Source of the DNA: Escherichia coli
GTDB lineage: Bacteria; Pseudomonadota; Gammaproteobacteria; Enterobacterales; Enterobacteriaceae
NCBI RefSeq assembly: GCF_030013595.1
Contig: NZ_CP122768.1
Reading direction: 5' to 3' (one strand)
Length of the DNA: 64,000 nucleotides
Shown: piece by piece, positions 1 to 64,000 of the stretch
How the letters are laid out: the number at the start of each line of letters is the position of its first letter
Numbering within the stretch: position 1 is the first letter of the stretch
Notes under the pieces: model-generated
Told to the model about the DNA's origin: nothing
The model's database searches: none
The model's input: only the letters and a program-made list of their open reading frames with translations
Program-made: the position numbers and the translations under genes

Positions 1-433
1 CTTCACGAGTCAGACGACCACCCACACCGGTGCCTTTAATGGCGCTGGCGTCGAGGTTGTGTTCAGCCAGCAGGCGACGGATCGCCGGGCTTAACGCATC
101 GTTGTTTTGCTCTTCCAGAGACGCCTGCTGGCGTTGCGCCGGAGTGGACGCTTTCTCTTCAGATTTGGCGCTGGTTTCTTTACCCGCGCTGTTGCCTTCA
201 CGCAGGCGACCAAGGATCTGACGAGACGTTACCGTTGTACCTTCATCTTCCAGAACCGCATCCAGAATGCCGTCTGCTGATGCCGGTACTTCCAGTACCA
301 CTTTGTCAGTTTCGATTTCTACCAGCACTTCATCACGTACGACTGCGTCGCCGGGTTTTTTATGCCAGGTTGCGACGGTGGCATCGGCTACGGATTCAGG
401 CAGGTCAGGGACCAGAATATCTACGCTACTCAT
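1..433 (-). CDS. sucB: dihydrolipoyllysine-residue succinyltransferase (2-oxoglutarate dehydrogenase E2), N-terminal part; 3' end lies beyond the window start
   Basis: Minus-strand ATG at 431-433; translation begins MSSV..., matching the SucB N-terminus as I recall it; 14 bp downstream of the sucA stop. Confidence 0.88.
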   Translation of the reverse strand, partial: MSSVDILVPDLPESVADATVATWHKKPGDAVVRDEVLVEIETDKVVLEVPASADGILDAVLEDEGTTVTSRQILGRLREGNSAGKETSAKSEEKASTPAQRQQASLEEQNNDALSPAIRRLLAEHNLDASAIKGTGVGGRLTRE

Positions 434-447
434 TGTGTATCCTTTAT

Positions 448-3249
448 TTATTCGACGTTCAGCGCGTCATTAACCAGATCTTGTTGCTGTTTCTGGTGAA
501 CGGACATATACCCTACCGCCGGAGAGGCGGAGGCCGGGCGGCCTGCATAACGCAGAGAAGCCCCAAACGGAATCACTTCACGGAAATGATGCTGGCTGCA
601 GTACCATGCGCCCTGGTTGAGCGGCTCTTCCTGGCACCAGACAAAATCCTTGACGTGAGCAAACTGCTGCAACACTTCCTGCATCGCTTTATGCGGGAAC
701 GGGTAGAGTTGCTCGATACGCACAATGGCGACATCGTGTTGATTGTTCTTACGACGTTGTTCCAGCAGGTCGTAATAAACCTTACCAGAACACATCACTA
801 CGCGCTTCACGCCCTTCGGATCAAGCTCGTCGATTTCACCGATGGCTGGCAGGAAGGTGCCGTTCGCCAGTTCTTCGAGGCTGGATACCGCCAGCGGATG
901 ACGCAGCAGGGATTTCGGCGACATCACGACCAGTGGACGACGCATCCCGCGCAACGCCTGACGACGCAGCATGTGGTAAACCTGTGCCGGGGTAGACGGG
1001 ACGCACACCTGCATGTTTTGCTCAGCGCAAAGTTGCAGATAACGTTCCAGACGCGCGGAGGAGTGCTCCGGTCCCTGCCCTTCGTAACCGTGCGGCAGCA
1101 ACATCACCAGGCCACACATCCGGCCCCATTTCTGCTCGCCAGAGGAGATGAACTGGTCGATAACCACCTGAGCACCGTTAGCGAAGTCACCGAACTGTGC
1201 TTCCCAGATAGTCAGAGTGCGTGGTTCTGCGGTGGCATAACCGTATTCAAACGCCAGCACTGCTTCTTCAGACAGTACGGAGTCCCAGACACGGAACGCG
1301 CCCTGGCCGTTATGGATGTGTTGCAGCGGCGTGTAAGTGGAACCGTTAGACTGGTTGTGGATCACCGCGTGGCGGTGGAAGAAGGTACCGCGACCGGAGT
1401 CTTCACCCGACAGGCGAACCGGAATGCCTTCGTCAACCAGCGTGGCGTAAGCGAGGTTTTCCGCGCCGCCCCAGTCGAACAGTTTCTCACCGGCAGCCAT
1501 CGCCTGGCGATCGCCATAAATCTTGGCAACGCGAGACTGCATTTCAACTGCTTCCGGCACCGTGCTGATGCGTTTAGCCAGTTCCTGCAGGCGCTTCATC
1601 TCAACTTTGTTCGGGTACTCTTCGTCCCATTCGTGGTTGAGGTACGGTGACCAGGTGAAAGAGTGCATGTTCATCGGACGCCACTCTGCTACCACGCAAT
1701 CGCCAGCATCCAGCGCATCGCGGTACAGGTTAACCATCTCGGTGGCATCTTCCAGCGTCGCGACTTTTTCTTGCTCCAGCTTGTCAGCGTAGATTTTGCG
1801 CGGCGTCGGATGTTTTTTGATTTTCTGATACATCAGCGGCTGGGTTGCGCTCGGCTCGTCGGCTTCGTTATGGCCATGACGGCGGTAGCACACCAGGTCG
1901 ATGAAGACATCACGTTTAAAGGTGTTACGGAAATCGAGCGCCAGACGGGTCACAAAGGCAACGGCTTCAGGATCATCCGCGTTAACGTGGAAAATCGGTG
2001 CCTGAACCATCTTACCGATATCAGTACAGTACGGCGTCGAACGGGCATCCAGCGGGTTAGAGGTGGTGAAGCCAACCTGGTTGTTGATAACGATACGTAC
2101 CGTACCGCCAACTTCATAGCCACGCGCTTTCGACATGTTCAGGGTTTCCTGAACCACGCCCTGCCCGGTCACTGCGGCGTCACCGTGGATGGTAATTGGC
2201 AGCACTTTGTTGCTGCTCGGCTCATCAAGTCTGTCCAGACGGGCACGAACAGAACCGATAACTACCGGGCTGACAATCTCAAGGTGAGACGGGTTAAACG
2301 CCAGCGCCAGGTGCACCAGGCCGCCATCGGTCTGGAAGTCAGACGAGAAGCCCATGTGGTATTTCACGTCGCCCGTGCCGAGGTGTTCTTTATGTTTACC
2401 GGCAAACTCGTCGAACAAGTCTTGCGGTTTTTTACCCAGCACGTTCACCAGCACGTTCAGACGACCACGGTGCGCCATCCCGAGAACCACTTCGCGGGTG
2501 CCGCTGTTGCCAGCGTGGCGGATCATCTCTTTAAGCATCGGGATTAACGCGTCACCGCCTTCCAGCGAGAAGCGTTTTGCGCCAGGGAATTTTGCGCCGA
2601 GGTAACGTTCAAGGCCTTCAGCGGCGGTCAGTTCGCTTAAGAAGCGTTTTTTCTCTTCGCTATTGAAAGTCGCGCGACCAGACTCGATACGCTGTTGGAT
2701 CCAGCGTTTTTCTTCGGTGCTGGTAATATGCATATACTCGGCACCAATCGGGCCGCAGTAGGTTTGCTTGAGGGCTTCCAGCAGCTCGCCGAGTTTCATG
2801 GTTTCTTTGCCGCTGGCAAATGAACCGACGTTGAAGGTCTCCTGGAAGTCTGCTTCGGTCAGATCGTGGAAAGACGGATCCAGATCGGCCACTTTATCTT
2901 GCTGCCACAGTCCCAGCGGATCGAGATTCGCATGCTGGTGACCACGGAAGCGGTATGCGTTAATGAGCTGCAGGACTTTAACCTGCTTCACATTGGTGTC
3001 AGGGTCGGAGATCGTTGAAGAGTAACGTGAAGCGTCTTTCGCCAGGCGGCGGAAATATTCACGCGTTTGAGAGTGGAATTGATCCGGTTTGACTCCCGTA
3101 CCAGGTAACTGCTGGAACGTCGAACGCCAGTTAGCGTCAACCGAGTCAGGATCGGTTAAGAAGTCTTCATAGAGCTGTTCTATCCAGCTCTGGTTTGCGC
3201 CAGAGAGGTAAGAAGAGTCCAACCAGGCTTTCAAAGCGCTGTTCTGCAT
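448..3249 (-). CDS. sucA: 2-oxoglutarate dehydrogenase E1 component
   Basis: ORF track 933 aa, MQNSALKAWLDSSYL...; full-length recognisable SucA; ATG at 3247-3249 with upstream AAGGGA. Confidence 0.97.
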   Translation of the reverse strand: MQNSALKAWLDSSYLSGANQSWIEQLYEDFLTDPDSVDANWRSTFQQLPGTGVKPDQFHSQTREYFRRLAKDASRYSSTISDPDTNVKQVKVLQLINAYRFRGHQHANLDPLGLWQQDKVADLDPSFHDLTEADFQETFNVGSFASGKETMKLGELLEALKQTYCGPIGAEYMHITSTEEKRWIQQRIESGRATFNSEEKKRFLSELTAAEGLERYLGAKFPGAKRFSLEGGDALIPMLKEMIRHAGNSGTREVVLGMAHRGRLNVLVNVLGKKPQDLFDEFAGKHKEHLGTGDVKYHMGFSSDFQTDGGLVHLALAFNPSHLEIVSPVVIGSVRARLDRLDEPSSNKVLPITIHGDAAVTGQGVVQETLNMSKARGYEVGGTVRIVINNQVGFTTSNPLDARSTPYCTDIGKMVQAPIFHVNADDPEAVAFVTRLALDFRNTFKRDVFIDLVCYRRHGHNEADEPSATQPLMYQKIKKHPTPRKIYADKLEQEKVATLEDATEMVNLYRDALDAGDCVVAEWRPMNMHSFTWSPYLNHEWDEEYPNKVEMKRLQELAKRISTVPEAVEMQSRVAKIYGDRQAMAAGEKLFDWGGAENLAYATLVDEGIPVRLSGEDSGRGTFFHRHAVIHNQSNGSTYTPLQHIHNGQGAFRVWDSVLSEEAVLAFEYGYATAEPRTLTIWEAQFGDFANGAQVVIDQFISSGEQKWGRMCGLVMLLPHGYEGQGPEHSSARLERYLQLCAEQNMQVCVPSTPAQVYHMLRRQALRGMRRPLVVMSPKSLLRHPLAVSSLEELANGTFLPAIGEIDELDPKGVKRVVMCSGKVYYDLLEQRRKNNQHDVAIVRIEQLYPFPHKAMQEVLQQFAHVKDFVWCQEEPLNQGAWYCSQHHFREVIPFGASLRYAGRPASASPAVGYMSVHQKQQQDLVNDALNVE

Positions 3250-3449
3250 CGTGATCCCTTAAGCATCTTTTTTATGCTTACTTCGCCGTGGATACTACCA
3301 CGCACAGTGATGTGCGTGCCGGGGTTCACTTGCGAGCTCTTGTCTACGTAGTGGCTCGCGAAGGAACCTTTAAAAACTGTCTTAGTGTCAGGGGCAGTTT
3401 TTAAAGATATCCTGAATAGCCGGGGGATTACCCCGGCATCAACATTTAA

Positions 3450-4166
3450 TTACGCATTACGTTGCAACAACATCGACTTGATATGGCCGATGGCGCGCGT
3501 CGGGTTCAGCCCCTTCGGACATACACTGACGCAGTTCATGATGCTGTGACAGCGGAATACACTGAATGCATCGCTCAAACCGTCGAGGCGGCTGTCAGTC
3601 TCGGTATCACGGCTATCGATCAGGAAACGATATGCCGCTAACAAGCCTGCCGGGCCGATAAACTTATCGGGATTCCACCAGAAAGACGGACAAGAGGTTG
3701 AACAACATGCGCAGAGAATACATTCATACAGCCCGTCGAGTTTTTCGCGCTGCTCTGGCATCTGTAAATGCTCGCGAGCTGGCGGATTTTGTCCATTATT
3801 CAACAGGTAAGGCTTAATTTTCTCATATTGCGCATAGAATTGTCCCATGTCTACCACCAAATCGCGGATCACCGGTAAACCTGGCAGCGGGCGAATCACA
3901 ATCTTCTTGCCCGGCTGGTTGAGTGCCGAAATCGGGGTAATACAGGCCAGACCATTCTTGCCGTTCATGTTCAGACCGTCGGAACCGCACACACCTTCAC
4001 GACAGGAGCGACGGAACGACAGGCTGGGATCTTTCTCTTTCAGCTGGATAAGCGCATCCAGCAGCATCATGTCGCGACCTTCTTCCGCTTCCAGGGTGTA
4101 ATCCTGCATACGCGGAGCATCATCAACATCCGGGTTATAGCGATAAATTGAAAACTCGAGTCTCAT
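3450..4166 (-). CDS. sdhB: succinate dehydrogenase iron-sulfur subunit
   Basis: ORF track 238 aa, MRLEFSIYRYNPDVDD..., Cys clusters typical of SdhB. Confidence 0.97.
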   Translation of the reverse strand: MRLEFSIYRYNPDVDDAPRMQDYTLEAEEGRDMMLLDALIQLKEKDPSLSFRRSCREGVCGSDGLNMNGKNGLACITPISALNQPGKKIVIRPLPGLPVIRDLVVDMGQFYAQYEKIKPYLLNNGQNPPAREHLQMPEQREKLDGLYECILCACCSTSCPSFWWNPDKFIGPAGLLAAYRFLIDSRDTETDSRLDGLSDAFSVFRCHSIMNCVSVCPKGLNPTRAIGHIKSMLLQRNA

Positions 4167-4181
4167 TTTCCTGTCTCCGCA

Positions 4182-5948
4182 TTAGTAAGTACGAATCTTC
4201 GGCGGGAATGCCGGGCGCAGTTTCGGTTCCATGTTGACGCTTCGGCGCGTCATGGATTCCGACTCTGGCAGATACAGGGAGTGGCACAGCCAGTTTTCAT
4301 CATCACGATCCGGGAAGTCGAAGCGGCTATGCGCGCCGCGGCTTTCGGTACGGAAGTTGGCAGAAACAGCCGTTGCATACGCCGTTTCCATCAGGTTATC
4401 CAGTTCCAGGCACTCAACACGCTGGGTGTTGAACTCGCTGGAAGTGTCATCCAGACGGGCATTTTTCAGACGCTCACGGATCACTTTCAACTGCTCAAGC
4501 CCTTTCGCCATCGCATCACCTTCACGGAAGACCGAGAAGTTATGCTGCATACATTCTTGCAGTGCTTTACGGATCGCCACCGGATCTTCACCGTTACGGT
4601 TGTTGTTCCAGCGGTTCAGGCGATCCAGAGACGCTTCTACATCAGACTCGCTGGCATCGCGCAGTGCGCCCTGCTCGGCGATAGACTCTTGCAGATGCAG
4701 ACCCGCTGCGCGACCAAAGACCACCAGGTCCAGCAGCGAGTTGCCGCCCAGACGGTTAGCGCCGTGTACCGATACACAAGCGATTTCACCAACGGCAAAC
4801 AGCCCCGGAACAACCACATCTTCGCCTTTCTCATTCACGGTCAGCGCCTGACCGGTCACTTTGGTCGGAATACCGCCCATCATGTAGTGACAGGTTGGGA
4901 TAACCGGGATCGGCTCTTTCACCGGATCAACGTGAGCGAAGGTACGGGAGAGTTCCAGAATACCCGGCAGACGGGATTCGAGAACTTCTTTACCCAGGTG
5001 GTCAAGTTTCAGTTTCGCGTGTGGCCCCCACGGACCATCACAGCCGCGACCTTCACGGATTTCAATCATGATGGAACGCGCCACCACGTCACGGCCCGCC
5101 AGGTCTTTGGCGTTCGGCGCATAACGCTCCATAAAGCGTTCGCCATGTTTGTTCAGCAGATAACCGCCTTCACCACGGCAACCTTCGGTGACCAGTACGC
5201 CCGCTCCTGCAATGCCGGTCGGGTGGAACTGCCACATTTCCATATCCTGCACTGGTACGCCTGCACGGATAGCCATGCCGACGCCGTCGCCAGTGTTAAT
5301 GTGGGCGTTGGTAGTGGACTGATAAATACGCCCTGCCCCGCCAGTCGCCAGCACGGTAGCGCGGGCTTTGAAATAAACCACTTCACCAGTTTCGATGCAC
5401 AGTGCGGTACAACCGACCACCGCGCCATCCTGGTTTTTCACCAGATCCAGCGCATACCACTCGGAGAAAATGGTGGTGTGGTTTTTCAGGTTCTGCTGAT
5501 AAAGGGTGTGCAACAGTGCGTGACCGGTACGGTCAGCAGCCGCCGCAGTACGTGCCGCCTGCTCGCCGCCGAAGTTTTTCGACTGACCGCCAAACGGACG
5601 TTGATAGATACGACCATCATCAAGACGCGAGAACGGCAGACCCATATGTTCCAGTTCCAGAATCGCTTCCGGCCCGGTTTTACACATATATTCAATCGCG
5701 TCCTGGTCACCGATATAGTCCGAACCTTTTACGGTGTCGTACATATGCCATTCCCAGTTATCTTCATGGGTATTACCCAGCGCAACGGTAATGCCGCCTT
5801 GCGCAGAAACGGTATGGGAACGGGTCGGGAAGACTTTAGAGAGCAGCGCACAGGTCTGACCGCTCTGGGAAATTTGCAGCGCCGCGCGCATACCTGCGCC
5901 ACCGGCACCAATCACAACTGCATCAAATTCTCTGACTGGCAATTTCAT
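4182..5948 (-). CDS. sdhA: succinate dehydrogenase flavoprotein subunit
   Basis: ORF track 592 aa; real start taken at internal [19 protein letters not shown] (ATG 5946-5948, ATGA overlap with sdhD stop), giving 588 aa. Confidence 0.95.
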
Positions 5949-6295
5949 CACACACCCCACACCACAACGAATCCATAAATCACGTAAACCACCAGAGCAA
6001 CGACAATCACCAGTTGCAGCATCAGGCGCAAGGCCAGCGGTTTAACGTAGTCGGTCAACACCTGCCACATGCCGATCCAGGCATGGATCAAGATAGAAAA
6101 CAGCGCCAGCAGGGTGAACACTTTGGTGAACGCAGAGGCGAAGAAACCGATCCAGACTTCATATGTCAGCTCGCCACTGGTAGCGAAAAAACCGACCATA
6201 TAAATGATGTAGAGCGTCAGGACGATAGCGGTAGCGCGAACGAGGATGAAATCATGTACGCCATTGCGTCCTAATGCGGAGGCGTTGCTTACCAT
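5948..6295 (-). CDS. sdhD: succinate dehydrogenase membrane anchor subunit
   Basis: ORF track 115 aa [16 protein letters not shown]..., hydrophobic; start overlaps sdhC stop. Confidence 0.95.
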
Positions 6296-6678
6296 ACGAG
6301 GACTCCTGCGAGAAGTGAAAGCACGACAGTAATAACAAAGGAGATTTTGGCGGAGCGTTTACCCGCTTCGAATGTTTCTTCCAGATAGCCAAAATCCATC
6401 ATCATGTGGCGAATACCTACGACGACGTGATACGCCAGAGCGGTAAGGATGCCCCACATGATAAATTTGACGAAGAAGCTGCCCATAATCGCGGAAGCTT
6501 GCTCGAAACCTTCAGGGGAAGAGAGGCTGGTACCCAGAAGCCACAGCAGGATGCCCACTGCAACAAAGGTGATCACACCGGAAACGCGATGGAGAATGGA
6601 CGCTATCGCCGTGATGGGGAACCGGATGGTCTGTAGGTCCAGATTAACAGGTCTTTGTTTTTTCACATTTCTTATCAT
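6289..6678 (-). CDS. sdhC: succinate dehydrogenase cytochrome b556 subunit
   Basis: ORF track 134 aa; start placed at internal [15 protein letters not shown] (ATG 6676-6678), giving 129 aa. Confidence 0.9.
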
Positions 6679-7386
6679 GAATAACGCCCACATGCTGTTC
6701 TTATTATTCCCTGGGGACTACGGGCACAGAGGTTAACTTTCTGTTACCTGGAGACGTCGGGATTTCCTTCCTCCGGTCTGCTTGCGGGTCAGACAGCGTC
6801 CTTTCTATAACTGCGCGTCATGCAAAACACTGCTTCCAGATGCGAAAACGACACGTTACAACGCTGGGTGGCTCGGGATTGCAGGGTGTTCCGGAGACCT
6901 GGCGGCAGTATAGGCCGTTCACAAAATCATTACAATTAACCTACATATAGTTTGTCGGGTTTTATCCTGAACAGTGATCCAGGTCACGATAACAACATTT
7001 ATTTAATTTTTAACCATCTAATTTGACAATCATTCAACAAAGTTGTTACAAACATTACCAGGAAAAGCATATAATGCGTAAAAGTTATGAAGTCGGTATT
7101 TCACCTAAGATTAACTTATGTAACAGTGTGGAAGTATTGACCAATTCATTCGGGACAGTTATTAGTGGTAGACAAGTTTAATAATTCGGATTGCTAAGTA
7201 CTTGATTCGCCATTTATTCGTCATCAATGGATCCTTTACCTGCAAGCGCCCAGAGCTCTGTACCCAGGTTTTCCCCTCTTTCACAGAGCGGCGAGCCAAA
7301 TAACAAACGGGTAAAGCCAGGTTGATGTGCGAAGGCAAATTTAAGTTCCGGCAGTCTTACGCAATAAGGCGCTAAGGAGACCTTAA

Positions 7387-8670
7387 ATGGCTGATACAAA
7401 AGCAAAACTCACCCTCAACGGGGACACAGCTGTTGAACTGGATGTGCTGAAAGGCACGCTGGGTCAAGATGTTATTGATATCCGTACTCTCGGTTCAAAA
7501 GGTGTGTTCACCTTTGACCCAGGCTTCACTTCAACCGCATCCTGCGAATCTAAAATTACTTTTATTGATGGTGATGAAGGTATTTTGCTGCACCGCGGTT
7601 TCCCGATCGATCAGCTGGCGACCGATTCTAACTACCTGGAAGTTTGTTACATCCTGCTGAATGGTGAAAAACCGACTCAGGAACAGTATGACGAATTTAA
7701 AACTACGGTGACCCGTCATACCATGATCCACGAGCAGATTACCCGTCTGTTCCATGCTTTCCGTCGCGACTCGCATCCAATGGCAGTCATGTGTGGTATT
7801 ACCGGCGCGCTGGCGGCGTTCTATCACGACTCGCTGGATGTTAACAATCCTCGTCATCGTGAAATTGCCGCGTTCCGCCTGCTGTCGAAAATGCCGACCA
7901 TGGCCGCGATGTGTTACAAGTATTCCATTGGTCAGCCATTTGTTTACCCGCGCAACGATCTCTCCTATGCCGGTAACTTCCTGAATATGATGTTCTCCAC
8001 GCCGTGCGAACCGTATGAAGTTAATCCGATTCTGGAACGTGCTATGGACCGTATTCTGATCCTGCACGCTGACCATGAACAGAACGCCTCTACCTCCACC
8101 GTGCGTACCGCTGGCTCTTCGGGGGCGAACCCGTTTGCCTGTATCGCAGCAGGTATTGCTTCACTGTGGGGACCTGCGCACGGTGGTGCTAACGAAGCGG
8201 CGCTGAAAATGCTGGAAGAAATCAGCTCCGTTAAACACATTCCGGAATTTGTTCGTCGTGCGAAAGATAAAAATGATTCTTTCCGCCTGATGGGCTTCGG
8301 GCACCGCGTGTACAAAAATTACGACCCGCGCGCCACCGTAATGCGTGAAACCTGCCATGAAGTGCTGAAAGAGCTGGGGACCAAAGATGACCTGCTGGAA
8401 GTGGCTATGGAGCTGGAAAACATCGCGCTGAACGATCCGTACTTTATCGAGAAGAAATTGTACCCGAACGTCGACTTCTACTCTGGTATCATCCTGAAAG
8501 CGATGGGTATTCCGTCTTCCATGTTCACCGTCATTTTCGCAATGGCACGTACCGTTGGCTGGATCGCCCACTGGAGCGAAATGCACAGTGACGGTATGAA
8601 GATTGCCCGTCCGCGTCAACTGTATACAGGATATGAAAAACGTGACTTTAAAAGCGATATCAAGCGTTAA
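7387..8670 (+). CDS. gltA: citrate synthase
   Basis: ORF track 427 aa [20 protein letters not shown]...; divergent from sdhC across a 708-bp AT-rich control region. Confidence 0.97.
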
Positions 8671-8698
8671 TGGTTGATTGCTAAGCCGTTTACTTTCC

Positions 8699-8730
8699 GA
8701 ACCCGCCTTTAATAGAGCGGGTTCTTTTTT
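8699..8730 (+). terminator. rho-independent terminator downstream of gltA
   Basis: GAACCCGC-loop-GCGGGTTC stem followed by TTTTTT. Confidence 0.65.
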
Positions 8731-9059
8731 ATATGGCTGAACATAAAAAATTGTAAAAATTAAACCAGATGCAAATACCCATTAATAAGGTGAGAAAATG
8801 TGACAAGTCACATACTGAGCAGAATGATAAGTTTATTTTTATACTTCCCTGCCGGTAGCATTATTAACTCAATGAAAATTATGCATATCCATCCCATTCC
8901 ATCCTTCATCTCATTAAACAATAAATTTATGCACTCAATTATTCCATTCTTTATATAACAAGCTTTTTAATATTGTTAAATAAAACCAAATACATTCAAC
9001 TGTCAGTTAATATATTCTTGCCTCGCAACACTCTATCTCATTATTTAAAGGACTCAGCT

Positions 9060-9626
9060 ATGTTTAAAGGACAAAAAACATTGGCCGCACTGGCCGTATC
9101 TCTGCTGTTCACTGCACCTGTTTATGCGGCTGATGAAGGATCCGGTGAAATTCACTTTAAAGGTGAAGTTATTGAAGCACCGTGTGAAATACATCAGGAT
9201 GATATTGATAAAGAGGTTGAACTCGGTCAGGTGACCACCAGCCACATTAATCAGTCGCATCACAGCGATGCCGTTGCTGTCGACCTGCGCTTAGTCAACT
9301 GCGATCTGGAAAACTCCAACAACGGTTCCGGCGGCAAGATTTCTAAAGTTGCAGTCACCTTTGACAGCTCAGCGAAAACCACCGGCGCAGATCCGATTCT
9401 CAACAACACCAGCACGGGTGAAGCGACCGGTGTCGGCGTGCGTTTAATGAATAAAGATCAAAGCAATATCGTTTTAGGCACCGCTACTCCAGATATCGAC
9501 CTGGCACCAACCTCCAGCGAACAAACGTTAAATTTCTTTGCGTGGATGGAACAAATTGATCAGGCTACGCCCGTAACACCAGGCGCAGTTACGGCGAATG
9601 CGACCTACGTACTGGATTATAAATAA
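9060..9626 (+). CDS. ybgD: fimbrial-like subunit protein
   Basis: Within ORF 8973..9626; start set at MFKGQKTLAALAVSLLFTAPVYA (signal peptide) with AAAGGA RBS; follows a long AT-rich leader. Confidence 0.85.
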   Translation: MFKGQKTLAALAVSLLFTAPVYAADEGSGEIHFKGEVIEAPCEIHQDDIDKEVELGQVTTSHINQSHHSDAVAVDLRLVNCDLENSNNGSGGKISKVAVTFDSSAKTTGADPILNNTSTGEATGVGVRLMNKDQSNIVLGTATPDIDLAPTSSEQTLNFFAWMEQIDQATPVTPGAVTANATYVLDYK

Positions 9627-9636
9627 GTATCACTTT

Positions 9637-9660
9637 GGCGGCGTCATCGCCGCCTTTCTT
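9637..9660 (+). terminator. intra-operon hairpin (attenuator-like) between ybgD and ybgQ
   Basis: GGCGGCG-TCAT-CGCCGCC stem-loop followed by TTTCTT; fimbrial operons commonly carry such a structure after the major subunit gene. Confidence 0.45.
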
Positions 9661-9676
9661 CAAATATTTATCAGGT

Positions 9677-12136
9677 ATGGACACCGTGAATATTTATCGA
9701 CTCTCTTTTATATCCTGCCTGGTCATGGCGATACCTTCCGCATTGGCGGTCGAATTCAACCTGAATGTCCTCGATAAATCGATGCGAGATCGCATTGATA
9801 TTTCATTATTAAAGGAAAAAGGGGGCATTGCTCCCGGTGAATATTTTGTTAGCGTTGCGGTGAATAACAACCAAATCAGTAATGGGCAAAAAATCAACTG
9901 GCAAAAAAATGGTGACAAAACCATTCCATGCATCAATGATTCACTGGTCGATAAATTTGGTTTAAAACCAGATATCCGTCAGTCCTTGCCACAGATAGGT
10001 CGGTGTATTGATTTCAGTTCCCGACCTGAAATGCTCTTCAATTTCGATCAAGCCAATCAGCAACTGAATATTAGTATTCCGCAAGCCTGGCTGGCGTGGC
10101 ACTCAGATAACTGGACTCCCCCCTCAACATGGAAAGAAGGTGTCGCCGGCGTCCTGATGGACTACAACCTGTTTGCCAGCAGCTACCGCCCACAGGACGG
10201 CAGCAGCAGCACTAATCTGAATGCCTACGGAACAGCCGGAATTAACGCGGGAGCATGGCGTTTACGCAGTGATTACCAATTGAATCAGACCGATAGCGAT
10301 GATAACCATGAACAGTCAGGCGAAATATCACGCACCTATCTTTTTCGTCCATTACCGCAATTAGGTTCAAAATTAACCCTTGGTGAAACGGATTTCAGTT
10401 CCAATATTTTCGACGGCTTTTCTTATACCGGCGCGGCACTGGCAAGTGACGATCGGATGTTACCGTGGGAGCTACGCGGCTACGCCCCACAAATCAGCGG
10501 CATTGCACAAACCAACGCCACCGTCACCGTGAGTCACTCAGGGCGAGTTATTTACCAGAAAAAAGTCCCACCAGGTCCGTTTATCATTGATGACCTTAAT
10601 CAGTCCGTCCAGGGTACGTTGGATGTCAAAGTGACGGAAGAAGATGGTCGGGTGAACAATTTCCAGGTTTCGGCAGCATCGACGCCTTTCCTTACGCGCC
10701 AGGGGCAGGTTCGCTATAAACTTGCTGCCGGTCAGCCGCGAACATCTATGTCTCATCAAACTGAAAATGAAACCTTTTTTAGCAATGAAGTTTCCTGGGG
10801 GATGCTGTCAAATACCTCACTGTACGGCGGCCTGCTGATTTCGGGTGACGACTACCATTCTGCCGCAATGGGTATCGGGCAAAATATGCTCTGGCTTGGT
10901 GCGCTGTCTTTTGATGTCACCTGGGCCAGTAGCCATTTTGATACTCAGCAGGACGAGCGGGGCTTAAGCTACCGTTTTAATTACAGCAAACAAGTGGATG
11001 CCACCGACAGCACGATTTCGCTCGCCGCTTATCGTTTCTCCGATCGTCATTTTCACAGCTACGCCAACTATCTGGATCACAAATACAACGACAGCGATGC
11101 GCAGGACGAAAAACAGACGATCAGCTTATCCGTGGGCCAACCGATTACCCCACTGAACCTCAATCTGTACGCCAACCTGCTGCATCAAACCTGGTGGAAT
11201 GCAGACGCCTCCACGACCGCCAACATCACGGCGGGTTTTAATGTTGATATTGGTAACTGGAGAGATATCTCGATCTCGACGTCATTCAATACAACCCATT
11301 ACGAAGATAAAGATCGCGACAATCAGATTTACCTGTCGATTTCGCTCCCCTTCGGTAACGGGGGGCGGGTCGGTTATGACATGCAAAACAGTAGTCACAG
11401 CACCACGCACCGCATGTCGTGGAATGATACGTTAGATGAACGTAATAGCTGGGGCATGTCTACCGGACTGCAATCCGACCGTCCGGATAATGGAGCCCAG
11501 CTGAGCGGTAACTATCAGCACCTGAGTTCAGCGGGTGAGTGGGATATTTCTGGTACCTATGCCGCCAATGATTACAGTTCCGTCAGCAGCAGCTGGAGCG
11601 GTTCTTTCACGGCAACTCAATATGGTGCGGCGTTCCATCGCCGCAGCTCCACCAATGAACCACGCCTGATGGTCAGCACCGATGGCGTGGCAGATATTCC
11701 GGTTCAGGGCAATCTCGACTACACCAACCATTTTGGCATTGCGGTGGTGCCGTTGATTTCCAGTTACCAGCCTTCCACCGTGGCGGTGAACATGAATGAT
11801 TTACCCGACGGCGTAACAGTGGCAGATAACGTTATCAAAGAAACGTGGATTGAAGGCGCGATAGGTTACAAATCACTGGCTTCCCGTTCCGGTAAAGACG
11901 TTAACGTCATCATTCGCAACGCCAGCGGTCAGTTCCCTCCCCTCGGAGCGGATATCCGCCAGGAGGATAGCGGCATTAGCGTGGGAATGGTTGGCGAGGA
12001 AGGACACGCCTGGTTAAGCGGAGTCGCTGAAAATCAACAATTTACCGTGATCTGGGGTGATAGCCAGCGTTGCTCGATCCATCTTCCTGAACATATGGAA
12101 GACACCGCAAATCGCCTGATTTTACCTTGTCATTAA
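9677..12136 (+). CDS. ybgQ: outer-membrane fimbrial usher protein
   Basis: ORF track 9635..12136 starts at TTG inside the hairpin; ATG at 9677 (MDTVNIYRLSFISCLVMAIPSALA, signal-peptide-like) preferred; length typical of ushers; exact start uncertain. Confidence 0.85.
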   Translation: MDTVNIYRLSFISCLVMAIPSALAVEFNLNVLDKSMRDRIDISLLKEKGGIAPGEYFVSVAVNNNQISNGQKINWQKNGDKTIPCINDSLVDKFGLKPDIRQSLPQIGRCIDFSSRPEMLFNFDQANQQLNISIPQAWLAWHSDNWTPPSTWKEGVAGVLMDYNLFASSYRPQDGSSSTNLNAYGTAGINAGAWRLRSDYQLNQTDSDDNHEQSGEISRTYLFRPLPQLGSKLTLGETDFSSNIFDGFSYTGAALASDDRMLPWELRGYAPQISGIAQTNATVTVSHSGRVIYQKKVPPGPFIIDDLNQSVQGTLDVKVTEEDGRVNNFQVSAASTPFLTRQGQVRYKLAAGQPRTSMSHQTENETFFSNEVSWGMLSNTSLYGGLLISGDDYHSAAMGIGQNMLWLGALSFDVTWASSHFDTQQDERGLSYRFNYSKQVDATDSTISLAAYRFSDRHFHSYANYLDHKYNDSDAQDEKQTISLSVGQPITPLNLNLYANLLHQTWWNADASTTANITAGFNVDIGNWRDISISTSFNTTHYEDKDRDNQIYLSISLPFGNGGRVGYDMQNSSHSTTHRMSWNDTLDERNSWGMSTGLQSDRPDNGAQLSGNYQHLSSAGEWDISGTYAANDYSSVSSSWSGSFTATQYGAAFHRRSSTNEPRLMVSTDGVADIPVQGNLDYTNHFGIAVVPLISSYQPSTVAVNMNDLPDGVTVADNVIKETWIEGAIGYKSLASRSGKDVNVIIRNASGQFPPLGADIRQEDSGISVGMVGEEGHAWLSGVAENQQFTVIWGDSQRCSIHLPEHMEDTANRLILPCH

Positions 12137-12151
12137 TTAAGGAAATGAAAA

Positions 12152-12883
12152 ATGACATTTATGAAAGGACTTCCCCTTTTGTTGTTGATTGCCAGTCTGT
12201 GCAGCTACGCTGCGCTACAACCCGATCGCACTCGCATTGTGTTTAACGCTAATGATAAAGCCACCAGCCTACGAGTGGATAATCGTAGCGATAAACTCCC
12301 CTACCTCGCTTATTCCTGGCTCGAAAATGAAAAAGGGGAGAAAAGCGACGATCTTCTGGTCGCCCTGCCACCGATACAACGTCTGGAACCGAAAGCAACA
12401 ACGCAGGTGCGGATAGTCAAGCAAGCCTCGACCGCGAAATTACCGGGCGATCGCGAAACGCTATTTTTCTACAATATGCGTGAAATTCCTCCCTCCCCAG
12501 AAAAAAACAGCGGCCATGCCGTTCTGCAGGTCGCCATCCAGAGTCGTATCAAGGTGTTCTGGAGACCGTCCGCGTTACGCAAGAAAGCAGGAGAAAAAGT
12601 CGAGCTACAGTTACAAGTCAGCCAGCAGGGCAATCAACTTAACTTAAAAAACCCGACCGGCTATTACCTGACAATCGCCTACCTGGGACGAAATGAGCAA
12701 GCTGTTCTCCCGGGCTTCAAAACCGTGATGGTTGCGCCTTTTAGTACAGTAATTACAAACACCGGAAGTTATAGCGGCAGTCAGTTTTATCTCGGTTATA
12801 TGGATGATTACGGCGCGTTACGCATGACGACGCTCAATTGCAACGGACATTGCCGTTTACAAGCAGTGGAGGCGAAGAAATGA
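12152..12883 (+). CDS. ybgP: periplasmic fimbrial chaperone (PapD-like)
   Basis: ORF track 243 aa [20 protein letters not shown]...; follows the usher gene. Confidence 0.85.
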
Positions 12884-13941
12884 GTACTGGCAAAGGATTG
12901 TTGCTCGTCATCTGTCTGTTATTTCTGCCATTGAAGTCTGCGCTAGCGCTGAACTGCTATTTTGGTACTTCCGGCGGAACGGTAGAAAAATCGGAAGCGA
13001 TTCAACCCTTTGCTGTGCCAGGTAATGCCAAACCCGGCGATAAGATCTGGGAATCTGACGATATTAAAATTCCCGTCTATTGTGACAACAATACCAACGG
13101 CAACTTTGAAAGCGAACATGTCTACGCATGGGTAAACCCCTACCCGGGGGTACAGGATCGTTATTATCAACTCGGCGTGACATACAATGGTGTCGATTAC
13201 GATGCCAGTCTGGGGAAAAGCCGCATCGACACCAACCAGTGTATCGACAGTAAGAATATTAACATTTATACCCCTGAGCAGATTATCGCGATGGGCTGGC
13301 AGAACAAAATATGCTCGGGTGACCCCGCTAATATTCACATGTCGCGAACCTTTCTCGCTCGTATGCGGTTATACGTTAAGATTCGCGAAATGCCGCCGCA
13401 TGATTATCAAAGTACGCTTAGCGACTACATCGTCGTGCAATTTGATGGTGCCGGTAGCGTTAACGAAGACCCTACCGCCCAAAACCTGAAATATCATATT
13501 ACTGGTCTGGAAAACATTCGCGTGCTGGATTGCAGCGTCAATTTTTCCATTTCACCGGAAACACAGGTGATTGATTTTGGTAAATTTAATTTGCTGGATA
13601 TTCGTCGCCACACAATGTCGAAAACATTCAGTATTAAGACGACAAAATCACAAAATGACCAGTGCACCGACGGATTTAAGGTCAGCTCTTCGTTTTATAC
13701 CGAAGAAACATTGATTGAAGAGGATAAAGCACTGCTGATTAGTAATGGACTGAAGCTACGTTTGCTGGATGAAAATTCTTCACCCTATACTTTCAACAAA
13801 TACAGCGAATATGCTGATTTCACTAGCGATATGCTGATCTACGAAAAAACCTATACGGCTGAACTTTCGTCCATTCCCGGCACCCCCATCGAAGCGGGTC
13901 CCTTCGATACAGTGGTGCTTTTTAAGATTAACTATAACTAA
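12880..13941 (+). CDS. ybgO: fimbrial adhesin-like protein
   Basis: Within ORF 12838..13941; start at [23 protein letters not shown] (ATG 12880, ATGA overlap with ybgP stop). Confidence 0.8.
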
Positions 13942-14093
13942 TTTATCATGATGCCCTTTGCAGTCAGTAAAGGGCCTCTCTTTCAGAAAATTGCTGATTT
14001 TCCCCTTTTCCTTGATTGCTGTTATTTTTTCCTGGCCCGGCTTTCTTTATGCTGTATCGATACACCAAAGAAAAAATAATGAGGGAACGAAGG

Positions 14094-15140
14094 ATGCCAG
14101 TTTTGCAGTGGGGAATGTTATGTGTGCTCTCACTTCTCCTTTCTATTGGTTTCCTCGCGGTTCATCTCCCGGCGGCGCTATTACTTGGGCCGATGATCGC
14201 CGGGATCATCTTTAGTATGCGCGGAATTACTCTGCAACTTCCCCGCTCTGCTTTTCTCGCCGCCCAGGCCATTCTTGGCTGCATGATTGCGCAAAACCTC
14301 ACTGGTTCGATTCTCACCACGCTGGCCGTCAACTGGCCGATCGTGCTTACAATTTTACTGGTGACGCTGCTTTCCAGCGCCATTGTTGGGTGGCTACTGG
14401 TGCGCTATAGCTCATTACCTGGAAATACTGGTGCCTGGGGTTCTTCTCCTGGCGGCGCGGCGGCAATGGTCGCTATGGCGCAAGATTACGGCGCAGATAT
14501 TCGCCTGGTGGCGTTTATGCAATATCTGCGAGTGCTGTTCGTCGCGGGGGCAGCTGTTCTGGTCACCCGCATGATGCTGGGTGATAACGCTGAAGCGGTT
14601 AACCAGCAAATCGTCTGGTTCCCTTCAGTGAGCATTAATCTCCTGCTTACGATTTTGCTCGCAGTCGTTGCCGGTACAGTGGGATGCTTGCTACGTCTTC
14701 CTTCCGGCACGATGCTCATCCCGATGCTGGCGGGCGCAGTGCTCCAGTCTGGTCAGCTCATCACCATCGAACTACCGGAATGGCTGCTTGCGATGGCGTA
14801 TATGGCAATTGGCTGGCGGATTGGCCTTGGTTTCGATAAACAAATCTTACTGCGGGCACTACGCCCGCTACCGCAAATCCTGCTGTCGATTTTTGCTCTG
14901 CTGGCTATTTGTGCAGGTATGGCGTGGGGGCTGACCCGGTTTATGCATATTGATTTTATGACTGCCTACCTCGCCACCAGTCCCGGCGGGCTTGATACCG
15001 TGGCGGTCATCGCCGCAGGGAGCAATGCCGATATGGCGCTTATTATGGCGATGCAAACCCTGCGCCTGTTCAGTATTTTGCTGACGGGGCCAGCCATTGC
15101 GCGGTTTATTTCAACCTATGCGCCGAAGCGGTCGGCCTAG
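14094..15140 (+). CDS. abrB: AbrB-family inner-membrane protein (putative regulator of aidB)
   Basis: Within ORF 14016..15140; start at [12 protein letters not shown] (ATG 14094), highly hydrophobic 348 aa; 4-nt overlap with the convergent nei stop. Confidence 0.85.
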
Positions 15141-15928
15141 TGCTGGCAGCCTGGACACCAGTAAAACGGGCGCGAGGACAACGTGGTTTTCTCAATGATG
15201 CTGCCACAGCGTTCACACGGTTCGCCATCACGATGAAAAACCTTAAAGCGAAACAACGCCCCATGATGTTTATTCTCATCCACCTGCCCCCGCGTAGCGT
15301 AAGAAAGTCGAGGAATATCCAGTAACGCGTCTGCGAGTGCATCCAGTTGCGCCGCACTGAGATCTTTCGCTTTATGATTGCCGGTTAACCCCACCTGCCA
15401 GAGGATCTCCACCCGCAAATAATTGCCAAGCCCAGCCAGAAACGCCTGATCGAGTAGTAATCCAGCAAACTGACGGTTACGAAAGCGCGGCGACAATAAT
15501 CGTTCCTTTACCACCTCTGGCGTCAGATTCGGATCCAGCACATCTGGACCAACGCGTTGTAAAAACGGATGCGTGGTCAGTTGTTCCGGGGTCAACATCT
15601 CAATATCCGAGGCGCTATAAAGCAGAATGGTTTTGTCAGCCGTTTGCAGTTTTACCCGCAATACTCGCGTGGTCTGCGGCTCTTCGCCGGTTTCAACCAC
15701 GCGCCAGACGCCGTAAAGCTGATTATGGCTGTAGAGCGTTAAACCGTTGGAAAAATGAGTTAACAACGCCTTACCACGCGTTTCCACATGGGTAATCTGT
15801 TGACCGATAAGTCGTGATTGATAAGATTTTAACTGCGGGAAGGCAAACCAGACATCAGTTAGTGGTTTGCCTTTGATCGCCGCCTCCAGGTTATCCGCTG
15901 CACGGCGGATCTCCGGGCCTTCAGGCAT
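15137..15928 (-). CDS. nei: endonuclease VIII (DNA glycosylase/AP lyase)
   Basis: ORF track 263 aa [17 protein letters not shown]..., C-terminal zinc finger [26 protein letters not shown]. Confidence 0.96.
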
Positions 15929-15963
15929 GGTGATATCCTTTTTTCATTCTTTATTAAGCGGGG

Positions 15964-16698
15964 TTATGCTGCGACAACAATCCCCTTTTCGGCAAATGTA
16001 GAGCGTAGTCGGCGGGCGAACGCCAGTGCGTGCTCGCCATCGCCATGCAGGCAGACCGTTTGCGCCGTGACCGTTGCCCATTCGCCGGTGATGCTTTTGA
16101 CTCTGCCGTGTTGCACCATCTCCAACGTTTGCGCCAGCGCCTGTTCTTCGTTTTCAATCAACGCGCCTGGCTGGCTTCGCGGCACCAGCGAACCGTCTGC
16201 CTGATAACCGCGATCGGCAAACACTTCCTCGCGCGTTGTCAGGCCATATTGCTTGCCTGCACGAATCAGCTCGCTTCCTGCCAGCCCGACGAGAATCAAT
16301 GCCGGATCGCAAGCGTATACCGCTCTGGCGATGGCGTCTGCCAGTTGTGCCTCTTTCGCCGCCTGGTTGTATAACATGCCGTGCGGTTTGACATGACACA
16401 TTACGCCGCCTTGCGCACGGGTAATCGCTGCCAGCGCGCCAATTTGATACAGCGTCTGGGCGTAAACGGTTTCTGGCGGCAGCTGCATGGCTCTGCGACC
16501 AAAATTTTCCCTGTCGGGAAAACTCGGATGAGCGCCAATCGCAACACCATTTTTTATTGCTTCACGCACGCAAGCCTGCATGGTTTGCGCATCGCCTGCA
16601 TGAAATCCACAGGCAATATTGGCAGAGGAAACCAGCGTTAATAGCTCTGCATCGCTGGCATAGCCTTCGCCCAGATCGGCGTTCAGGTCAATTTTCAT
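15964..16698 (-). CDS. pxpA: 5-oxoprolinase subunit A (LamB/YcsF family)
   Basis: ORF track 244 aa [20 protein letters not shown]...; last gene of the ybgJKL operon. Confidence 0.9.
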
Positions 16699-17620
16699 TG
16701 TGCAGCCGCCACGCTAATTGTTCGAAATAACGTTGCTGATCTTGCCGTGCTTTCAGTGCCTCTTCCAGTGAACACTGGACAAAATGAATCGGCTGACCGA
16801 GCGGAATTTGCGCCAGATGGTACATATCAGCCTCAATGATACAGGCAATACGCGGATAACCACCCGTGGTCTGTGCGTCGTTCATTAACACAATGGGCTG
16901 CCCGTTATGCGGCACCTGCACCACACCCGGTAACAAACCGTGAGATAACAGTTCGCGATCGGTGGTGCGTTTTAAAATTTGCCCCTGTAAGCGATAGCCC
17001 ATGCGGTTACTTTGCGAGCTAAGCTGCCAGGGCGAACGCCAGAATGCATCCTGCGAGGCGCGATCGAACTCATGATATTCCGGCCCCGGCAAGGCGCGAA
17101 TGCGGTTGCCCCACAGCAGCTGTTTAACGCCCTGCGCTTCCATAAAATCACGCTTCGATTTGCCAATCGGGAGTCGGTCACCATCCTTCAGTAAACGGCC
17201 TTCCAGCCCGCCAATCCCCACTTTGAGATCGGTGCTGCATGACCCCATTACCGGCGGAACATCAATACCACCCGCGACCGCCAGATAACTGCGCATCCCG
17301 TGCTGCGGGCGTTTAAGCGTTAAACGCTGGCCTGCTTTCATCGGCAATCGCCAGCCGGTCCAGACGGCGTTATCATCCAGCCGCGCTTCGCAACCGGCCC
17401 CCGTCAGAGCAAACCACCCATCAGTTTCGAACTCAACCGTTAACTGACCGAGCGTGATCTCCAGCGCGGGGGCATTGGCGTCATTACCCACCAGTAGGTT
17501 AGCAATGCGTAACGCGGGCATATCCAGTGCGCCGCAGTGGCTGATACCCGACTGGCGAAAACCGTGACGACCGCCATCCTGCACAGTGGTATACATGCCC
17601 GCACGAATAATCTTCAGCAT
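16688..17620 (-). CDS. pxpC: 5-oxoprolinase subunit C (allophanate hydrolase subunit 2-like)
   Basis: ORF track 310 aa [20 protein letters not shown]...; overlaps pxpB stop and pxpA start. Confidence 0.9.
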
Positions 17621-18270
17621 ACTCCCTCCTTCTGCGGTACAAAGCGCACGCTGTCTCCCGGACGTAATAAGATGGGTTCGTCACGCGCCGGATCAAACAG
17701 GCTGAGTGAGGTATGACCAATCAACTGCCAGCCACCCGGCGTTGCCAGCGGATAAATACCAGTCTGCGGCCCGCCGATCCCGACAGAACCTGCCGGAACG
17801 AGCAAGCGCGGTTCAGCGCGCCGTGGCGTGTGTAGTTGTTCCGGCAAACTCCCGAGATACGGGAAGCCCGGTTGAAAACCTAAAAACCAGACCACGTATT
17901 CCACGGAGGAGTGCAATTCAACAACCTGTTTCTCACTCAACCCACAATGCGCCGCGACCACCGCTAAATCCGGTCCGCCTGCACCACCGTAAACCACCGG
18001 AATTTCAATAAAACGAGACTCCGGCTCCAGCGCCTCACTCTCCTCCCACCAGCGTTGCAAACGCTCTATGGCATCCAGTGCCAGCGACTCAGGATTACGT
18101 AAAATCACCGTGATATTGTTCATCCCCGGTATCGCTTCAACCACATTCGGCATATCCACCAGACGCTGCGCCAGTCGCCAGATCCGTTTCTGGCTAGCCA
18201 GCGTCACCGGCGGTTCCAGCTCCAGCACTACCGCCGTTTCACCTATCAGATAACAACGCGCTCGTTGCAC
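17614..18270 (-). CDS. pxpB: 5-oxoprolinase subunit B
   Basis: ORF track 218 aa [15 protein letters not shown]...; apparent GTG start. Confidence 0.88.
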
Positions 18271-18292
18271 TTTCGATCCCTCTGATTATTCG

Positions 18293-19036
18293 TTATGCAG
18301 GATTAGGAATATCAATAAAGGTCACATCAAGATCGGTATTTTCATTCAGCCACTCGCTCAACGCGCGAATACCACCACGTTCAGTGGCATGGTGACCCGC
18401 AGCATAAAAATGCAATCCCTGCTCGCGGGCTGAATGAATGGTCTGTTCAGAAACTTCGCCAGTAATAAAAGCATCCACGCCAAAACGCGCGGCGCTATCG
18501 ATAAAACTTTGCCCGCCGCCCGTGCACCAGGCAACGCGCTGGACCACCTCAGGTCCGGTATCGCCACACCATAACGGCTTACGTCCCAGACGCGCTTCAA
18601 TCCAGGAAGCCAGCTCCAGTCCCGGCACAGGCATGGTCAGCTCGCCCCACGGCACCAACGGCTCAATTTCGCCCATGACCGTGATCCCCAGTAACGCCGC
18701 CAGCTGTGCGTTATTGCCCAACTCAGGATGTGCGTCAAGCGGCAAATGCCAGCCATACAGGTTGATATCATTCGCCAGCAACGTTTTTAAACGGTTACGC
18801 TTCATGCCGCGAATGACCGGGGATTCGCCTTTCCAGAAGTAGCCATGATGCACAATGACCGCATCCGCGCCCAGACGCACCGCTTCATCGAGCAAAGCCT
18901 GGCTGGCAGTGACACCGGTAACAATTTTTTGCACCGTCTCTTTGCCTTCCACCTGCAAACCATTCGGCGCGTAATCACTAATCGCCGCGCTGTTCAGTTT
19001 TTCGTTAATCAGTTGTTCCAGTTCGGTGTTTTTCAT
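18293..19036 (-). CDS. ybgI: NIF3-family metal-binding protein (GTP cyclohydrolase 1 type 2 homolog)
   Basis: ORF track 247 aa MKNTELEQLINEKLNSAAISDYAPNGLQVEG... Confidence 0.9.
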   Translation of the reverse strand: MKNTELEQLINEKLNSAAISDYAPNGLQVEGKETVQKIVTGVTASQALLDEAVRLGADAVIVHHGYFWKGESPVIRGMKRNRLKTLLANDINLYGWHLPLDAHPELGNNAQLAALLGITVMGEIEPLVPWGELTMPVPGLELASWIEARLGRKPLWCGDTGPEVVQRVAWCTGGGQSFIDSAARFGVDAFITGEVSEQTIHSAREQGLHFYAAGHHATERGGIRALSEWLNENTDLDVTFIDIPNPA

Positions 19037-19123
19037 CTTCGCGCCTTCCGTATTCTGATAGCTACACCGTTAACATAGCGTTACCTCGCCTGTTCGTCGA
19101 TAGCCAATCTTTTGACATATTAA

Positions 19124-20788
<1,665 letters not shown>

Positions 20789-20803
20789 CAGGCCAGCACC
20801 ATG

Positions 20804-20834
20804 CCTGATAAAACGCTCGCTGCGTTTTATCAGG
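20804..20834. terminator. bidirectional hairpin between convergent dtpD and phr
   Basis: CCTGATAAAACG ... CGTTTTATCAGG inverted repeat in the 41-bp gap. Confidence 0.5.
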
Positions 20835-22248
20835 CTCCTTTCCTCGCTTCTTCGTACGCTGCCAGCGTTCGCAGCCTTGCCTCTTTATGATCAACTATCG
20901 GTTGCGGATAATCCAGCGTCACACCTGCTTTCTGCGCCCATTTCCACGGCTCATGCACCACTTTCCCTGGCACATCGCGCAGTTCCGGTAGCCACCGGCG
21001 GATAAACTCGCCTTCGCGGTCAAATTTCTCGCCCTGGGTTGTCGGGTTAAAAATACGAAAATACGGCGCTGCATCGGTTCCGGTTGAAGCGGCCCACTGC
21101 CAGCCACCGTTATTGGCTGCCAAATCACCATCAATCAGCTGCGACATGAAATATCGCTCACCTTCGCGCCAGTCGATCAATAAATCTTTCACCAAAAAAC
21201 TGGCTGTAATCATCCGTAGCCGGTTATGCATCCAGCCAGTGGTGTTAAGCTGACGCATGGCAGCATCAACAATCGGGTATCCCGTTTTGCCTTCCTGCCA
21301 GGCCTGTAAATGTGCGGGATTGCTCTGCCACTGCACACGATCCGTCCAGGCAATAAACGGACAATGTTTACACAACGAGGGGTAATACGTCATCAGATGA
21401 CGGTAGAACTCGCGCCAGATCAGCTCACTAAGCCAGACACTACCGGCCCCACCGTCCAGCGCCTGCGGCTGTTCCGCCAACAAGCGATGCAAACACTGGC
21501 GAGGCGATAACCCGCCCGTTGCCAGGCTGGCGGACAAACGACTGGTGCCTTCCACTGCCGGAAAATCTCGTTGTTGCTCATATTCTCCGGCACCGTTCTG
21601 GCAAAACTGGCGTAATTGCGCAATCGCAGCTTTTTCTTCCACCGGGAAATGCGCAGTATCGAGAGGCTGACGAGGATAATTCAGCGTAATGGATGGCGCG
21701 GGATCTATCGATCCACTACTACGTACTTTTGGCGCAGCGACGCACTCCGGCATCCCTTCCCGCAGTCGTTTCAGCCAGGCGTTTTTAAATGGTGTAAAGA
21801 CTTTGTACATCTCATGATTGCCGGTCATCACCGCCCCCGGCGGCAGGATCACGCTGTCATCAAATCCTTCACACACCACGTTACGCAGCGCTCTTTCAAC
21901 TTCCACATCCCGCGCCCGCTCATTCACCTCATACTGATAGTTATAAAACAGATGGGTAACACGATTTTCCGCGCACACCTGTTTAACTATTTCGACGCTG
22001 GCGGCAAAGTCATCCACTTCATGAAACAGCAAAGGAATGCCTTTTTCCGCCAGCGCGATTTGTAGCCCGTTCAGTTGTGCATTGATAAATTCAGCCTGAC
22101 GCGGCGACATATTATGCGCCGCCCACTGGCGTGGGGTAGCGATATACAACGCCAGCACGCGCGCAGACGAATTGCGGCAGGCGGCAGCCAGCGCGAGATT
22201 ATCGTGCTGACGCAAATCCTGGCGAAACCAGACCAGATGGGTAGTCAT
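20830..22248 (-). CDS. phr: deoxyribodipyrimidine photolyase
   Basis: ORF track 472 aa MTTHLVWFRQDLRQHDNLALAAA... Confidence 0.96.
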   Translation of the reverse strand: MTTHLVWFRQDLRQHDNLALAAACRNSSARVLALYIATPRQWAAHNMSPRQAEFINAQLNGLQIALAEKGIPLLFHEVDDFAASVEIVKQVCAENRVTHLFYNYQYEVNERARDVEVERALRNVVCEGFDDSVILPPGAVMTGNHEMYKVFTPFKNAWLKRLREGMPECVAAPKVRSSGSIDPAPSITLNYPRQPLDTAHFPVEEKAAIAQLRQFCQNGAGEYEQQRDFPAVEGTSRLSASLATGGLSPRQCLHRLLAEQPQALDGGAGSVWLSELIWREFYRHLMTYYPSLCKHCPFIAWTDRVQWQSNPAHLQAWQEGKTGYPIVDAAMRQLNTTGWMHNRLRMITASFLVKDLLIDWREGERYFMSQLIDGDLAANNGGWQWAASTGTDAAPYFRIFNPTTQGEKFDREGEFIRRWLPELRDVPGKVVHEPWKWAQKAGVTLDYPQPIVDHKEARLRTLAAYEEARKGA

Positions 22249-22754
22249 AAAACTCCTGAATGGCGCAAGTTAATCACACGCGGCCAAAGTTCGAAATAAC
22301 GCTGCCCTGAAAGCCAGGCGTCAGGATAAAGCGCCATATAGTGTTTGATACGCATCAGCGGCGCAAGAAGTGGTTGCTCGCCACGGCGATAACTGTCGAT
22401 AAGCGCAGCCAGCTGCTGGCGTTCTGTGGAATCAATATGAGGGCGAAAATAACCCTGAACGTGCATCAAAACATTGGTGTGGTCACGTCGGTTGGCGGGG
22501 TGAGAAAGCAAAACAACTACGCGTTGGCGGTACTGGTTGTAATAGTCATCCAGATTTTGCCACTGGTGAATATCAGCCACGAACGGGCCAAGTTTGCGGT
22601 ATTCCGGCTGGGAATGAGCCAGAAAGACGAGTTTATAGCGGCTGTGATAATCGAGAAGCGCCCCGCGCGTTAAGCCATGTTCTTTCAGTCGATGTAACTC
22701 ATGAAGCGCGAAGATACGGATTAGAGTGCTGTCATCAAATCGTTGCTGATTCAT
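22245..22754 (-). CDS. ybgA: DUF1722-family protein, co-transcribed with phr
   Basis: ORF track 169 aa MNQQRFDDSTLIRIFALHEL...; stop overlaps phr start. Confidence 0.9.
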   Translation of the reverse strand: MNQQRFDDSTLIRIFALHELHRLKEHGLTRGALLDYHSRYKLVFLAHSQPEYRKLGPFVADIHQWQNLDDYYNQYRQRVVVLLSHPANRRDHTNVLMHVQGYFRPHIDSTERQQLAALIDSYRRGEQPLLAPLMRIKHYMALYPDAWLSGQRYFELWPRVINLRHSGVL

Positions 22755-22882
22755 TACTGCTCCTGAACGGTTTACAGGAGTAAGTGTAGACGTTGGTAAA
22801 TGATGTTTGTGAAGTTAATCCGCTAGCAGGGCAAGATTACGAAAGCGCGCTCCCCGCAAGCAACTCATCAAGGTAGTTAATC

Positions 22883-23176
22883 ATGGCTGAACACAATATT
22901 ACGCCAGAAGTCATCATTTCCAAAACACAGCGCCGCTGTACCGTGGGTTATCTGCCCAACCGCAGCGACACGCCGGTGATCAAAATCAGCGCCAAATGGC
23001 TGAGAGAAGCGGGATTTGAGATCGGCACTGGCGTTACCGTGAAGATCTCGGAAGGTTGCCTGATCCTGCTTGCGGATAACAACGAAGTACAGGAACTGCG
23101 CAGGGAACTGTATCAGGTTAAACAGGCTGTTAAGGGGATGCGTGACGGGATGTTTAGTGTGCTGAACGAGAGTTAA
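22883..23176 (+). CDS. SymE-like toxin-family protein (AbrB/SpoVT-like fold)
   Basis: 97-aa ORF; segment ISAKWLREAGFEIGTGVTVKISEGCLILLA resembles the SymE core ([28 protein letters not shown]) as I recall it; AAGGTAG upstream of ATG. Confidence 0.6.
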   Translation: MAEHNITPEVIISKTQRRCTVGYLPNRSDTPVIKISAKWLREAGFEIGTGVTVKISEGCLILLADNNEVQELRRELYQVKQAVKGMRDGMFSVLNES

Positions 23177-23243
23177 ATAATAAAAAAGCCGGGAGATTTA
23201 ATGTCTACCCGGCCCACACATTATAATGTGTAAAACATATATT

Positions 23244-23684
23244 CTATTTATTTAAGTATTTTTTAGAGATTCTTAACCACCATGCTTTACCAGAATTAAA
23301 ATTTGAAATTAATACTTTCCCTTTTTTCCTTTTTAAAACATCAAGAATTACAGCATCAGATTTTTTTAATATCCCATCTTCTTGAGGAACACCTAACTCT
23401 ATCAATATATTAATTGAGTCAAATAGATGACCTATCTTTTCATATTCTTCATACAATAAATTACTTTCATTATTCGATATCTGAATTAAGTAATTAAATG
23501 TAACCCCCAAAATATTAGGAAATTTAGAGCTATTGACACTCGATATAAACTCCTGAACAATAGCTCTGTTTTTTAATTTCCCGGCACATAATAAAGCATA
23601 AATATTTCCAGCCAAACGTTCGATATCATGCGGATATCTATATCCTTTAGCAATTATTGCCTTAATTTTCTGTTCAGGAGTCAT
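23244..23684 (-). CDS. candidate Rhs immunity protein (no recognisable family)
   Basis: 146-aa ORF starting 2 nt after the Rhs stop codon, with a GGGAGG Shine-Dalgarno embedded in the last Rhs codons; AT-rich like the Rhs toxin tip. Confidence 0.6.
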   Translation of the reverse strand: MTPEQKIKAIIAKGYRYPHDIERLAGNIYALLCAGKLKNRAIVQEFISSVNSSKFPNILGVTFNYLIQISNNESNLLYEEYEKIGHLFDSINILIELGVPQEDGILKKSDAVILDVLKRKKGKVLISNFNSGKAWWLRISKKYLNK

Positions 23685-23686
23685 TA

Positions 23687-26600
23687 TCAGTACCTCCCGT
23701 TAGGAACAGAAAATCCAGGCAAACGCCTTAGATTTTCCCACGATTCAGGGAAGTGAGTTAAGATCACTGGTGTTTTCCCTATCTGACTTGTTGCAGTAAA
23801 CAAACCTGTTTCAGGATCATAATAGCCTACTCTAGGTTTATTCGTATACCTATCTCTATAAGTAAATTTCCTGCCATTTTGTATCGTGGTTCTTGCACTA
23901 ATATCATATTCTTTTACTGAATTTGCACCGACTTGTGAGCCATGTTTTTCAAAGTGATCTCTTAGGCCCGGCCCATCAACATTTTGTCGTGCTTTATTCC
24001 ATTTTGCATTTTTAGCCGTACCACAAAATAACCCAAGCGGATCGATCCAGCTTAACGGATTTGGCACATAAGCATAGAGGTTCAGCCCACCGTTTAATCC
24101 TATCGGGTCCGTTACCATGAACCGCCCGACATCCGGATCATAGTACCTGTGCAGATTGTAATGCAGCCCCGTTTCCCTGTCGAGGTACTGTCCCTGGTAG
24201 CGCAGGTTCTGCTCCACCCCGCCGTGGTCCTTCTCCTGTATCGTGTTACCCCAGACCTGATACCCCGTCTCCCACACGATTTTCCCGTCGCTGTCCGTCA
24301 TCTCTTCCGGCGCGCCGTTCACATCCGTGTGAAAATACAGTATCCGGTTCGGGCCCTCTTTGCCCGCCTTATCCACCCGCGCCAGCGGTTCATAACTCCC
24401 CGGGTCCCTGTAGATGTACAGGCTGTCTGTTCCCTCCGGCCTGCTCTCCTGCGCCAGCCGCATTCCGTCCCATAAAAATTTTGTCCGGTTGTACGGTTTA
24501 CCGTCAGGACTGATGTGCTGTTTTTCCGTCCGCCTCCCCAGCGCATCGTACACATACCGGTACGTCCCCCGCGCTGTCGTCACTTCCACCATCCGGTGTT
24601 CCGCATCATAACGGTAACTCTGCGTGCCGCTCCGCCCCTCCTTTTCCACCGCACGGCCAAATTCGTCGTAACGGTAGTGCACACCACGGTAAGACATCAG
24701 CCGGTTGAACGGCACCACGCTGTTTTCTGCCGTGGCCCTTTCCCCCGCGCGCCGCGCCAGCAGGTTTCCCGCCGCGTCGTACTGCCAGCTCGCCAGATAC
24801 CCCTCATCCTCCGAGCGGCACGCCGTGATGCGCCCCGTGGGGTCGTAGAAGTAATCCGTTTCCCCCCGCCGGCTGTGCCGCGTCTTCAGCAGTTCATCCT
24901 CGCCACTGTAGCTGTACTGCCGGTCCGTGAACGTCTCCGGTACCCCCCCGCGCATCCCGCTGTATGTCTCCCTGCGCTTCAGCCGCCCGCCGGGGTCGTA
25001 AAGCTGCCGCGTGCTCAGTCGCCCCTGGCTTCTGAGCACTTCACGGTGCAGGGCGTCACGTGTGAACTCGCTGATGACCTCCCGGTCCAGATTTATCTGC
25101 TGGAGATGGCCGCTGCCGTAGTACAGATGACGCTGCGTTCTGCCGTCCGGAAAGGTGGTGGCTGTCCGGTTGCTGAGTTCATCGTACTGATGGGTCAGGA
25201 CGCCCTGCGCCGTCTCCTCAGTCAGCATCCGCCCCAGTCTGTCGTAACTGAAGCGGATAATCTCCGGTGCGTCTGTTTCCCCGGCATCCGACCGTCGGCG
25301 GCGGATTTCCAGTAGCTGGTCTGCCGCATCATGGACGTATTCCGTACGGCTATCGGCTGTCTCCTTTGCCGTAAGCCGGCCCGCCGCATCACGTGCCAGC
25401 CGATGGCGGATTTCACCGCCCCGGTCCCCGGTGAACACCACTTCCGTGACCGCGTTCAGCGCGTTGTAGCGGTACGTCTGGCGGCAGCCGTCCGGATTTA
25501 TCTGCTCCGCCAGACGGTCCAGCACATCATGGCGGAACCGGTAGCTTTCTCCGTTCTCGTTTGTCAGCGTGACCAGACGCCCGTAAGCATCGTACCCGAA
25601 TGCCGTCCTGCGCCCCGTCGCGTCCGTCCGGCTGCGCACCCGGCCCTGCCCGTCCCGCTGCCAGCGCGTTATCCTCCCCATCGGGCTGGTGTACTTCACC
25701 AGCCTGCCCGCCGCGTCCGACTGGTAATTCACCGTGCGGCCGTCCGCCAGTATCACCTCCGTCAGGTGGCCGCTGTCGTCATACCCGTAGCGCGTGCTGT
25801 GGCTCTGCGCGTCTGTCATCCGTATCAGCCGCGTGCGTTCGTCGTAGAACCAGGCCGTCTGCGAGCCGGAACAGTCCGTGTGCCGCATGAGCTGCCCGTC
25901 TTCGTTCCACTGAAGGTATTTATTCCCCCCGCGCGCATCGGTTATCTGCACCACCTGGCCGTGGCGGTCATACTGATACCGGGTGTTCTGCTGCAGCGGG
26001 TCGGTCACCGCAAGAAGATTGCCGCGTTCATCGTACTCACAGCACCAGCTGTTCCCCGCCGCGTCCACCTCCGTTTCCGGCTGGTGCCACACCGGGTGCC
26101 ACTGTGTCTGTGCCACCCGCCCCAGCGGGTCGTGCGTCTCCGTGATATGCCCCTGCCGGTCATACACATAGCGCCATTTGCCGCCCTGCGCATCGGTCAT
26201 TCCCAGTAACAGCCGTTCTTCGTCGCTCCAGCGGAACGTCGTCACCTGCCCGGCTTCGTCCTGGTACGCCGTCACCTGGTTCTGCGCGTCCCACTGATGA
26301 TAACGCGTGCGCCCCAGCCCGTCCGTCACGCACAGCCTGCGTGACGCCAGGCTCCACGCCAGCCGGTACTGTTCACCGCTGTCCGTGTGGTGCCCCGTCA
26401 CCCGCCACGCTGCGTCATCCGGGCCTTCATACCAGCCCCACTGGTAATAATACCCTTCGCCGCCCGGCTGGCGGTGCAGGGTCATGCAGTGGTTTTCGTC
26501 GTAAGCAAACTCGCGCAGCAGGTGTCCCGTGCTGTCGTACACGCCGTTCAGGTCGCCGGCCTCGTCATAGCGGTAACGACGCAGCAGTAAAGGAGCCGTC

Positions 26601-28339
26601 TCAGGGAAATGCTGATAAATCTGTGTCACCCGCCGGGGATGCGCCGCCAGTTCATAATGCAGACGGATGCACGGACGCTGCTGTTCACCGCTGATTTGCG
26701 TGATGCGCCCCAGCTCGTCGTAGTACAGATTCAGACAGTTGCTGTTGCGGTCGCCCAGCATTTTCAGCCGCTGGCGCTGCGGGTGATGCGGGTCGGCCTC
26801 AAACAGAAAAAACTGCCCGTCATCGCTGCTGATAAGCCAGTGCCCCTGCTCACCCCGCCTTACCGCCAGTCCTTCGCCGGGGCTGTAAAACCCGCTCCCC
26901 GGCAGCACGGCCTCCATATCCAGGCGTCGTCCCATGCCCGACACAAAGGTCATACAGTTTTCGTCAGCAGTACCCGGCGTGCGCTCGAGGCTGACTTCAT
27001 ACATCACGCTCCAGCCCTGCCCGAACATCCCTTCCGTGCGGTCGTCACGACTGCTGTACACGCGCTGCCAGTCCAGCGGAAAGTGGCCCGGCAGACTGAA
27101 ATCGAAGTCATCGTCATCCGCCAGATATTTGGCTCCGGTGGCGGCATTGACCGGATGCGGAAGGGCACTGATGGCCTTCTGCGTCATCACCCCCATCCCG
27201 ACACTGGCAGCAAAACAGGCGATTTTAGAAAGCATTTTGCCCGGGCGAAGAAACATCAGCGCCACAGTTGCCACCAGGGTTATCTGCGACCTGCCGCTTC
27301 TGATATCCCTGACCACCAGTAACGGACCGCCAATGCGGACATCCGGTGACACAAACGCCCCGTTCCCCGGCTCATTCACCACCCAGGCCTCGCAGGTGCA
27401 GCGTGCCCCGCTGCGTGCCGCCGGCTGGCTGTTGATACGCACATCCCGCGCGCCTTCCGCGATATATTCCGCTGCGGGCGGTTCATCATCGCCTTTGAAC
27501 AGATTACTGATGCTGCCAATAACCGCATTCACTCCCTGAAAGGCGGTTTCCAGCATACCGCCCGGACTCAGCAGGTTAAGGGCCGTTCCCAGAGGGTCAT
27601 CCAGAAAGGCGGCTTTTTTTTGTGCGAGAAACTGCGTCAGTGAGGAGGGATGTTTATGGCAGTCGATTTTATCGTCAGGGGTCGGGGTGGAGCCCGGGGC
27701 CGCACTGGCCACGGTGGGCTGCCATAGTTCCGACACAAAATGTGTCACGCCATCCACCATTTCAGAACGCCCTTCTTCCGTACTGAGCTGGTCATGCAGC
27801 GCCCGGGACATCAGCACAGGCCCTGTCACCGGGTTAACCGCCAGGGCTATGGCCCCCGCCATTTCCAGATATTCCCCGGCCACATCCCGGAACGTTCTGG
27901 CGTCCTCCTGACGCTGCGCTTCTTCCTGTTCCGCCTTCGCCTGTGCCTCCTGCGCCTCAATGTCCTGCCGCGATGCCGCAGTCGCCGCTGCCCGCGCGGC
28001 AGGTTTGCTGTTGATCCATGTGTCGCCAGAGCCGGTGAGGATGTAACCTTCAATCTGAGGCGGGAAAAGCCAGTTCGCCAGTTGCTCACTTTCCCTACTG
28101 ATTCGGTCATTCCAGCCCTGATACGACATAAATACCGCTGTTGCTATACCGATCGCTAAAATGGTTGAGCAGCCCAGCGTTGCCACTTCAACTCCGCCCA
28201 GCGCCGCCATGGTTCCGACAACCAGAACATCCACCAGGGCTGTGGCGGCAACCTCTACAACTGCCCCCAGCACATCTGCCATAAACGACGTATGCAGCAG
28301 GGCATCACCCTGCCTTGCCGCCCAGAATGCCTCTTCCAT
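23687..28339 (-). CDS. Rhs-family polymorphic toxin: prePAAR motif and hydrophobic segments, PAAR-like region, YD-repeat core, DPxGL motifs, variable C-terminal toxin domain
   Basis: ORF track 1550 aa; N-terminal AARQGDALLH (AARxxDxxxH) then hydrophobic stretches; many YD/RYxYD repeats; VTDPIGLNGG...PNPLSWIDPLGL followed by a ~113-aa basic tail; occupies the K-12 rhsC position but differs from K-12 RhsC at both termini. Confidence 0.92.
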   Translation of the reverse strand: MEEAFWAARQGDALLHTSFMADVLGAVVEVAATALVDVLVVGTMAALGGVEVATLGCSTILAIGIATAVFMSYQGWNDRISRESEQLANWLFPPQIEGYILTGSGDTWINSKPAARAAATAASRQDIEAQEAQAKAEQEEAQRQEDARTFRDVAGEYLEMAGAIALAVNPVTGPVLMSRALHDQLSTEEGRSEMVDGVTHFVSELWQPTVASAAPGSTPTPDDKIDCHKHPSSLTQFLAQKKAAFLDDPLGTALNLLSPGGMLETAFQGVNAVIGSISNLFKGDDEPPAAEYIAEGARDVRINSQPAARSGARCTCEAWVVNEPGNGAFVSPDVRIGGPLLVVRDIRSGRSQITLVATVALMFLRPGKMLSKIACFAASVGMGVMTQKAISALPHPVNAATGAKYLADDDDFDFSLPGHFPLDWQRVYSSRDDRTEGMFGQGWSVMYEVSLERTPGTADENCMTFVSGMGRRLDMEAVLPGSGFYSPGEGLAVRRGEQGHWLISSDDGQFFLFEADPHHPQRQRLKMLGDRNSNCLNLYYDELGRITQISGEQQRPCIRLHYELAAHPRRVTQIYQHFPETAPLLLRRYRYDEAGDLNGVYDSTGHLLREFAYDENHCMTLHRQPGGEGYYYQWGWYEGPDDAAWRVTGHHTDSGEQYRLAWSLASRRLCVTDGLGRTRYHQWDAQNQVTAYQDEAGQVTTFRWSDEERLLLGMTDAQGGKWRYVYDRQGHITETHDPLGRVAQTQWHPVWHQPETEVDAAGNSWCCEYDERGNLLAVTDPLQQNTRYQYDRHGQVVQITDARGGNKYLQWNEDGQLMRHTDCSGSQTAWFYDERTRLIRMTDAQSHSTRYGYDDSGHLTEVILADGRTVNYQSDAAGRLVKYTSPMGRITRWQRDGQGRVRSRTDATGRRTAFGYDAYGRLVTLTNENGESYRFRHDVLDRLAEQINPDGCRQTYRYNALNAVTEVVFTGDRGGEIRHRLARDAAGRLTAKETADSRTEYVHDAADQLLEIRRRRSDAGETDAPEIIRFSYDRLGRMLTEETAQGVLTHQYDELSNRTATTFPDGRTQRHLYYGSGHLQQINLDREVISEFTRDALHREVLRSQGRLSTRQLYDPGGRLKRRETYSGMRGGVPETFTDRQYSYSGEDELLKTRHSRRGETDYFYDPTGRITACRSEDEGYLASWQYDAAGNLLARRAGERATAENSVVPFNRLMSYRGVHYRYDEFGRAVEKEGRSGTQSYRYDAEHRMVEVTTARGTYRYVYDALGRRTEKQHISPDGKPYNRTKFLWDGMRLAQESRPEGTDSLYIYRDPGSYEPLARVDKAGKEGPNRILYFHTDVNGAPEEMTDSDGKIVWETGYQVWGNTIQEKDHGGVEQNLRYQGQYLDRETGLHYNLHRYYDPDVGRFMVTDPIGLNGGLNLYAYVPNPLSWIDPLGLFCGTAKNAKWNKARQNVDGPGLRDHFEKHGSQVGANSVKEYDISARTTIQNGRKFTYRDRYTNKPRVGYYDPETGLFTATSQIGKTPVILTHFPESWENLRRLPGFSVPNGRY

Positions 28340-28357
28340 GTCCCGTTCCCTGTGTGA

Positions 28358-28558
28358 TTAATTCGTCCCGGCTTCCTGCCGCATCCTGAAGCGCAGATTC
28401 TTTTTAATTTCAGCCCAGCGCGTCATATCTGCCGGGGTCAGCGGTGTGGTTCTGGCGTAGGTGAAGGCCATCATGACCCGTTCACCCGGCAATACAAATG
28501 CCACCTGACACTGGTACACCTGCTCGTTACCCCGGAGAAACTGGCTCTGTATTTGCAA
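28358..28558 (-). other. possible remnant of a gene upstream of rhs (truncated Eag/DUF1795-like chaperone?)
   Basis: 66-codon ORF initiating at TTG with an in-frame stop two codons upstream, ending 18 bp before the Rhs start; no ATG start or clear RBS; identity not verifiable by eye. Confidence 0.25.
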
Positions 28559-29294
28559 ACCGCCTCATAGAGATAATATTCCGTCATAATAGAAGTCGTC
28601 CTTTTTAATAAATGAATTATTTATTGACAGGTTCTGTTTTTTAATCATGAATGTAATGTCTATCACCGCTTTACAGCACTCTTTATCTTTCAAGCCGTAA
28701 TCACTAATAACATTAAGCAATTACCCATATTTACAATGACCGGAACTGATATGCCGTTATGTATTTAACAATCCCAACATATTCACCATACCAATAAAAT
28801 CACGAGTAACAAACACGCTACCGCCTCCATATAAAAAATGGACAGCTTATAAAATTGCATCTTGCATAGAAAGGGCTGAGATATCGAGTGTATTTTAATT
28901 ATCAACTATAAATGTTGAATATTTTCATTAACAGAAACACATCTTATCCCATTAGATATGTTAACAATCAATTACTCTTAACATATCACTAAAGTATATA
29001 TTACTCTCTTTACTATCTACTTTTATTGCGGTAGCGATACAAATAGCAAAATTCGGAATTTATTTAGATGCAGGAATTAGAAAAAGGGATGGCGGCTTTC
29101 TCACCTTACCCTGAAGTTTCAGGAAAGTGTGTAAGGAAGGATGCAACCTAACTGGAGATTTCTGAGGATCTAGTTGCTTAGAGCGACAATGAAGGTGAAC
29201 GCATCCAGAGTAGTCCTATGAAAGGATACTATTGAAAATTGATGCTAAAACAGTGATTAAATGAACAACACCATGGAACCCGTTGATTCAAAAC

Positions 29295-29326
29295 GCCTAA
29301 ACCAGCCCCCTGATACGAGGCTGGCT
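29295..29326 (-). terminator. hairpin downstream of ybfA
   Basis: CCAGCC ... GGCTGG inverted repeat followed by a T-run on the minus strand. Confidence 0.4.
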
Positions 29327-29341
29327 TAAACGCGCAGGCAA

Positions 29342-29548
29342 TCAGTAAAAATCACCAGTTGCCTTTTCGGCCTGATCCATCCACACCGGTTTCTCGCTGG
29401 TTTTCGACCAGACGCGGTGCAGGTAGCTGTAAAAGCGGGCGCGGTCTTTCCAGAAAAGCATGAAAGGCAGCGCCAGAACGCCCGCTGCAACCGCATAAGT
29501 ACGGCGTATAAAGATAAGCCATGCAGGATATTCTCTGTAGAGTTCCAT
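29342..29548 (-). CDS. ybfA: DUF2517-family small membrane protein
   Basis: ORF track 68 aa [33 protein letters not shown]... Confidence 0.85.
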
Positions 29549-29757
29549 ACTTTTCTCCCCCTTTTGTATCTATCCGGTGAATGGCACCGGAAAAATGAAT
29601 TTGTTTATCTGATGAAAATAGTACCGCCTTTTGTGTAATTTTACTACTCATCCGACCACTTATTTTTGCTTATTGATGGTTTATTTACATTCACACTGTA
29701 ATTAAGTTACACAAAAGTTAAATTAATACTAACCATCAGTTAAATCATGGCTTTTGC

Positions 29758-29786
29758 CATTTTTATACTTTTTTTACACCCCGCCC
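29758..29786 (+). promoter_or_regulatory. KdpE-binding region of the kdpFABC promoter
   Basis: TTTTTATACTTTTTTTACACCCCGCCCG about 75 bp upstream of kdpF; matches the KdpE operator as I remember it. Confidence 0.5.
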
Positions 29787-29860
29787 GCAGATTTTTGCGA
29801 AATCTTTGCAGCCAGAATTCTACTCTTCCGGTATCACTTTTAGGCCACTGGAGGTGCACT

Positions 29861-29950
29861 GTGAGTGCAGGCGTGATAGCCGGCGTGTTGCTGGTGTTTT
29901 TATTACTGGGTTATCTGGTTTATGCCCTGATCAATGCGGAGGCGTTCTGA
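29861..29950 (+). CDS. kdpF: K+-transporting ATPase small subunit F
   Basis: GTG-initiated 29-codon hydrophobic ORF ([29 protein letters not shown]) with GGAGG RBS; stop overlaps kdpA ATG. Confidence 0.8.
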
Positions 29951-31623
29951 TGGCTGCGCAAGGGTTCTTACTGATTGCCACGTTTTTACTGGTGTTAATG
30001 GTGCTGGCGCGTCCTTTAGGCAGCGGGCTGGCGCGGCTGATTAACGACATACCTCTTCCCGGTACAGCGGGCGTTGAACGTATACTCTTTCGTTTACCTG
30101 GCGTCTCTGACAGTGAGATGAACTGGAAGCAGTATCTCTCTGCCATTCTCGGCCTGAACATGCTGGGGCTGGCGGTGCTGTTTTTTATGTTGCTCGGTCA
30201 GCACTATCTGCCGCTTAATCCACAGCAGTTGCCAGGGCTGTCGTGGGATCTGGCGCTGAATACCGCCGTCAGCTTTGTCACCAATACCAACTGGCAATCT
30301 TATAGCGGTGAAACCACGTTGAGCTATTTCAGCCAGATGGCGGGCTTAACGGTACAAAACTTTCTTTCTGCCGCCAGCGGGATTGCGGTGATTTTTGCCC
30401 TCATTCGTGCGTTTACCCGCCAGAGCATGAGCACACTCGGGAATGTCTGGGTCGATCTGTTACGTATCACGTTATGGGTGCTAGTCCCTGTGGCGTTGTT
30501 GATCGCACTGTTTTTTATTCAACAAGGTGCACTGCAAAACTTTCTGCCCTATCAGGCGGTGAATACCGTTGAAGGAGCGAAACAGCTGTTACCCATGGGT
30601 CCGGTGGCTTCTCAGGAAGCGATAAAGATGCTCGGCACTAACGGCGGTGGCTTCTTTAATGCCAACTCGTCGCATCCGTTTGAAAACCCAACCGCACTGA
30701 CCAACTTCGTGCAGATGCTGGCGATCTTCTTGATCCCAACGGCACTGTGCTTTGCCTTTGGCGAAGTGGCGGGCGATCGCCGTCAGGGGCGCATGTTGCT
30801 GTGGGCGATGTCAGTGATTTTTGTCATCTGCGTAGGCGTGGTGATGTGGGCAGAAGTTCAGGGTAATCCTCATCTGCTGGCGCTGGGTGCGGACAGCAGC
30901 ATCAATATGGAAGGTAAAGAGAGCCGTTTCGGCGTGCTGGTCAGTAGCCTGTTTGCGGTCGTGACTACGGCGGCTTCCTGTGGCGCGGTGATTGCGATGC
31001 ATGATTCGTTTACCGCTCTCGGTGGCATGGTGCCGATGTGGCTGATGCAAATTGGTGAAGTGGTATTCGGCGGTGTCGGTTCTGGTCTTTACGGCATGAT
31101 GCTGTTTGTTCTGCTGGCGGTGTTTATTGCCGGGCTGATGATTGGTCGTACACCGGAATATCTGGGTAAAAAAATCGACGTACGTGAGATGAAACTGACC
31201 GCGCTGGCGATTCTGGTCACCCCGACGCTGGTGCTGATGGGCGCGGCGCTGGCGATGATGACCGACGCCGGACGTAGCGCCATGCTCAACCCTGGCCCGC
31301 ATGGTTTTAGCGAAATGCTGTACGCCGTGTCGTCCGCCGCTAACAACAACGGCAGCGCCTTTGCCGGATTAAGCACCAACTCTCCATTCTGGAACTGTTT
31401 GCTGGCGTTCTGCATGTTTGTCGGTCGCTTCGGGGTAATTATCCCGGTGATGGCAATTGCCGGTTCGTTGGTGAGTAAAAAGAGCCAACCCGCCAGCTCC
31501 GGCACGCTGCCAACGCACGGCCCGCTGTTTGTTGGCCTGTTAATCGGCACCGTGTTGCTGGTTGGCGCACTGACCTTTATCCCTGCCCTGGCGCTTGGTC
31601 CGGTGGCGGAATATCTCTCCTGA
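29950..31623 (+). CDS. kdpA: K+-transporting ATPase subunit A
   Basis: Within ORF 29806..31623; start at [24 protein letters not shown] (ATG 29950), 557 aa. Confidence 0.95.
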
Positions 31624-31645
31624 TGATATTGAGTGAGCACTGAAT

Positions 31646-33694
31646 ATGAGTCGTAAACAACTGGCGCTATTCGAACCAACACTTGTCCTTCAGGCGCTGA
31701 AAGAAGCGGTGAAAAAATTAAACCCGCAGGCGCAATGGCGCAATCCGGTGATGTTTATCGTCTGGATCGGCAGTCTGCTGACCACCTGTATTAGCATCGC
31801 GATGGCAAGCGGTGTGATGCCTGGCAATGCGCTGTTTAGCGCGGTAATTAGCGGCTGGCTGTGGGTCACCGTACTGTTCGCTAATTTCGCCGAGGCGTTG
31901 GCAGAAGGCCGCAGTAAAGCGCAGGCCAACAGTCTGAAAGGGGTGAAAAAAACTGCCTTTGCCCGCAAGCTGCGTGAGCCGAAATATGGCGCTGCGGCGG
32001 ACAAAGTTCCCGCCGATCAACTGCGTAAAGGCGATATCGTACTGGTGGAAGCTGGCGATATTATCCCCTGCGATGGTGAAGTCATTGAAGGGGGCGCATC
32101 GGTCGATGAAAGCGCCATTACCGGGGAATCGGCACCGGTGATCCGTGAATCCGGCGGCGATTTTGCCTCCGTCACTGGCGGCACGCGTATTCTTTCTGAC
32201 TGGCTGGTGATTGAGTGCAGCGTTAACCCCGGCGAGACATTTCTGGATCGGATGATCGCGATGGTGGAAGGCGCGCAGCGACGCAAAACGCCGAACGAGA
32301 TTGCCCTGACCATCCTGCTGATTGCCCTGACTATCGTCTTTTTACTGGCAACCGCCACGCTGTGGCCGTTTTCCGCGTGGGGCGGTAATGCAGTCAGCGT
32401 AACGGTACTGGTGGCGCTGCTGGTCTGTCTGATCCCAACGACCATTGGCGGTCTGTTGTCAGCGATCGGCGTCGCCGGGATGAGTCGGATGCTGGGCGCG
32501 AATGTGATTGCCACCAGCGGACGTGCAGTTGAAGCGGCGGGTGACGTTGACGTCCTGCTGCTGGATAAAACCGGCACAATCACGCTAGGTAACCGTCAGG
32601 CATCGGAGTTTATCCCTGCACAGGGCGTAGAGGAAAAAACGCTGGCCGACGCCGCACAACTGGCTTCGCTGGCTGATGAAACGCCGGAAGGTCGCAGTAT
32701 TGTGATCCTCGCCAAGCAGCGTTTTAACCTGCGCGAGCGCGATGTGCAGTCGCTCCACGCAACCTTTGTACCGTTTACTGCGCAAAGCCGGATGAGCGGG
32801 ATCAACATCGACAACCGCATGATCCGTAAAGGTTCTGTCGATGCCATTCGCCGCCATGTTGAGGCTAATGGTGGTCACTTCCCTGCCGATGTCGATCAAA
32901 AAGTCGATCAGGTTGCGCGTCAGGGGGCCACGCCGCTGGTGGTGGTGGAAGGTTCCCGTGTGCTGGGCGTTATTGCGCTGAAAGATATCGTCAAAGGCGG
33001 TATTAAAGAGCGCTTCGCCCAGCTGCGCAAAATGGGCATTAAAACGGTGATGATTACCGGCGATAACCGTCTGACTGCCGCCGCCATTGCTGCGGAAGCG
33101 GGCGTCGATGATTTTCTCGCCGAAGCAACACCGGAGGCCAAGCTGGCATTGATTCGTCAGTATCAGGCAGAAGGCCGTTTAGTGGCGATGACCGGCGACG
33201 GCACCAACGATGCTCCGGCGCTGGCGCAGGCAGATGTCGCGGTGGCGATGAACTCCGGTACTCAGGCGGCGAAAGAAGCGGGCAATATGGTGGATCTCGA
33301 CTCTAACCCGACCAAGTTGATCGAGGTGGTGCATATTGGCAAACAGATGCTGATGACCCGTGGCTCGCTCACTACCTTCAGCATTGCCAACGATGTAGCG
33401 AAATACTTCGCCATTATTCCGGCGGCGTTCGCGGCAACATATCCGCAGTTAAATGCGCTGAACATCATGCGCCTGCATTCGCCCGACTCCGCAATCCTCA
33501 GTGCGGTCATTTTCAACGCCTTGATTATCGTCTTTTTGATTCCCCTGGCGTTAAAAGGCGTGAGTTATAAACCGCTTACCGCTTCTGCCATGTTGCGCCG
33601 TAACTTATGGATTTACGGTCTGGGTGGGCTGCTGGTGCCATTTATTGGTATCAAAGTCATTGATTTACTGCTGACCGTTTGCGGTCTGGTGTGA
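31646..33694 (+). CDS. kdpB: K+-transporting P-type ATPase subunit B
   Basis: ORF track 682 aa; contains DKTGT phosphorylation motif and GDGTNDAP. Confidence 0.97.
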
Positions 33695-33702
33695 GGTTTA
33701 CC

Positions 33703-34275
33703 ATGCGTGGATTACGTCCGGCATTATCGACATTTATCTTTCTGTTATTGATTACTGGCGGCGTTTACCCCCTGCTAACCACCGCGCTGGGGCAATGGTG
33801 GTTTCCCTGGCAGGCCAACGGTTCGTTGATTCGTGAAGGTGATACGGTGCGCGGTTCGGCATTAATTGGGCAGAATTTTACCGGCAACGGCTATTTTCAT
33901 GGTCGCCCGTCGGCAACGGCAGAAATGCCCTATAATCCACAGGCTTCTGGCGGGAGCAATTTGGCGGTCAGTAACCCTGAGCTGGATAAACTAATAGCCG
34001 CACGCGTTGCTGCATTACGGGCCGCTAACCCGGATGCCAGCGCGAGCGTTCCGGTTGAACTGGTGACGGCATCGGCAAGCGGGCTGGACAATAACATCAC
34101 CCCGCAAGCGGCAGCCTGGCAGATCCCACGCGTGGCGAAAGCGCGTAATCTCAGCGTTGAACAGCTCACGCAACTGATCGCAAAATACAGCCAACAACCG
34201 CTGGTGAAATATATCGGCCAGCCGGTCGTCAACATTGTCGAACTCAATCTGGCGCTGGATAAGCTTGATGAATAA
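33703..34275 (+). CDS. kdpC: K+-transporting ATPase subunit C
   Basis: Within ORF 33679..34275; start at [16 protein letters not shown] (ATG 33703), 190 aa. Confidence 0.93.
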
Positions 34276-36952
34276 CGAACCCTTACGTCCCGACCCCGAT
34301 CGTCTGCTGGAACAAACTGCCGCGCCGCATCGGGGGAAGCTGAAAGTTTTCTTCGGTGCCTGCGCAGGCGTCGGGAAGACCTGGGCGATGCTGGCAGAAG
34401 CCCAGCGACTGCGGGCGCAAGGGCTGGATATTGTGGTTGGCGTGGTAGAAACCCACGGGCGGAAAGATACCGCCGCAATGCTGGAAGGGCTGGCTGTTCT
34501 GCCGTTAAAACGCCAGGCGTACCGTGGGCGGCACATCAGCGAGTTTGATCTCGATGCCGCCCTCGCCCGCCGTCCGGCACTGATCTTAATGGACGAACTG
34601 GCGCACAGTAATGCGCCAGGTTCTCGTCATCCTAAACGCTGGCAGGACATCGAAGAGCTGCTGGAAGCTGGCATTGATGTTTTCACAACCGTCAACGTTC
34701 AGCATCTGGAAAGTCTGAATGATGTGGTCAGCGGCGTCACCGGAATTCAGGTACGGGAAACCGTGCCCGATCCTTTTTTCGATGCCGCCGACGACGTGGT
34801 GCTGGTGGACTTGCCCCCGGACGATCTGCGTCAACGGCTGAAAGAAGGTAAAGTCTATATTGCCGGGCAGGCGGAACGCGCCATTGAACATTTTTTTCGC
34901 AAAGGCAATCTGATCGCCCTGCGCGAACTGGCACTGCGCCGTACTGCCGATCGCGTAGATGAGCAAATGCGCGCCTGGCGGGGGCATCCTGGCGAAGAGA
35001 AAGTCTGGCACACGCGCGACGCGATCCTTTTATGCATCGGGCATAACACCGGCAGCGAAAAACTGGTCCGCGCGGCGGCGCGGCTGGCGTCACGGCTGGG
35101 TAGCGTCTGGCACGCGGTGTATGTTGAAACCCCTGCCCTGCATCGCTTACCAGAGAAAAAACGTCGGGCAATTCTCAGCGCCTTACGTCTGGCGCAGGAG
35201 CTGGGCGCAGAGACGGCAACACTTTCTGATCCAGCGGAAGAGAAAGCGATAGTGCGTTATGCCCGTGAACATAATCTCGGCAAGATTATTCTCGGTCGCC
35301 CAGCCTCGCGCCGCCGGTGGCGTCGGGAAACGTTTGCTGACCGACTGGCGCGCATCGCCCCCGATCTCGATCAGGTGCTGGTCGCGCTTGATGAACCACC
35401 CGCCCGCACGATAAACAACGCGCCGGATAGCCGCTCTTTTAAAGACAAGTGGCGGGTACAGATTCAGGGATGCGTGGTTGCCGCCGCGTTATGCGCCGTT
35501 ATCACCTTAATTGCCATGCAGTGGCTGATGGCGTTTGATGCCGCCAACCTGGTGATGCTGTACCTACTTGGCGTGGTGGTGGTGGCGCTATTTTATGGAC
35601 GCTGGCCTTCGGTGGTTGCTACCGTCATTAATGTGGTGAGTTTCGATCTCTTTTTTATCGCCCCACGCGGCACGCTCGCCGTCTCTGATGTGCAATATCT
35701 GCTGACCTTCGCGGTGATGTTAACCGTCGGGCTGGTGATCGGGAACCTTACTGCTGGCGTTCGTTATCAGGCGCGGGTAGCCCGTTACCGCGAGCAACGC
35801 ACACGGCACTTATATGAAATGTCGAAAGCTCTGGCGGTGGGCCGCAGTCCGCAGGACATCGCCGCCACCAGCGAACAATTTATTGCCTCCACGTTTCATG
35901 CCCGCAGTCAGGTGTTGTTGCCCGATGACAACGGTAAATTGCAGCCGTTAACACATCCGCAAGGAATGACGCCGTGGGACGATGCCATCGCGCAGTGGAG
36001 TTTTGATAAAGGCCTGCCTGCGGGCGCGGGCACCGACACGTTACCCGGTGTACCGTACCAGATTTTGCCGCTAAAAAGCGGCGAGAAAACCTACGGGCTG
36101 GTGGTGGTGGAACCGGGGAATCTGCGCCAGTTGATGATCCCGGAACAGCAACGCCTGCTGGAGACGTTTACGCTGTTAGTCGCCAATGCCCTTGAGCGGC
36201 TGACACTGACCGCCAGCGAAGAACAGGCGCGGATGGCAAGCGAACGAGAACAGATCCGCAACGCCCTGCTGGCGGCGCTTTCGCATGATTTACGCACGCC
36301 GCTTACGGTGCTGTTCGGTCAGGCAGAAATCTTAACGCTCGATCTGGCGAGCGAAGGATCGCCCCACGCCCGCCAGGCCAGCGAGATTCGTCAGCATGTG
36401 CTGAACACGACCCGACTGGTGAATAATCTACTGGATATGGCGCGAATTCAGTCCGGCGGCTTTAATTTGAAGAAAGAGTGGTTAACGCTGGAAGAAGTGG
36501 TCGGCAGCGCGCTGCAAATGCTGGAACCGGGTTTATCGTCGCCCATCAATCTTTCTCTGCCAGAACCGCTGACCTTAATCCACGTTGACGGGCCACTCTT
36601 TGAACGGGTGCTGATTAATCTGCTGGAGAACGCGGTGAAATACGCGGGGGCGCAGGCCGAAATTGGTATCGATGCCCACGTTGAGGGCGAGAAGCTACAA
36701 CTGGATGTCTGGGATAACGGCCCCGGTCTTCCGCCAGGCCAGGAGCAGACGATATTTGATAAGTTTGCTCGCGGGAATAAAGAGTCGGCGATACCGGGTG
36801 TCGGGCTTGGGCTGGCAATTTGTCGGGCGATTGTGGATGTACACGGCGGCACCATTACCGCGTTCAACCGACCGGAAGGTGGTGCCTGTTTTCGTGTTAC
36901 ACTTCCCCAGCAAACTGCCCCTGAACTTGAAGAATTTCATGAGGATATGTGA
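34268..36952 (+). CDS. kdpD: sensor histidine kinase KdpD
   Basis: Within ORF 34235..36952; start at [14 protein letters not shown] (ATG 34268), 894 aa; H-box SHDLRTPL and ATPase motifs. Confidence 0.95.
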
Positions 36953-37626
36953 CAAACGTTCTGATTGTTGAAGATGAACAGGCTATTCGTCGCTTTCTGC
37001 GCACGGCGCTGGAGGGCGACGGTATGCGCGTCTTTGAGGCCGAAACGCTGCAACGCGGCTTGCTGGAAGCGGCAACCCGTAAGCCAGATTTGATTATTCT
37101 CGATCTCGGCCTGCCCGATGGTGATGGGATTGAGTTTATCCGCGACCTGCGCCAGTGGAGCGCGGTGCCGGTGATTGTGCTTTCCGCACGTAGCGAAGAG
37201 AGCGACAAAATCGCCGCGCTGGATGCCGGAGCGGATGATTATCTGAGTAAGCCGTTTGGCATTGGCGAATTGCAGGCCCGTCTGCGCGTCGCATTACGCC
37301 GCCACTCTGCCACCACCACGCCCGATCCGCTGGTGAAATTTTCCAATGTTACCGTCGATTTAGCGGCTCGAGTGATCCATCGCGGTGAGGAAGAGGTGCA
37401 TCTCACCCCGATTGAGTTCCGCCTGCTGGCGGTGTTGCTTAATAATGCGGGAAAAGTGCTCACCCAGCGCCAGCTCCTTAACCAGGTGTGGGGGCCAAAC
37501 GCGGTCGAACACAGTCATTATTTGCGTATTTATATGGGGCATCTGCGACAAAAACTGGAACAGGATCCCGCCCGCCCACGCCATTTCATTACTGAAACCG
37601 GTATTGGGTATCGGTTTATGCTTTGA
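36949..37626 (+). CDS. kdpE: response regulator KdpE (OmpR family)
   Basis: ORF track 225 aa [17 protein letters not shown]...; GTG start overlapping kdpD stop. Confidence 0.95.
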   Translation: MTNVLIVEDEQAIRRFLRTALEGDGMRVFEAETLQRGLLEAATRKPDLIILDLGLPDGDGIEFIRDLRQWSAVPVIVLSARSEESDKIAALDAGADDYLSKPFGIGELQARLRVALRRHSATTTPDPLVKFSNVTVDLAARVIHRGEEEVHLTPIEFRLLAVLLNNAGKVLTQRQLLNQVWGPNAVEHSHYLRIYMGHLRQKLEQDPARPRHFITETGIGYRFML

Positions 37627-37900
37627 ATTGTTATTCAATAAATTCGCTTTAATAGTGATTAATTTATTATTAAACCTGCTCCAAATATTATTATTTGGCA
37701 GGTTTAATTTCTTAACGCAAATATAAAACACGAAATTACAACATTTAAGTAACAAAACAGCATCTAATATGGCAATATTCATAATTAATGATTTATTATC
37801 TGGGGTATGATCGTTTTTTGTTGATCTTCTTCACAGATTATAGCCATTTCATGGATAGAATAACTCTACCTTCAACTGACACAGCAAGAGGTAAAGGTAA

Positions 37901-38005
37901 ATGGAAAATAATAACCGCTTAATGCCTCATATAAGGCGGACAACCCATATCATGAAGTTTGCCCATCGTAATAGTTTTGACTTTCATTTCTTTAATGCCC
38001 GCTAG
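37901..38005 (+). CDS. speFL: speF leader peptide (ornithine-sensing arrest peptide)
   Basis: Hand-translated 34-codon ORF MENNNRLMPHIRRTTHIMKFAHRNSFDFHFFNAR, about 310 bp upstream of speF; below the 60-aa ORF-track cut-off. Confidence 0.75.
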   Translation: MENNNRLMPHIRRTTHIMKFAHRNSFDFHFFNAR

Positions 38006-38315
38006 TCTTCTGACTAAAGGGCACCCCAACGTACAGGTCTCCCTGACTTTAAGCATTACAGGTTAATACCTGTATCCCTCGGTGCTCATATACTGCTAAC
38101 CCTTTTAAACTCTAAATAATTCGAGTCGCAGCACTTGCAACTTGAGGTATGACGAGTATAGCCAGTTACCGGGCTGGTCTGGGTTATTGCATCTACAAAA
38201 AGCAAACTACTGATTTATTTATCAGCGGTGGGGTTTTGCTTTTTTTCCGGCGTGATCGATTTCTCCTTTGAGAAATTGAGGACCTGCTATTACCTGAAAT
38301 AAAGAGATGAACAAA

Positions 38316-40514
38316 ATGTCAGAATTAAAAATTGCCGTTAGTCGTTCTTGCCCGGATTGTTTTTCAACTCATCGCACATGCGTGAATATTGACGAAAGTA
38401 ATTATATTGACGTTGCCGCCATTATTTTATCGGTCAATGATGTGGAACGTGGAAAACTCGATGAAATAGACGCTACTGGCTATGGCATTCCTGTTTTTAT
38501 TGCAACGGAAAATGAAGAACGTGTACCCGCAGAATATCTGCCACGTATTTCTGGTGTCTTCGAACATTGCGAATCACGTAAAGAGTTTTATGGACGTCAG
38601 TTAGAAACCGCTGCAAGCCATTATGAAACGCAACTGCGCCCGCCCTTCTTCCGCGCACTGGTCGATTATGTTAATCAGGGCAATAGTGCTTTTGACTGCC
38701 CTGGTCATCAGGGGGGTGAGTTTTTCCGTCGCCATCCGGCAGGCAATCAGTTCGTGGAATACTTTGGTGAGGCGCTGTTCCGTGCTGACTTGTGCAACGC
38801 CGACGTAGCGATGGGCGATCTGCTGATTCACGAAGGCGCGCCATGCATTGCACAGCAACATGCGGCTAAAGTCTTTAATGCCGATAAAACCTATTTCGTT
38901 TTAAACGGTACTTCATCTTCTAATAAAGTGGTCTTAAACGCATTGCTGACGCCGGGCGATCTGGTGTTGTTTGACCGCAATAACCATAAATCTAACCACC
39001 ACGGTGCGTTGCTACAGGCTGGCGCGACACCGGTTTATCTGGAAACCGCACGTAACCCGTATGGTTTTATCGGTGGTATTGACGCTCACTGTTTTGAAGA
39101 AAGTTACCTGCGTGAGCTGATTATAGAAGTTGCACCGCAGCGGGCAAAAGAGGCTCGTCCTTTCCGCCTCGCCGTTATTCAGCTAGGCACTTACGACGGT
39201 ACGATTTATAACGCCCGTCAGGTGGTGGATAAAATTGGTCATCTGTGTGACTACATCCTCTTTGACTCCGCATGGGTCGGCTATGAGCAGTTTATCCCGA
39301 TGATGGCGGACTGTTCACCACTGTTGCTGGATCTTAATGAGAACGATCCGGGTATTCTGGTTACGCAATCCGTACATAAACAGCAGGCTGGTTTTTCTCA
39401 AACTTCACAAATCCATAAAAAAGACAACCACATCAAAGGGCAACAGCGTTATGTACCGCACAAACGCATGAACAACGCCTTTATGATGCACGCCTCCACC
39501 AGCCCGTTCTATCCGCTGTTTGCCGCACTGGATATCAACGCCAAAATGCATGAAGGTGTCAGCGGTCGTAATATGTGGATGGATTGTGTGGTAAATGGCA
39601 TTAATGCCCGCAAACTGATCCTCGATAACTGTCAGCATATTCGTCCGTTCGTACCTGAACTGGTGGATGGTAAACCCTGGCAGTCGTATGAAACAGCGCA
39701 AATTGCGGTTGATCTGCGCTTCTTCCAGTTTGTACCAGGGGAACACTGGCATTCTTTTGAAGGCTATGCAGAGAATCAATACTTTGTTGATCCGTGCAAA
39801 CTGTTGCTGACAACCCCAGGTATTGATGCACGTAACGGCGAATATGAAGCGTTCGGTGTACCCGCGACGATTCTTGCTAATTTCCTGCGCGAAAATGGCG
39901 TAGTGCCGGAAAAATGCGATCTTAACTCCATCCTCTTCCTGCTGACTCCAGCAGAAGATATGGCCAAACTTCAGCAACTTGTTGCCCTGCTGGTACGCTT
40001 CGAAAAACTGCTGGAATCTGATGCGCCGCTGGCGGAAGTGCTACCTTCCATCTACAAACAGCATGAAGAGCGCTACGCCGGTTATACGCTTCGTCAGTTG
40101 TGCCAGGAAATGCATGATTTGTATGCCCGCCACAACGTGAAACAACTGCAAAAAGAGATGTTCCGTAAGGAACACTTCCCACGCGTCAGCATGAATCCGC
40201 AAGAAGCTAACTACGCCTATTTACGCGGTGAAGTGGAGCTGGTTCGTCTGCCGGATGCAGAAGGCCGTATCGCTGCCGAAGGTGCGCTTCCTTATCCTCC
40301 GGGTGTGCTGTGTGTTGTTCCGGGTGAAATCTGGGGTGGTGCTGTTTTGCGTTACTTCAGCGCTCTGGAAGAAGGGATCAACCTGCTGCCAGGTTTTGCA
40401 CCGGAGCTGCAGGGTGTCTATATCGAAGAACATGATGGTCGTAAGCAAGTTTGGTGCTATGTCATCAAGCCTCGTGATGCGCAAAGCACCCTGTTGAAAG
40501 GGGAAAAATTATGA
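38316..40514 (+). CDS. speF: inducible ornithine decarboxylase
   Basis: Within ORF 38307..40514; start taken at MSELKIAVS (ATG 38316), 732 aa. Confidence 0.95.
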   Translation: MSELKIAVSRSCPDCFSTHRTCVNIDESNYIDVAAIILSVNDVERGKLDEIDATGYGIPVFIATENEERVPAEYLPRISGVFEHCESRKEFYGRQLETAASHYETQLRPPFFRALVDYVNQGNSAFDCPGHQGGEFFRRHPAGNQFVEYFGEALFRADLCNADVAMGDLLIHEGAPCIAQQHAAKVFNADKTYFVLNGTSSSNKVVLNALLTPGDLVLFDRNNHKSNHHGALLQAGATPVYLETARNPYGFIGGIDAHCFEESYLRELIIEVAPQRAKEARPFRLAVIQLGTYDGTIYNARQVVDKIGHLCDYILFDSAWVGYEQFIPMMADCSPLLLDLNENDPGILVTQSVHKQQAGFSQTSQIHKKDNHIKGQQRYVPHKRMNNAFMMHASTSPFYPLFAALDINAKMHEGVSGRNMWMDCVVNGINARKLILDNCQHIRPFVPELVDGKPWQSYETAQIAVDLRFFQFVPGEHWHSFEGYAENQYFVDPCKLLLTTPGIDARNGEYEAFGVPATILANFLRENGVVPEKCDLNSILFLLTPAEDMAKLQQLVALLVRFEKLLESDAPLAEVLPSIYKQHEERYAGYTLRQLCQEMHDLYARHNVKQLQKEMFRKEHFPRVSMNPQEANYAYLRGEVELVRLPDAEGRIAAEGALPYPPGVLCVVPGEIWGGAVLRYFSALEEGINLLPGFAPELQGVYIEEHDGRKQVWCYVIKPRDAQSTLLKGEKL

Positions 40515-41830
40515 GTCAGGCTAAATCGAACAAAATGGGCGTCGTTCAGTTAACCATACTGACGATGGTCAACATGATGGGCTCCGGTATCATCATGCTG
40601 CCGACAAAGCTTGCCGAAGTTGGGACAATTTCAATTATCTCCTGGCTGGTGACAGCCGTAGGCTCAATGGCACTGGCATGGGCATTCGCAAAATGCGGTA
40701 TGTTCAGCCGTAAATCAGGCGGTATGGGCGGTTATGCGGAGTATGCTTTCGGTAAATCCGGGAACTTTATGGCGAACTATACCTACGGCGTCTCACTGCT
40801 AATTGCTAACGTCGCGATTGCTATTTCGGCGGTTGGTTACGGCACCGAACTGCTCGGCGCGAGTTTGTCGCCAGTGCAGATTGGTCTTGCGACCATCGGG
40901 GTGCTGTGGATTTGTACCGTGGCTAACTTTGGTGGTGCGCGCATTACCGGGCAAATCAGTAGCATTACCGTGTGGGGGGTCATTATTCCGGTGGTAGGCC
41001 TGTGCGTTATCGGCTGGTTCTGGTTTAGCCCGACGCTTTACGTTGATTCCTGGAATCCGCATCATGCACCGTTCTTCAGTGCGGTAGGTTCTTCCATCGC
41101 TATGACGCTGTGGGCTTTTCTTGGTCTGGAGTCTGCGTGTGCGAATACTGATGTAGTGGAAAACCCGGAACGTAATGTGCCAATCGCGGTACTCGGCGGT
41201 ACGTTAGGTGCGGCGGTGATTTATATCGTCTCCACCAACGTGATTGCAGGGATTGTGCCTAATATGGAGCTGGCAAATTCAACGGCACCATTTGGCCTGG
41301 CCTTCGCACAGATGTTCACGCCAGAAGTGGGTAAAGTCATTATGGCGCTGATGGTGATGTCCTGCTGCGGTTCGCTGCTTGGCTGGCAGTTCACCATTGC
41401 CCAGGTGTTTAAATCTTCATCTGATGAAGGCTACTTCCCTAAAATTTTCTCCCGTGTAACCAAAGTGGATGCACCGGTGCAGGGAATGTTGACCATTGTG
41501 ATTATCCAGAGCGGGTTGGCGCTGATGACGATTAGCCCGTCGCTAAACAGTCAGTTCAACGTGCTGGTTAACCTGGCCGTGGTGACCAATATCATTCCGT
41601 ATATTCTGTCAATGGCGGCATTAGTCATTATTCAGAAGGTCGCTAATGTGCCCCCCTCAAAAGCGAAAGTTGCAAACTTTGTTGCTTTTGTTGGCGCGAT
41701 GTACAGCTTTTATGCGCTGTACTCATCCGGGGAAGAAGCCATGCTATACGGTTCCATCGTGACCTTCCTCGGTTGGACACTGTATGGTCTGGTCTCACCA
41801 CGCTTTGAACTGAAAAATAAACACGGTTAA
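40511..41830 (+). CDS. potE: putrescine-ornithine antiporter
   Basis: ORF track 439 aa MSQAKSNKMGVVQLTILTMVNMMGSGIIML...; ATGA overlap with speF stop. Confidence 0.97.
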   Translation: MSQAKSNKMGVVQLTILTMVNMMGSGIIMLPTKLAEVGTISIISWLVTAVGSMALAWAFAKCGMFSRKSGGMGGYAEYAFGKSGNFMANYTYGVSLLIANVAIAISAVGYGTELLGASLSPVQIGLATIGVLWICTVANFGGARITGQISSITVWGVIIPVVGLCVIGWFWFSPTLYVDSWNPHHAPFFSAVGSSIAMTLWAFLGLESACANTDVVENPERNVPIAVLGGTLGAAVIYIVSTNVIAGIVPNMELANSTAPFGLAFAQMFTPEVGKVIMALMVMSCCGSLLGWQFTIAQVFKSSSDEGYFPKIFSRVTKVDAPVQGMLTIVIIQSGLALMTISPSLNSQFNVLVNLAVVTNIIPYILSMAALVIIQKVANVPPSKAKVANFVAFVGAMYSFYALYSSGEEAMLYGSIVTFLGWTLYGLVSPRFELKNKHG

Positions 41831-41842
41831 TTAAGCAAAGCA

Positions 41843-41874
41843 AAAAAGGGCGATCTTCCGACCGCCCTTTTTCT
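41843..41874. terminator. bidirectional rho-independent terminator between potE and pgm
   Basis: AAAAAAGGGCG ... CGCCCTTTTTCTT hairpin flanked by A-run and T-run in the 56-bp convergent gap. Confidence 0.65.
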
Positions 41875-41886
41875 TATTTAATGTGT

Positions 41887-43527
41887 TTACGCGTTTTTCA
41901 GAACTTCGCTAACAATCTCAACCGCTTCTTTCTCGATCTGCTTGCGATGCTCTTCACCGAGGAAGCTTTCGCAATAAATCTTGTACGCGTCTTCCGTGCC
42001 TGACGGACGCGCGGCGAACCAGCCGTTGTCAGTCATCACTTTCAGACCGCCAATAGAAGCACCGTTGCCCGGAGCAGCAGTCAGGCGTGCGGTGATCGGG
42101 TCACCTGCCAGGGTGCTGGCGCTCACCATTTCCGGAGACAGCTTAGACAGCGCCGCTTTTTGTGCGGAAGTCGCAGCTGCCTGCAAACGGTTGTAGCTCG
42201 GCGCACCAAAGCGTTTTGCCAGTTCGTTGTAGTGTTCCTGCGGGTTCTTACCGGTGACCGCGGTGATTTCTGCCGCCAGCAGACACATAATGATACCGTC
42301 TTTATCGGTTGACCACGGCGTGCCGTCGAAACGCAGGAAGGAAGCCCCTGCGCTCTCTTCGCCGCCAAAGCCGAAGCTGCCGTCGAACAGACCATCAACA
42401 AACCATTTGAAACCTACCGGGACTTCTACCAGCTTACGGCCCAAGTCATTGACCACACGGTCGATCATCGCAGATGAAACCAGCGTTTTACCGACAGCAA
42501 CATCTTTGCCCCACTGCGGACGATGCTGGAACAGGTAGTTGATCGCCACCGCCAGGTAGTGGTTCGGATTCATCAAACCTGCCGGAGTGACGATACCGTG
42601 ACGGTCATAATCCGGGTCGTTAGCAAACGCCAGATCGAACTTATCACGCAGTGCCAGCAGACCCGCCATCGCACACTCGGAGGAGCAGTCCATACGGATC
42701 GCACCGTCTTTATCGAGGTGCATAAAGCGGAAGGTTTGATCGACCTGATCGTTAACGATGGTCAGGTTGAGGTTGTAATACTCGCCAATGCGCTTCCAGT
42801 ATTCGATACCGGAACCACCCAGCGGATCAACGCCCAGCGTCAGGCCCGCTTTCTGAATCGCCGCCATATCAACGATATCGGCCAGCCCTTCCACAAACGG
42901 CTGCACCAGATCCTGCTCTTTCACATGACCGGATGCCATCGCTTCGTCGAGGGAGATACGCTTCACGCCTTTCAGGCCATCAGCCAGCAGTGCGTTGGCT
43001 CTGTCTTCCACCACTTTAGTGACGTTGGTATCAGCCGGGCCACCATTTGGCGGATTGTACTTGATACCACCATCTTCCGGCGGGTTATGGGACGGTGTAA
43101 TCACGATACCGTCTGCCAGCGGGCCACCTTTTTTATTGTGAACCAGGATGGCATTGGAAACGGCAGGCGTCGGAGTGAAGCCATTGTTTTCCTGCACAAT
43201 AACATCTACGCCGTTCGCTGCCAGCACTTCCAGTACGGAAATGAACGCAGGCTCGGACAGGGCGTGAGTATCTTTACCCACATAGCAAGGGCCAGTGATG
43301 CCGTTTTTCGCACGTTCTTCAGCAATTGCCTGAGCGATCGCCAGAATGTGCGGCTCGTTAAAGCTGTGGCGCGCTGCACTGCCACGGTGACCGGAAGTAC
43401 CGAATTTCACCGCGTGCTCCGCATTCCCTGCTTCTGGTTTCAGTACATAATATTGCGCCGTCAGTTGGGCGACGTTAATCAAATCACTCTGTTGTGCAGG
43501 TTGGCCTGCACGATTGTGGATTGCCAT
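41887..43527 (-). CDS. pgm: phosphoglucomutase
   Basis: Within ORF 41887..43578; start at [16 protein letters not shown] (ATG 43525-43527), 546 aa; TSGHRG phosphoserine-loop-like motif present. Confidence 0.95.
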
Positions 43528-43552
43528 TGCTTTGTCCTTTGTCTGCAACGTT

Positions 43553-44098
43553 TTAGATAGTTCCGCAAACCTTCTCAATCAATTCCGCCGGGAATTGCAT
43601 CGACTGCATGATGTGTTCGATCATGCTGCATTTACGGCCGGTGTTGGTGTTGGTGATCACCCAATACGGCGTGCCAGGCACATGTTTCGGCTTGGTCTGA
43701 TTACCATTTTTCAGCAGCGTTTGTTCATCTGCCGCAAAGTAAACGCGTGTACGACCGTGCAACGATTCCGTTGCTTCGGCAAACGCCTGGGCGTCAAGAG
43801 AATATAGTGTAGACAACAGCAGCATAAAGCGATTGACCGCTCGCTTTTGCTCTGCGTATTCATCCGAAAGCAGAAGTTCACGCATTGCGCGAACCTTGTC
43901 TTTAATCGTTTTGACCGGCTTCGCTTCGACGATAGCAGGTGACGCAACGCGAACCTCTTTCGTCACCGGAGCAGCAGGCTGTGATGCGGCGGAAAATTTC
44001 AACATACGCCGTAAAATGTCGGATGCGCTCTCGCCGATATGCTTAGTGTGGCTGGCAATATAGCTGTAGAGTTCATCATCAACTTCAATCGTTTTCAT
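43553..44098 (-). CDS. seqA: replication initiation negative regulator SeqA
   Basis: Within ORF 43553..44233; start at [22 protein letters not shown] (ATG 44096-44098), 181 aa. Confidence 0.95.
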
Positions 44099-44282
44099 CT
44101 TAATCCAGTGCAGTGTCTTAGCTGAATACAAGTCGCCAGGAGTATATGAATAAATCCCGGCAGCGGATAGCGTCAAGCCTGGCTTGCAGAAAAACTCGGA
44201 ATAAACCTTATTTGTTGCAGCCCTGTGGCACAATGGTCAACATAATACCCTAACCCGACAACGCGAAAAAAAGAACTTTGCC

Positions 44283-45047
44283 ATGAAATTGAATATCCGC
44301 GCGCAAACTGCACAAAACCAGCACAATAATTCTCCCATCGTTCTTGTCCATGGTCTGTTTGGTAGCCTCGACAACCTTGGCGTACTGGCTCGCGATCTGG
44401 TAAACGATCACAATATCATCCTGGTTGATATGCGTAACCACGGTCTTTCACCGAGAGATCCGGTGATGAATTACCCGGCGATGGCGCAGGATCTTGTTGA
44501 TACCCTGGATGCACTGCAGATCGACAAAGCAACATTTATCGGTCACTCCATGGGCGGTAAAGCGGTAATGGCACTTACTGCACTGGCCCCCGATCGCATC
44601 GATAAACTGGTGGCGATCGATATCGCACCGGTCGACTATCACGTACGCCGGCATGATGAGATTTTCGCGGCCATCAACGCAGTCAGTGAATCGGACGCAC
44701 AAACTCGCCAGCAAGCAGCAGCAATAATGCGCCAGCATCTTAATGAAGAAGGGGTGATTCAGTTTCTGCTGAAATCTTTTGTTGACGGGGAGTGGCGCTT
44801 TAACGTGCCGGTATTGTGGGATCAGTATCCGCATATTGTGGGTTGGGAGAAAATCCCGGCCTGGGATCACCCTGCCCTGTTTATCCCAGGCGGCAACTCT
44901 CCGTATGTTAGCGAGCAGTACCGTGATGATTTACTGGCACAATTTCCACAGGCACGGGCGCATGTGATTGCAGGCGCGGGTCACTGGGTCCATGCTGAAA
45001 AACCGGATGCGGTATTACGCGCTATCCGTCGCTATCTCAATGATTAA
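44283..45047 (+). CDS. ybfF: alpha/beta-hydrolase esterase
   Basis: ORF track 254 aa MKLNIRAQTAQNQHNNSPIVLVHGLFGS..., GHSMGG nucleophile elbow. Confidence 0.93.
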   Translation: MKLNIRAQTAQNQHNNSPIVLVHGLFGSLDNLGVLARDLVNDHNIILVDMRNHGLSPRDPVMNYPAMAQDLVDTLDALQIDKATFIGHSMGGKAVMALTALAPDRIDKLVAIDIAPVDYHVRRHDEIFAAINAVSESDAQTRQQAAAIMRQHLNEEGVIQFLLKSFVDGEWRFNVPVLWDQYPHIVGWEKIPAWDHPALFIPGGNSPYVSEQYRDDLLAQFPQARAHVIAGAGHWVHAEKPDAVLRAIRRYLND

Positions 45048-45186
45048 CGCAACTGATTAAAAACCCAGCGTCCGCGTCGCTTTCCGCGCGTGGGCGTTGG
45101 CGTGACTCATCGCGCTGATGTATTATGGCGCGCTATCCATCCGGGCAGAGGCCTGGCTGATTGTTTCCCCCGAAGTCACCAAGATC

Positions 45187-45480
45187 ATGGCCAAAGAACA
45201 AACGGACCGTACGACATTAGATCTGTTCGCGCACGAGCGTCGACCGGGACGACCGAAAACTAATCCGCTTTCGCGCGATGAACAGCTGCGTATTAATAAA
45301 CGCAACCAGCTAAAACGCGACAAAGTACGTGGCCTTAAGCGTGTCGAACTGAAGCTGAACGCGGAAGCTGTCGAGGCGCTGAACGAGCTGGCGGAATCGC
45401 GCAATATGAGCCGTAGCGAACTGATCGAAGAGATGTTAATGCAGCAACTGGCGGCGCTGCGTAGTCAGGGCATCGTTTAA
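45187..45480 (+). CDS. ybfE: small conserved protein YbfE
   Basis: Within ORF 45118..45480; start at [24 protein letters not shown] (ATG 45187), 97 aa. Confidence 0.8.
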
Positions 45481-45619
45481 ATTTCCACTTTCATGTAGCA
45501 CAGTGTGCAGTCCTGCTCGTTTGCTGATTCCGCAAGACTGCCTGTTCTGCTATGATTGCCTTTATCCGTGGGCAATTTTCCACCCCCATTTCAATAAGTT
45601 TCAAGAGGTTATTTCACTC

Positions 45620-46150
45620 ATGGCTATCACTGGCATCTTTTTCGGCAGCGACACCGGTAATACCGAAAATATCGCAAAAATGATTCAAAAACAGCTTGGT
45701 AAAGACGTTGCCGATGTCCATGACATTGCAAAAAGCAGCAAAGAAGATCTGGAAGCTTATGACATTCTGCTGCTGGGCATCCCAACCTGGTATTACGGCG
45801 AAGCGCAGTGTGACTGGGATGACTTCTTCCCGACTCTCGAAGAGATTGATTTCAACGGCAAACTGGTTGCGCTGTTTGGTTGTGGTGACCAGGAAGATTA
45901 CGCCGAATATTTCTGCGACGCATTGGGCACCATCCGCGACATCATTGAACCGCGCGGTGCAACCATCGTTGGTCACTGGCCAACTGCGGGCTACCATTTC
46001 GAAGCGTCAAAAGGTCTGGCTGATGACGACCACTTTGTCGGTCTGGCTATCGACGAAGACCGTCAGCCGGAACTGACCGCTGAACGTGTAGAAAAATGGG
46101 TTAAACAGATTTCTGAAGAGTTGCATCTCGACGAAATTCTCAATGCCTGA
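45620..46150 (+). CDS. fldA: flavodoxin 1
   Basis: Within ORF 45503..46150; start at [23 protein letters not shown] (ATG 45620), 176 aa. Confidence 0.96.
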
Positions 46151-46158
46151 TGTGATGC

Positions 46159-46185
46159 GGCGTAGACTCATGTCTACGCCGTATT
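46159..46185 (+). terminator. hairpin downstream of fldA
   Basis: GGCGTAGAC-TCAT-GTCTACGCC perfect stem-loop; weak T-tract, so may be partial. Confidence 0.45.
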
Positions 46186-46355
46186 AATAGATAATGCCAA
46201 TCAAAATAATTGCTACAAATTTGTAACTTTTGCTGTTGTACCTGTACAATGTCCCGGTGTTCAAGTGGCCTTGCCGTTGTAAATGTAAGCTGTGCCACGT
46301 TTTTATTAACAATATTTGCCAGGGACTTGTGGTTTTCATTTAGGCGTGGCAATTC

Positions 46356-46374
46356 TATAATGATACGCATTATC
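46356..46374 (+). promoter_or_regulatory. Fur box in the fur/uof promoter region
   Basis: TATAATGATACGCATTATC, 16 of 19 matches to the GATAATGATAATCATTATC consensus; overlaps the uof start. Confidence 0.5.
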
Positions 46375-46446
46375 TCAAGAGCAAATTCTGTCACTTCTCC
46401 TAATGAAGTGAACCGCTTAGTAACAGGACAGATTCCGCATGACTGA
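46360..46446 (+). CDS. uof: fur upstream ORF (leader peptide coupling fur translation)
   Basis: 28-codon ORF MIRIISRANSVTSPNEVNRLVTGQIPHD ending 5 nt into fur (C-terminal part of ORF-track 46210..46446). Confidence 0.7.
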   Translation: MIRIISRANSVTSPNEVNRLVTGQIPHD

Positions 46447-46885
46447 TAACAATACCGCCCTAAAGAAAGCTGGCCTGAAAGTAACGCTTCCTCGTTTAAA
46501 AATCCTGGAAGTTCTTCAGGAGCCGGACAACCATCACGTCAGTGCGGAAGATTTATACAAACGTCTGATCGATATGGGTGAAGAAATTGGTCTGGCTACG
46601 GTATATCGCGTACTGAACCAGTTTGACGATGCTGGTATCGTCACCCGCCACAATTTTGAAGGCGGTAAATCCGTATTTGAACTGACACAGCAACATCACC
46701 ACGATCACCTGATCTGCCTCGACTGCGGCAAGGTTATCGAATTTAGTGATGATTCCATCGAAGCGCGTCAGCGTGAAATTGCCGCAAAACATGGCATTCG
46801 CCTGACTAACCACAGTCTCTATCTTTACGGTCACTGTGCCGAAGGCGATTGCCGCGAAGATGAGCACGCGCACGAAGGCAAATAA
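46439..46885 (+). CDS. fur: ferric uptake regulator
   Basis: ORF track 148 aa MTDNNTALKKAGLKVTLPRLKILEVLQEP... Confidence 0.97.
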   Translation: MTDNNTALKKAGLKVTLPRLKILEVLQEPDNHHVSAEDLYKRLIDMGEEIGLATVYRVLNQFDDAGIVTRHNFEGGKSVFELTQQHHHDHLICLDCGKVIEFSDDSIEARQREIAAKHGIRLTNHSLYLYGHCAEGDCREDEHAHEGK

Positions 46886-46902
46886 GCCAGCCGGAACGAG
46901 AA

Positions 46903-46930
46903 AAGCCAACCTGCGGGTTGGCTTTTTTAT
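46903..46930. terminator. bidirectional terminator between fur and chiQ
   Basis: AGCCAACC-TGCG-GGTTGGCT stem followed by TTTTTT. Confidence 0.65.
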
Positions 46931-46968
46931 ACACGGGAAATAAGAAAAGCGAGAGTTACAGCTCTCAC

Positions 46969-47295
46969 TTATTTGTTATTACTGCGAATTTCCTGCCAGA
47001 CCTTATCACAATCGGCTTTTACCGCCTGGTCATTACCGATTTGCGTTGCGCGCAGACACTGCTGATAATCCAGTACGCGTACACTTTCCTGGTCGGCAAA
47101 CTGCTGATGTTGTTTCTCTTTCTTTAGCACGTTTAACACGCTCTGGCAGGCTTCAATTTTTTCCGGCGAACCTTGCGCGGTGTTGATACAGGCGCTGTAA
47201 GCCTCTTTCAGACGGCTGTCTTCCTGCGGTGCGGTTGATTGCGCACAAGCTACCAGCCCCGTTGCCATCATGGCGATGAGAATCAGTTTTTTCAT
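46969..47295 (-). CDS. chiQ: chitooligosaccharide-operon lipoprotein ChiQ
   Basis: ORF track 108 aa MKKLILIAMMATGLVAC (lipobox)...; downstream of chiP. Confidence 0.88.
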   Translation of the reverse strand: MKKLILIAMMATGLVACAQSTAPQEDSRLKEAYSACINTAQGSPEKIEACQSVLNVLKKEKQHQQFADQESVRVLDYQQCLRATQIGNDQAVKADCDKVWQEIRSNNK

Positions 47296-47344
47296 AGCAA
47301 ATTCCTCAAACGTGCGGCAGGCACAAAACCTGCCGCGTCGGGCA

Positions 47345-48209
47345 TCAGAAGATGGTGAATGGTGCGATTACCATGAATTTCACGTCGCGCTCATCCTGGA
47401 AAATGTTGCCGTAACCACCGCCCCAGCTTGGGATGTCGGAGTGGTTGTCATATTCGGTGAAATGCAGTTTGAACATCGTGCCCTTGGCGCGACCGTCCTG
47501 AATGGTGTACACCGCATCCAGGCTATATGCAGACTCTTCAATAGTCCGGTTCTTGTCGTAGTACGCATCCGGATTGCTCTGCCAGGTAGCGGGTTTAGCA
47601 TCCCATGCGTAAACGTAGGAAGCGCCGATGGCGAAGCCTGGAAGATTCCAGTTTTTCAGGTCATACATCGCACCGAAGAAGACCGCTTTTTCGCCGTTGG
47701 CGTTGAAGTCAGAACGGTTATCCCACCAGATATCCAGGCGACCGTTCGAGGAAGCGTAGGTTGGAGTCATACGTTGCAGGAAGTATCCCTGCTGACCGTC
47801 GGCTTTAACCCAGGTGCCTTCCAGACGCAAATCCACTACATCAGCCGCCCGGTAACCAAAGGTCAACGCTTGCAGCCAGGCGGTGCCGTCATAAAGATCG
47901 TTGACGCTGCGATCGTCAACTTTATCGCGCGTACCATAGAACTGGTAGCTGGTGGTTAACGGGCTACCGGCGATATCAAATTTGTAGCTGGCTTTGGCAA
48001 AATATTGATCGATATCCCCTTCTGCCTGACCAAATGCCGCTTCCAGTACAAAGTTATTTTTGAAGTCGTACTTCGCACCGATGGAGTGCAGATAATCAAC
48101 TTTGGTGGTTTTATCGTTCTGATAAAACTCATCCATTTCCAGATGCCACGGTGCTTTGTATTCGTTGGTCCACATGTAGGAGAAACTCAAGGCACCAGCA
48201 TCGCCGTAA
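47345..48209 (-). pseudogene. chiP: chiP chitoporin, C-terminal fragment (gene split by IS903-family insertion)
   Basis: Frame reading ...[21 protein letters not shown]... continues the N-terminal fragment exactly across the insertion. Confidence 0.9.
48201..48209. repeat. target-site duplication (left copy), TCGCCGTAA
   Basis: Identical 9-mer at 49267..49275 immediately flanking the other IS end. Confidence 0.9.
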
Positions 48210-48227
48210 GGCTTTGTTGAATAAATC
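48210..48227. repeat. IS903 left terminal inverted repeat
   Basis: GGCTTTGTTGAATAAATC; inverse complement found at 49249..49266. Confidence 0.9.
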
Positions 48228-48286
48228 GAACTTTTGCTGAGTTGAAGGATCAGATCACGCATCCTCCCGACAACACAGACCATTCC

Positions 48287-49210
48287 GTGGCAAAGCAAAA
48301 GTTCAGAATCACCAACTGGTCCACCTACAACAAAGCTCTCATCAACCGTGGCTCCCTCACTTTCTGGCTGGATGATGAAGCGATTCAGGCCTGGTATGAG
48401 TCGGCAACGCCTTCATCACGAGGAAGGCCCCAGCGCTATTCTGATCTCGCCATCACCACCGTTCTGGTGATTAAACGCGTATTCCGGCTGACCCTGCGGG
48501 CTGCGCAGGGCTTTATTGATTCCATTTTTTCTCTGATGAACGTTCCGCTACGCTGCCCGGATTACAGCTGTGTCAGCAGGCGGGCAAAGTCGGTTAATGT
48601 CAGTTTCAAAACGCCCACCCGGGGTGAAATCGCACACCTGGTAATTGATTCCACCGGGCTGAAGGTCTTCGGTGAAGGCGAGTGGAAAGTCAAAAAGCAT
48701 GGCCAGGAACGCCGCCGTATCTGGCGTAAGCTGCATCTCGCCGTTGACAGTAAAACACATGAAATCATCTGCGCTGACCTGTCGCTGAACAACGTTACGG
48801 ACTCAGAGGCCTTCCCCGGGTTAATCCGGCAAACCCACCGGAAAATCAGGTCAGCCGCCGCCGATGGCGCTTACGATACCCGGCTATGTCACGATGAACT
48901 GCGGCGTAAGAAAATCAGCGCGCTTATCCCTCCCCGAAAAGGTGCGGGTTACTGGCCCGGTGAATATGCAGACCGTAACCGTGCAGTGGCTAATCAGCGA
49001 ATGACCGGGAGTAATGCGCGGTGGAAATGGACAACAGATTACAACCGTCGCTCGATAGCGGAAACGGCGATGTACCGGGTAAAACAGCTGTTCGGGGGTT
49101 CACTGACGCTGCGTGACTACGATGGTCAGGTTGCGGAGGCTATGGCCCTGGTACGAGCGCTGAACAAAATGACGAAAGCAGGTATGCCTGAAAGCGTGCG
49201 TATTGCCTGA
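48287..49210 (+). CDS. IS903-family transposase
   Basis: ORF track 48242..49210; GTG at 48287 gives 307 aa beginning [39 protein letters not shown], matching the IS903 transposase as I recall it. Confidence 0.9.
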
Positions 49211-49248
49211 AAACACAACCCGCTACGGGGGAGACTTACCCAAAATCT

Positions 49249-49266
49249 GATTTATTCAACAAAGCC
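49249..49266. repeat. IS903 right terminal inverted repeat
   Basis: GATTTATTCAACAAAGCC, perfect inverse complement of the left repeat. Confidence 0.9.
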
Positions 49267-49275
49267 TCGCCGTAA
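49267..49275. repeat. target-site duplication (right copy), TCGCCGTAA
   Basis: Identical to 48201..48209. Confidence 0.9.
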
Positions 49276-49817
49276 TCAAAATTCGCTCCGGCTTCCGCAC
49301 CCTGATAAGTACCTGGCATAAAGCTCCAGTGCGGCGCTAACAGCGTCTGACCGGTTGGCTGAATATAACCTGCCCTCGCCCAAACCGGACCGTATTTAAA
49401 TTTGGCCGCAGCTTTATACAGGCTTATACCGCTTTTGTCGCCGGACCAGTCTTCGTCATAGGCTTTATTACTTTTTGAAAACGCGATTTCGTTCGGGTGA
49501 GAGCTGTCGCCGTTTTCCGCCATTTCAATCGCCGTAAACGCGGCAATATCAAGGCCGAACATATCAGCAGCATAACCGGACTGAAAATCGAGGTTGGCGT
49601 TCCAGGTGGAGTGAGAAAGGTTGGTTTTGTATTTGTCGCCGTCGGTAACATCTTTACGGTCGCGTTCACGCTGCCAGTAATAGATACCGCCGGTTAAGGT
49701 TGAATCGTCGATGAATCCTTCGGCGCGAGCCTCCGGCATTGCCATAAAGCCCGACATTGCTGTAACACCGGCGATAGCCAGCGCCAGCGTACTACGTTTG
49801 CCACTAAACGTACGCAT
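49267..49817 (-). pseudogene. chiP: chiP chitoporin, N-terminal fragment
   Basis: [32 protein letters not shown]...GANFDYG, then the frame runs into the IS and stops after 10 codons. Confidence 0.9.
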
Positions 49818-50209
49818 GGGTTAATCCTCTTTGACGTATAAATTGCTGCACCAAAGGTGAACAGCGAAAAAAATAAAAATTAAAAAAGTAGCGTTGAGAA
49901 AAGTCTCGCTGACTACAGGAACAGACTATTTTTCGCGACGCGAATTATCAATCTCTTTCTGTAACCAGAATGTAAGAACATGAGCAACCGCACATATTTT
50001 GATGATTTTTGTTACAAGGCTTAAGTTTGCGGTTGAAAGGCTTGCAGAAGAATAAAAACGTGAAATTCCAGCAAGATGAAAGCGTTTACATTTTATTTAA
50101 TTATGATTTGTGATTTTAAATTTATTTTATGAATAAATTGCGAAGCGGAATTAATTCGCGAAGAAAAGCAGAAAAAAACGCCGCAGAGCGCGGCATTTTG
50201 AATTGTTTG

Positions 50210-50245
50210 CATGTTTCATGCCGGATGCGGCGTAAACGCCTCACC
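50210..50245. repeat. REP (repetitive extragenic palindromic) element
   Basis: GCCGGATGCGGCGTAAACGCCTCACCCGGCCTGGTA resembles the REP consensus; lies between glnS 3' end and chiP upstream region. Confidence 0.5.
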
Positions 50246-50265
50246 CGGCCTGGTAGAACTTAAAA

Positions 50266-51930
50266 TTACTCGCCTACTTTCGCCCAGGTATCACGCAGCC
50301 CAACGGTGCGGTTAAATACCGGTTTTTCCGCCGTAGAATGGCGGCTGTCGAGGCAGAAATAACCTTCACGCTCAAACTGGAATGCTTTACCCGCTACCGC
50401 GTCTTTCAGAGACGGTTCAGCAAAGCCCTGTTTGATCACCAGCGATTCCGGGTTAATCACCGACAGGAAATCATCCGCAGCACCTGGGTTCGGCACGCTG
50501 AACAGACGATCGTACAGGCGGATTTCAACCGGCAGCGCATGTGCCGAGCTCACCCAGTGAATAACGCCTTTCACTTTACGACCATCTGCCGGATCTTTGC
50601 TTAAGGTGTCGGCGTCATAAGTACAGAAGATGGTGGTGATATTGCCTTCGGCATCTTTCTCCACGCGTTCTGCCTTAATGACGTAAGCATTACGCAGACG
50701 CACTTCTTTACCCAGCACCAGACGCTTGTACTGCTTGTTAGCTTCTTCGCGGAAATCGGCGCGATCGATCCAAATCTCACCGCTAAACGGCACCTGACGG
50801 CTCCCCATTTCCGGTTTGTTCGGATGGTTCGGCATGGTAACCATTTCACCTTCGCCCTGATAGTTTTCGATAACCAGTTTCACCGGATCGATAACCGCCA
50901 TTGCGCGCGGGGCGTTTTCGTTGAGATCTTCACGGATGCAGGATTCCAGCGACGCCATTTCAATGGTGTTGTCCTGCTTGGTCACGCCGATGCGTTTGCA
51001 GAACTCACGAATAGAAGCCGCAGTGTAACCACGACGACGCAGACCGGAAATGGTCGGCATACGCGGGTCATCCCAGCCTTCAACGTGCTTGTCGGTCACC
51101 AGCAGGTTCAGCTTACGCTTGGACATCACAGTGTATTCCAGATTCAGGCGCGAGAATTCGTACTGGCGCGGGTGAACAGGAATGGTGATGTTGTCCAGCA
51201 CCCAGTCGTACAGGCGACGGTTGTCCTGGAACTCAAGCGTACACAGAGAGTGCGTAATACCTTCCAGCGCATCGCTGATGCAATGGGTGAAGTCGTACAT
51301 CGGGTAGATGCACCACTTGTTGCCAGTCTGGTGGTGTTCAGCAAATTTAATGCGGTACAGCACCGGATCGCGCATTACGATAAATGGCGACGCCATGTCG
51401 ATTTTCGCACGCAGGCAGGCTTTACCTTCTTCAAAACCGCCGGTACGCATTTTCTCGAACAGCGCCAGGTTCTCTTCAACGCTGCGGTCGCGGTACGGGC
51501 TGTTTTTACCCGGCTGCGTCAGGGTGCCGCGGTATTCGCGGATCTGTTCCGGTGTCAGTTCATCAACGTACGCCAGGCCTTTATTGATCAGTTCGATCGC
51601 ATAGGCGTGGAGCTGATCAAAATAATCGGAGGAGTAACGGACGTTACCAGACCAGTGAAAACCTAACCACTCAACGTCGTTTTTGATCGACTCAACATAC
51701 TCGATATCTTCTTTTACCGGGTTAGTGTCGTCGAAACGCAGGTTGCACTGGCCTTTATAGTCCTGGGCGATCCCGAAGTTCAGGCAGATAGATTTCGCAT
51801 GGCCAATATGCAGATAGCCATTCGGCTCCGGCGGGAAACGGGTGTGTACTGTGGTGTGCTTACCACTGGCCAGATCTTCATCGATGATCTGACGAATAAA
51901 GTTAGTCGGGCGGGCTTCTGCCTCACTCAT
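50266..51930 (-). CDS. glnS: glutaminyl-tRNA synthetase
   Basis: ORF track 554 aa [20 protein letters not shown]..., HIGH motif ([14 protein letters not shown]) and VMSKR (KMSK-class) motif. Confidence 0.97.
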
Positions 51931-52092
51931 CGTGGATTCCTCAAAGCGTAAACAACGTATAACGGCGTATGATCTTATAAGCGGGACAGGCTGACAACTG
52001 TTAGTTAGTGAAAATCGAAAATCTCACTGAGATTATGGGGATGATTGATGAAAAAAAAGCGGCAGAGAAGATCTCCACCGCTTGTCATTGTT

Positions 52093-52120
52093 GGATGCGA
52101 CGCTCAAGCGTCGCATCAGG
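52093..52120. repeat. REP-like palindrome, probably also the nagE terminator
   Basis: GGATGCGACGCT-CAAG-CGTCGCATCAGGCA directly downstream of the nagE stop. Confidence 0.5.
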
Positions 52121-52131
52121 CATAAAGCAGA

Positions 52132-54078
52132 TTACTTTTTGATTTCATACAGCGGTGTTTGACCCGCCATGACATGGCCCTGAGCTTTAATGATCAAGCC
52201 GCTGAAATCGTCGATATTGCTGCAAACCACCGGGCTAATCATCGAACGGGCGTTAGCGTTCAGGTAATCCAGATCCATTTCCAGAATCGGTTGCCCTGCG
52301 CTTACTTGCGCGCCCTCTTCCACCAGACGTTTAAAACCTTTACCTTCCAGCGCTACGGTGTCGATACCCATATGGACGACGATCTCCGCGCCTTTTTCGG
52401 TTTCCAGGCAGAACGCGTGGTTGGTATTGAAGATTTTCACGATTGTCCCTGCGGCTGGTGATACGACGATTTTATCTGTCGGTTTCACCGCCACACCGTC
52501 ACCCACCGCTTTGCTGGCGAATGCTTCGTCAGGAACCTGATCCAGTGCCACAACATCACCGGTAATCGGCGATACCAGCTCCGCGATAGACACCGCGTTT
52601 GGTACAGCCTGCGGTTTTGCTACAGGCGCGGCAGTTGCAGGCGCAGTTTCAGCTGACGCAGCGGCTACCGGACCACGGGCAACAACTTTCTTCATTGCAT
52701 CGCCAATGGATTCCGCTTTCGCGCCAACAATCACCTGAATAGTCTGTTTGTTCAGTTTCACTACCCCAGAAGCACCCAGCCGTTTACACATCGCATCGTT
52801 GACGCGAGCCGAGTCAACCACGGTCAGGCGCAGACGAGTAATACAGGCGTCAATTGCTTTCAGGTTGTCAGTGCCGCCAACCGCAGCAATATAGTTGGTC
52901 GCCAGTTGATTGAGGCCTTCTTCAGTGTTGCTGTTGGCTTCTTCAGTAACGATCTCATCTTCTTTATCTTCACGACCCGGCGTTTTCAGGTTGAACATGC
53001 GGATAACCAAACTGAACACCACGAAGTAGATAGCGAAGAAGACAACACCCATCACCAGCAGCATCCAGACGTTCTGGCTGGCGGCCGGCAGGTTATACAT
53101 CAACGCGTAGTCGATAGCCCCCGCAGAGAAGGAGAAGCCCGCGTGGATACCCAGCAGCGTTGCCACAAACAGGCTGATACCGGTCAGCAGTGCGTGCAGG
53201 AGGTACAGCAGCGGCGCAAGGAACATGAACAGGAATTCCAACGGCTCAGTCACACCGGTCAGGAACGCAGTAACAGCAACAGAAAGCAGCATACCGCCAA
53301 CCATCGGACGACGCTCTTTCGGTGCTGCAAAGTACATCGCCAGCGCCGCACCCGGCAGACCGAACATCATGATCGGGAAGAAGCCGGACATGAACATCCC
53401 CGCGGTGCCGTCACCAGCGTAGAAACGGTTGATGTCGCCGTGGAAAACCGTACCCGCCGCGTTGGTGAATTCACCAATCTGGAACCAGGCGATGGTGTTC
53501 AGCACCTGATGCAGACCGGTTGGGATCAGCAGACGGTTGATGAAACCAAAGATACCGGAACCCAGCGCGCCCGCAGAAACGATCCACTCGCCGCCTGCAT
53601 GGATAGCGTGCTGTACCGGCGGCCAGACGTAACCAAAAATGGCCGCCAGCACCAGGCAGAAGAAGCCGGTGGCAATCGGCACAAAGCGTTTGCCGCCGAA
53701 GAAGCTCAGGAAGTCAGGCAGTTTAATATCGGACCAACGGTTATAGGCTGCGCCACCAACCAGACCGGTAATGATACCCGCCAGTACACCCATGTTAATT
53801 TCTGGGTTGATGGTCACCATCGCTTTGGTTAACACAAAGTAACCTACCGCACCCGCCAGCGCCGCCGCACCTGCGCTGTCTTTCGACCAGCTGGATGCCA
53901 CACCGATGGCGAAGATTAATGCGAGGTTATCAAAAATCGCACCGCCCGCCTGGGCAATAAACGCAACGTTAAGTAAATCTGGCTGACCGAATCGCAGCAA
54001 CAGCGCCGCCACCGGCAGCACCGCGATAGGGAGCTGTAACGCCCTACCGAGTCGCTGGAAAAAACCTAAAATATTCAT
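52132..54078 (-). CDS. nagE: PTS N-acetylglucosamine-specific EIICBA component
   Basis: ORF track 648 aa MNILGFFQRLGRALQLPIAVLPVAALL... Confidence 0.97.
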   Translation of the reverse strand: MNILGFFQRLGRALQLPIAVLPVAALLLRFGQPDLLNVAFIAQAGGAIFDNLALIFAIGVASSWSKDSAGAAALAGAVGYFVLTKAMVTINPEINMGVLAGIITGLVGGAAYNRWSDIKLPDFLSFFGGKRFVPIATGFFCLVLAAIFGYVWPPVQHAIHAGGEWIVSAGALGSGIFGFINRLLIPTGLHQVLNTIAWFQIGEFTNAAGTVFHGDINRFYAGDGTAGMFMSGFFPIMMFGLPGAALAMYFAAPKERRPMVGGMLLSVAVTAFLTGVTEPLEFLFMFLAPLLYLLHALLTGISLFVATLLGIHAGFSFSAGAIDYALMYNLPAASQNVWMLLVMGVVFFAIYFVVFSLVIRMFNLKTPGREDKEDEIVTEEANSNTEEGLNQLATNYIAAVGGTDNLKAIDACITRLRLTVVDSARVNDAMCKRLGASGVVKLNKQTIQVIVGAKAESIGDAMKKVVARGPVAAASAETAPATAAPVAKPQAVPNAVSIAELVSPITGDVVALDQVPDEAFASKAVGDGVAVKPTDKIVVSPAAGTIVKIFNTNHAFCLETEKGAEIVVHMGIDTVALEGKGFKRLVEEGAQVSAGQPILEMDLDYLNANARSMISPVVCSNIDDFSGLIIKAQGHVMAGQTPLYEIKK

Positions 54079-54200
54079 CTTATTCCCCCTACGAGAACCC
54101 TATTTGGCTCGTTTAAAGCCGTATTTTTATTTTGCTGCAAATTGTACTGCCGATGTTCTGTAATCAGATTGTTAGATCATCTGCTACAGAGTGTGTGAAA

Positions 54201-54226
54201 ATTTAATTCGTATCGCAAATTAAACG
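54201..54226. promoter_or_regulatory. putative NagC operator in the nagE-nagB divergent region
   Basis: AT-rich pseudo-palindrome TAATTCGTATCGCAAATTAA adjacent to the CRP site; assignment from memory of nag regulon architecture, not verified. Confidence 0.3.
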
Positions 54227-54235
54227 CGTGTCTTT

Positions 54236-54251
54236 TGTGAGTTTTGTCACC
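54236..54251. promoter_or_regulatory. CRP-binding site between nagE and nagB
   Basis: TGTGAGTTTTGTCACC, close to the TGTGA-N6-TCACA consensus. Confidence 0.55.
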
Positions 54252-54410
54252 AAATATCGTTATCATCACTCCCTTTTACTGGCTAAACCAGAAAACTTAT
54301 TTTATCATTCAAAAAATCAGGTCGGATTGACGCCTGTCTGCGCAAATCCAGGTTACGCTTAAAGATGCCTAATCCGCCAACGGCTTACATTTTACTTATT
54401 GAGGTGAATA

Positions 54411-56419
<2,009 letters not shown>

Positions 56420-56427
56420 GAGAAAGT

Positions 56428-57648
56428 ATGACACCAGGCGGACAAGCTCAGATAGGTAATGTTGATCTCGTAAAACAGCTTAACAGCGCGGCGGTTTATC
56501 GCCTGATTGACCAGTATGGGCCAATCTCGCGGATTCAGATTGCCGAGCAAAGCCAGCTTGCCCCCGCCAGCGTAACCAAAATTACGCGTCAGCTTATCGA
56601 ACGCGGGCTGATTAAAGAAGTTGATCAGCAGGCCTCCACCGGGGGCCGCCGCGCTATCTCTATCGTCACCGAAACCCGCAATTTCCACGCAATCGGCGTA
56701 CGGCTTGGTCGTCACGACGCCACCATCACCCTGTTTGATCTCAGCAGCAAAGTGCTGGCAGAAGAACATTACCCGTTGCCGGAACGTACCCAGCAGACGC
56801 TGGAACATGCCCTGCTGAATGCCATTGCTCAGTTTATTGATAGCTACCAGCGCAAGCTGCGCGAGCTGATCGCCATTTCCGTGATCCTGCCGGGGCTTGT
56901 TGACCCGGACAGCGGCAAAATTCATTACATGCCGCATATTCAGGTGGAAAACTGGGGGCTTGTAGAAGCACTGGAAGAGCGTTTTAAAGTGACCTGTTTT
57001 GTCGGCCACGATATCCGCAGTCTGGCGCTGGCGGAGCACTACTTCGGTGCAAGTCAGGATTGCGAAGACTCCATTTTAGTGCGTGTCCATCGCGGAACCG
57101 GGGCCGGGATTATCTCTAACGGGCGCATTTTTATTGGCCGCAACGGCAACGTCGGTGAAATTGGCCATATCCAGGTCGAACCTCTGGGTGAACGCTGCCA
57201 CTGTGGCAACTTTGGCTGCCTGGAAACTATCGCCGCCAACGCTGCCATTGAACAACGGGTGTTGAATCTGTTAAAGCAGGGCTACCAGAGCCGTGTGCCA
57301 CTGGACGACTGCACCATCAAAACTATCTGCAAAGCCGCGAACAAAGGCGATAGCCTGGCGTCGGAAGTGATTGAGTATGTCGGTCGTCATCTGGGCAAAA
57401 CCATCGCCATTGCTATCAACTTATTTAATCCGCAAAAAATTGTTATTGCCGGTGAGATCACCGAAGCCGATAAAGTGCTGCTCCCTGCTATTGAAAGCTG
57501 CATTAATACCCAGGCGCTGAAGGCGTTTCGTACTAATCTGCCGGTGGTACGTTCTGAGCTGGATCACCGCTCGGCAATCGGCGCTTTTGCGCTGGTAAAA
57601 CGCGCCATGCTCAACGGTATTTTGCTCCAGCATTTGCTGGAAAATTAA
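56428..57648 (+). CDS. nagC: N-acetylglucosamine repressor (ROK family)
   Basis: ORF track 406 aa MTPGGQAQIGNVDLVKQLNSAAVYRLIDQYGPISRIQIAE... Confidence 0.97.
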   Translation: MTPGGQAQIGNVDLVKQLNSAAVYRLIDQYGPISRIQIAEQSQLAPASVTKITRQLIERGLIKEVDQQASTGGRRAISIVTETRNFHAIGVRLGRHDATITLFDLSSKVLAEEHYPLPERTQQTLEHALLNAIAQFIDSYQRKLRELIAISVILPGLVDPDSGKIHYMPHIQVENWGLVEALEERFKVTCFVGHDIRSLALAEHYFGASQDCEDSILVRVHRGTGAGIISNGRIFIGRNGNVGEIGHIQVEPLGERCHCGNFGCLETIAANAAIEQRVLNLLKQGYQSRVPLDDCTIKTICKAANKGDSLASEVIEYVGRHLGKTIAIAINLFNPQKIVIAGEITEADKVLLPAIESCINTQALKAFRTNLPVVRSELDHRSAIGAFALVKRAMLNGILLQHLLEN

Positions 57649-57695
57649 TGTGCTTTTATAGTGGCGCTTATTGTTGTCAATATTCTGGGTAGTCC

Positions 57696-58448
57696 ATGAC
57701 CATTAAAAATGTAATTTGCGATATCGACGGCGTGCTGATGCACGATAACGTCGCCGTACCGGGTGCAGCGGAATTTTTGCACGGGATTATGGATAAAGGC
57801 CTGCCGCTGGTGTTGCTGACCAACTATCCTTCGCAGACCGGGCAAGATCTGGCGAACCGCTTTGCCACTGCCGGTGTCGATGTACCTGACAGCGTGTTTT
57901 ATACCTCTGCGATGGCGACCGCCGATTTCCTGCGTCGCCAGGAAGGCAAGAAAGCATATGTGGTGGGCGAAGGCGCACTGATTCATGAACTGTACAAAGC
58001 CGGTTTCACTATTACCGATGTGAACCCTGATTTTGTGATTGTTGGCGAAACGCGTTCCTACAACTGGGACATGATGCATAAAGCAGCCTATTTCGTCGCT
58101 AACGGTGCACGCTTTATCGCCACCAACCCGGACACCCACGGGCGCGGTTTTTATCCGGCCTGTGGCGCGCTATGCGCGGGGATCGAAAAAATCTCCGGAC
58201 GTAAACCGTTCTATGTTGGTAAGCCGAGTCCGTGGATCATCCGCGCAGCATTAAACAAAATGCAGGCGCATTCGGAAGAAACGGTGATTGTCGGCGATAA
58301 CCTGCGTACCGATATTCTGGCGGGCTTCCAGGCCGGTCTGGAGACGATTCTGGTACTCTCCGGTGTTTCGTCGCTCGACGATATCGACAGTATGCCATTC
58401 CGCCCCAGCTGGATTTACCCATCGGTCGCCGAAATCGACGTTATCTGA
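57696..58448 (+). CDS. nagD: UMP phosphatase (HAD family)
   Basis: ORF track 250 aa MTIKNVICDIDGVLMHDN... with DxDGV HAD motif. Confidence 0.95.
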   Translation: MTIKNVICDIDGVLMHDNVAVPGAAEFLHGIMDKGLPLVLLTNYPSQTGQDLANRFATAGVDVPDSVFYTSAMATADFLRRQEGKKAYVVGEGALIHELYKAGFTITDVNPDFVIVGETRSYNWDMMHKAAYFVANGARFIATNPDTHGRGFYPACGALCAGIEKISGRKPFYVGKPSPWIIRAALNKMQAHSEETVIVGDNLRTDILAGFQAGLETILVLSGVSSLDDIDSMPFRPSWIYPSVAEIDVI

Positions 58449-58453
58449 ATAGC

Positions 58454-58485
58454 AACCACGCCTCAGGGCGTGGTTTCTTATTTTT
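58454..58485 (+). terminator. rho-independent terminator after nagD
   Basis: AACCACGCC-TCAG-GGCGTGGTT stem followed by a T-rich run. Confidence 0.65.
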
Positions 58486-58704
58486 ACCCATCATTAAAAT
58501 TCACCCATTCAATAAAACCCGCCAAAAATTATCGATTCATCAATAAATACACCTCCACACCCTACCCTTTTTCATTAATCAGCAATCACCATTACGTTTT
58601 TTATTTTCACCCTGCCAAATCGCTTGCGCACAGTGCTGCTTTGCGGCATTTTTTTAAACAAGCAAACACAACAAGCAACAAATACCAGGTTAACGGAGAA
58701 GGTT

Positions 58705-60369
58705 ATGTGTTCAATTTTTGGCGTATTCGATATCAAAACAGACGCAGTTGAGCTGCGTAAGAAAGCACTCGAGCTGTCACGCCTGATGCGTCATCGTGGC
58801 CCGGACTGGTCCGGTATTTATGCCAGCGATAACGCCATTCTCGCCCACGAACGTCTGTCCATTGTTGACGTTAACGCGGGGGCGCAACCTCTCTACAACC
58901 AACAAAAAACCCACGTGCTGGCAGTAAACGGTGAAATCTACAACCACCAGGCATTGCGCGCTGAATATGGCGATCGTTACCAGTTCCAGACCGGGTCTGA
59001 CTGTGAAGTGATCCTCGCGCTGTATCAAGAAAAAGGGCCGGAATTTCTCGACGACTTGCAGGGCATGTTTGCTTTTGCCCTGTACGACAGCGAAAAAGAT
59101 GCATACCTGATTGGCCGCGACCATCTGGGGATCATCCCACTGTATATGGGCTATGACGAACATGGTCAGCTGTATGTGGCCTCAGAAATGAAAGCCCTGG
59201 TGCCGGTATGCCGCACGATTAAAGAGTTCCCGGCGGGGAGCTATTTGTGGAGCCAGGACGGCGAAATCCGTTCTTATTATCATCGCAACTGGTTCGACTA
59301 CGATGCGGTGAAAGATAACGTAACCGACAAAAACGAGCTGCGTCAGGCACTGGAAGATTCCGTTAAAAGCCATCTGATGTCTGACGTTCCTTACGGTGTG
59401 CTGCTTTCCGGTGGTCTGGATTCCTCAATTATTTCCGCGATCACCAAGAAATACGCCGCCCGTCGCGTGGAAGATCAGGAACGTTCTGAAGCCTGGTGGC
59501 CGCAATTACACTCCTTTGCTGTAGGTCTGCCGGGTTCACCGGATCTGAAAGCAGCCCAGGAAGTGGCAAACCATCTGGGCACGGTGCATCACGAAATTCA
59601 CTTCACTGTACAGGAAGGTCTGGATGCCATCCGCGACGTGATTTACCACATCGAAACTTATGATGTGACCACTATTCGCGCTTCAACACCGATGTATTTA
59701 ATGTCGCGTAAGATCAAGGCGATGGGCATTAAAATGGTGCTGTCCGGTGAAGGTTCTGATGAAGTGTTTGGCGGTTATCTTTACTTCCACAAAGCACCGA
59801 ATGCCAAAGAACTGCATGAAGAGACGGTGCGTAAACTGCTGGCCCTGCATATGTATGACTGCGCGCGTGCCAACAAAGCGATGTCAGCCTGGGGCGTGGA
59901 AGCACGCGTTCCGTTCCTCGACAAAAAATTCCTTGATGTAGCGATGCGTATTAACCCACAGGATAAAATGTGCGGTAACGGCAAAATGGAAAAACACATC
60001 CTGCGTGAATGTTTTGAAGCGTATCTGCCCGCAAGTGTGGCCTGGCGGCAGAAAGAGCAGTTCTCCGATGGCGTCGGTTACAGTTGGATCGACACCCTGA
60101 AAGAAGTAGCGGCACAGCAGGTTTCTGATCAACAGCTGGAAACTGCCCGCTTCCGCTTCCCGTACAACACGCCGACGTCCAAAGAAGCGTATCTGTACCG
60201 GGAGATCTTTGAAGAACTGTTCCCGCTTCCGAGCGCCGCTGAGTGCGTGCCGGGCGGCCCTTCCGTCGCGTGTTCTTCCGCTAAAGCGATCGAGTGGGAT
60301 GAGGCGTTCAAGAAAATGGACGATCCGTCTGGTCGTGCGGTTGGCGTTCACCAGTCGGCGTATAAATAA
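58705..60369 (+). CDS. asnB: asparagine synthetase B (glutamine-hydrolysing)
   Basis: Within ORF 58624..60369; start at MCSIFGVFDIK (ATG 58705, GGAGAAGG RBS), 554 aa, N-terminal Cys nucleophile. Confidence 0.97.
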   Translation: MCSIFGVFDIKTDAVELRKKALELSRLMRHRGPDWSGIYASDNAILAHERLSIVDVNAGAQPLYNQQKTHVLAVNGEIYNHQALRAEYGDRYQFQTGSDCEVILALYQEKGPEFLDDLQGMFAFALYDSEKDAYLIGRDHLGIIPLYMGYDEHGQLYVASEMKALVPVCRTIKEFPAGSYLWSQDGEIRSYYHRNWFDYDAVKDNVTDKNELRQALEDSVKSHLMSDVPYGVLLSGGLDSSIISAITKKYAARRVEDQERSEAWWPQLHSFAVGLPGSPDLKAAQEVANHLGTVHHEIHFTVQEGLDAIRDVIYHIETYDVTTIRASTPMYLMSRKIKAMGIKMVLSGEGSDEVFGGYLYFHKAPNAKELHEETVRKLLALHMYDCARANKAMSAWGVEARVPFLDKKFLDVAMRINPQDKMCGNGKMEKHILRECFEAYLPASVAWRQKEQFSDGVGYSWIDTLKEVAAQQVSDQQLETARFRFPYNTPTSKEAYLYREIFEELFPLPSAAECVPGGPSVACSSAKAIEWDEAFKKMDDPSGRAVGVHQSAYK

Positions 60370-60380
60370 GACGTATAATA

Positions 60381-60408
60381 TTGCCCCGGAGAAATCCGGG
60401 GCAATTTC
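60381..60408 (+). terminator. hairpin after asnB
   Basis: TTGCCCCGG-AGAAAT-CCGGGGCAA followed by TTT. Confidence 0.5.
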
Positions 60409-60680
60409 AGTTACTGGGGCGCTTGTTGATTCTGATATGCAGTAAGGAAATGTTCCGGGTTTGCCACATCACTGTTTGACAACTCATCACTGTAGGCCAG
60501 TATTTCATTGATTAATTTCCCACCACTATTGTTGAATTCCGAATTTCATCCTGTATGACAAAAGAATGGCTGTAGGGTGGGGAAAAAACACAAAGTAAAC
60601 AATAATTGACGAATATAGCGCCACGCTGTTCGCAACCTAACCAAACAGTCACTTTCGAGCAATTTTCCTTGAAAAAGAGG

Positions 60681-60709
60681 TTGACGCTGCAAGGCTCTAT
60701 ACGCATAAT
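60681..60709 (+). promoter_or_regulatory. sigma70 promoter of the tRNA operon
   Basis: TTGACG, 17-bp spacer, CATAAT, then GC-rich discriminator GCGCCCCGC (stringent-control-like), about 40 bp upstream of metT. Confidence 0.55.
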
Positions 60710-60749
60710 GCGCCCCGCAACGCCGATAAGGTATCGCGAAAAAAAAGAT

Positions 60750-60826
60750 GGCTACGTAGCTCAGTTGGTTAGAGCACATCACTCATAATGATGGGGTCAC
60801 AGGTTCGAATCCCGTCGTAGCCACCA
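60750..60826 (+). tRNA. metT: tRNA-Met (elongator, anticodon CAU)
   Basis: 77-nt cloverleaf GGCTACGTAGCTCAGTTGGTTAGAGC...ending CCA; anticodon loop CTCATAA. Confidence 0.95.
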
Positions 60827-60835
60827 TCTTTTTTT

Positions 60836-60920
60836 GCGGGAGTGGCGAAATTGGTAGACGCACCAGATTTAGGTTCTGGCGCCGCAAGGTGTGCGAGTTC
60901 AAGTCTCGCCTCCCGCACCA
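60836..60920 (+). tRNA. leuW: tRNA-Leu (anticodon UAG), long variable arm
   Basis: 85 nt GCGGGAGTGGCGAAATTGGTAGACGC...CTCCCGCACCA; anticodon loop TTTAGGT. Confidence 0.93.
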
Positions 60921-60943
60921 TTCACCAGAAAGCGTTGTACGGA

Positions 60944-61018
60944 TGGGGTATCGCCAAGCGGTAAGGCACCGGTTTTTGATACCGGCATTCCCTGGTTCGA
61001 ATCCAGGTACCCCAGCCA
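60944..61018 (+). tRNA. glnU: tRNA-Gln (anticodon UUG)
   Basis: 75 nt TGGGGTATCGCCAAGCGGTAAGGCACCGG-TTTTTGATA-CCGG...; anticodon TTG. Confidence 0.95.
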
Positions 61019-61052
61019 TCTTCTTCGAGTAAGCGGTTCACCGCCCGGTTAT

Positions 61053-61127
61053 TGGGGTATCGCCAAGCGGTAAGGCACCGGTTTTTGATACCGGCATTCC
61101 CTGGTTCGAATCCAGGTACCCCAGCCA
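61053..61127 (+). tRNA. glnW: tRNA-Gln (anticodon UUG)
   Basis: Identical sequence to glnU. Confidence 0.95.
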
Positions 61128-61142
61128 TCGAAGAAACAATCT

Positions 61143-61219
61143 GGCTACGTAGCTCAGTTGGTTAGAGCACATCACTCATAATGATGGGGTCACAGGTTCG
61201 AATCCCGTCGTAGCCACCA
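61143..61219 (+). tRNA. metU: tRNA-Met (elongator, anticodon CAU)
   Basis: Identical sequence to metT. Confidence 0.95.
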
Positions 61220-61267
61220 AATTCTGAATGTGTCGAATAAGTTCGGCAAATTCACAAACCAATTTGT

Positions 61268-61342
61268 TGGGGTATCGCCAAGCGGTAAGGCACCGGATTC
61301 TGATTCCGGCATTCCGAGGTTCGAATCCTCGTACCCCAGCCA
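61268..61342 (+). tRNA. glnV: tRNA-Gln (anticodon CUG)
   Basis: 75 nt; anticodon stem-loop CCGGA-TTCTGAT-TCCGG. Confidence 0.93.
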
Positions 61343-61379
61343 ATTTATTCAAGACGCTTACCTTGTAAGTGCACCCAGT

Positions 61380-61454
61380 TGGGGTATCGCCAAGCGGTAA
61401 GGCACCGGATTCTAATTCCGGCATTCCGAGGTTCGAATCCTCGTACCCCAGCCA
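61380..61454 (+). tRNA. glnX: tRNA-Gln with anticodon CUA (amber-suppressor allele, supE-type)
   Basis: Identical to the tRNA at 61268..61342 except a single G to A change in the anticodon (TTCTAAT versus TTCTGAT); glnX name assigned by position next to ubiF. Confidence 0.9.
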
Positions 61455-61460
61455 CATTAA

Positions 61461-61490
61461 AAAAGCTCGCTTCGGCGAGCTTTTTGCTTT
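61461..61490 (+). terminator. rho-independent terminator of the tRNA operon
   Basis: AAAAGCTCGC-TTCG-GCGAGCTTTTT. Confidence 0.7.
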
Positions 61491-61499
61491 TCTGCGTTC

Positions 61500-61600
61500 A
61501 TTCAATGTCGAATGCGATGTTGACACGTCTTATCCTTCAATGTCGGATGCGACGCTGCCGCGTCTTATCCGACCTACGGTTGGCACGCATCCGGCAATGT
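61500..61600. repeat. tandem REP-like palindromic units (BIME-like)
   Basis: Two related units ATGTCGAATGCGATGTTGACACGTCTTATCC and ATGTCGGATGCGACGCTGCCGCGTCTTATCCGACCTACGG between the tRNA terminator and ubiF 3' end. Confidence 0.5.
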
Positions 61601-61607
61601 TGTAAGG

Positions 61608-62783
61608 CTACAACCCTAACGCATATTTCAGCGCCTGACGTTTCAACACGCCAGCACGCTCCGCCGCCATCAAACCAAGATTACGCACAAAACGCAGCGG
61701 CGGCAGATTATTACTGAATCCGGCATAAAACAGATCCATACCGCTCTGCATAATGAAGTTATCCGCCATGCGCCGCATCTGGTAACGCTTGAGGACAGGA
61801 TAACTGGCCCACGCTTCGCCGTAGCTGCGGGCATTCACCAGAACATCAATCAGGGCATCGACATCACGATAACCAAGATTCACCCCCTGCCCCGCCAGCG
61901 GATGGATGGTATGCGCGGCATCGCCCACCAGCGCAAGCCCCGGCTGCACATACTGCAACGCATGGCGACGCGTCAGCGGAAACGCACCAGCGGCAAGCGG
62001 TGTCACGTAACCCAGACGCGACGGGAAATGCTTCGCGATTTCCGCCTGGAGCTGTGCCATATTCATATTCTGCAACTGGCGAATGCGCGCCGGAGAGTCA
62101 TACCACACCAGCGATGCCCAGTTATCAAACAACGGCAGAAACGCACGCGGTCCGTCCGGGGTAAATTGCTGCCAGGTGCTGTCGCCGGGATCGTTCTCAC
62201 ACTGTACGCTAATCAACATACACGACTGTGCATACTGCCAGGCATGAACGCCAATTCCCGCCATCTGCCGCACCTGCGAATTTGCGCCGTCGGCACCAAT
62301 CACCAGCTTCGCGCGGATCGTTTCACCGCCCTTCAGTTCCAGCTCCTGAAGATCATTATGGCGATGCAGCGCAATCAGCGAGCCTGGCACACGTAACGTT
62401 ACTTTCGGATGCGCTTCCAGCGCCTGCCACAGCGCCTGTTGCAGGACAGTGTTTTCCACCATGTAGCCAAGCAACGGTAGCTTAAGTTCAGCGGCGTCAA
62501 ACACCACATGCGCCGTTTCCCACTCCCACGTTTCCAGTCTGCGGTAAGGATGGCAACGCATAGCCTGTACTGCATCCCAGACCCCTAACCCTTTAAGCAA
62601 TGATACCGAAGCCGCACTAATCGCCGAGATCCGCACGTCCGGCTGGCTGTCAGCGACAAACGGTGCAGGTTGGGCATGTTCGATAACCATTACCGAAAAT
62701 CCGTGCTGAGCCAGTCCCAGCGCCAGTGCGCCGCCGACCATTCCTCCGCCGACAATGGCAATTTCCGTTGGTTGATTTGTCAT
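61608..62783 (-). CDS. ubiF: 3-demethoxyubiquinol 3-hydroxylase (FAD-dependent monooxygenase)
   Basis: Within ORF 61608..62789; start at MTNQPTEIAIVGGGMVGGALA (ATG 62781-62783), 391 aa. Confidence 0.95.
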   Translation of the reverse strand: MTNQPTEIAIVGGGMVGGALALGLAQHGFSVMVIEHAQPAPFVADSQPDVRISAISAASVSLLKGLGVWDAVQAMRCHPYRRLETWEWETAHVVFDAAELKLPLLGYMVENTVLQQALWQALEAHPKVTLRVPGSLIALHRHNDLQELELKGGETIRAKLVIGADGANSQVRQMAGIGVHAWQYAQSCMLISVQCENDPGDSTWQQFTPDGPRAFLPLFDNWASLVWYDSPARIRQLQNMNMAQLQAEIAKHFPSRLGYVTPLAAGAFPLTRRHALQYVQPGLALVGDAAHTIHPLAGQGVNLGYRDVDALIDVLVNARSYGEAWASYPVLKRYQMRRMADNFIMQSGMDLFYAGFSNNLPPLRFVRNLGLMAAERAGVLKRQALKYALGL

Positions 62784-62928
62784 GGTCAATCATCCTGTTA
62801 GCAATATGCTTTAAGTTTACAGGATTTTTACCCCCAAGGGCTGATAACGCTCATACTGGTCACAACGGCAGCAAAGCATTACACTATGCGCCCTGCATTC
62901 CTAGCTACTATTTCGCAAGAGCAAGTCG

Positions 62929-64000
62929 ATGACCAAAAAACTCCATATTAAAACCTGGGGCTGTCAGATGAACGAGTACGATTCATCGAAGATGGCCGAT
63001 CTGCTGGATGCCACCCACGGCTATCAACTGACCGACGTGGCGGAAGAAGCGGATGTGCTGCTGCTGAACACCTGCTCAATCCGCGAGAAGGCTCAGGAAA
63101 AAGTCTTCCATCAGTTGGGTCGCTGGAAACTGTTAAAAGAGAAGAATCCAGACCTGATTATCGGCGTCGGCGGCTGCGTGGCATCGCAAGAAGGCGAGCA
63201 CATTCGCCAGCGCGCCCACTATGTCGATATTATTTTTGGGCCGCAAACGCTGCACCGTCTGCCGGAGATGATCAACTCCGTGCGCGGCGACCGCAGCCCG
63301 GTTGTAGATATCAGCTTCCCGGAAATCGAGAAGTTTGACCGTCTGCCGGAACCGCGTGCCGAAGGGCCGACCGCGTTTGTCTCCATCATGGAAGGCTGCA
63401 ATAAATATTGCACCTACTGCGTAGTGCCTTACACCCGTGGTGAAGAGGTAAGCCGTCCGTCCGACGATATTCTGTTTGAGATCGCCCAGCTTGCGGCTCA
63501 GGGCGTGCGTGAAGTTAACCTGCTCGGTCAGAACGTGAACGCTTGGCGTGGTGAAAACTACGACGGCACCACCGGATCGTTTGCCGATCTGCTGCGTCTG
63601 GTTGCTGCGATCGACGGGATCGATCGTATTCGCTTTACCACCAGCCATCCGATCGAATTCACCGACGATATTATCGAAGTGTACCGCGACACGCCGGAGC
63701 TGGTGAGCTTCCTGCATCTGCCGGTACAGAGCGGTTCCGATCGCATTCTGAACCTGATGGGACGTACCCATACAGCGCTGGAGTACAAAGCGATCATCCG
63801 TAAACTGCGTGCGGCGCGTCCGGATATTCAGATCAGTTCTGACTTCATCGTTGGCTTCCCTGGCGAAACCACCGAAGACTTCGAGAAAACGATGAAGCTG
63901 ATTGCCGACGTCAATTTCGACATGAGCTACAGCTTTATCTTCTCTGCACGTCCGGGTACGCCAGCCGCCGATATGGTTGATGATGTTCCGGAAGAAGAGA
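62929..64000 (+). CDS. miaB: tRNA-2-methylthio-N6-dimethylallyladenosine synthase, N-terminal part; runs off the window end
   Basis: Hand translation from ATG 62929: [28 protein letters not shown]...; radical-SAM CxxxCxxC (CNKYCTYC) present; not in ORF track because no stop in window. Confidence 0.93.

Follow-up and report, generated by a model that had tools for sequence, protein, structure and literature searches.

The 56-bp pgm/potE junction of an Escherichia coli chromosome and the structural alleles of the kdpE-to-pgm interval

In Escherichia coli K-12 the convergent genes pgm and potE are held apart by ybfP and two pseudogenes, and a chromosome in which their stops lie close together raises the question of whether the intervening DNA was lost by that strain or is itself an accessory part of the locus. 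This question was examined in a 64,000-nucleotide stretch of E. coli DNA (hereafter the window) by comparison with K-12 MG1655, with other complete E. coli genomes and with related species.

The junction and its hairpin in the window

The genes at the junction (Table 1) were identified with NCBIfam equivalog models, PotE matching NF007938 at 856 bits, Pgm matching TIGR01132 at 1074 bits and SpeF reaching 1433 bits. A sequence-only reading of the window had placed the convergent pgm and potE stops 56 bp apart, a distance that is exact in the sequence, in the ORF list and in the RefSeq annotation of E. coli HCP5S3_I2 (pig, UK), a near-identical genome annotated with the same genes at the same spacing. 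HCP5S3_I2 and LCP30S3_I5 are the closest genomes to the window, at approximately 99.95% identity, with HCP5S3_I2 being 99.95-100% identical at the junction, and the flanks of the window are 97.75% identical to those of K-12. An Rfam scan of positions 36500-44500 returned no family at gathering score, and with it no known small RNA or leader in the spacer.

Table 1. Features at and near the pgm/potE junction, in coordinates of the window
Feature	Coordinates	Strand	Description	Basis
kdpE	36949..37626	+	3'-terminal 145 bp (37483-37627) duplicated in K-12 as ybfI	BLAST, annotation
speF (inducible ornithine decarboxylase)	38316..40514	+	operon with potE	NCBIfam, RefSeq
potE (putrescine-ornithine antiporter)	40511..41830	+	439 aa, stop TAA at 41828-41830	ORF list, NCBIfam, RefSeq of near-identical genome
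spacer between the convergent potE and pgm stops	41831..41886	.	56 bp, short allele of the locus	
bidirectional intrinsic-terminator hairpin (predicted), the only one in the spacer	41842..41873	.	AAAAAAGGGCGATC-TTCC-GACCGCCCTTTTT, given in the feature list as AAAAAAGGGCGATC-TTCC-GACCGCCCTTTTTC	terminator scan, folding on both strands
pgm (phosphoglucomutase)	41887..43527	-	546 aa, stop is TTA on the plus strand at 41887-89	NCBIfam TIGR01132, RefSeq

The A/T-extended hairpin in the spacer starts 11 nt past the potE stop and ends 13 nt short of the pgm stop, and on each strand the stem is followed directly on its 3' side by a T/U-run, within TTTTTCTTATTT on the plus strand and TTTTTTGCTTTGCTT on the minus strand. 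RNA folding against composition-matched shuffles gave -21.5 kcal/mol for the minus strand (z -5.2, a stability matched by 0 of 200 shuffles) and -15.3 kcal/mol for the plus strand (z -2.8). The weaker plus-strand fold is due to an A·C mismatch in the stem, in place of which the minus-strand transcript has a G·U pair, and pgm transcripts would accordingly be terminated more strongly than those of potE. The terminator scan gave a minus-strand match with 14 pairs, 6 of them GC. The hairpin has the anatomy of a bidirectional intrinsic terminator, with a predicted function: its symmetrical layout, in which a GC stem has an A-run upstream and a T-run downstream, could terminate transcription from both directions. 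The single bidirectional terminator claimed from the sequence thus corresponds to one hairpin with T-runs on both strands, and the termination that was claimed along with it stands as a prediction.

Elsewhere in the window, chiP is interrupted by an IS903-type insertion sequence of 1,057 bp (48210-49266), which is bounded by the inverted repeats GGCTTTGTTGAATAAATCG and encodes a DDE_Tnp_1 transposase (ORF 48242-49210). A target duplication of 9 bp, TCGCCGTAA, flanks it as direct repeats at 48201-48209 and 49267-49275. The element is absent from the otherwise 99.95%-identical HCP5S3_I2, indicating a recent insertion, and it probably inactivates the chitoporin.

Alleles of the interval in E. coli and related species

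The same two stops are 1,747 bp apart in MG1655, where the interval contains ybfP, encoding a lipoprotein, and the pseudogenes ybfG and ybfI. The K-12 gene order given in that reading, with ybfP and ybfG between pgm and potE, agrees with the MG1655 annotation (pgm, ybfP, ybfG, in addition ybfI, then potE), and a check of MG1655 for the same 56-bp junction found the 1,747-bp interval instead, so the difference is real. The spacer of the window is 1,691 bp shorter, and the earlier estimate that about 1.5 kb was missing had the right direction and too small a size. A BLAST search of the 64-kb window with the 1,747-bp K-12 spacer recovered just the terminator, a REP-like 33-mer and the kdpE 3' end, the K-12 island being absent. 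The match to the kdpE 3' end covers 145 bp at 91% identity, and ybfI is a stranded copy of that gene end.

The GC content of the K-12 interval is 43.7%, below that of potE (50.6%) and pgm (55.3%). No integrase, transposase or recombinase gene was found in the extra DNA of K-12, the features of which are the lipoprotein gene, the DUF2625 pseudogene and the kdpE fragment. YbfP matched no Pfam or NCBIfam family and YbfG matched only DUF2625 and 'hypothetical' equivalogs, so that no function can be proposed for these K-12 genes. The gene ybfP has been described as accessory and enriched in phylogroup A in a pangenome study (PMC5422975); in the literature on the phylogroup distribution of ybfP/ybfG and speF/potE, passing pangenome mentions but no dedicated account of the alleles of the locus were found. 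Carriage of the island on plasmids was rejected, as a tblastn search of plasmids with YbfP gave 3 matches only, all in records of 0.73-4.9 Mb whose size suggests whole or partial chromosomes filed under the wrong heading.

Alleles were counted in 5,426 complete E. coli genomes, a collection biased towards laboratory K-12 derivatives, O157:H7 and clinical or outbreak clones, in which the values are database proportions and not population frequencies. The short junction, scored where at least 80% of a 1,056-bp junction-centred query was covered in one place, is present in 3,196 genomes (59%), and the K-12-type interval in 1,851 (34%). The gene potE is present in 5,045 genomes (93%), and the remaining 381 (7%), from which the whole speFL-speF-potE cassette is absent, have at the site either kdpE-BIME-ybfP-pgm (247 genomes, 4.6%; BIME denotes a REP cluster), kdpE-ybfG-ybfP-pgm (3 genomes, CUWW10, GF4-3 and KL53, <0.1%) or other variants. 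A 222-bp form with the order potE-termL-BIME-termR-pgm, in which termL and termR are the terminators adjoining potE and pgm, was counted in 2 genomes (<0.1%) and also occurs in E69, a GTDB species-representative genome titled E. coli. E. coli thus has five or more structural alleles at the site, namely the short junction, the K-12 mosaic, kdpE-ybfP, kdpE-ybfG-ybfP and the 222-bp two-terminator form.

The window carries the majority allele of an ordinary presence/absence polymorphism, which is visible in the annotations of thousands of RefSeq genomes. Nine other short-allele genomes that were read base by base (Z0117EC0032, S10EC, EcPF14, 2022H048, FDAARGOS_1302, O157:H7, 7_29_23A, O104:H4 and LWY24) have spacers of 55-57 bp. 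The short junction had been offered as a sign of a non-reference background, and it does mark the strain as non-K-12 at this locus, but it marks no more than that, is nothing unusual and matters little. The K-12 segment that the strain was said to lack is likewise absent, but the segment is accessory and its absence is not to be read as a recent deletion in the strain.

The terminators of the long alleles share 13-14 bp exactly, and an assembly in which two such terminators had been collapsed would also show a short junction. A repeat of this length is far too short to collapse an assembly, however, and the junction recurs in the 3,196 complete genomes counted above, which come from many laboratories and platforms and include one independent genome identical to the window across the junction. 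An assembly artefact is rejected on these two grounds and is considered to have practically no chance of being correct.

The junction query also matches 11 places in plasmids. In NZ_CP182310.1, a 78-kb plasmid of E. coli EC100 from a pig, the match at 25573-25927 is a potE fragment that is approximately 90% identical to the potE 3' end of the window.

Related species were represented by one genome per GTDB species, anchored on Pgm, which gave 80 loci, 73 of them informative. The order pgm-potE-speF was found at 36 of the 73 loci, pgm directly adjoining kdpE at 25, a speF-like gene without potE at 3 and other insertions at 9; about half of the pgm/potE spacers in these Pgm-anchored loci are approximately 100 bp or shorter. 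With the speFL-speF-potE cassette at the site in 36 species and missing in 25, it appears to have been repeatedly gained or lost between kdpE and pgm. No match to YbfG or YbfP was obtained in the 80 species loci, even at E<=1. A tight convergent pgm/potE junction is the normal arrangement in the family and the K-12 interval an accessory state, because the latter is low in GC, the species loci have no YbfG or YbfP, and short spacers are common.

Longer pgm-potE intervals occur in Salmonella subsp. diarizonae and arizonae (L016 and L024; ~670 bp, with a small ORF and REP-like elements) and in Kluyvera (L037, L044 and L056; ~1.09 kb). These fillers are lineage-specific and unrelated to ybfP/ybfG.

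The close outgroups comprised one genome each of E. albertii and of two divergent Escherichia lineages. In E. albertii NBRC 107761 the convergent pgm and potE are separated by a 57-bp spacer with a single symmetrical hairpin and have flanks 6-11% divergent from those of the window. The hairpin is of the termL type (GGGCGATCGAATGATCGCCC), identical to termL of E69, and differs from that of the window at 5 of 20 positions.

Origin of the K-12 and short alleles

Read from potE, the K-12 allele consists of termL (AAAAAAGGGCGATTGAATGATCGCCCTTT), a 43-bp segment ending in a partial REP, the 145-bp kdpE end (ybfI), ybfG (DUF2625), ybfP, the BIME, termR (AAAAAAGGGCGATCTTGCGACCGCCCTTTTTTT) and pgm, with termL and termR similar to each other. 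The parent haplotype that this order predicts, in which a full kdpE is followed by ybfG, was found with a chimeric query in 3 genomes. One of them, GF4-3, is annotated as kdpD-kdpE-DUF2625-ybfP-pgm-seqA, with no speFL, speF or potE, and positions 82-1747 of the K-12 spacer align to it as one block of 97.96% identity, which includes the kdpE 3' end, ybfG, ybfP, the BIME and termR. The K-12 allele is therefore a mosaic in which a potE-termL-REP end is followed by a kdpE-ybfG-ybfP-BIME-termR-pgm haplotype, the two parts meeting 145 bp before the kdpE stop, where the two haplotypes would have been joined illegitimately at the REP. The combination of a homologous anchor on one side only, an illegitimate REP junction and a duplicated gene end matches, as far as anatomy can suggest, homology-facilitated illegitimate recombination, which is documented in E. 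coli (PMC3240628).

In the comparison of K-12 with GF4-3, ybfI has far more than its share of the mismatches, 15 in 145 positions, compared with 18 in 1,521 positions elsewhere. The kdpE of the surviving kdpE-ybfG haplotype was rejected as the nearest relative of ybfI, since ybfI matches GF4-3 at 130 of 145 positions and the window at 132. Either ybfI has drifted or it may derive from an older kdpE allele, and its being no closer to any extant kdpE allele suggests that the joining event is old. The K-12-type islands of K-12 and AJ5 are 94.6% identical to each other, a divergence that points to an old polymorphism.

In the MG1655 spacer, an imperfect 43-bp direct repeat (positions 40-82 and 1554-1596, 81% identity) brackets ybfI-ybfG-ybfP, and recombination between its copies would interconvert the K-12 allele and the rare 222-bp two-terminator form. 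The sequence from kdpE to ybfP in E. coli 2018-05-2CC (L005, positions 3889-4190) contains a tandem duplication, the unit of which is a kdpE 3' fragment of ~70-80 bp plus a BIME, and this is a second, independent stranded kdpE end at the locus.

The short allele bears on the same question through the composition of its hairpin. The 14 nt to the left of the window hairpin are of the potE-side type, and the loop and right arm (GATCTTCCGACCGCCC) together with the next 17 nt are exactly those of termR in R32_14_1F and in the kdpE-ybfP genomes; E69 and SCPM have the same hairpin core as the window, but in the flank one nucleotide differs in E69 and more than one in SCPM. All nine of the other short-allele genomes have a termR-type hairpin on a potE-side flank, with the loops TTCC, TTGC or TTCT. 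In E. albertii, E69, R32, AJ5 and K-12 the hairpin next to potE has the (C/T)GAATGAT centre of the termL type, and since the short alleles have termR instead, their hairpin would be a recombinant of two lineages and not a simple ortholog. The sequence AAAAAAGGGCGAT(C) is found in both termL and termR of K-12, E69 and R32, and the window combines the termL-side flank with the termR loop and right arm. A synthetic short allele with termL gave a best full-length E. coli match of 97.2%, a shortfall equal to the five termL/termR differences, and with this query no termL-type short allele ranked above the termR-type matches in E. coli genomes, in a search that score ties make non-exhaustive. The short-allele terminator is most simply explained by recombination between terminators of the potE and pgm types, with the join inside the AAAAAAGGGCGAT(C) common to both.

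The short allele would, on a judgement slightly better than even, have arisen by an old recombination between the similar termL and termR, as a fusion from a two-terminator allele without the island. The likeliest parent would be the 222-bp potE-termL-BIME-termR-pgm form, from which the loss of 166 bp (segment A and the BIME) is the most economical route. A parent of the short allele would be expected to be common, and the rarity of the 222-bp form (2 of 5,426 genomes) weakens this step without refuting it. The occurrence of the termL type in E. albertii and in every long allele speaks for a derived chimera, yet the junction of E. albertii is itself short and has a single hairpin.

The same chimera could have been produced from the K-12-type island, if the lineage of the window had once had it and had lost ybfI-ybfG-ybfP and the BIME by a 1,691-bp deletion between the directly repeated terminators. 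Deletion of the K-12 allele between termL and termR within AAAAAAGGGCGAT predicts exactly the observed hairpin; the short alleles of O104:H4 and 7_29_23A have the termR loop (TTGC) and right flank of K-12, and the Pgm protein of the window is identical to that of the ybfP-bearing CB209 and GF4-3. Deletions between short repeats fall off steeply with distance, however, and a loss of 1,691 bp is less likely for so short a repeat than the loss of just 166 bp from the 222-bp form, which would yield an identical junction. To the left of the hairpin, the 14 nt found in the short alleles (..AAGCAAAG[C/T]) are also unlike those of every long allele sampled. Loss of a K-12-type island is therefore considered quite improbable, and since the short allele predominates and is found with varied potE and pgm sequences around it, such a deletion would be old and not specific to the strain.

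The junction of E. albertii allows a different history, in which the short form is ancestral, the hairpin is a diverged ortholog or was converted from the pgm side, no deletion took place and the long alleles are later insertions. This agrees with the single-hairpin 57-bp spacer of E. albertii, with the adjacency of pgm and potE in 36 of the 73 species loci, often across less than ~100 bp, and with the low GC content of the island and its absence from all outgroups. A heteroduplex from a termR-bearing donor could extend out of pgm and stop inside the hairpin at the limit of homology, and in this way the right half of the hairpin in an ancestral short form could later have been overwritten from pgm-side donors. 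All 10 of the short E. coli alleles examined are of the termR type, however, a type that elsewhere accompanies pgm, also where the haplotype has no potE, and an ancestral short junction is regarded as a tentative explanation, on the doubtful side.

Both the fusion from a two-terminator allele, which is the preferred reading, and its alternatives have to accommodate the exchange of sequence around the junction. Alleles of the termR loop and right flank are shared between short and long forms, K-12 sharing with O104:H4, AJ5 with LWY24, and R32 and the Form C genomes with the window, a pattern that fits recurrent deletion or recombination alike. The last 400 bp of pgm (41887-42286) vary unusually strongly among E. 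coli, being 94-98.5% identical to the window. In the potE 3' end (41431-41830) the window is identical to EcPF14, yet the pgm ends of the two differ by 5.75%, indicating recombination breakpoints at or beside the terminator. The shared termR alleles and the polymorphic pgm 3' end show frequent recombination around the junction, which blurs the polarity between long and short alleles.

On this evidence the window can be said with good confidence to carry the common short allele of a multi-allelic kdpE-to-pgm polymorphism, of which K-12 has an accessory mosaic, and the short form would not be a recent loss by the strain.

Wider meaning and comparison with known systems

The reference arrangement of K-12 is the odd one at this locus, a derived mosaic that keeps a stranded kdpE end (ybfI) from a haplotype without speF and potE. 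Because it is a mosaic, users of MG1655 coordinates should not take the absence of ybfP and ybfG from a genome as a deletion. The kdpE-pgm interval has several alleles, is rich in REP elements and terminators and is a recombination hotspot, and on a small scale it could illustrate how such elements bring about rearrangements. The divergence between alleles is deep, with potE 3' ends falling to 92% identity in addition to the values given above for the pgm 3' ends and for the two K-12-type islands. It has been considered whether recombination has been concentrated in the kdpE-pgm interval since early in the history of Enterobacteriaceae, starting from REP/BIME elements and terminators, and whether allele divergence results from long-term selection on acid-inducible putrescine production and export and not from neutral turnover; such a history seems unlikely.

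Bidirectional intrinsic terminators between convergent bacterial genes are a general phenomenon (bioRxiv 10.1101/2022.10.23.513370). Like these, the hairpin of the window has a GC-rich stem between an A-run and a T-run, forms a hairpin with a U-tract on each strand and is flanked by two stops. Such terminators are also known from 3'-end mapping studies in E. coli.

The likeness to homology-facilitated illegitimate recombination and to REP-BIME rearrangement is a feature of the K-12 allele and not of the window sequence. The K-12 interval (b0688-b0692) has the same flanking genes, orientation and operon context as the window (kdpDE, speFL-speF-potE and pgm-seqA), but contains two terminators, the ybfI relic, the ybfG pseudogene, ybfP and a BIME in place of the 56 bp and single chimeric terminator of the window. 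The short-junction E. coli genomes in RefSeq, such as O157:H7, O104:H4 2011C-3493 and HCP5S3_I2, are equal to the window in structure, with a 55-57-bp spacer and a termR-type hairpin, and differ from it only by single-nucleotide polymorphisms in the 14-nt left flank, in the loop (TTCC, TTGC or TTCT) and in the right flank.

Follow-up and report, generated by a model that had tools for sequence, protein, structure and literature searches.

The control region upstream of fur in the window, by which we mean the whole stretch of 64,000 nucleotides that was analysed, is very probably the known fldA-uof-fur control region of Escherichia coli, working on two levels, that of DNA and that of RNA. A predicted Fur operator overlaps the start codon of the leader ORF uof because the TATAAT at this place is the -10 hexamer of the main fur promoter (Pfur). 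Since transcription from Pfur starts downstream of the uof ATG, at 46369, operator control and uof coupling belong to different transcripts. The Fur operator, the uof ORF, its overlap with fur and the interplay with RyhB are all annotated and published, and are already known. The observations reported here concern sequence features, mapped transcription starts, annotation and the pattern of conservation across Enterobacterales.

Identity of the locus and the overlap of uof with fur

The window is E. coli chromosome. Complete E. coli genomes match an 851-nt stretch around uof with 100% identity, and this stretch occurs in 5424 of the 5426 complete genomes of this species, with fldA, uof and fur annotated. 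The genes and their junction lie as follows.

45620 to 46150, + strand: fldA (annotation); read-through RNAs come from the fldA and ybfE promoters
46360 to 46446, + strand: uof, the 28-codon fur leader ORF, ATG to TGA (RefSeq, NF011344)
46425 to 46428, + strand: AGGA, a Shine-Dalgarno-like element 10 nt upstream of the fur ATG (anti-SD pairing at -4.0 kcal/mol)
46439 to 46446, + strand: stop/start overlap ATGACTGA, containing the fur ATG and the uof TGA (sequence)
46439 to 46885, + strand: fur coding sequence, 148 aa (annotation, NCBIfam NF006999)

The sequence-only reading had taken the 28-codon ORF for uof, and this identity is borne out. RefSeq annotates uof at exactly 46360-46446 with the product 'fur leader peptide' (WP_001695552.1), the peptide MIRIISRANSVTSPNEVNRLVTGQIPHD scores 81.3 bits against the NCBIfam equivalog NF011344 (cut-off 71) with 28/28 positions covered, and the promoter-uof region is 1 nt different from that of K-12 MG1655, in which uof is b4637. 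The sole difference, C at 46399 here and T in K-12, leads to S14P and lies in the loop of the leader hairpin. The product of fur scores 309 bits against NCBIfam NF006999.

The same reading had placed the stop of the ORF 5 nt inside fur. As an offset of the stop this is correct: the uof TGA (46444-46446) begins 5 nt after the A of the fur ATG (46439), and the two frames share the 8 nt ATGACTGA. This octamer also gives a stop (ATGA) for the other non-fur frame. Both non-fur frames are thus stopped there, so that every upstream frame that is open terminates at the fur start. The ribosome-binding block of fur (AACAGGAC) is invariant in our alignment, and the Shine-Dalgarno-like element of uof is weak and distant.

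At codon 14 of uof (46399-46401) the window has CCT (Pro), K-12 has TCT (Ser) and another E. coli, L006, has TTT (Phe); these changes all fall in the hairpin loop, and most complete genomes have the K-12 base. Elsewhere in the window, a cluster of seven tRNA genes on the + strand (60750-61451) is unrelated to fur and uof. An antisense ORF at 46140-46394 (84 aa) was dismissed, having no family match.

The main fur promoter and its probable operator

Promoter, operator and start point overlap within a short stretch.

46333 to 46338, + strand: -35 hexamer TTTTCA of Pfur (sigma-70 match, conserved block)
46356 to 46361, + strand: -10 hexamer TATAAT of Pfur, the last two bases of which form the uof ATG with G46362
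46356 to 46374, -13 to +6 relative to the start at 46369: Fur box, the predicted autoregulatory operator of fur (consensus match, conservation)
46369, + strand: main fur transcription start, an A (two 5'-triphosphate data sets)

Between 45400 and 47000, the best sigma-70 match is TTTTCA, 17 bp and TATAAT (10/12), and the -35 region block GTTTTCATTT is near-invariant across Enterobacterales. Kim 2012 mapped a start with 46 reads to 709939 (NC_000913.2), with a flanking 51-mer ending in ...TTCTATAATGATACGCA, and SMRT-Cappable-seq mapped one to 710716 (U00096.3), with full-length RNAs that carry b0683 (fur) alone; both correspond to 46369 in the window. This is the most abundant mapped start. It follows the A of the uof ATG at a distance of 9 nt, and its RNA opens at uof codon 4, without the uof start codon. 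Hence, any action of uof is confined to longer RNAs from upstream promoters. A Pfur located inside uof and a separate Puof (+1uof) have been described (PMC6191717, PMC7867234). It is likewise already published that the -10 element and the operator are one, and that RNA from this promoter lacks the uof ATG.

A 5' end at 46432 (709876; 28 reads), 7 nt before the fur ATG, is also found in Kim 2012 and is absent from the SMRT-Cappable-seq list. An RNA starting there would be without the Shine-Dalgarno-like AGGA, and the end may reflect either processing or weak internal initiation.

A near-consensus Fur box overlapping the uof ATG had been proposed from the letters alone, and the box stands: the 19-mer TATAATGATACGCATTATC (46356-46374, + strand) agrees with the Fur-box consensus GATAATGATAATCATTATC at 16/19 positions, with the uof ATG inside it as positions 5-7. 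In a consensus scan it was the only site with three or fewer mismatches in the 64-kb window, and 100 dinucleotide shuffles yielded none; a second scan of 40 Markov-random sequences gave no 16/19 match and a mean of 0.05 matches of 15/19. Orthologous boxes in Enterobacteriaceae reach 13-16/19. The box covers both the -10 element and the start point of the main fur promoter (core-promoter overlap). Comparison with the mapped starts thus puts it within the promoter, at -13 to +6, and this position supports the role of an operator. Autoregulation of fur through the promoter-core box has been described as weak or moderate (PMC7867234).

A weaker Fur-box-like site (GATAATGCCAATCAAAATA, 14/19) is located at 46190-46208 in the same intergenic region and overlaps the -35 area of a minor start at 46226; chance alone would give about one match of 14/19 in every 64 kb.

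Longer RNAs carrying uof

A further promoter lies between fldA and Pfur.

46221 to 46257, + strand: Puof, consisting of TTGTAA, 18 bp and TACAAT, with start G46257 (promoter match, Kim 2012)

On fur mRNA, the uof start codon is present in RNAs initiated at the fldA promoter, the ybfE promoter and 46257, and absent from the 46369 RNA. In Kim 2012, the start at 710051, equal to 46257, has 8 reads and was assigned to uof, and its RNA includes the uof ATG; a further minor start, with 5 reads, lies at 46226. The start at 46257 is absent from the SMRT-Cappable-seq list. This list contains full-length b0684/b4637/b0683 RNA (fldA-uof-fur) from TSS 711521 (window 45564) and full-length b0685/b0684/b4637/b0683 RNA (ybfE-fldA-uof-fur) from TSS 711951 (window 45134). 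RNA-seq has likewise given a ybfE-fldA-uof-fur operon with three promoters (PMC4161252).

Upstream, the uof frame is open as far as a TTG at 46210 (46210-46446, 78 codons) and contains an in-frame ATG at 46249; neither E. albertii nor another E. coli conserves this extension. On fldA read-through RNAs, translation could in principle start earlier, at the upstream extension.

Predicted RyhB pairing, codon 6 and the leader hairpin

Three elements of the leader RNA bear on the control of Fur synthesis or on its structure.

46375 to 46377, + strand: uof codon 6, TCA (codon list; role from PMC11448259)
46379 to 46392, + strand: predicted complement of the RyhB core (duplex search with MG1655 RyhB)
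46391 to 46411, + strand: RNA hairpin UCACUUC-N7-GAAGUGA in the fur 5'UTR, uof codons 11-18 (fold, covariation)

According to the literature, RyhB blocks initiation of uof, translation of fur is coupled to that of uof, and a MiaB-dependent UCA codon is involved. The sequence-only reading had appealed to this known coupling and to RyhB; the same mechanism in published reviews and primary papers supports it, and it is not new. The UCA codon is codon 6, which needs MiaB-modified tRNA and shows iron-responsive decoding (PMC11448259). It is TCA only in Escherichia and Citrobacter, and CCA or CCC in Enterobacter and others.

Windowed duplex searches recovered the expected RyhB seed: GAGCAA (46379-46384) complements RyhB U42-C47, including G44/C45, and UGUC (46389-46392) complements G38-A41. 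The seed complement begins 10 nt after the start at 46369, and the GAGCAA seed is confined to Escherichia. Inversion of G44/C45 is reported to abolish repression of uof/fur (PMC6191717, citing Vecerek 2007). The RyhB-leader duplex has an energy of -12.1 kcal/mol, and shuffled leaders were equal or better in 57/200 cases; a duplex no better than shuffles agrees with the finding that the published RyhB-uof pairing is not predictable computationally (PMC3018821). RyhB is reported to lower the short fur RNA and not the long uof-fur RNA (PMC6191717). Because the short RNA is without the uof ATG, this effect cannot proceed via uof initiation. Lowering of the short RNA by RyhB does not fit a purely uof-mediated route, and is the only real loose end here.

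Unrestricted RNAduplex runs of RyhB against the leader were set aside, since they gave long unrealistic duplexes and better sites elsewhere. In several genera (L015, L039, L054, L055, L057 and others), the best complement of the RyhB core lies away from the E. coli site. An alternative complement lies at -40 to -15 before the fur ATG, adjoining the ribosome-binding block (GGAAGUGAAUCGUUUAGCAAC); with E. coli RyhB applied to all species, its duplex energy is as low as -19.9 kcal/mol in Cedecea.

In the centroid fold of the short RNA, the hairpin at 46391-46411 is the only element. It stands at the same place in every Enterobacteriaceae leader, with differing stems (CUUC/GAAG, GCUCC/GGAGC, GCCC/GGGC, GCUC/GAGC and CUCCC/GGGGG). 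After realignment of 62 leaders with a covariance model, 89.3% of cells were paired, against 32-49% for slid partners; double changes occurred in 6/8 hairpin pairs, and compensatory cells numbered 33, against 9.6 +/- 2.6 in shuffles, none of 500 shuffles reaching 33. As the covariance alignment is fitted to the structure, these pairing numbers lean towards the hairpin. RNAalifold on the MAFFT alignment missed the hairpin, and the column-wise pair count on that alignment is uninformative because the 5' arms are out of register. No Rfam family covers the fur leader.

The fold of the long RNA has a long-range helix of 46331-46349 with 46455-46471 (17 bp, -20.2 kcal/mol), strongest in E. coli and E. 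albertii, the arms of which are the -35/spacer of Pfur, present in long RNAs only, and fur codons 6-11. This helix was rejected: 76/300 shuffles were as good, cognate arms pair barely better than non-cognate arms, and both arms are conserved otherwise, as -35 region and as fur codons.

Conservation across Enterobacterales

From Enterobacterales species, 80 fur loci were retrieved, and 81 sequences were compared. From Escherichia to Dickeya, GTTTTCATTT-N-TTCTATAATGAGACGCATTA forms a near-invariant block, and TATAATG is kept in 73/81 sequences, including species without a uof-type ORF. The ORFs that begin at the -10 ATG end in different ways.

End at fur +5 (uof type): 37 of 81
End at fur +1 (ATGA): 7 of 81
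In frame with fur: 4 of 81
Stop before the fur ATG: 24 of 81
Past +5 (stop lost): 1 of 81
No ATG at -10: 8 of 81

A uof-type ORF is absent from 44/81 loci, and the contrast between 73 and 37 sequences means that the ATG is conserved as promoter sequence far more widely than the ORF. Salmonella arizonae, Citrobacter sedlakii, Klebsiella oxytoca, Raoultella, Atlantibacter and Pantoea are among the 24 early-stop cases, and the first four of these lost the uof-type ORF by frameshift. One-base deletions break the uof frame repeatedly among close relatives, with 1-nt indels in at least six lineages. Insertions of 3 nt keep the frame, giving ORFs of 28, 29 and 30 codons.

Within the 37 loci with in-frame leader length, the uof frame is stop-free in all, and among 28 distinct sequences 12 have a stop in one of the remaining frames and 10 in the other. 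The lineage-specific stop sites lie outside the uof frame without exception (14/14), for which a crude estimate that ignores phylogeny is (2/3)^14, about 0.003. Judged by this pattern, the uof ORF does not look neutral within the Escherichia-Citrobacter-Enterobacter-Kluyvera group. The middle of the uof peptide is not conserved, and the pattern as a whole fits a regulatory upstream ORF, of which the translation would matter and not the product. No clear sign of coding emerged from codon-position variability in the 11 final codons of uof.

The ATGA stop is used by seven species. In Buttiauxella and relatives (four species), the -10 ATG is in frame with fur, which makes an N-terminal fur extension of 24-25 residues possible. 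Loci with the ATGA stop or the fur-frame ATG are among L023, L028, L031, L050, L055, L057-L059, L061, L064 and L066. In L047 (Enterobacter asburiae), fur codons 2-3 changed from ACT GAC to ACA GAC; the uof stop is gone, and an ORF of 49 codons runs into fur.

Discussion

In the account that we favour, Fur binding, uof translation, coupling and the action of RyhB and MiaB are taken from the literature or inferred. At the DNA level, Pfur, with TTTTCA (46333), 17 bp and TATAAT (46356), starts RNA at A46369. Location of the Fur box over the -10 element and the start point suggests that Fur and RNA polymerase compete, so that iron-loaded Fur would weakly repress fur, a repression known from the literature. 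At the RNA level, RNAs from 46257 or from the fldA or ybfE promoter carry the whole 28-codon uof. Ribosomes that end uof at TGA 46444-46446 would then sit on the fur ATG (ATGACTGA), and Fur synthesis would thereby be coupled to uof translation, as published work holds. RyhB pairing around 46379-46392, together with inefficient decoding of the UCA codon 6 under low iron, would then lower Fur synthesis. The uof ATG exists as the tail of the -10 hexamer (TATAAT plus G), and Pfur RNA, opening at uof codon 4, is untranslatable as uof and has to use fur's own weak ribosome-binding site.

The first six nucleotides of the Fur box are the -10 hexamer itself, and TATAAT contributes 5 of the 16 matches. 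A strong -10 region might therefore merely resemble a Fur box, with no action of Fur there, and the description of autoregulation as weak or moderate (PMC7867234) points the same way. However, the other 11 matches lie outside the hexamer, random and shuffled sequences are without any 16/19 match, the bases after the hexamer (GAGACGCATTA) are near-invariant in Enterobacteriaceae, and Fur autoregulation via this box is reported in the literature; on these sequence comparisons, a chance look-alike is very unlikely. Still less credible is the idea that uof is the leader peptide of a trpL-type attenuator, in which the position of the ribosome would choose between terminator and antiterminator. It is true that uof is a short ORF in the leader, that it contains rare codons (ATA, AGA and TCA) and that a conserved hairpin lies inside it. 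But this hairpin is without a U tract after it, no terminator-like site was found in 46150-46900, the folds are without alternative hairpins, no Rfam leader family matched, and full-length reads run through the leader. A classical attenuator is excluded, because no terminator follows the leader.

More weight attaches to the alternative, in our view unlikely, that uof is largely a by-product of the -10 hexamer followed by G, that most fur mRNA is without its ATG, and that Fur synthesis and its control by RyhB proceed mainly via the short RNA and independently of uof. In favour, the main start at 46369 lies downstream of the uof ATG. TATAATG in 73/81 sequences against a uof-type ORF in 37, as well as the frame-breaking 1-nt indels in at least six lineages, speak for a by-product, as do the unconserved middle of the peptide, in which E. 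coli itself varies at codon 14 (P, S or F), and the lowering by RyhB of the short RNA and not the long one (PMC6191717). Moreover, where the peptide is conserved, its coding sequence is also that of the operator, the covarying hairpin and the fur ribosome-binding block, and these elements are equally present where the frame is broken. Against this stand the stop-free uof frame in 37/37 in-frame loci, the avoidance of this frame by 14/14 stop sites (crude p about 0.003), the 3-nt insertions that preserve the frame (28, 29 and 30 codons), the published fusions and mutants that show coupling, and the existence of long uof-containing RNAs. A narrower version of uof-independent control seems possible to us, although we advance it only tentatively. 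In this version, the route by which RyhB blocks uof would concern only a minority of fur RNAs, those made by read-through; the major, Fur-repressible RNA would use its own weak fur ribosome-binding site and come under uof-independent RyhB control, for example by 5'-proximal pairing that leads to decay; and the hairpin at 46391-46411, not the peptide, would be the main constrained element of the leader RNA.

If the uof-independent reading is true, it would be a modest revision of Fur homeostasis in E. coli, and would account for the absence of the ORF from relatives such as Salmonella arizonae and Klebsiella oxytoca. As a discovery, the present locus matters little. It offers a caution: where an operator 'overlaps a start codon', that codon may lie inside the promoter and be missing from the RNA made there.

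To return to the two-level control region that we favour, its counterpart is the uof-fur locus of E. coli K-12 (b4637-b0683), and the two are the same locus: they share the annotation, the Fur box and the uof ATG, as well as UCA at codon 6, the predicted complement of the RyhB seed and the overlap ATGACTGA. The difference from K-12 is one of allele only (46399 C for T, S14P). The K-12 system is reportedly the work of Vecerek, Moll and Blasi in 2007, of de Lorenzo in 1988 and of Zheng in 1999.

Compared with the Fur-box operators that lie over the -10 or -35 of iron-regulated promoters, described as the 19-bp GATAATGATAATCATTATC or as arrays of GATAAT hexamers, the fur box is alike in its 16/19 match and in covering a mapped promoter. 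Unlike those operators, it is autoregulatory, with repression reported to be weak, and its first hexamer is a perfect TATAAT. On the RNA side, uof resembles translationally coupled gene pairs whose stop and start codons overlap (ATGA or TGAnnATG), in which the upstream ORF ends on the downstream start. It also resembles leader ORFs targeted by sRNAs, such as thrL with GcvB, in that action of an sRNA on the upstream ORF has been reported. In contrast to the coupled pairs and to thrL, the start codon of uof sits within the -10 element of the promoter that belongs to the downstream gene itself, and hence coupling would be available to read-through RNAs only.

Follow-up and report, generated by a model that had tools for sequence, protein, structure and literature searches.

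Interruption of the chitoporin gene chiP by a single IS903B element in an Escherichia coli chromosome

The chitoporin gene chiP is a core gene of Escherichia coli: it was found in 5424 of the 5426 complete genomes, and in 5423 a single match covers at least 80% of its length. In the 64,000-nucleotide stretch of contig NZ_CP122768.1 (assembly GCF_030013595.1) that we analysed as a whole, hereafter the window, the gene is found in two pieces on either side of an insertion sequence (Table 1). The question raised by this locus is how the element came to lie there and what it leaves of chiP and of the gene that follows, chiQ. In our reading, to which we assign a probability of roughly 0.96, a single copy of IS903B transposed into chromosomal chiP, giving a null chiP allele and probably silencing chiQ as well.

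Table 1. Features of the interrupted chiP locus (positions in the window; the relative is NZ_CM149870.1)
Feature	Position	Strand	Basis or remark
chiQ (ybfN), lipoprotein gene of the chiPQ operon, 3' of chiP; candidate for a polar effect	46969..47295	-	intact, identical to that of the relative
chiP 3' fragment (codon 184 to stop), cut off from promoter, start codon and signal peptide	47345..48209	-	ORF map
Target-site duplication, left copy, TCGCCGTAA	48201..48209	+	chiP nt 543-551; minus-strand reading TTACGGCGA
Complete IS903B-type insertion sequence (IS5 family, IS903 group), 1057 bp	48210..49266	+	length, ends, matches to RefSeq-named IS903B copies
IRL (left terminal inverted repeat), GGCTTTGTTGAATAAATC	48210..48227	+	shared with the ends of the five comparator copies
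Transposase gene, intact, GTG start, 307 aa	48287..49210	+	ORF map, profile matches, catalytic motifs
193-aa ORF: 183 native residues and ten IS-encoded residues, then stop	49236..49817	-	ORF map
IRR (right terminal inverted repeat)	49249..49266	-	18/18 complementary to IRL
Target-site duplication, right copy, TCGCCGTAA	49267..49275	+	abuts the right end of the IS
chiP 5' fragment (nt 1-551), coding for the signal peptide and roughly a third of the barrel	49267..49817	-	RefSeq annotation of chitoporin ChiP in the relative

A preliminary description of this DNA had reported a 1057-bp element with 18-bp inverted repeats and one transposase ORF of 307 codons inside chiP, and all of its coordinates hold. 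The 1057 bp that separate the duplicated 9-mers equal the length of all five comparator copies. The terminal 18-mer GGCTTTGTTGAATAAATC matches the 64-kb window only at the two ends of the element, also with up to three mismatches allowed, against a chance expectation of 0.06. Read from a TTG at 48242, the transposase frame remains open and the protein would extend to 322 aa; RefSeq annotates identical copies from that codon. The predicted protein scored 358 bits against the NCBIfam model for IS5-family transposases (NF033579; cutoff, 140) and matched the Pfam families DDE_Tnp_1_5 (PF13737) and DDE_Tnp_1 (PF01609). It carries D121, D193 and E259 together with the motif Y-2-R-3-E-6-K from residue 252 (Y252-R255-E259-K266), residues that we take, from published mutagenesis of IS903, to be catalytic in the IS903 transposase. 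The intact ends and ORF fit activity, and are consistent with a complete, apparently functional element of the IS903B type. The window holds no second copy of it and no passenger gene, and there is nothing out of the ordinary about the target site.

Direct alignment showed that the element is identical at 1056 of 1057 nt to copies in E. coli 201609 and in plasmid pA74T, and that its transposase is identical to the protein encoded by these copies, WP_077249883.1. The sole difference is an A in place of G at window position 49242, which is 25 nt away from the right end and falls in neither the inverted repeat nor the ORF. Nucleotide identity was 97.7% with the IS903B copy of pKP91, 95.1% with a RefSeq copy named IS903 (52 nt differences and 6 aa differences in the transposase), and 94.9% with IS102 of pSC101 (54 nt and 11 aa differences). 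Isoforms are delimited by at least 95% nucleotide identity to the ISfinder reference; here the name rests on the copies called IS903B in RefSeq, to which the element is 99.9% identical in nucleotides and 100% in protein, and on the match to pKP91. Because identity to the RefSeq-named IS903B copies is 99.9%, as compared to only about 95% for IS903- and IS102-type copies, we assign the element to the IS903B isoform and not to the IS903 or IS102 type. The earlier label, an IS903-family element, is thus right as to the group, given the close alignment and identical ends of IS903 and IS102, and is refined to IS903B. IS903 of Tn903 and IS102 of pSC101 share with the element its length, 18-bp ends and single ORF, with about 5% nucleotide divergence, whereas the IS903B copies of 201609 and pA74T, with the same 1057 bp, inverted repeats and transposase protein, differ from it in where they are inserted.

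Full-length copies with 99.9% identity occur in nine E. coli records and one plasmid, all of them annotated 'IS5-like element IS903B family transposase', and IS903-like DNA is widespread, with matches in 1992 of the 5426 complete genomes of E. coli and in no fewer than 5000 plasmids, most of them Klebsiella plasmids. A donor copy was not found among these sequences, in that no compared copy has the A at 49242, and a scan for the right end in GTDB species-representative genomes yielded none either. This nucleotide is a possible tag for the donor copy in the source genome. Matching 9-bp flanks surround one of the five comparator copies, that of pA74T, where the duplication is ATCCATTTA; their absence from the other four, IS102 in pSC101 among them, suggests later rearrangement or recombination between copies.

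The background in which the insertion occurred was examined by searching both flanks separately against the 5,426 complete E. coli genomes and by comparing the whole window with its nearest relative by blastn. For both flanks the best matches were NZ_CM149870.1 and NZ_CM149862.1, two records from pig faeces collected in Winchester, UK, each about 99.95% identical to the window. Over 63 kb the window and NZ_CM149870.1 are 99.95% identical, with 28 substitutions and two small indels, whereas no other genome exceeded 99.2% identity to the flanks (next-best, 98.7-99.2%). Among the 5,426 genomes, these two are also the only ones whose chiP allele reaches 99% identity with the allele in the window. 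The sequence places the host in an uncommon lineage of E. coli that is not K-12. The remark in the preliminary description on the absence of IS903 from the K-12 reference chromosome has little bearing here, as the window's chiP differs from that of MG1655 at 39 of 1407 nt and the nearest relatives are the two UK pig isolates. Neither of them is among the nine E. coli records with a full-length 99.9% copy of the element.

Among the differences from the nearest relative elsewhere in the window, two may be noted. One of the indels is a 3-bp ACA at 24023..24025, present in the window and absent in the relative, inside a gene for an RHS-repeat core protein (~23690..28340, minus strand). This RHS toxin gene has as neighbours a toxin gene of the SymE family and a pseudogene related to DcrB, within an accessory island that is bordered by ybgA and ybfA. 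The other is a substitution at 61414, in the last tRNA gene of a cluster of seven (60750..61451) between asnB and ubiF, which reads Met-Leu-Gln-Gln-Met-Gln-Gln in the relative's annotation. In an Rfam scan, the seven tRNAs at 60.7-61.5 kb were the only matches in the window, and none lay close to chiP.

We then consider what the insertion does to chiP, to which the transposase gene lies antisense. The insertion cuts this frame behind nt 551, in codon 184, and translation from the chiP start would end 31 nt inside the IS with a stub of 193 aa. No uninterrupted chiP frame that encodes both a signal peptide and a complete barrel is present in the window. The two fragments were previously described as joining in frame across the insertion, and this is what we observed: in silico removal of 48210..49275 connects ...GANFDYG to DAGALSF... 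and restores an ORF of 1407 nt and 468 aa. The reconstructed protein has two amino acid differences from K-12 ChiP (I224F, D246Y), matches Pfam OprD (1.3e-23), and aligns over residues 33-468 with the chitoporin structures 7VU1/7VTZ (E=7e-303). The gene order, fur - chiQ - chiP - glnS - nagE (then nagBACD), is colinear with NZ_CM149870.1 and with the K-12 annotation.

Since the stub would comprise no more than the signal peptide and roughly a third of the barrel, it is safe to infer that it cannot form a porin. The chiP allele can, with similar safety, be taken as null and ChiP function as lost; the locus is a pseudogene in this strain. Precise excision of 1066 bp would in principle restore chiP, because both halves are otherwise intact, and a 1066-bp deletion that includes an IS903B transposase gene, of a size equal to the element plus one 9-mer, has been reported in the literature. 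The only chiP substitution relative to the nearest relative is a private non-synonymous change at window position 48016, in codon 246, which is GAT (D) in the window and TAT (Y) in both K-12 and the relative. One such change is about the background expectation (roughly 0.6 per 1.4-kb gene) and is no evidence of decay or relaxed selection.

The premature stop in chiP lies ~1.9 kb from chiQ. In the Salmonella chiPQ operon, an intragenic Rho loading site is exposed when chiP is untranslated, which causes polarity on chiQ (Bossi et al. 2012, as cited in PMC6582626). By analogy, the ~1.9 kb of untranslated RNA ahead of chiQ would be subject to Rho-dependent polarity, and chiQ would probably be silenced. 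A consensus scan of the chiP strand found only weak terminator-like hairpins and no convincing intrinsic terminator, and for this reason the argument for polarity rests on Rho. On balance, the odds lean towards the insertion being polar on chiQ. The small RNA ChiX silences chiP when chitosugars are absent (PMC6582626). Because chiP is thereby kept silent unless these sugars are present, a chiP mutation would be phenotypically quiet in most conditions. We presume that the effect on fitness is neutral or near-neutral.

A different outcome for chiQ would follow if transcription leaving the left end of the IS drove the 3' chiP fragment, chiQ or both constitutively, freeing chiQ from ChiX. Outward promoters are carried by many IS elements, and an ORF that begins at a TTG inside the element does run in frame into the 3' chiP fragment (47345..48298). 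However, the consensus scan, which is crude and which weak outward transcription could escape, found no sigma-70-like promoter on the minus strand inside the IS reading out toward chiQ, and we know of no outward promoter in IS903. The fused ORF, moreover, lacks a signal peptide as well as roughly a third of the barrel, and would give no porin. We therefore hold constitutive expression from the element to be very unlikely, and favour loss of ChiP with probable silencing of chiQ.

How the element arrived was assessed from the site itself. The 9-mer TCGCCGTAA occurs at three further places in the window, one of them inside chiP at 49529 (chiP nt 281), so its mere recurrence proves nothing. In NZ_CM149870.1, however, the match to the left flank stops at 3647233 and that to the right flank begins at 3647225, so that the two share exactly 9 bp, within an intact, annotated chiP. 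The uninterrupted chiP genes of NZ_CM149870.1, NZ_CM149862.1 and K-12 have a single copy of the 9-mer at this site (nt 543-551). Because the flanking 9-mers abut both ends of the IS and the relatives show the empty site, they are, on this comparison, a true target-site duplication produced by the insertion. The perfect 9-bp duplication proposed earlier is thus confirmed by the empty site in near-identical genomes.

Elements of the IS903 group insert by a DDE-transposase route, and a 9-bp target duplication and a single-ORF layout are typical of the family. By this family model, the transposase would have bound the 18-bp ends of IS903B, the target would have been cut with a 9-bp stagger at chiP nt 543-551, and repair would have duplicated TCGCCGTAA. 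The perfect inverted repeats and duplication, the intact transposase, the single chiP substitution, and the empty site at 99.95% identity indicate that the insertion was simple and evolutionarily recent. Of the five comparator copies, by contrast, only that of pA74T has kept its duplication. No observation speaks against the structural reading. Recent insertion had also been proposed in the preliminary description, and the repeats, the duplication and the site left empty in 99.95%-identical genomes agree with it.

Copies of IS elements are a classic source of misassembly, and it could be argued that an IS903B repeat was misplaced into chiP during assembly. The chiP-IS903B junction is absent from all 5,426 complete E. 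coli genomes, including the 99.95%-identical relatives, and the 193-aa ChiP stub is not on record among 153 billion gene calls in an exact-product look-up of public assemblies, as would be the case if the junction were an artefact. A misjoin, in contrast, would not yield a perfect 9-bp duplication of the length correct for the family, at a site that is colinear with the relative and rejoins in frame. We judge an assembly artefact to be extremely improbable as compared to a genuine insertion.

The element could also form one end of a composite transposon or of a larger acquired island. IS903 owes its first description to Tn903, whose flanking arms it forms, and IS903B is abundant on resistance plasmids. 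The two inverted-repeat matches in 64 kb, however, are both ends of the same element, and the flanks are colinear with the relative's chromosome up to the 9-mer. The inverted-repeat count and the colinear flanks effectively rule out this explanation within the window, and we give it next to no credence. No more credible is the view that the 9-mers are native chiP repeats around an old or rearranged copy of the IS, which the recurrence of TCGCCGTAA in the window and once more inside chiP might invite, and which the empty-site comparison rules out, the 9-mer being single in the relatives and in K-12 and the flanks overlapping by exactly 9 bp.

The closest published parallel to chiP::IS903B is the inactivation of mgrB in Klebsiella by the same 1057-bp element, also by simple insertion into a chromosomal gene (PMC10513040). 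In that study, 9-bp direct repeats were found around some copies, and plasmids were considered the likely donors (PMC10513040). The mgrB insertions differ in that they were selected by colistin and have a clear resistance phenotype, whereas no selective agent is evident for chiP in the window. A second parallel concerns the gene: chiP is split by IS30 into two annotated pseudogene fragments in a natural isolate, E. coli O157:H- 493/89 (NZ_CP038412.1; 3001..5630 in the locus excerpt), although the IS family and the position in chiP are different. As this case shows, chiP now and then falls to an IS insertion in lineages other than the present one. In the pig isolate HNSQ2209 (NZ_CP137737.1), which has 21 copies, a 99.9% IS903B copy overlaps the annotated porin gene ompN. 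A literature search for chiP together with IS903B returned only false positives, most of them concerning the microfluidic 'chip', and nothing relevant was found on ChiP as a receptor for phages.

Could the loss of ChiP, and probably of ChiQ, be adaptive in this E. coli lineage, which is associated with pigs? In vitro, aminoglycosides pass through ChiP (bioRxiv 10.1101/2022.09.05.506620), and the loss of OmpC/OmpF is offset by up-regulation of ChiP, as summarised in PMC11858733. If the loss were adaptive, it might close an alternative entry route for antibiotics or remove a surface receptor, and minor porins would repeatedly be lost by way of IS903B insertion, with ompN::IS903B as a further case. 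Nothing in the present analysis supports an adaptive role, and we regard one as unlikely.

The exact allele is absent from the 5,426 genomes, yet element, mechanism and outcome all follow the textbook, and the insertion raises no question on either the biology of IS elements or the uptake of chitosugars. Its value lies in the annotation of this strain, in which chiP should be recorded as a pseudogene interrupted by IS903B and chiQ as probably unexpressed. The chiP::IS903B junction also provides a clean strain-specific marker, and points to recent activity of this IS903B variant in the lineage.

What the first reader, a model, noticed from the sequence alone, without database searches (positions are those of the whole stretch)
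54079..54410. nagE-nagB divergent control region with CRP site and candidate NagC operators
The 332-bp AT-rich spacer contains TGTGAGTTTTGTCACC (CRP-like) flanked by AT-rich pseudo-palindromes resembling NagC operators, consistent with the known DNA-looping repression of the divergent nag promoters. It is listed for completeness; nothing suggests novelty.
Basis: partly seen in the sequence, partly recalled or inferred. Interest (0 to 1): 0.15.

Follow-up and report, generated by a model that had tools for sequence, protein, structure and literature searches.

The report
Known nagE-nagB divergent control region

Summary
The observation and the interpretation both hold. Window 54079-54410 is the 332-bp, 38% G+C spacer between nagE (minus strand) and nagB (plus strand) of an E. 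coli strain. It differs from K-12 MG1655 at two positions, neither in a motif.

The CRP-like string TGTGAGTTTTGTCACC lies at 54236-54251. The two flanking AT-rich quasi-palindromes are letter-for-letter the published NagC operators: the nagE operator at 54202-54224 and the nagB operator at 54296-54318. Their centres are 94 bp apart.

A NagC matrix built from eight other operators ranks them 2nd and 3rd of 63,978 window positions. Two such hits never occurred together in 2,000 shuffles of the spacer.

Public cap-selected 5'-end data put the nagE start at 54182 and the nagB start at 54316. CRP therefore sits at -61.5 and -72.5, and each operator overlaps its own promoter.

In 57 of 59 orthologous loci (Enterobacterales, Aeromonas, Vibrionaceae) the operator-CRP-operator spacing is kept to within a base pair.

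The mechanism is the known one: a NagC repression loop released by GlcNAc-6-P, with CRP activation. Nothing here is new. Side observation: the membrane domain of NagE comes in two deeply divergent classes that share this control region.

The parts
52132..54078 (-). nagE coding sequence (GlcNAc-specific PTS EIICBA, 648 aa)
   Evidence: ORF; NF007608 equivalog, 1446 bits, 1-648/648
54079..54182 (-). nagE 5' leader (104 nt), from the main transcription start at 54182 to the start codon
   Evidence: Cappable-seq TSS U00096.2 703063 (+) and SMRT-Cappable-seq 703839 (0-based, forward) both map to window 54182 using the mapping. Fold not unusual, z = -1.62.
54190..54195 (-). inferred nagE -10 hexamer CACACT (weak; -13..-8)
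   Evidence: Sequence relative to the mapped TSS. Inference only. The consensus promoter scan does not call it, as expected for an activator-dependent promoter.
54202..54224 (.). NagC operator of nagE (BoxE), centre 54213 = -31 of nagE; A/T at +/-11; contains the inferred nagE -35 TTGCGA (54218-54213)
   Evidence: Identical to the published nagE operator TTTAATTTGCGATACGAATTAAA. Leave-out PWM 20.5 bits, rank 2 of 63,978. Mean conservation 1.62 bits per position over 49 loci.
54236..54251 (.). CRP (CAP) site TGTGAGTTTTGTCACC, centre 54243.5 = -61.5 of nagE and -72.5 (or -71.5) of nagB
   Evidence: Half-sites conserved at 1.89 and 1.83 bits, the 6-bp spacer at only 0.72. Offset from the BoxE centre is 30.5 bp in 55 of 59 loci and 29.5 bp in 2 more. 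nagB and nagE are CRP SELEX targets.
54280..54285 (+). inferred nagB -35 hexamer TGGCTA
   Evidence: 17-bp spacing to TATCAT. Conserved block, 1.34 bits.
54296..54318 (.). NagC operator of nagB (BoxB), centre 54307 = -9 (or -8) of nagB; C at -11 and +11; contains the nagB -10 TATCAT (54303-54308) and the TSS
   Evidence: Identical to the published nagB operator CTTATTTTATCATTCAAAAAATC. Leave-out PWM 14.9 bits, rank 3 of 63,978. 1.52 bits per position.
54316..54410 (+). nagBACD 5' leader (about 95 nt) from the transcription start at 54316 (54315 under the other coordinate convention)
   Evidence: SMRT-Cappable-seq operon b0678|b0677|b0676|b0675, TSS 703706 reverse. Fold not unusual, z = -0.77. 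Not conserved, 0.18 bits.
54411..55211 (+). nagB (glucosamine-6-phosphate deaminase), first gene of nagBACD
56428..57648 (+). nagC, the ROK-family repressor that binds the two operators
   Evidence: NF047937 TransRegNagC equivalog, 719 bits, cut-off 650

Best explanation
The spacer is the divergent nagE / nagBACD control region of E. coli and works as described for K-12.

Without amino sugar, NagC (encoded 2 kb downstream in the same operon) binds the strong operator BoxB, which covers the nagB -10 hexamer and start site. It also binds, cooperatively, the weak operator BoxE, which covers the nagE -35 region. The operator centres are 94 bp apart, about nine helical turns, so the two sites lie on the same face of the helix and the DNA between them is looped. 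This shuts both promoters.

GlcNAc-6-phosphate, made when NagE imports GlcNAc, inactivates NagC DNA binding and opens the loop.

One cAMP-CRP dimer bound inside the loop then activates both weak promoters from class-I-type positions, -61.5 for nagE and about -72 for nagB. From my own knowledge of Plumbridge and Kolb's work, its DNA bend also helps stabilise the repression loop.

Shown here: the identity and position of the sites, the transcription starts, and conservation. Taken from the literature: binding, looping and the inducer. Inferred: the -10 and -35 hexamers.
For: - Gene identities and the spacer are established.
- The region is near-identical to K-12, with the two SNPs outside the motifs.
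- Both operators are identical to the published sequences.
- A PWM trained on 8 other NagC sites ranks them 2nd and 3rd in 64 kb. The only higher hit is the known chiP/ybfM operator, which was in the training set.
- Shuffle controls support non-chance occurrence.
- TT at -6,-5 and AA at +5,+6 are present in both sites. BoxB has C/C at +/-11 and BoxE has T/A, matching the published strong-versus-weak distinction.
- Public Cappable-seq and SMRT-Cappable-seq tables give TSSs at 54182 and 54316. CRP therefore lies at -61.5 and -72.5, BoxE at -31 and BoxB at -9.
- Of 59 orthologous loci with a divergent nagE, 57 keep a box-to-box distance of 93 or 94 bp (94 in 48) and a BoxE-to-CRP offset of 30.5 or 29.5 bp. 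They span Enterobacterales, Aeromonas and Vibrionaceae.
- Information content peaks on exactly these blocks.
- The literature supports looping, the inducer and CRP targeting.
Against: - None of substance.
- No binding experiment exists for this particular strain, and the primary footprinting papers (Plumbridge and Kolb 1991, 1993, 1995, 1998; Plumbridge 2001) are not held in the library. Their details rest on secondary citations and my own knowledge.
- PMC4288165 describes the nagE operator as '-11A,+11T', whereas in the register used here the outer bases read T and A on both strands. The base pairs are A/T either way.
- Shimada et al. mention multiple CRP sites in this spacer. I find only one site with at least 8/10 core matches. 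The only other match, at 7/10, is BoxE itself.
- The simple sigma-70 scan does not call either real promoter.
Confidence: 0.96

Rival explanations
1. Mlc, the NagC paralogue, rather than NagC, is the physiological repressor acting at the nagE-proximal operator, because that operator has the A/T base pairs at +/-11 typical of Mlc sites.
For: BoxE has T/A at +/-11 in the window, and A or T at both positions in all 57 conserved loci. PMC4288165 calls it a hybrid Mlc/NagC site.
Against: The same paper states there is no cross-regulation at physiological protein levels. It also states that nagE is preferentially regulated by NagC when the nagB operator is present. The invariant 94-bp phasing with the C/G-flanked BoxB fits cooperative NagC binding.
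Confidence: 0.02
2. The AT-rich palindromes are chance features of an AT-rich promoter spacer (UP-element-like DNA) with no specific protein partner.
For: The spacer is 38% G+C. AT-rich DNA inflates NagC-type PWM scores, and 1.7% of spacer shuffles give one hit of 14.9 bits or more.
Against: Two such hits arose in 0 of 2,000 shuffles. Both sites are identical to published operators. Both are conserved at 1.5-1.6 bits per position with fixed spacing across three orders, while flanks fall to 0.2-0.6 bits.
Confidence: 0.01
3. The CRP site acts only as a class I activator of the two promoters and has no architectural role in the NagC loop.
For: Its centre lies at -61.5 and about -72, both standard class I positions. 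The fixed 30.5-bp offset to BoxE could simply follow from both elements being tied to the nagE promoter.
Against: From my own knowledge, Plumbridge and Kolb (NAR 1998) reported that moving or removing the CAP site weakens repression. That paper is only cited and is not held. The site is inside the loop in every conserved locus. The data here cannot separate the two roles.
Confidence: 0.1

Closest known systems
E. coli K-12 nagE-nagBACD intergenic control region (BoxE, CAP site, BoxB; Plumbridge and Kolb)
   Same: Same locus. The 332-bp spacer is identical except at 54115 (A vs C) and 54264 (C vs T). Operator sequences, the CRP site, the 94-bp spacing and the transcription starts are all the same.
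   Different: Only the two SNPs, in the nagE leader and between the CRP site and the nagB -35. The strain is not K-12.
Other two-operator NagC loops (chbBCARFG, glmUS, fimB) and the single-site galP and chiP operators
   Same: The same 23-bp quasi-palindrome with TT/AA at +/-5,6. Cooperative binding to two sites by looping is required at nagE-B, chb, glmU and fimB (PMC5401889). The chiP/ybfM operator sits in the same window at 49927-49949.
   Different: At nag the loop encloses two divergent promoters and one CRP site, and NagC represses both. At glmUS NagC activates (PMC2806358).
Mlc operators (ptsG, manXYZ, ptsHI)
   Same: The sequence logo is nearly indistinguishable. BoxE carries the Mlc-like A/T at +/-11.
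   Different: Regulated by NagC in vivo, not Mlc, and induced by GlcNAc-6-P.
Classical repression loops with an internal CRP or architectural protein (gal GalR-HU, deo, ara, lac)
   Same: Two in-phase operators, a loop of about 100 bp, and a DNA-bending protein inside it (own knowledge).
   Different: A different repressor family (ROK rather than LacI/GalR or AraC). One loop controls two divergent promoters.

Membership tests
NagC (ROK-family) operator | 23-bp quasi-palindrome with invariant TT at -6,-5 and AA at +5,+6 from the centre | tested here: met
   Both sites have TT-N9-AA about centres 54213 and 54307. The rule is from PMC4288165.
NagC (ROK-family) operator | Scores as a NagC site with a matrix built from independent known operators | tested here: met
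   20.5 and 14.9 bits, ranks 2 and 3 of 63,978. Two such hits arose in 0 of 2,000 spacer shuffles.
NagC (ROK-family) operator | C or G at +/-11 in high-affinity sites; the nagE operator is the known exception with A/T | tested here: met
   BoxB has C/C and BoxE has T/A. In the 57 conserved orthologues BoxB has C at -11 in 55 and BoxE has A/T at both ends in all 57.
NagC (ROK-family) operator | Identity with experimentally defined operator sequences | tested here: met
   Exact matches to the nagB and nagE entries of FITBAR Table 1
NagC (ROK-family) operator | Physical binding of NagC and release by GlcNAc-6-P | not testable with these tools
   Literature only (PMC5401889 uses the nagE-nagB region as footprint and EMSA positive control)
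NagC repression loop (nagE-B type) | Two operators in helical phase, each overlapping one of two divergent promoters, with the repressor gene present | tested here: met
   94 bp centre to centre, about 9 turns. BoxE is at -31 of nagE and BoxB at -9 of nagB. The spacing is kept at 93 or 94 bp in 57 of 59 loci. nagC is intact.
NagC repression loop (nagE-B type) | Loop formation is needed for repression in vivo | not testable with these tools
   Stated in PMC4288165 and PMC5401889
CRP (CAP) binding site, class I activation | TGTGA-N6-TCACA core | tested here: met
   9 of 10 core matches at 54236-54251. A 9/10 core occurs in 0.9% of spacer shuffles. Half-sites are conserved at 1.8-1.9 bits.
CRP (CAP) binding site, class I activation | Centre near -61.5, -72.5, -82.5 or -92.5 from a transcription start | tested here: met
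   -61.5 from the nagE TSS at 54182. -72.5 from the nagB TSS at 54316, or -71.5 if the TSS is 54315.
CRP (CAP) binding site, class I activation | CRP binding and cAMP-dependent activation | not testable with these tools
   nagB and nagE are listed as known CRP targets recovered by genomic SELEX (PMC3105977)

The most novel reading that the evidence does not exclude
The BoxE-CRP-BoxB module is an ancient cassette whose internal distances are fixed to within a base pair. It has stayed unchanged across Enterobacterales, Aeromonas and Vibrionaceae even where the membrane (IIC) part of nagE beside it was exchanged for a class only about 48% identical. In Enterobacter and Cedecea species pairs, nucleotide homology runs through the whole spacer and 15-22 nt into nagE, then collapses. 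The IIA end of the protein remains about 89% identical. The conserved control region may therefore serve as the upstream homology arm for recombinational swapping of the transporter's membrane domain. The driver might be selection on IIC as an entry receptor for toxins or phages, which is speculation. I found no description of this, but did not search for one specifically.
Probability: 0.15. Interest if true: 0.3.

Novelty: already known. Interest (0 to 1): 0.05.

Why it matters
It matters little as a discovery, because this is one of the classic examples of repression by DNA looping with an internal CRP site. Its value here is as a positive control. A reader working from sequence alone located the CRP site and both operators correctly, and simple matrix scans plus orthologue comparison recover the published architecture to the base pair. 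The comparison also shows how rigidly the 94-bp and 30.5-bp geometry is conserved across gamma-proteobacterial orders, which fits a structural (looping) constraint rather than mere site presence.

Tried and rejected
- **Consensus sigma-70 and terminator scan.** It found neither real promoter. It gave only one plus-strand hit overlapping the nagB start codon and one weak hairpin (54105-54121) antisense to the nagE leader. Both are at chance level.
- **Generic repeat search.** It did not report the operators as palindromes because the arms are too short and imperfect. It gave only chance-level pairs.
- **Rfam at permissive threshold.** The only hit was a yeast snoRNA model at E = 0.5, which is noise. 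There is no riboswitch or sRNA.
- **Folding of both leaders.** z-scores were -0.77 and -1.62, so neither is unusually structured.
- **Small ORFs in the spacer.** None is credible. Most have non-ATG starts, and the single ATG ORF within the spacer (54365-54439) has no Shine-Dalgarno sequence.
- **Second CRP site.** Shimada et al. suggest one, but nothing reaches 8/10 core matches.
- **Primary papers.** Attempts to read the Plumbridge papers by DOI or PMC id failed because they are not held. A literature search for '61.5' was useless.
- **nagE -10 from sequence alone.** My first attempt pointed to TAAATT (54205-54200), giving a start near 54193. The Cappable-seq start at 54182 overruled it.

Full report
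**1. What is at the coordinates**

The ORF list shows a 648-codon ORF on the minus strand ending (start codon) at 54078. A 266-codon ORF on the plus strand starts at 54411. It is followed by ORFs of 382, 406 and 250 codons.

NCBIfam assigns these, each over its full length and far above the curated cut-offs, to NagE (PTS EIICBA-Nag), NagB, NagA, NagC and NagD. The ORF beyond nagE is GlnS. It has 38.3% G+C against 52.1% for the window.

The 701 bp around it occur at 99% identity or more in 5,408 of 5,426 complete E. coli genomes, annotated nagE/nagB. Against K-12 MG1655 the spacer differs at only two positions, 54115 and 54264. Everything established for K-12 therefore applies.

**2. The motifs**

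TGTGAGTTTTGTCACC is at 54236-54251 and matches the CRP core TGTGA-N6-TCACA at 9 of 10 positions. It is the only such match in the window. The pattern is not rare on a 64-kb scale, with about 1.9 matches expected. Only 0.9% of dinucleotide-preserving shuffles of the spacer contain one.

The two AT-rich quasi-palindromes that flank it are letter-for-letter the NagC operators listed for nagE and nagB in Table 1 of the FITBAR paper, compiled from El Qaidi and Plumbridge 2008 and from J. Plumbridge (PMC3098098):
- 54202-54224: TTTAATTCGTATCGCAAATTAAA, which reads TTTAATTTGCGATACGAATTAAA on the minus strand.
- 54296-54318: CTTATTTTATCATTCAAAAAATC.

To avoid circularity I built a symmetrised matrix from the eight other operators in that table. 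The two sites score 20.5 and 14.9 bits, ranks 2 and 3 of 63,978 window positions. Rank 1 is the chiP/ybfM operator at 49927-49949, which was in the training set.

In 2,000 shuffles of the AT-rich spacer, one hit of 14.9 bits or more appears in 1.7%. Two such hits never appear, and a hit of 20.5 bits or more never appears.

Both sites carry the invariant TT/AA at +/-5,6. The nagB site has C at both +/-11 positions, the mark of high-affinity NagC sites. The nagE site has A/T base pairs there, the published peculiarity that makes it weak and Mlc-like (PMC4288165). The operator centres (54213 and 54307) are 94 bp apart.

**3. Promoters**

The consensus promoter scan finds neither promoter, so I used public 5'-end data.

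The Cappable-seq TSS table lists plus-strand starts at U00096.2 703063 and 703084 (PMC4782308). The SMRT-Cappable-seq operon table lists the nagBACD operon starting at 703706 (reverse). It lists nagE starting at 703839, 703640 and 703899 (forward) (PMC6131387).

In that table forward coordinates are 0-based. thrL is given as 147 and araC as 70220, against 70221 in the Cappable-seq GFF. Reverse coordinates appear 1-based, as for leuL at 83735 (the thrL and leuL reference values are my own knowledge).

With the mapping, the main nagE start is window 54182 in both data sets. The nagB start is 54316, or 54315 under the other convention. This gives the following geometry:
- CRP centre at -61.5 for nagE and -72.5 (or -71.5) for nagB.
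- BoxE centred at -31 of nagE, over an inferred -35 TTGCGA. An inferred -10 CACACT lies 17 bp downstream of that hexamer.
- BoxB centred at -9 of nagB, over the -10 TATCAT and the start site.
- An inferred nagB -35, TGGCTA.

The hexamers are inference. The starts are data.

**4. Orthologues**

One scan of the species-representative genome collection with NagB returned 80 loci. Of these, 59 have a divergent nagE within the flank.

In each spacer I took the two best non-overlapping NagC-matrix hits and the best CRP core. In 57 of 59 loci the two NagC hits are 93 or 94 bp apart (94 in 48) and the CRP core is centred 30.5 (in two loci 29.5) bp from the nagE-side box. These loci come from Escherichia, Citrobacter, Enterobacter, Pantoea, Erwinia, Yersinia, Serratia, Pectobacterium, Dickeya, Photorhabdus, Edwardsiella, Aeromonas, Photobacterium, Grimontia, Enterovibrio, Salinivibrio and one Vibrio. 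Bisgaardia and Moritella are the exceptions.

Stacking 49 loci (48 orthologues with the 94-bp spacing plus the window) without gaps gives this mean information content:

| Block | Bits per position |
|---|---|
| BoxE | 1.62 |
| CRP half-sites | 1.89 and 1.83 |
| 6-bp CRP spacer | 0.72 |
| nagB -35 block | 1.34 |
| BoxB | 1.52 |
| Flanks and both leaders | 0.18-0.65 |

That NagC controls nagA, nagB and a PTS transporter as a conserved regulon core in gamma-proteobacteria is already in the comparative-genomics literature (PMC5343134).

**5. Mechanism**

The evidence supports the known model.
- NagC binds BoxB strongly and BoxE weakly. The two bind cooperatively through a loop of about nine turns, which occludes the nagB -10 and start site and the nagE -35.
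- GlcNAc-6-P, the product of NagE-mediated uptake, inactivates NagC (PMC5401889; PMC4288165).
- cAMP-CRP, bound inside the loop, activates both weak promoters. Both genes are CRP targets (PMC3105977).
- From my own knowledge of Plumbridge and Kolb 1998, CRP also helps the loop form.

The primary footprinting papers are not in the library. Binding, looping and the inducer therefore rest on secondary statements.

**6. Other possibilities checked**

No Rfam family matches. Neither leader folds better than shuffles. There is no credible small ORF. There is no second CRP core at 8/10 or better, despite a remark about multiple sites.

The rival readings have little support:
- Mlc as the real repressor of BoxE is contradicted by the literature.
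- Chance AT-rich palindromes are excluded by the shuffles and the conservation.
- CRP as activator only cannot be tested here.

**7. Verdict**

Interest is low.

**8. Noticed on the way**

The gene divergent from nagB comes in two classes. Eleven loci have the E. coli class. Forty-eight have a class only 35-40% identical over the first 120 residues in nearly all cases.

The second class is also a full-length EIICBA NagE of 672-673 residues. Even the partial sequences held in the loci score above the TIGR01998 cut-off in two of the three proteins tested.

Against E. coli NagE it is 48% identical in IIC, 65% in IIB and 89% in IIA.

In Enterobacter (cloacae vs asburiae) and Cedecea species pairs that differ in class, nucleotide homology of 82-88% runs through the whole spacer and 15-22 nt into nagE before collapsing. 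The second class has no megablast match in 5,426 complete E. coli genomes.

This looks like exchange of the membrane-domain part of nagE with the control region left intact. I did not pursue it further.

Noticed in passing
window 52132-54078 (nagE), especially the IIC part ~52970-54057; loci L004, L009, L013, L022 versus L003, L008, L020: NagE occurs in two deeply divergent classes that share the same control region. Against the Enterobacter/Raoultella class the E. coli protein is 48% identical in IIC, 65% in IIB and 89% in IIA. Between Enterobacter and Cedecea species pairs of different class, DNA homology runs through the spacer and 15-22 nt into nagE, then collapses. This suggests cassette-like replacement of the membrane domain.
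   Followed up: partly
L004 (NZ_JAATUR010000059.1, labelled E. coli strain SCPM-O-B-8794): NagB is 100% identical to the window's protein, but nagBAC DNA is only 95% identical. Its nagE is of the other class, which has no megablast match in 5,426 complete E. coli genomes. The record is probably another Escherichia species or is mislabelled.
   Followed up: partly
window 49927-49949 (-) and 50102-50172: There is an exact copy of the published chiP/ybfM proximal NagC operator (GATAATTCGCGTCGCGAAAAATA), the top PWM hit of the window. A cluster of weaker NagC-like hits lies 150-220 bp away in the AT-rich region between chiP and glnS. It might include a second operator.
   Followed up: partly
window 54381 (-), with TAAAAT at 54394-54389; also 54161 (-) and 54122 (-): Public cap-selected 5'-end data list extra nagE-direction starts. 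One lies inside the nagB leader, antisense to it, behind a good -10 hexamer. It would give a ~300-nt nagE leader reading through both operators and the CRP site. Two minor starts lie within the nagE leader.
   Followed up: partly
window 54849, 54968 (inside nagB) and 56157 (inside nagA), + strand: SMRT-Cappable-seq lists internal starts for nagA-nagC and nagC-nagD transcripts (NC_000913.3 703173, 703054 and 701865, reverse). This fits the constitutive internal nagC promoters cited from Plumbridge 1996. The mapping to window coordinates is my arithmetic.
   Followed up: no
window 54391-54413: A weak NagC-like match (TTTACTTATTGAGGTGAATAATG, 11.35 bits, rank 12 in the window) overlaps the nagB ribosome-binding site and start codon. 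It lies beyond the stretch profiled for conservation; the adjacent nagB leader (54319-54383) is unconserved. It is probably chance.
   Followed up: no
L061 (Bisgaardia hudsonensis) and L072 (Moritella sp. PE36): These are the only two of 59 loci with a divergent nagE that lack the 93/94-bp arrangement. In Moritella the best boxes are 126 bp apart, three more helical turns, with a CRP-like core 62.5 bp from the nagE-side box. In Bisgaardia there is no convincing pair.
   Followed up: no

Follow-up and report, generated by a model that had tools for sequence, protein, structure and literature searches.

A candidate supE-type amber-suppressor allele of glnX in a wild, livestock-associated lineage of Escherichia coli

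The amber-suppressor allele supE44, also written glnX44(AS), is carried by C600, DH5alpha, DH1, JM109, XL1-Blue, HB101 and other laboratory derivatives of Escherichia coli K-12. It maps to glnX, the copy downstream of glnV, where a G to A change at nucleotide 35 converts the anticodon from CUG to CUA (PMC4444293; PMC11148124). The same CTG to CTA change in glnX has arisen twice independently in E. coli laboratory evolution, where it suppressed TAG mutations in aceE; ribosome profiling of read-through at the aceE TAG gave a ratio of downstream to upstream density of 0.23 with glnX(CUA) versus 0.05 without it (bioRxiv 10.1101/749887). For a tRNA identical to the one described here, suppression of UAG in vivo has been shown in K-12 (bioRxiv 10.1101/749887; PMC4444293; PMC11148124).

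A further K-12 allele, that of the J53 lineage (24 complete genomes), shares the tRNA backbone and the anticodon change but has a separate origin. In J53 the first CUG copy is mutated; it occupies the glnV position, with metU on one side and the last annotated tRNA-Gln on the other, whereas the gene described below is the second copy, glnX. The J53 CUA gene was located at 901-980 of NZ_CP070962.1 (L028) and is apparently distinct from glnX44. Outside laboratory strains, Marshall and Levy reportedly described amber-suppressor-containing coliforms from natural environments in 1980; that phenotypic work is a precedent for suppressors in non-laboratory bacteria.

The DNA studied here, referred to as the window, is a stretch of 64,000 nucleotides from E. 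coli. ARAGORN predicted seven tRNA genes at 60750-61454 on the plus strand, in the order Met, Leu(tag), two Gln(ttg), Met, Gln(ctg) and a gene with the anticodon cta. This arrangement, metT-leuW-glnU-glnW-metU-glnV-glnX between asnB and ubiF, matches the syntenic regions of the pig isolate HCP5S3_I2 and of K-12 C600. The features of the operon and two protein-coding genes are as follows.

50266..51930 (-): glnS, glutaminyl-tRNA synthetase, an intact ORF of 554 aa
60681..60709 (+): putative sigma-70-type operon promoter, TTGACG, 17 nt, CATAAT, then a GC-rich stretch (consensus scan, 10/12 matches)
60750..60826 (+): metT, tRNA-Met(CAU) (ARAGORN; Rfam tRNA model, 71.1 bits)
60836..60920 (+): leuW, tRNA-Leu(UAG) (ARAGORN; Rfam tRNA model, 57.6 bits)
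60944..61018 (+): glnU, tRNA-Gln(UUG), same sequence as glnW (ARAGORN)
61053..61127 (+): glnW, tRNA-Gln(UUG) (ARAGORN)
61143..61219 (+): metU, tRNA-Met(CAU) (ARAGORN)
61268..61342 (+): glnV, wild-type tRNA-Gln(CUG), the kept copy that still reads CAG, one base different from glnX (ARAGORN)
61380..61454 (+): glnX, anticodon CUA, supE-type amber-suppressor tRNA-Gln with an encoded CCA end (ARAGORN, Rfam, predicted fold)
61412..61414 (+): anticodon CTA of glnX; the mutated base is 61414, A here and G in all non-K-12 relatives examined
about 61460..61495 (+): predicted intrinsic terminator of the operon, an 11-bp GC-rich stem followed by a T run (terminator scan)
61608-62783 (-): ubiF, ending in TAG

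Comparison of the two CUG-type genes over 75 nt revealed that 74 bases are the same, the sole change being G to A at gene position 35, which corresponds to position 61414 of the window. The original prediction, that the pair differs at one anticodon base and that the last gene is a supE-type amber-suppressor allele, is thereby confirmed: ARAGORN reads the anticodon of glnX as cta and does not assign CUG to both genes. The genes are nearly equal by the Rfam tRNA model (62.4 bits for glnX and 62.0 bits for glnV), and the same cloverleaf, with a folding energy of -28 kcal/mol and an encoded CCA end, is predicted for both. The full-model Rfam match, the cloverleaf, the CCA end and the promoter and terminator matches suggest that glnX(CUA) is expressible, and alignment shows that C600 and the pig isolate share the promoter sequence unchanged. 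The operon keeps one wild-type CUG gene, glnV at 61268-61342, whose anticodon is CTG. GlnS of the window is identical to that of four relatives, one of which is GCA_030346525.1 (L014, L017, L018 and L019, the accession being that of L017). ARAGORN labels the glnX gene tRNA-Pyl because CUA pairs with UAG; we rejected this assignment, as the gene is tRNA-Gln2 with one base changed and the label follows from the CUA anticodon alone.

The lesion is also the same as that of supE44, as had been proposed. The gene and the base change agree with the published allele (PMC4444293; PMC11148124), the 75-nt tRNA is identical to that of C600, and the 158 bases around the window glnX find perfect matches in C600, DH5alpha, DH1, RR1, NCM3722 and many other K-12 derivatives. 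The window glnX belongs to the supE class on all sequence-level criteria, and a supE44-like phenotype, partial suppression of UAG with glutamine, would be expected by analogy. By descent, however, it is not the K-12 supE44 allele, as its chromosome background and flanking haplotype are different.

To determine how common the CUA allele is, we searched 5,426 complete E. coli genomes with a 55-nt query designed so that all of its 28-mer seeds include the mutated base. Hits came from 157 of them, at one place per genome, and these carriers are K-12 laboratory derivatives: 133 have it in glnX and 24 in glnV (the J53 lineage). With a flank-extended query, which contains an N every ~22 bases so that seeds arise at the allele only, both flanks align in the 133 and only the tRNA aligns in the 24. 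The rows sampled among the 133 all scored 859 bits at 93.8% identity, values in which the K-12 flank differences and the masked bases are counted, and those sampled among the 24 were all J53-type strains. None of the 157 carriers scored above 859 bits, as window-type flanks would, and none has window-like flanks. The CUA allele was found in none of the ~5,270 non-K-12 complete E. coli genomes.

Exact-match searches with a 24-mer spanning the CUA anticodon, GGCACCGGATTCTAATTCCGGCAT, gave no match in metagenome contigs (where the CUG 24-mer had at least 120 matches), in 100,044 species-representative genomes or in viral contigs. The allele is also absent from the approximately 20 related genome loci examined, which have two CTG copies instead; among them is the closest relative whose sequence extends over glnX. 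Given this absence from the non-K-12 genomes and related loci searched, the prior for a real natural allele is low. Many of the CUA carriers are laboratory transconjugants made with C600, EC600 or J53 partners. In the RefSeq (PGAP) annotation of every carrier checked (C600, J53 and the listed matches), the suppressor gene is without a feature and six tRNAs are annotated, not seven; because PGAP omits the gene, suppressor tRNAs are invisible in these annotations.

The 1.2 kb around the operon has no perfect match among complete genomes. The best matches are two isolates from pig faeces in the UK, HCP5S3_I2 and LCP30S3_I5, with one mismatch, and the lone mismatch to HCP5S3_I2 is the anticodon base. 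On a larger scale, the segments 39001-64000 and 1-25000 of the window are 100.0% identical, at the printed precision, to both isolates, except for an insertion of 1,057 bp. These 25-kb searches returned two or three near-identical genomes (the pig isolates), the next-best listed being 97.5-98.7% identical. No K-12 strain is among the matches listed in the 1.2-kb search (at least 99.5% identical) or among the rows listed for the 25-kb searches. When the window, HCP5S3_I2 and C600 were aligned over 2.9 kb, the window and HCP5S3_I2 agreed at all bases but 61414, whereas C600 differed at dozens of sites. The YbfF variant of the window (Q47L) occurs in 44 blocks of public assemblies and belongs to a wild lineage, whose surveillance-type assemblies are nearly identical to the window. 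Neither the K-12 haplotype nor the K-12 chromosome background was found. On this sequence evidence, the window belongs to a wild, pig- or livestock-associated E. coli lineage and not to K-12.

The observation that the background does not resemble reference K-12, made in the original prediction, is therefore upheld by the flanks and by the 25-kb searches, both of which point to the lineage of the pig isolates. One of the features that had been cited for it, the short pgm-potE junction, needs a different reading: the 56-bp gap is real (41830-41887) but recurs in HCP5S3_I2 and the other relatives, and is a lineage feature that many wild E. coli share and not a rearrangement. Another, the IS903-type element in chiP, is the 1,057-bp insertion itself (48210-49266), which divides chiP into fragments at 47345-48298 and 49236-49817. 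It encodes an IS5-family transposase (ORF 48242-49210, plus strand; NCBIfam NF033579, 358 bits) and is bordered by the target-site duplication TCGCCGTAA at 48201-48209 and 49267-49275. Among the assemblies examined, the IS903::chiP junction is shared with GCA_030346525.1 only (contig JAUANJ010000003.1), chiP being intact in the other relatives, and a protein look-up found no record of the truncated ChiP fragment of the window.

Given the analyses presented above, we consider it probable that the glnX allele is a real and independent G to A mutation of the supE type, which would permit partial read-through of UAG with glutamine and was probably favoured by selection because it rescues an amber mutation at some other locus of the genome. 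The original prediction took the allele to imply either a laboratory strain or a sequencing or assembly error. The first of these, in the sense of a K-12-type laboratory strain, is contradicted by the wild-lineage flanks, and the second is possible but, as discussed below, unlikely. It had not considered that the change might have arisen de novo in a lineage from outside the laboratory, and this third option now has the strongest support. We favour a real mutation over an error because exactly such mutations are known to be selected, whereas errors carry no such bias.

If the base were a consensus or base-calling error, the true base at 61414 would be G and both tRNA-Gln(CUG) genes of the strain would be normal. 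This explanation is the main rival, although unlikely. In its favour, all related assemblies covering the site have G and the allele is absent outside K-12 in the collections searched. In addition, one A run is a base shorter in the window and in GCA_030346525.1, and this is a kind of difference that long-read assemblies often get wrong. The run, in the glnS-nagE intergenic region (52044-52051), has 8 bases in these two and 9 in the other assemblies compared, and reflects either real slippage in the IS903-bearing sub-clone or a long-read homopolymer error common to both.

Wherever else it can be checked, however, the window agrees with independent assemblies. Between 37426 and 64000 it differs from HCP5S3_I2 by nine substitutions, one homopolymer length and one insertion, and the substitution listed at 49266 is an alignment-edge artefact at the IS boundary. 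When the remaining eight were polarised against K-12, one proved to be private to HCP5S3_I2 and seven to be derived in the window. Exact 31-mers of the derived alleles other than that at 61414 recur in GCA_026548445.1, GCA_036246605.1, the Logan assembly of SRR30668384, GCA_021649105.1, GCA_030347985.1 and GCA_017839865.1, and there are 0 substitutions relative to GCA_026548445.1 over 20.7 kb. The only base within 34283-64000 that is shared by no related assembly examined is 61414. GCA_017839865.1 shares the window alleles at 62903 and 63543 but has CTG in both glnV and glnX, indicating that the anticodon change is recent.

The differences at 62903 and 63543, which are polymorphisms of the lineage, are transitions at the methylated inner C of Dcm sites (CCTGG to CCTAG and CCTGG to CTTGG, respectively), and both are confirmed in independent assemblies. 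Such a transition is the classic signature of 5-methylcytosine deamination. A further difference from HCP5S3_I2, at 44422, falls on the W of CCWGG. We had suspected from these Dcm-site differences that the window derives from an error-prone long-read assembly, and rejected this since the alleles recur in independent assemblies, including NCBI-assembled ones. Position 61414 itself is outside both Dcm (CCWGG) and Dam (GATC) motifs. As for HCP5S3_I2, its private changes alter the products of glnS, kdpD, pxpA and an RHS gene, resulting in new protein accession numbers. Its glnS has a C to A change at the position matching window 51606, and its Rhs protein is one residue shorter than the 1,550 aa of the window protein (23687-28339). 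These private changes may be assembly errors rather than biology.

The nature of the change itself also argues against an error. Within 34283-64000 there are only two positions, the third anticodon base of glnV and that of glnX, at which one specific substitution creates an amber suppressor, so that a lone private change has odds of roughly 2 in 90,000 of giving a suppressor, 90,000 being about the number of single-base substitutions possible. An isolated random error would have needed to strike one of these two positions with the one specific base. A systematic error that depends on context or methylation is unlikely, as glnV, with the identical 75-nt context, was called G, and mis-mapping between glnV and glnX cannot yield A, because both parental copies have G. 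Chance is thus a poor explanation for 61414, be the change a mutation or an error. Were it an error after all, it would still serve as a caution, as a single miscalled base would have imitated an allele of strong biological meaning.

The same reasoning bears on the idea that the mutation is real but non-adaptive, that is, a recent and mildly deleterious change caught by chance, for example during storage or subculture. None of the relatives examined shares the change with this isolate, and no amber-interrupted gene was found in the window, as this idea would have it. For a neutral private SNP to fall on exactly such a base, with two targets in ~5 Mb, is nevertheless extremely improbable, and the same change has repeatedly been selected where an amber mutation needs rescue. 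We therefore give this explanation little weight.

It is less probable still that the allele was acquired from a K-12 supE44 strain, whether by very short-patch recombination, as in a mating with C600 or EC600, or by allelic replacement or recombineering. The tRNA gene and about 400 bp around it are identical in K-12 supE44 strains, such that a patch of less than about 420 bp would be traceless, and livestock isolates are often mated with C600, EC600 and J53. Against this, the nearest C600 differences upstream, at 61232, 61240 and 61255 in the metU-glnV spacer (about 160-180 bp from the anticodon base), and those downstream, a run from 61671 at the 3' end of ubiF (257 bp from the anticodon base), are all absent from the window. 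That K-12 SNPs this close are missing on both sides argues against inheritance or transduction of the allele from K-12; a K-12-derived patch would have to be shorter than about 420 bp, whereas the segments exchanged in transduction or conjugation are normally kilobases long. No other part of the 64 kb looks K-12-like. A spontaneous G:C to A:T transition is simpler and is documented to recur (bioRxiv 10.1101/749887).

The idea that the source of the window is a laboratory derivative of K-12, or an assembly contaminated with K-12 reads, with supE44 by descent, is refuted by the flanking sequence and background and can be set aside: although 157 of the 157 carriers among complete genomes are K-12 derivatives, the listed matches of at least 99.5% identity include no K-12, there are dozens of differences between C600 and the window within 2.9 kb, and the YbfF variant found in 44 assembly blocks is that of a wild lineage.

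Returning to an independent mutation in glnX as the preferred explanation, we propose that a G to A transition at the third anticodon base, in a wild livestock-associated lineage, converted tRNA-Gln(CUG) to tRNA-Gln(CUA). Transcription of the metT operon from its upstream promoter would include glnX as the final gene and stop at the adjoining terminator, and the transcript would be processed to a normal cloverleaf tRNA with its encoded CCA end. By analogy with supE, GlnRS would be expected to charge glnX(CUA) with glutamine at less than wild-type efficiency, because the changed anticodon base is an identity element. The charged tRNA would then compete with release factor 1 at UAG codons, so that a fraction of ribosomes would insert glutamine and read through. 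Normal decoding of glutamine codons would be kept by glnV(CUG) and the two UUG genes. Charging, suppression and its partial efficiency are here deduced from established supE genetics. The mechanism is already textbook; it is the occurrence that is unusual.

The role of selection is predicted by analogy only, with two known pairs of suppressor and amber mutation as models, supE44 with rpoS(Am) and glnX(CUA) with aceE(Am), in which an amber mutation elsewhere is rescued or tuned. Both models differ from the present case. The laboratory-evolution mutants arose in K-12 MG1655 under paraquat, a defined selection, whereas the identical mutation is found here in a wild lineage. In K-12, supE44 travels with rpoS396(Am), whereas the genes of the window include no such partner: none has an internal in-frame TAG, and the one long ORF split by TAG runs antisense to the Rhs gene. 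Any compensated amber mutation would thus lie elsewhere in the genome. More tentatively, and with somewhat less than even confidence, we suggest that the window represents a naturally circulating livestock clone with a selected glutamine-inserting amber suppressor that rescues or tunes an amber-truncated gene elsewhere, for example that of a global regulator such as rpoS.

Five genes of the window end in TAG and would be extended by read-through: abrB by 8 residues, nei by 7, a Rhs-adjacent ORF of 146 residues by 13, speFL by 4 and ubiF by 26. One of these is a regulatory leader.

37901-38005: speFL leader, ending in TAG

The regulation exerted by speFL depends on ribosome stalling at its stop codon, and an amber suppressor might perturb the control of speF-potE through this TAG. 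If the allele is real, low-level C-terminal extension would be expected more widely, in the products of all genes with a UAG stop, roughly 9% of the total. The strain would also propagate amber-mutant phages and plasmids and would confound tools based on the amber codon.

A real allele would represent a third independent origin of the supE lesion, the earlier two being glnX44 of K-12 and the glnV allele of J53. Of these supE-type origins, it would be the only one detected in our searches that lies outside the K-12 pedigree, and it would predict that the genome contains a hidden amber mutation. The blank RefSeq annotation implies that gene catalogues systematically miss suppressor alleles. If natural and selected, the allele of this livestock-associated E. 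coli would be a counterpart of the suppressors known from the K-12 pedigree and from laboratory evolution, of a kind that is hidden by standard annotation.
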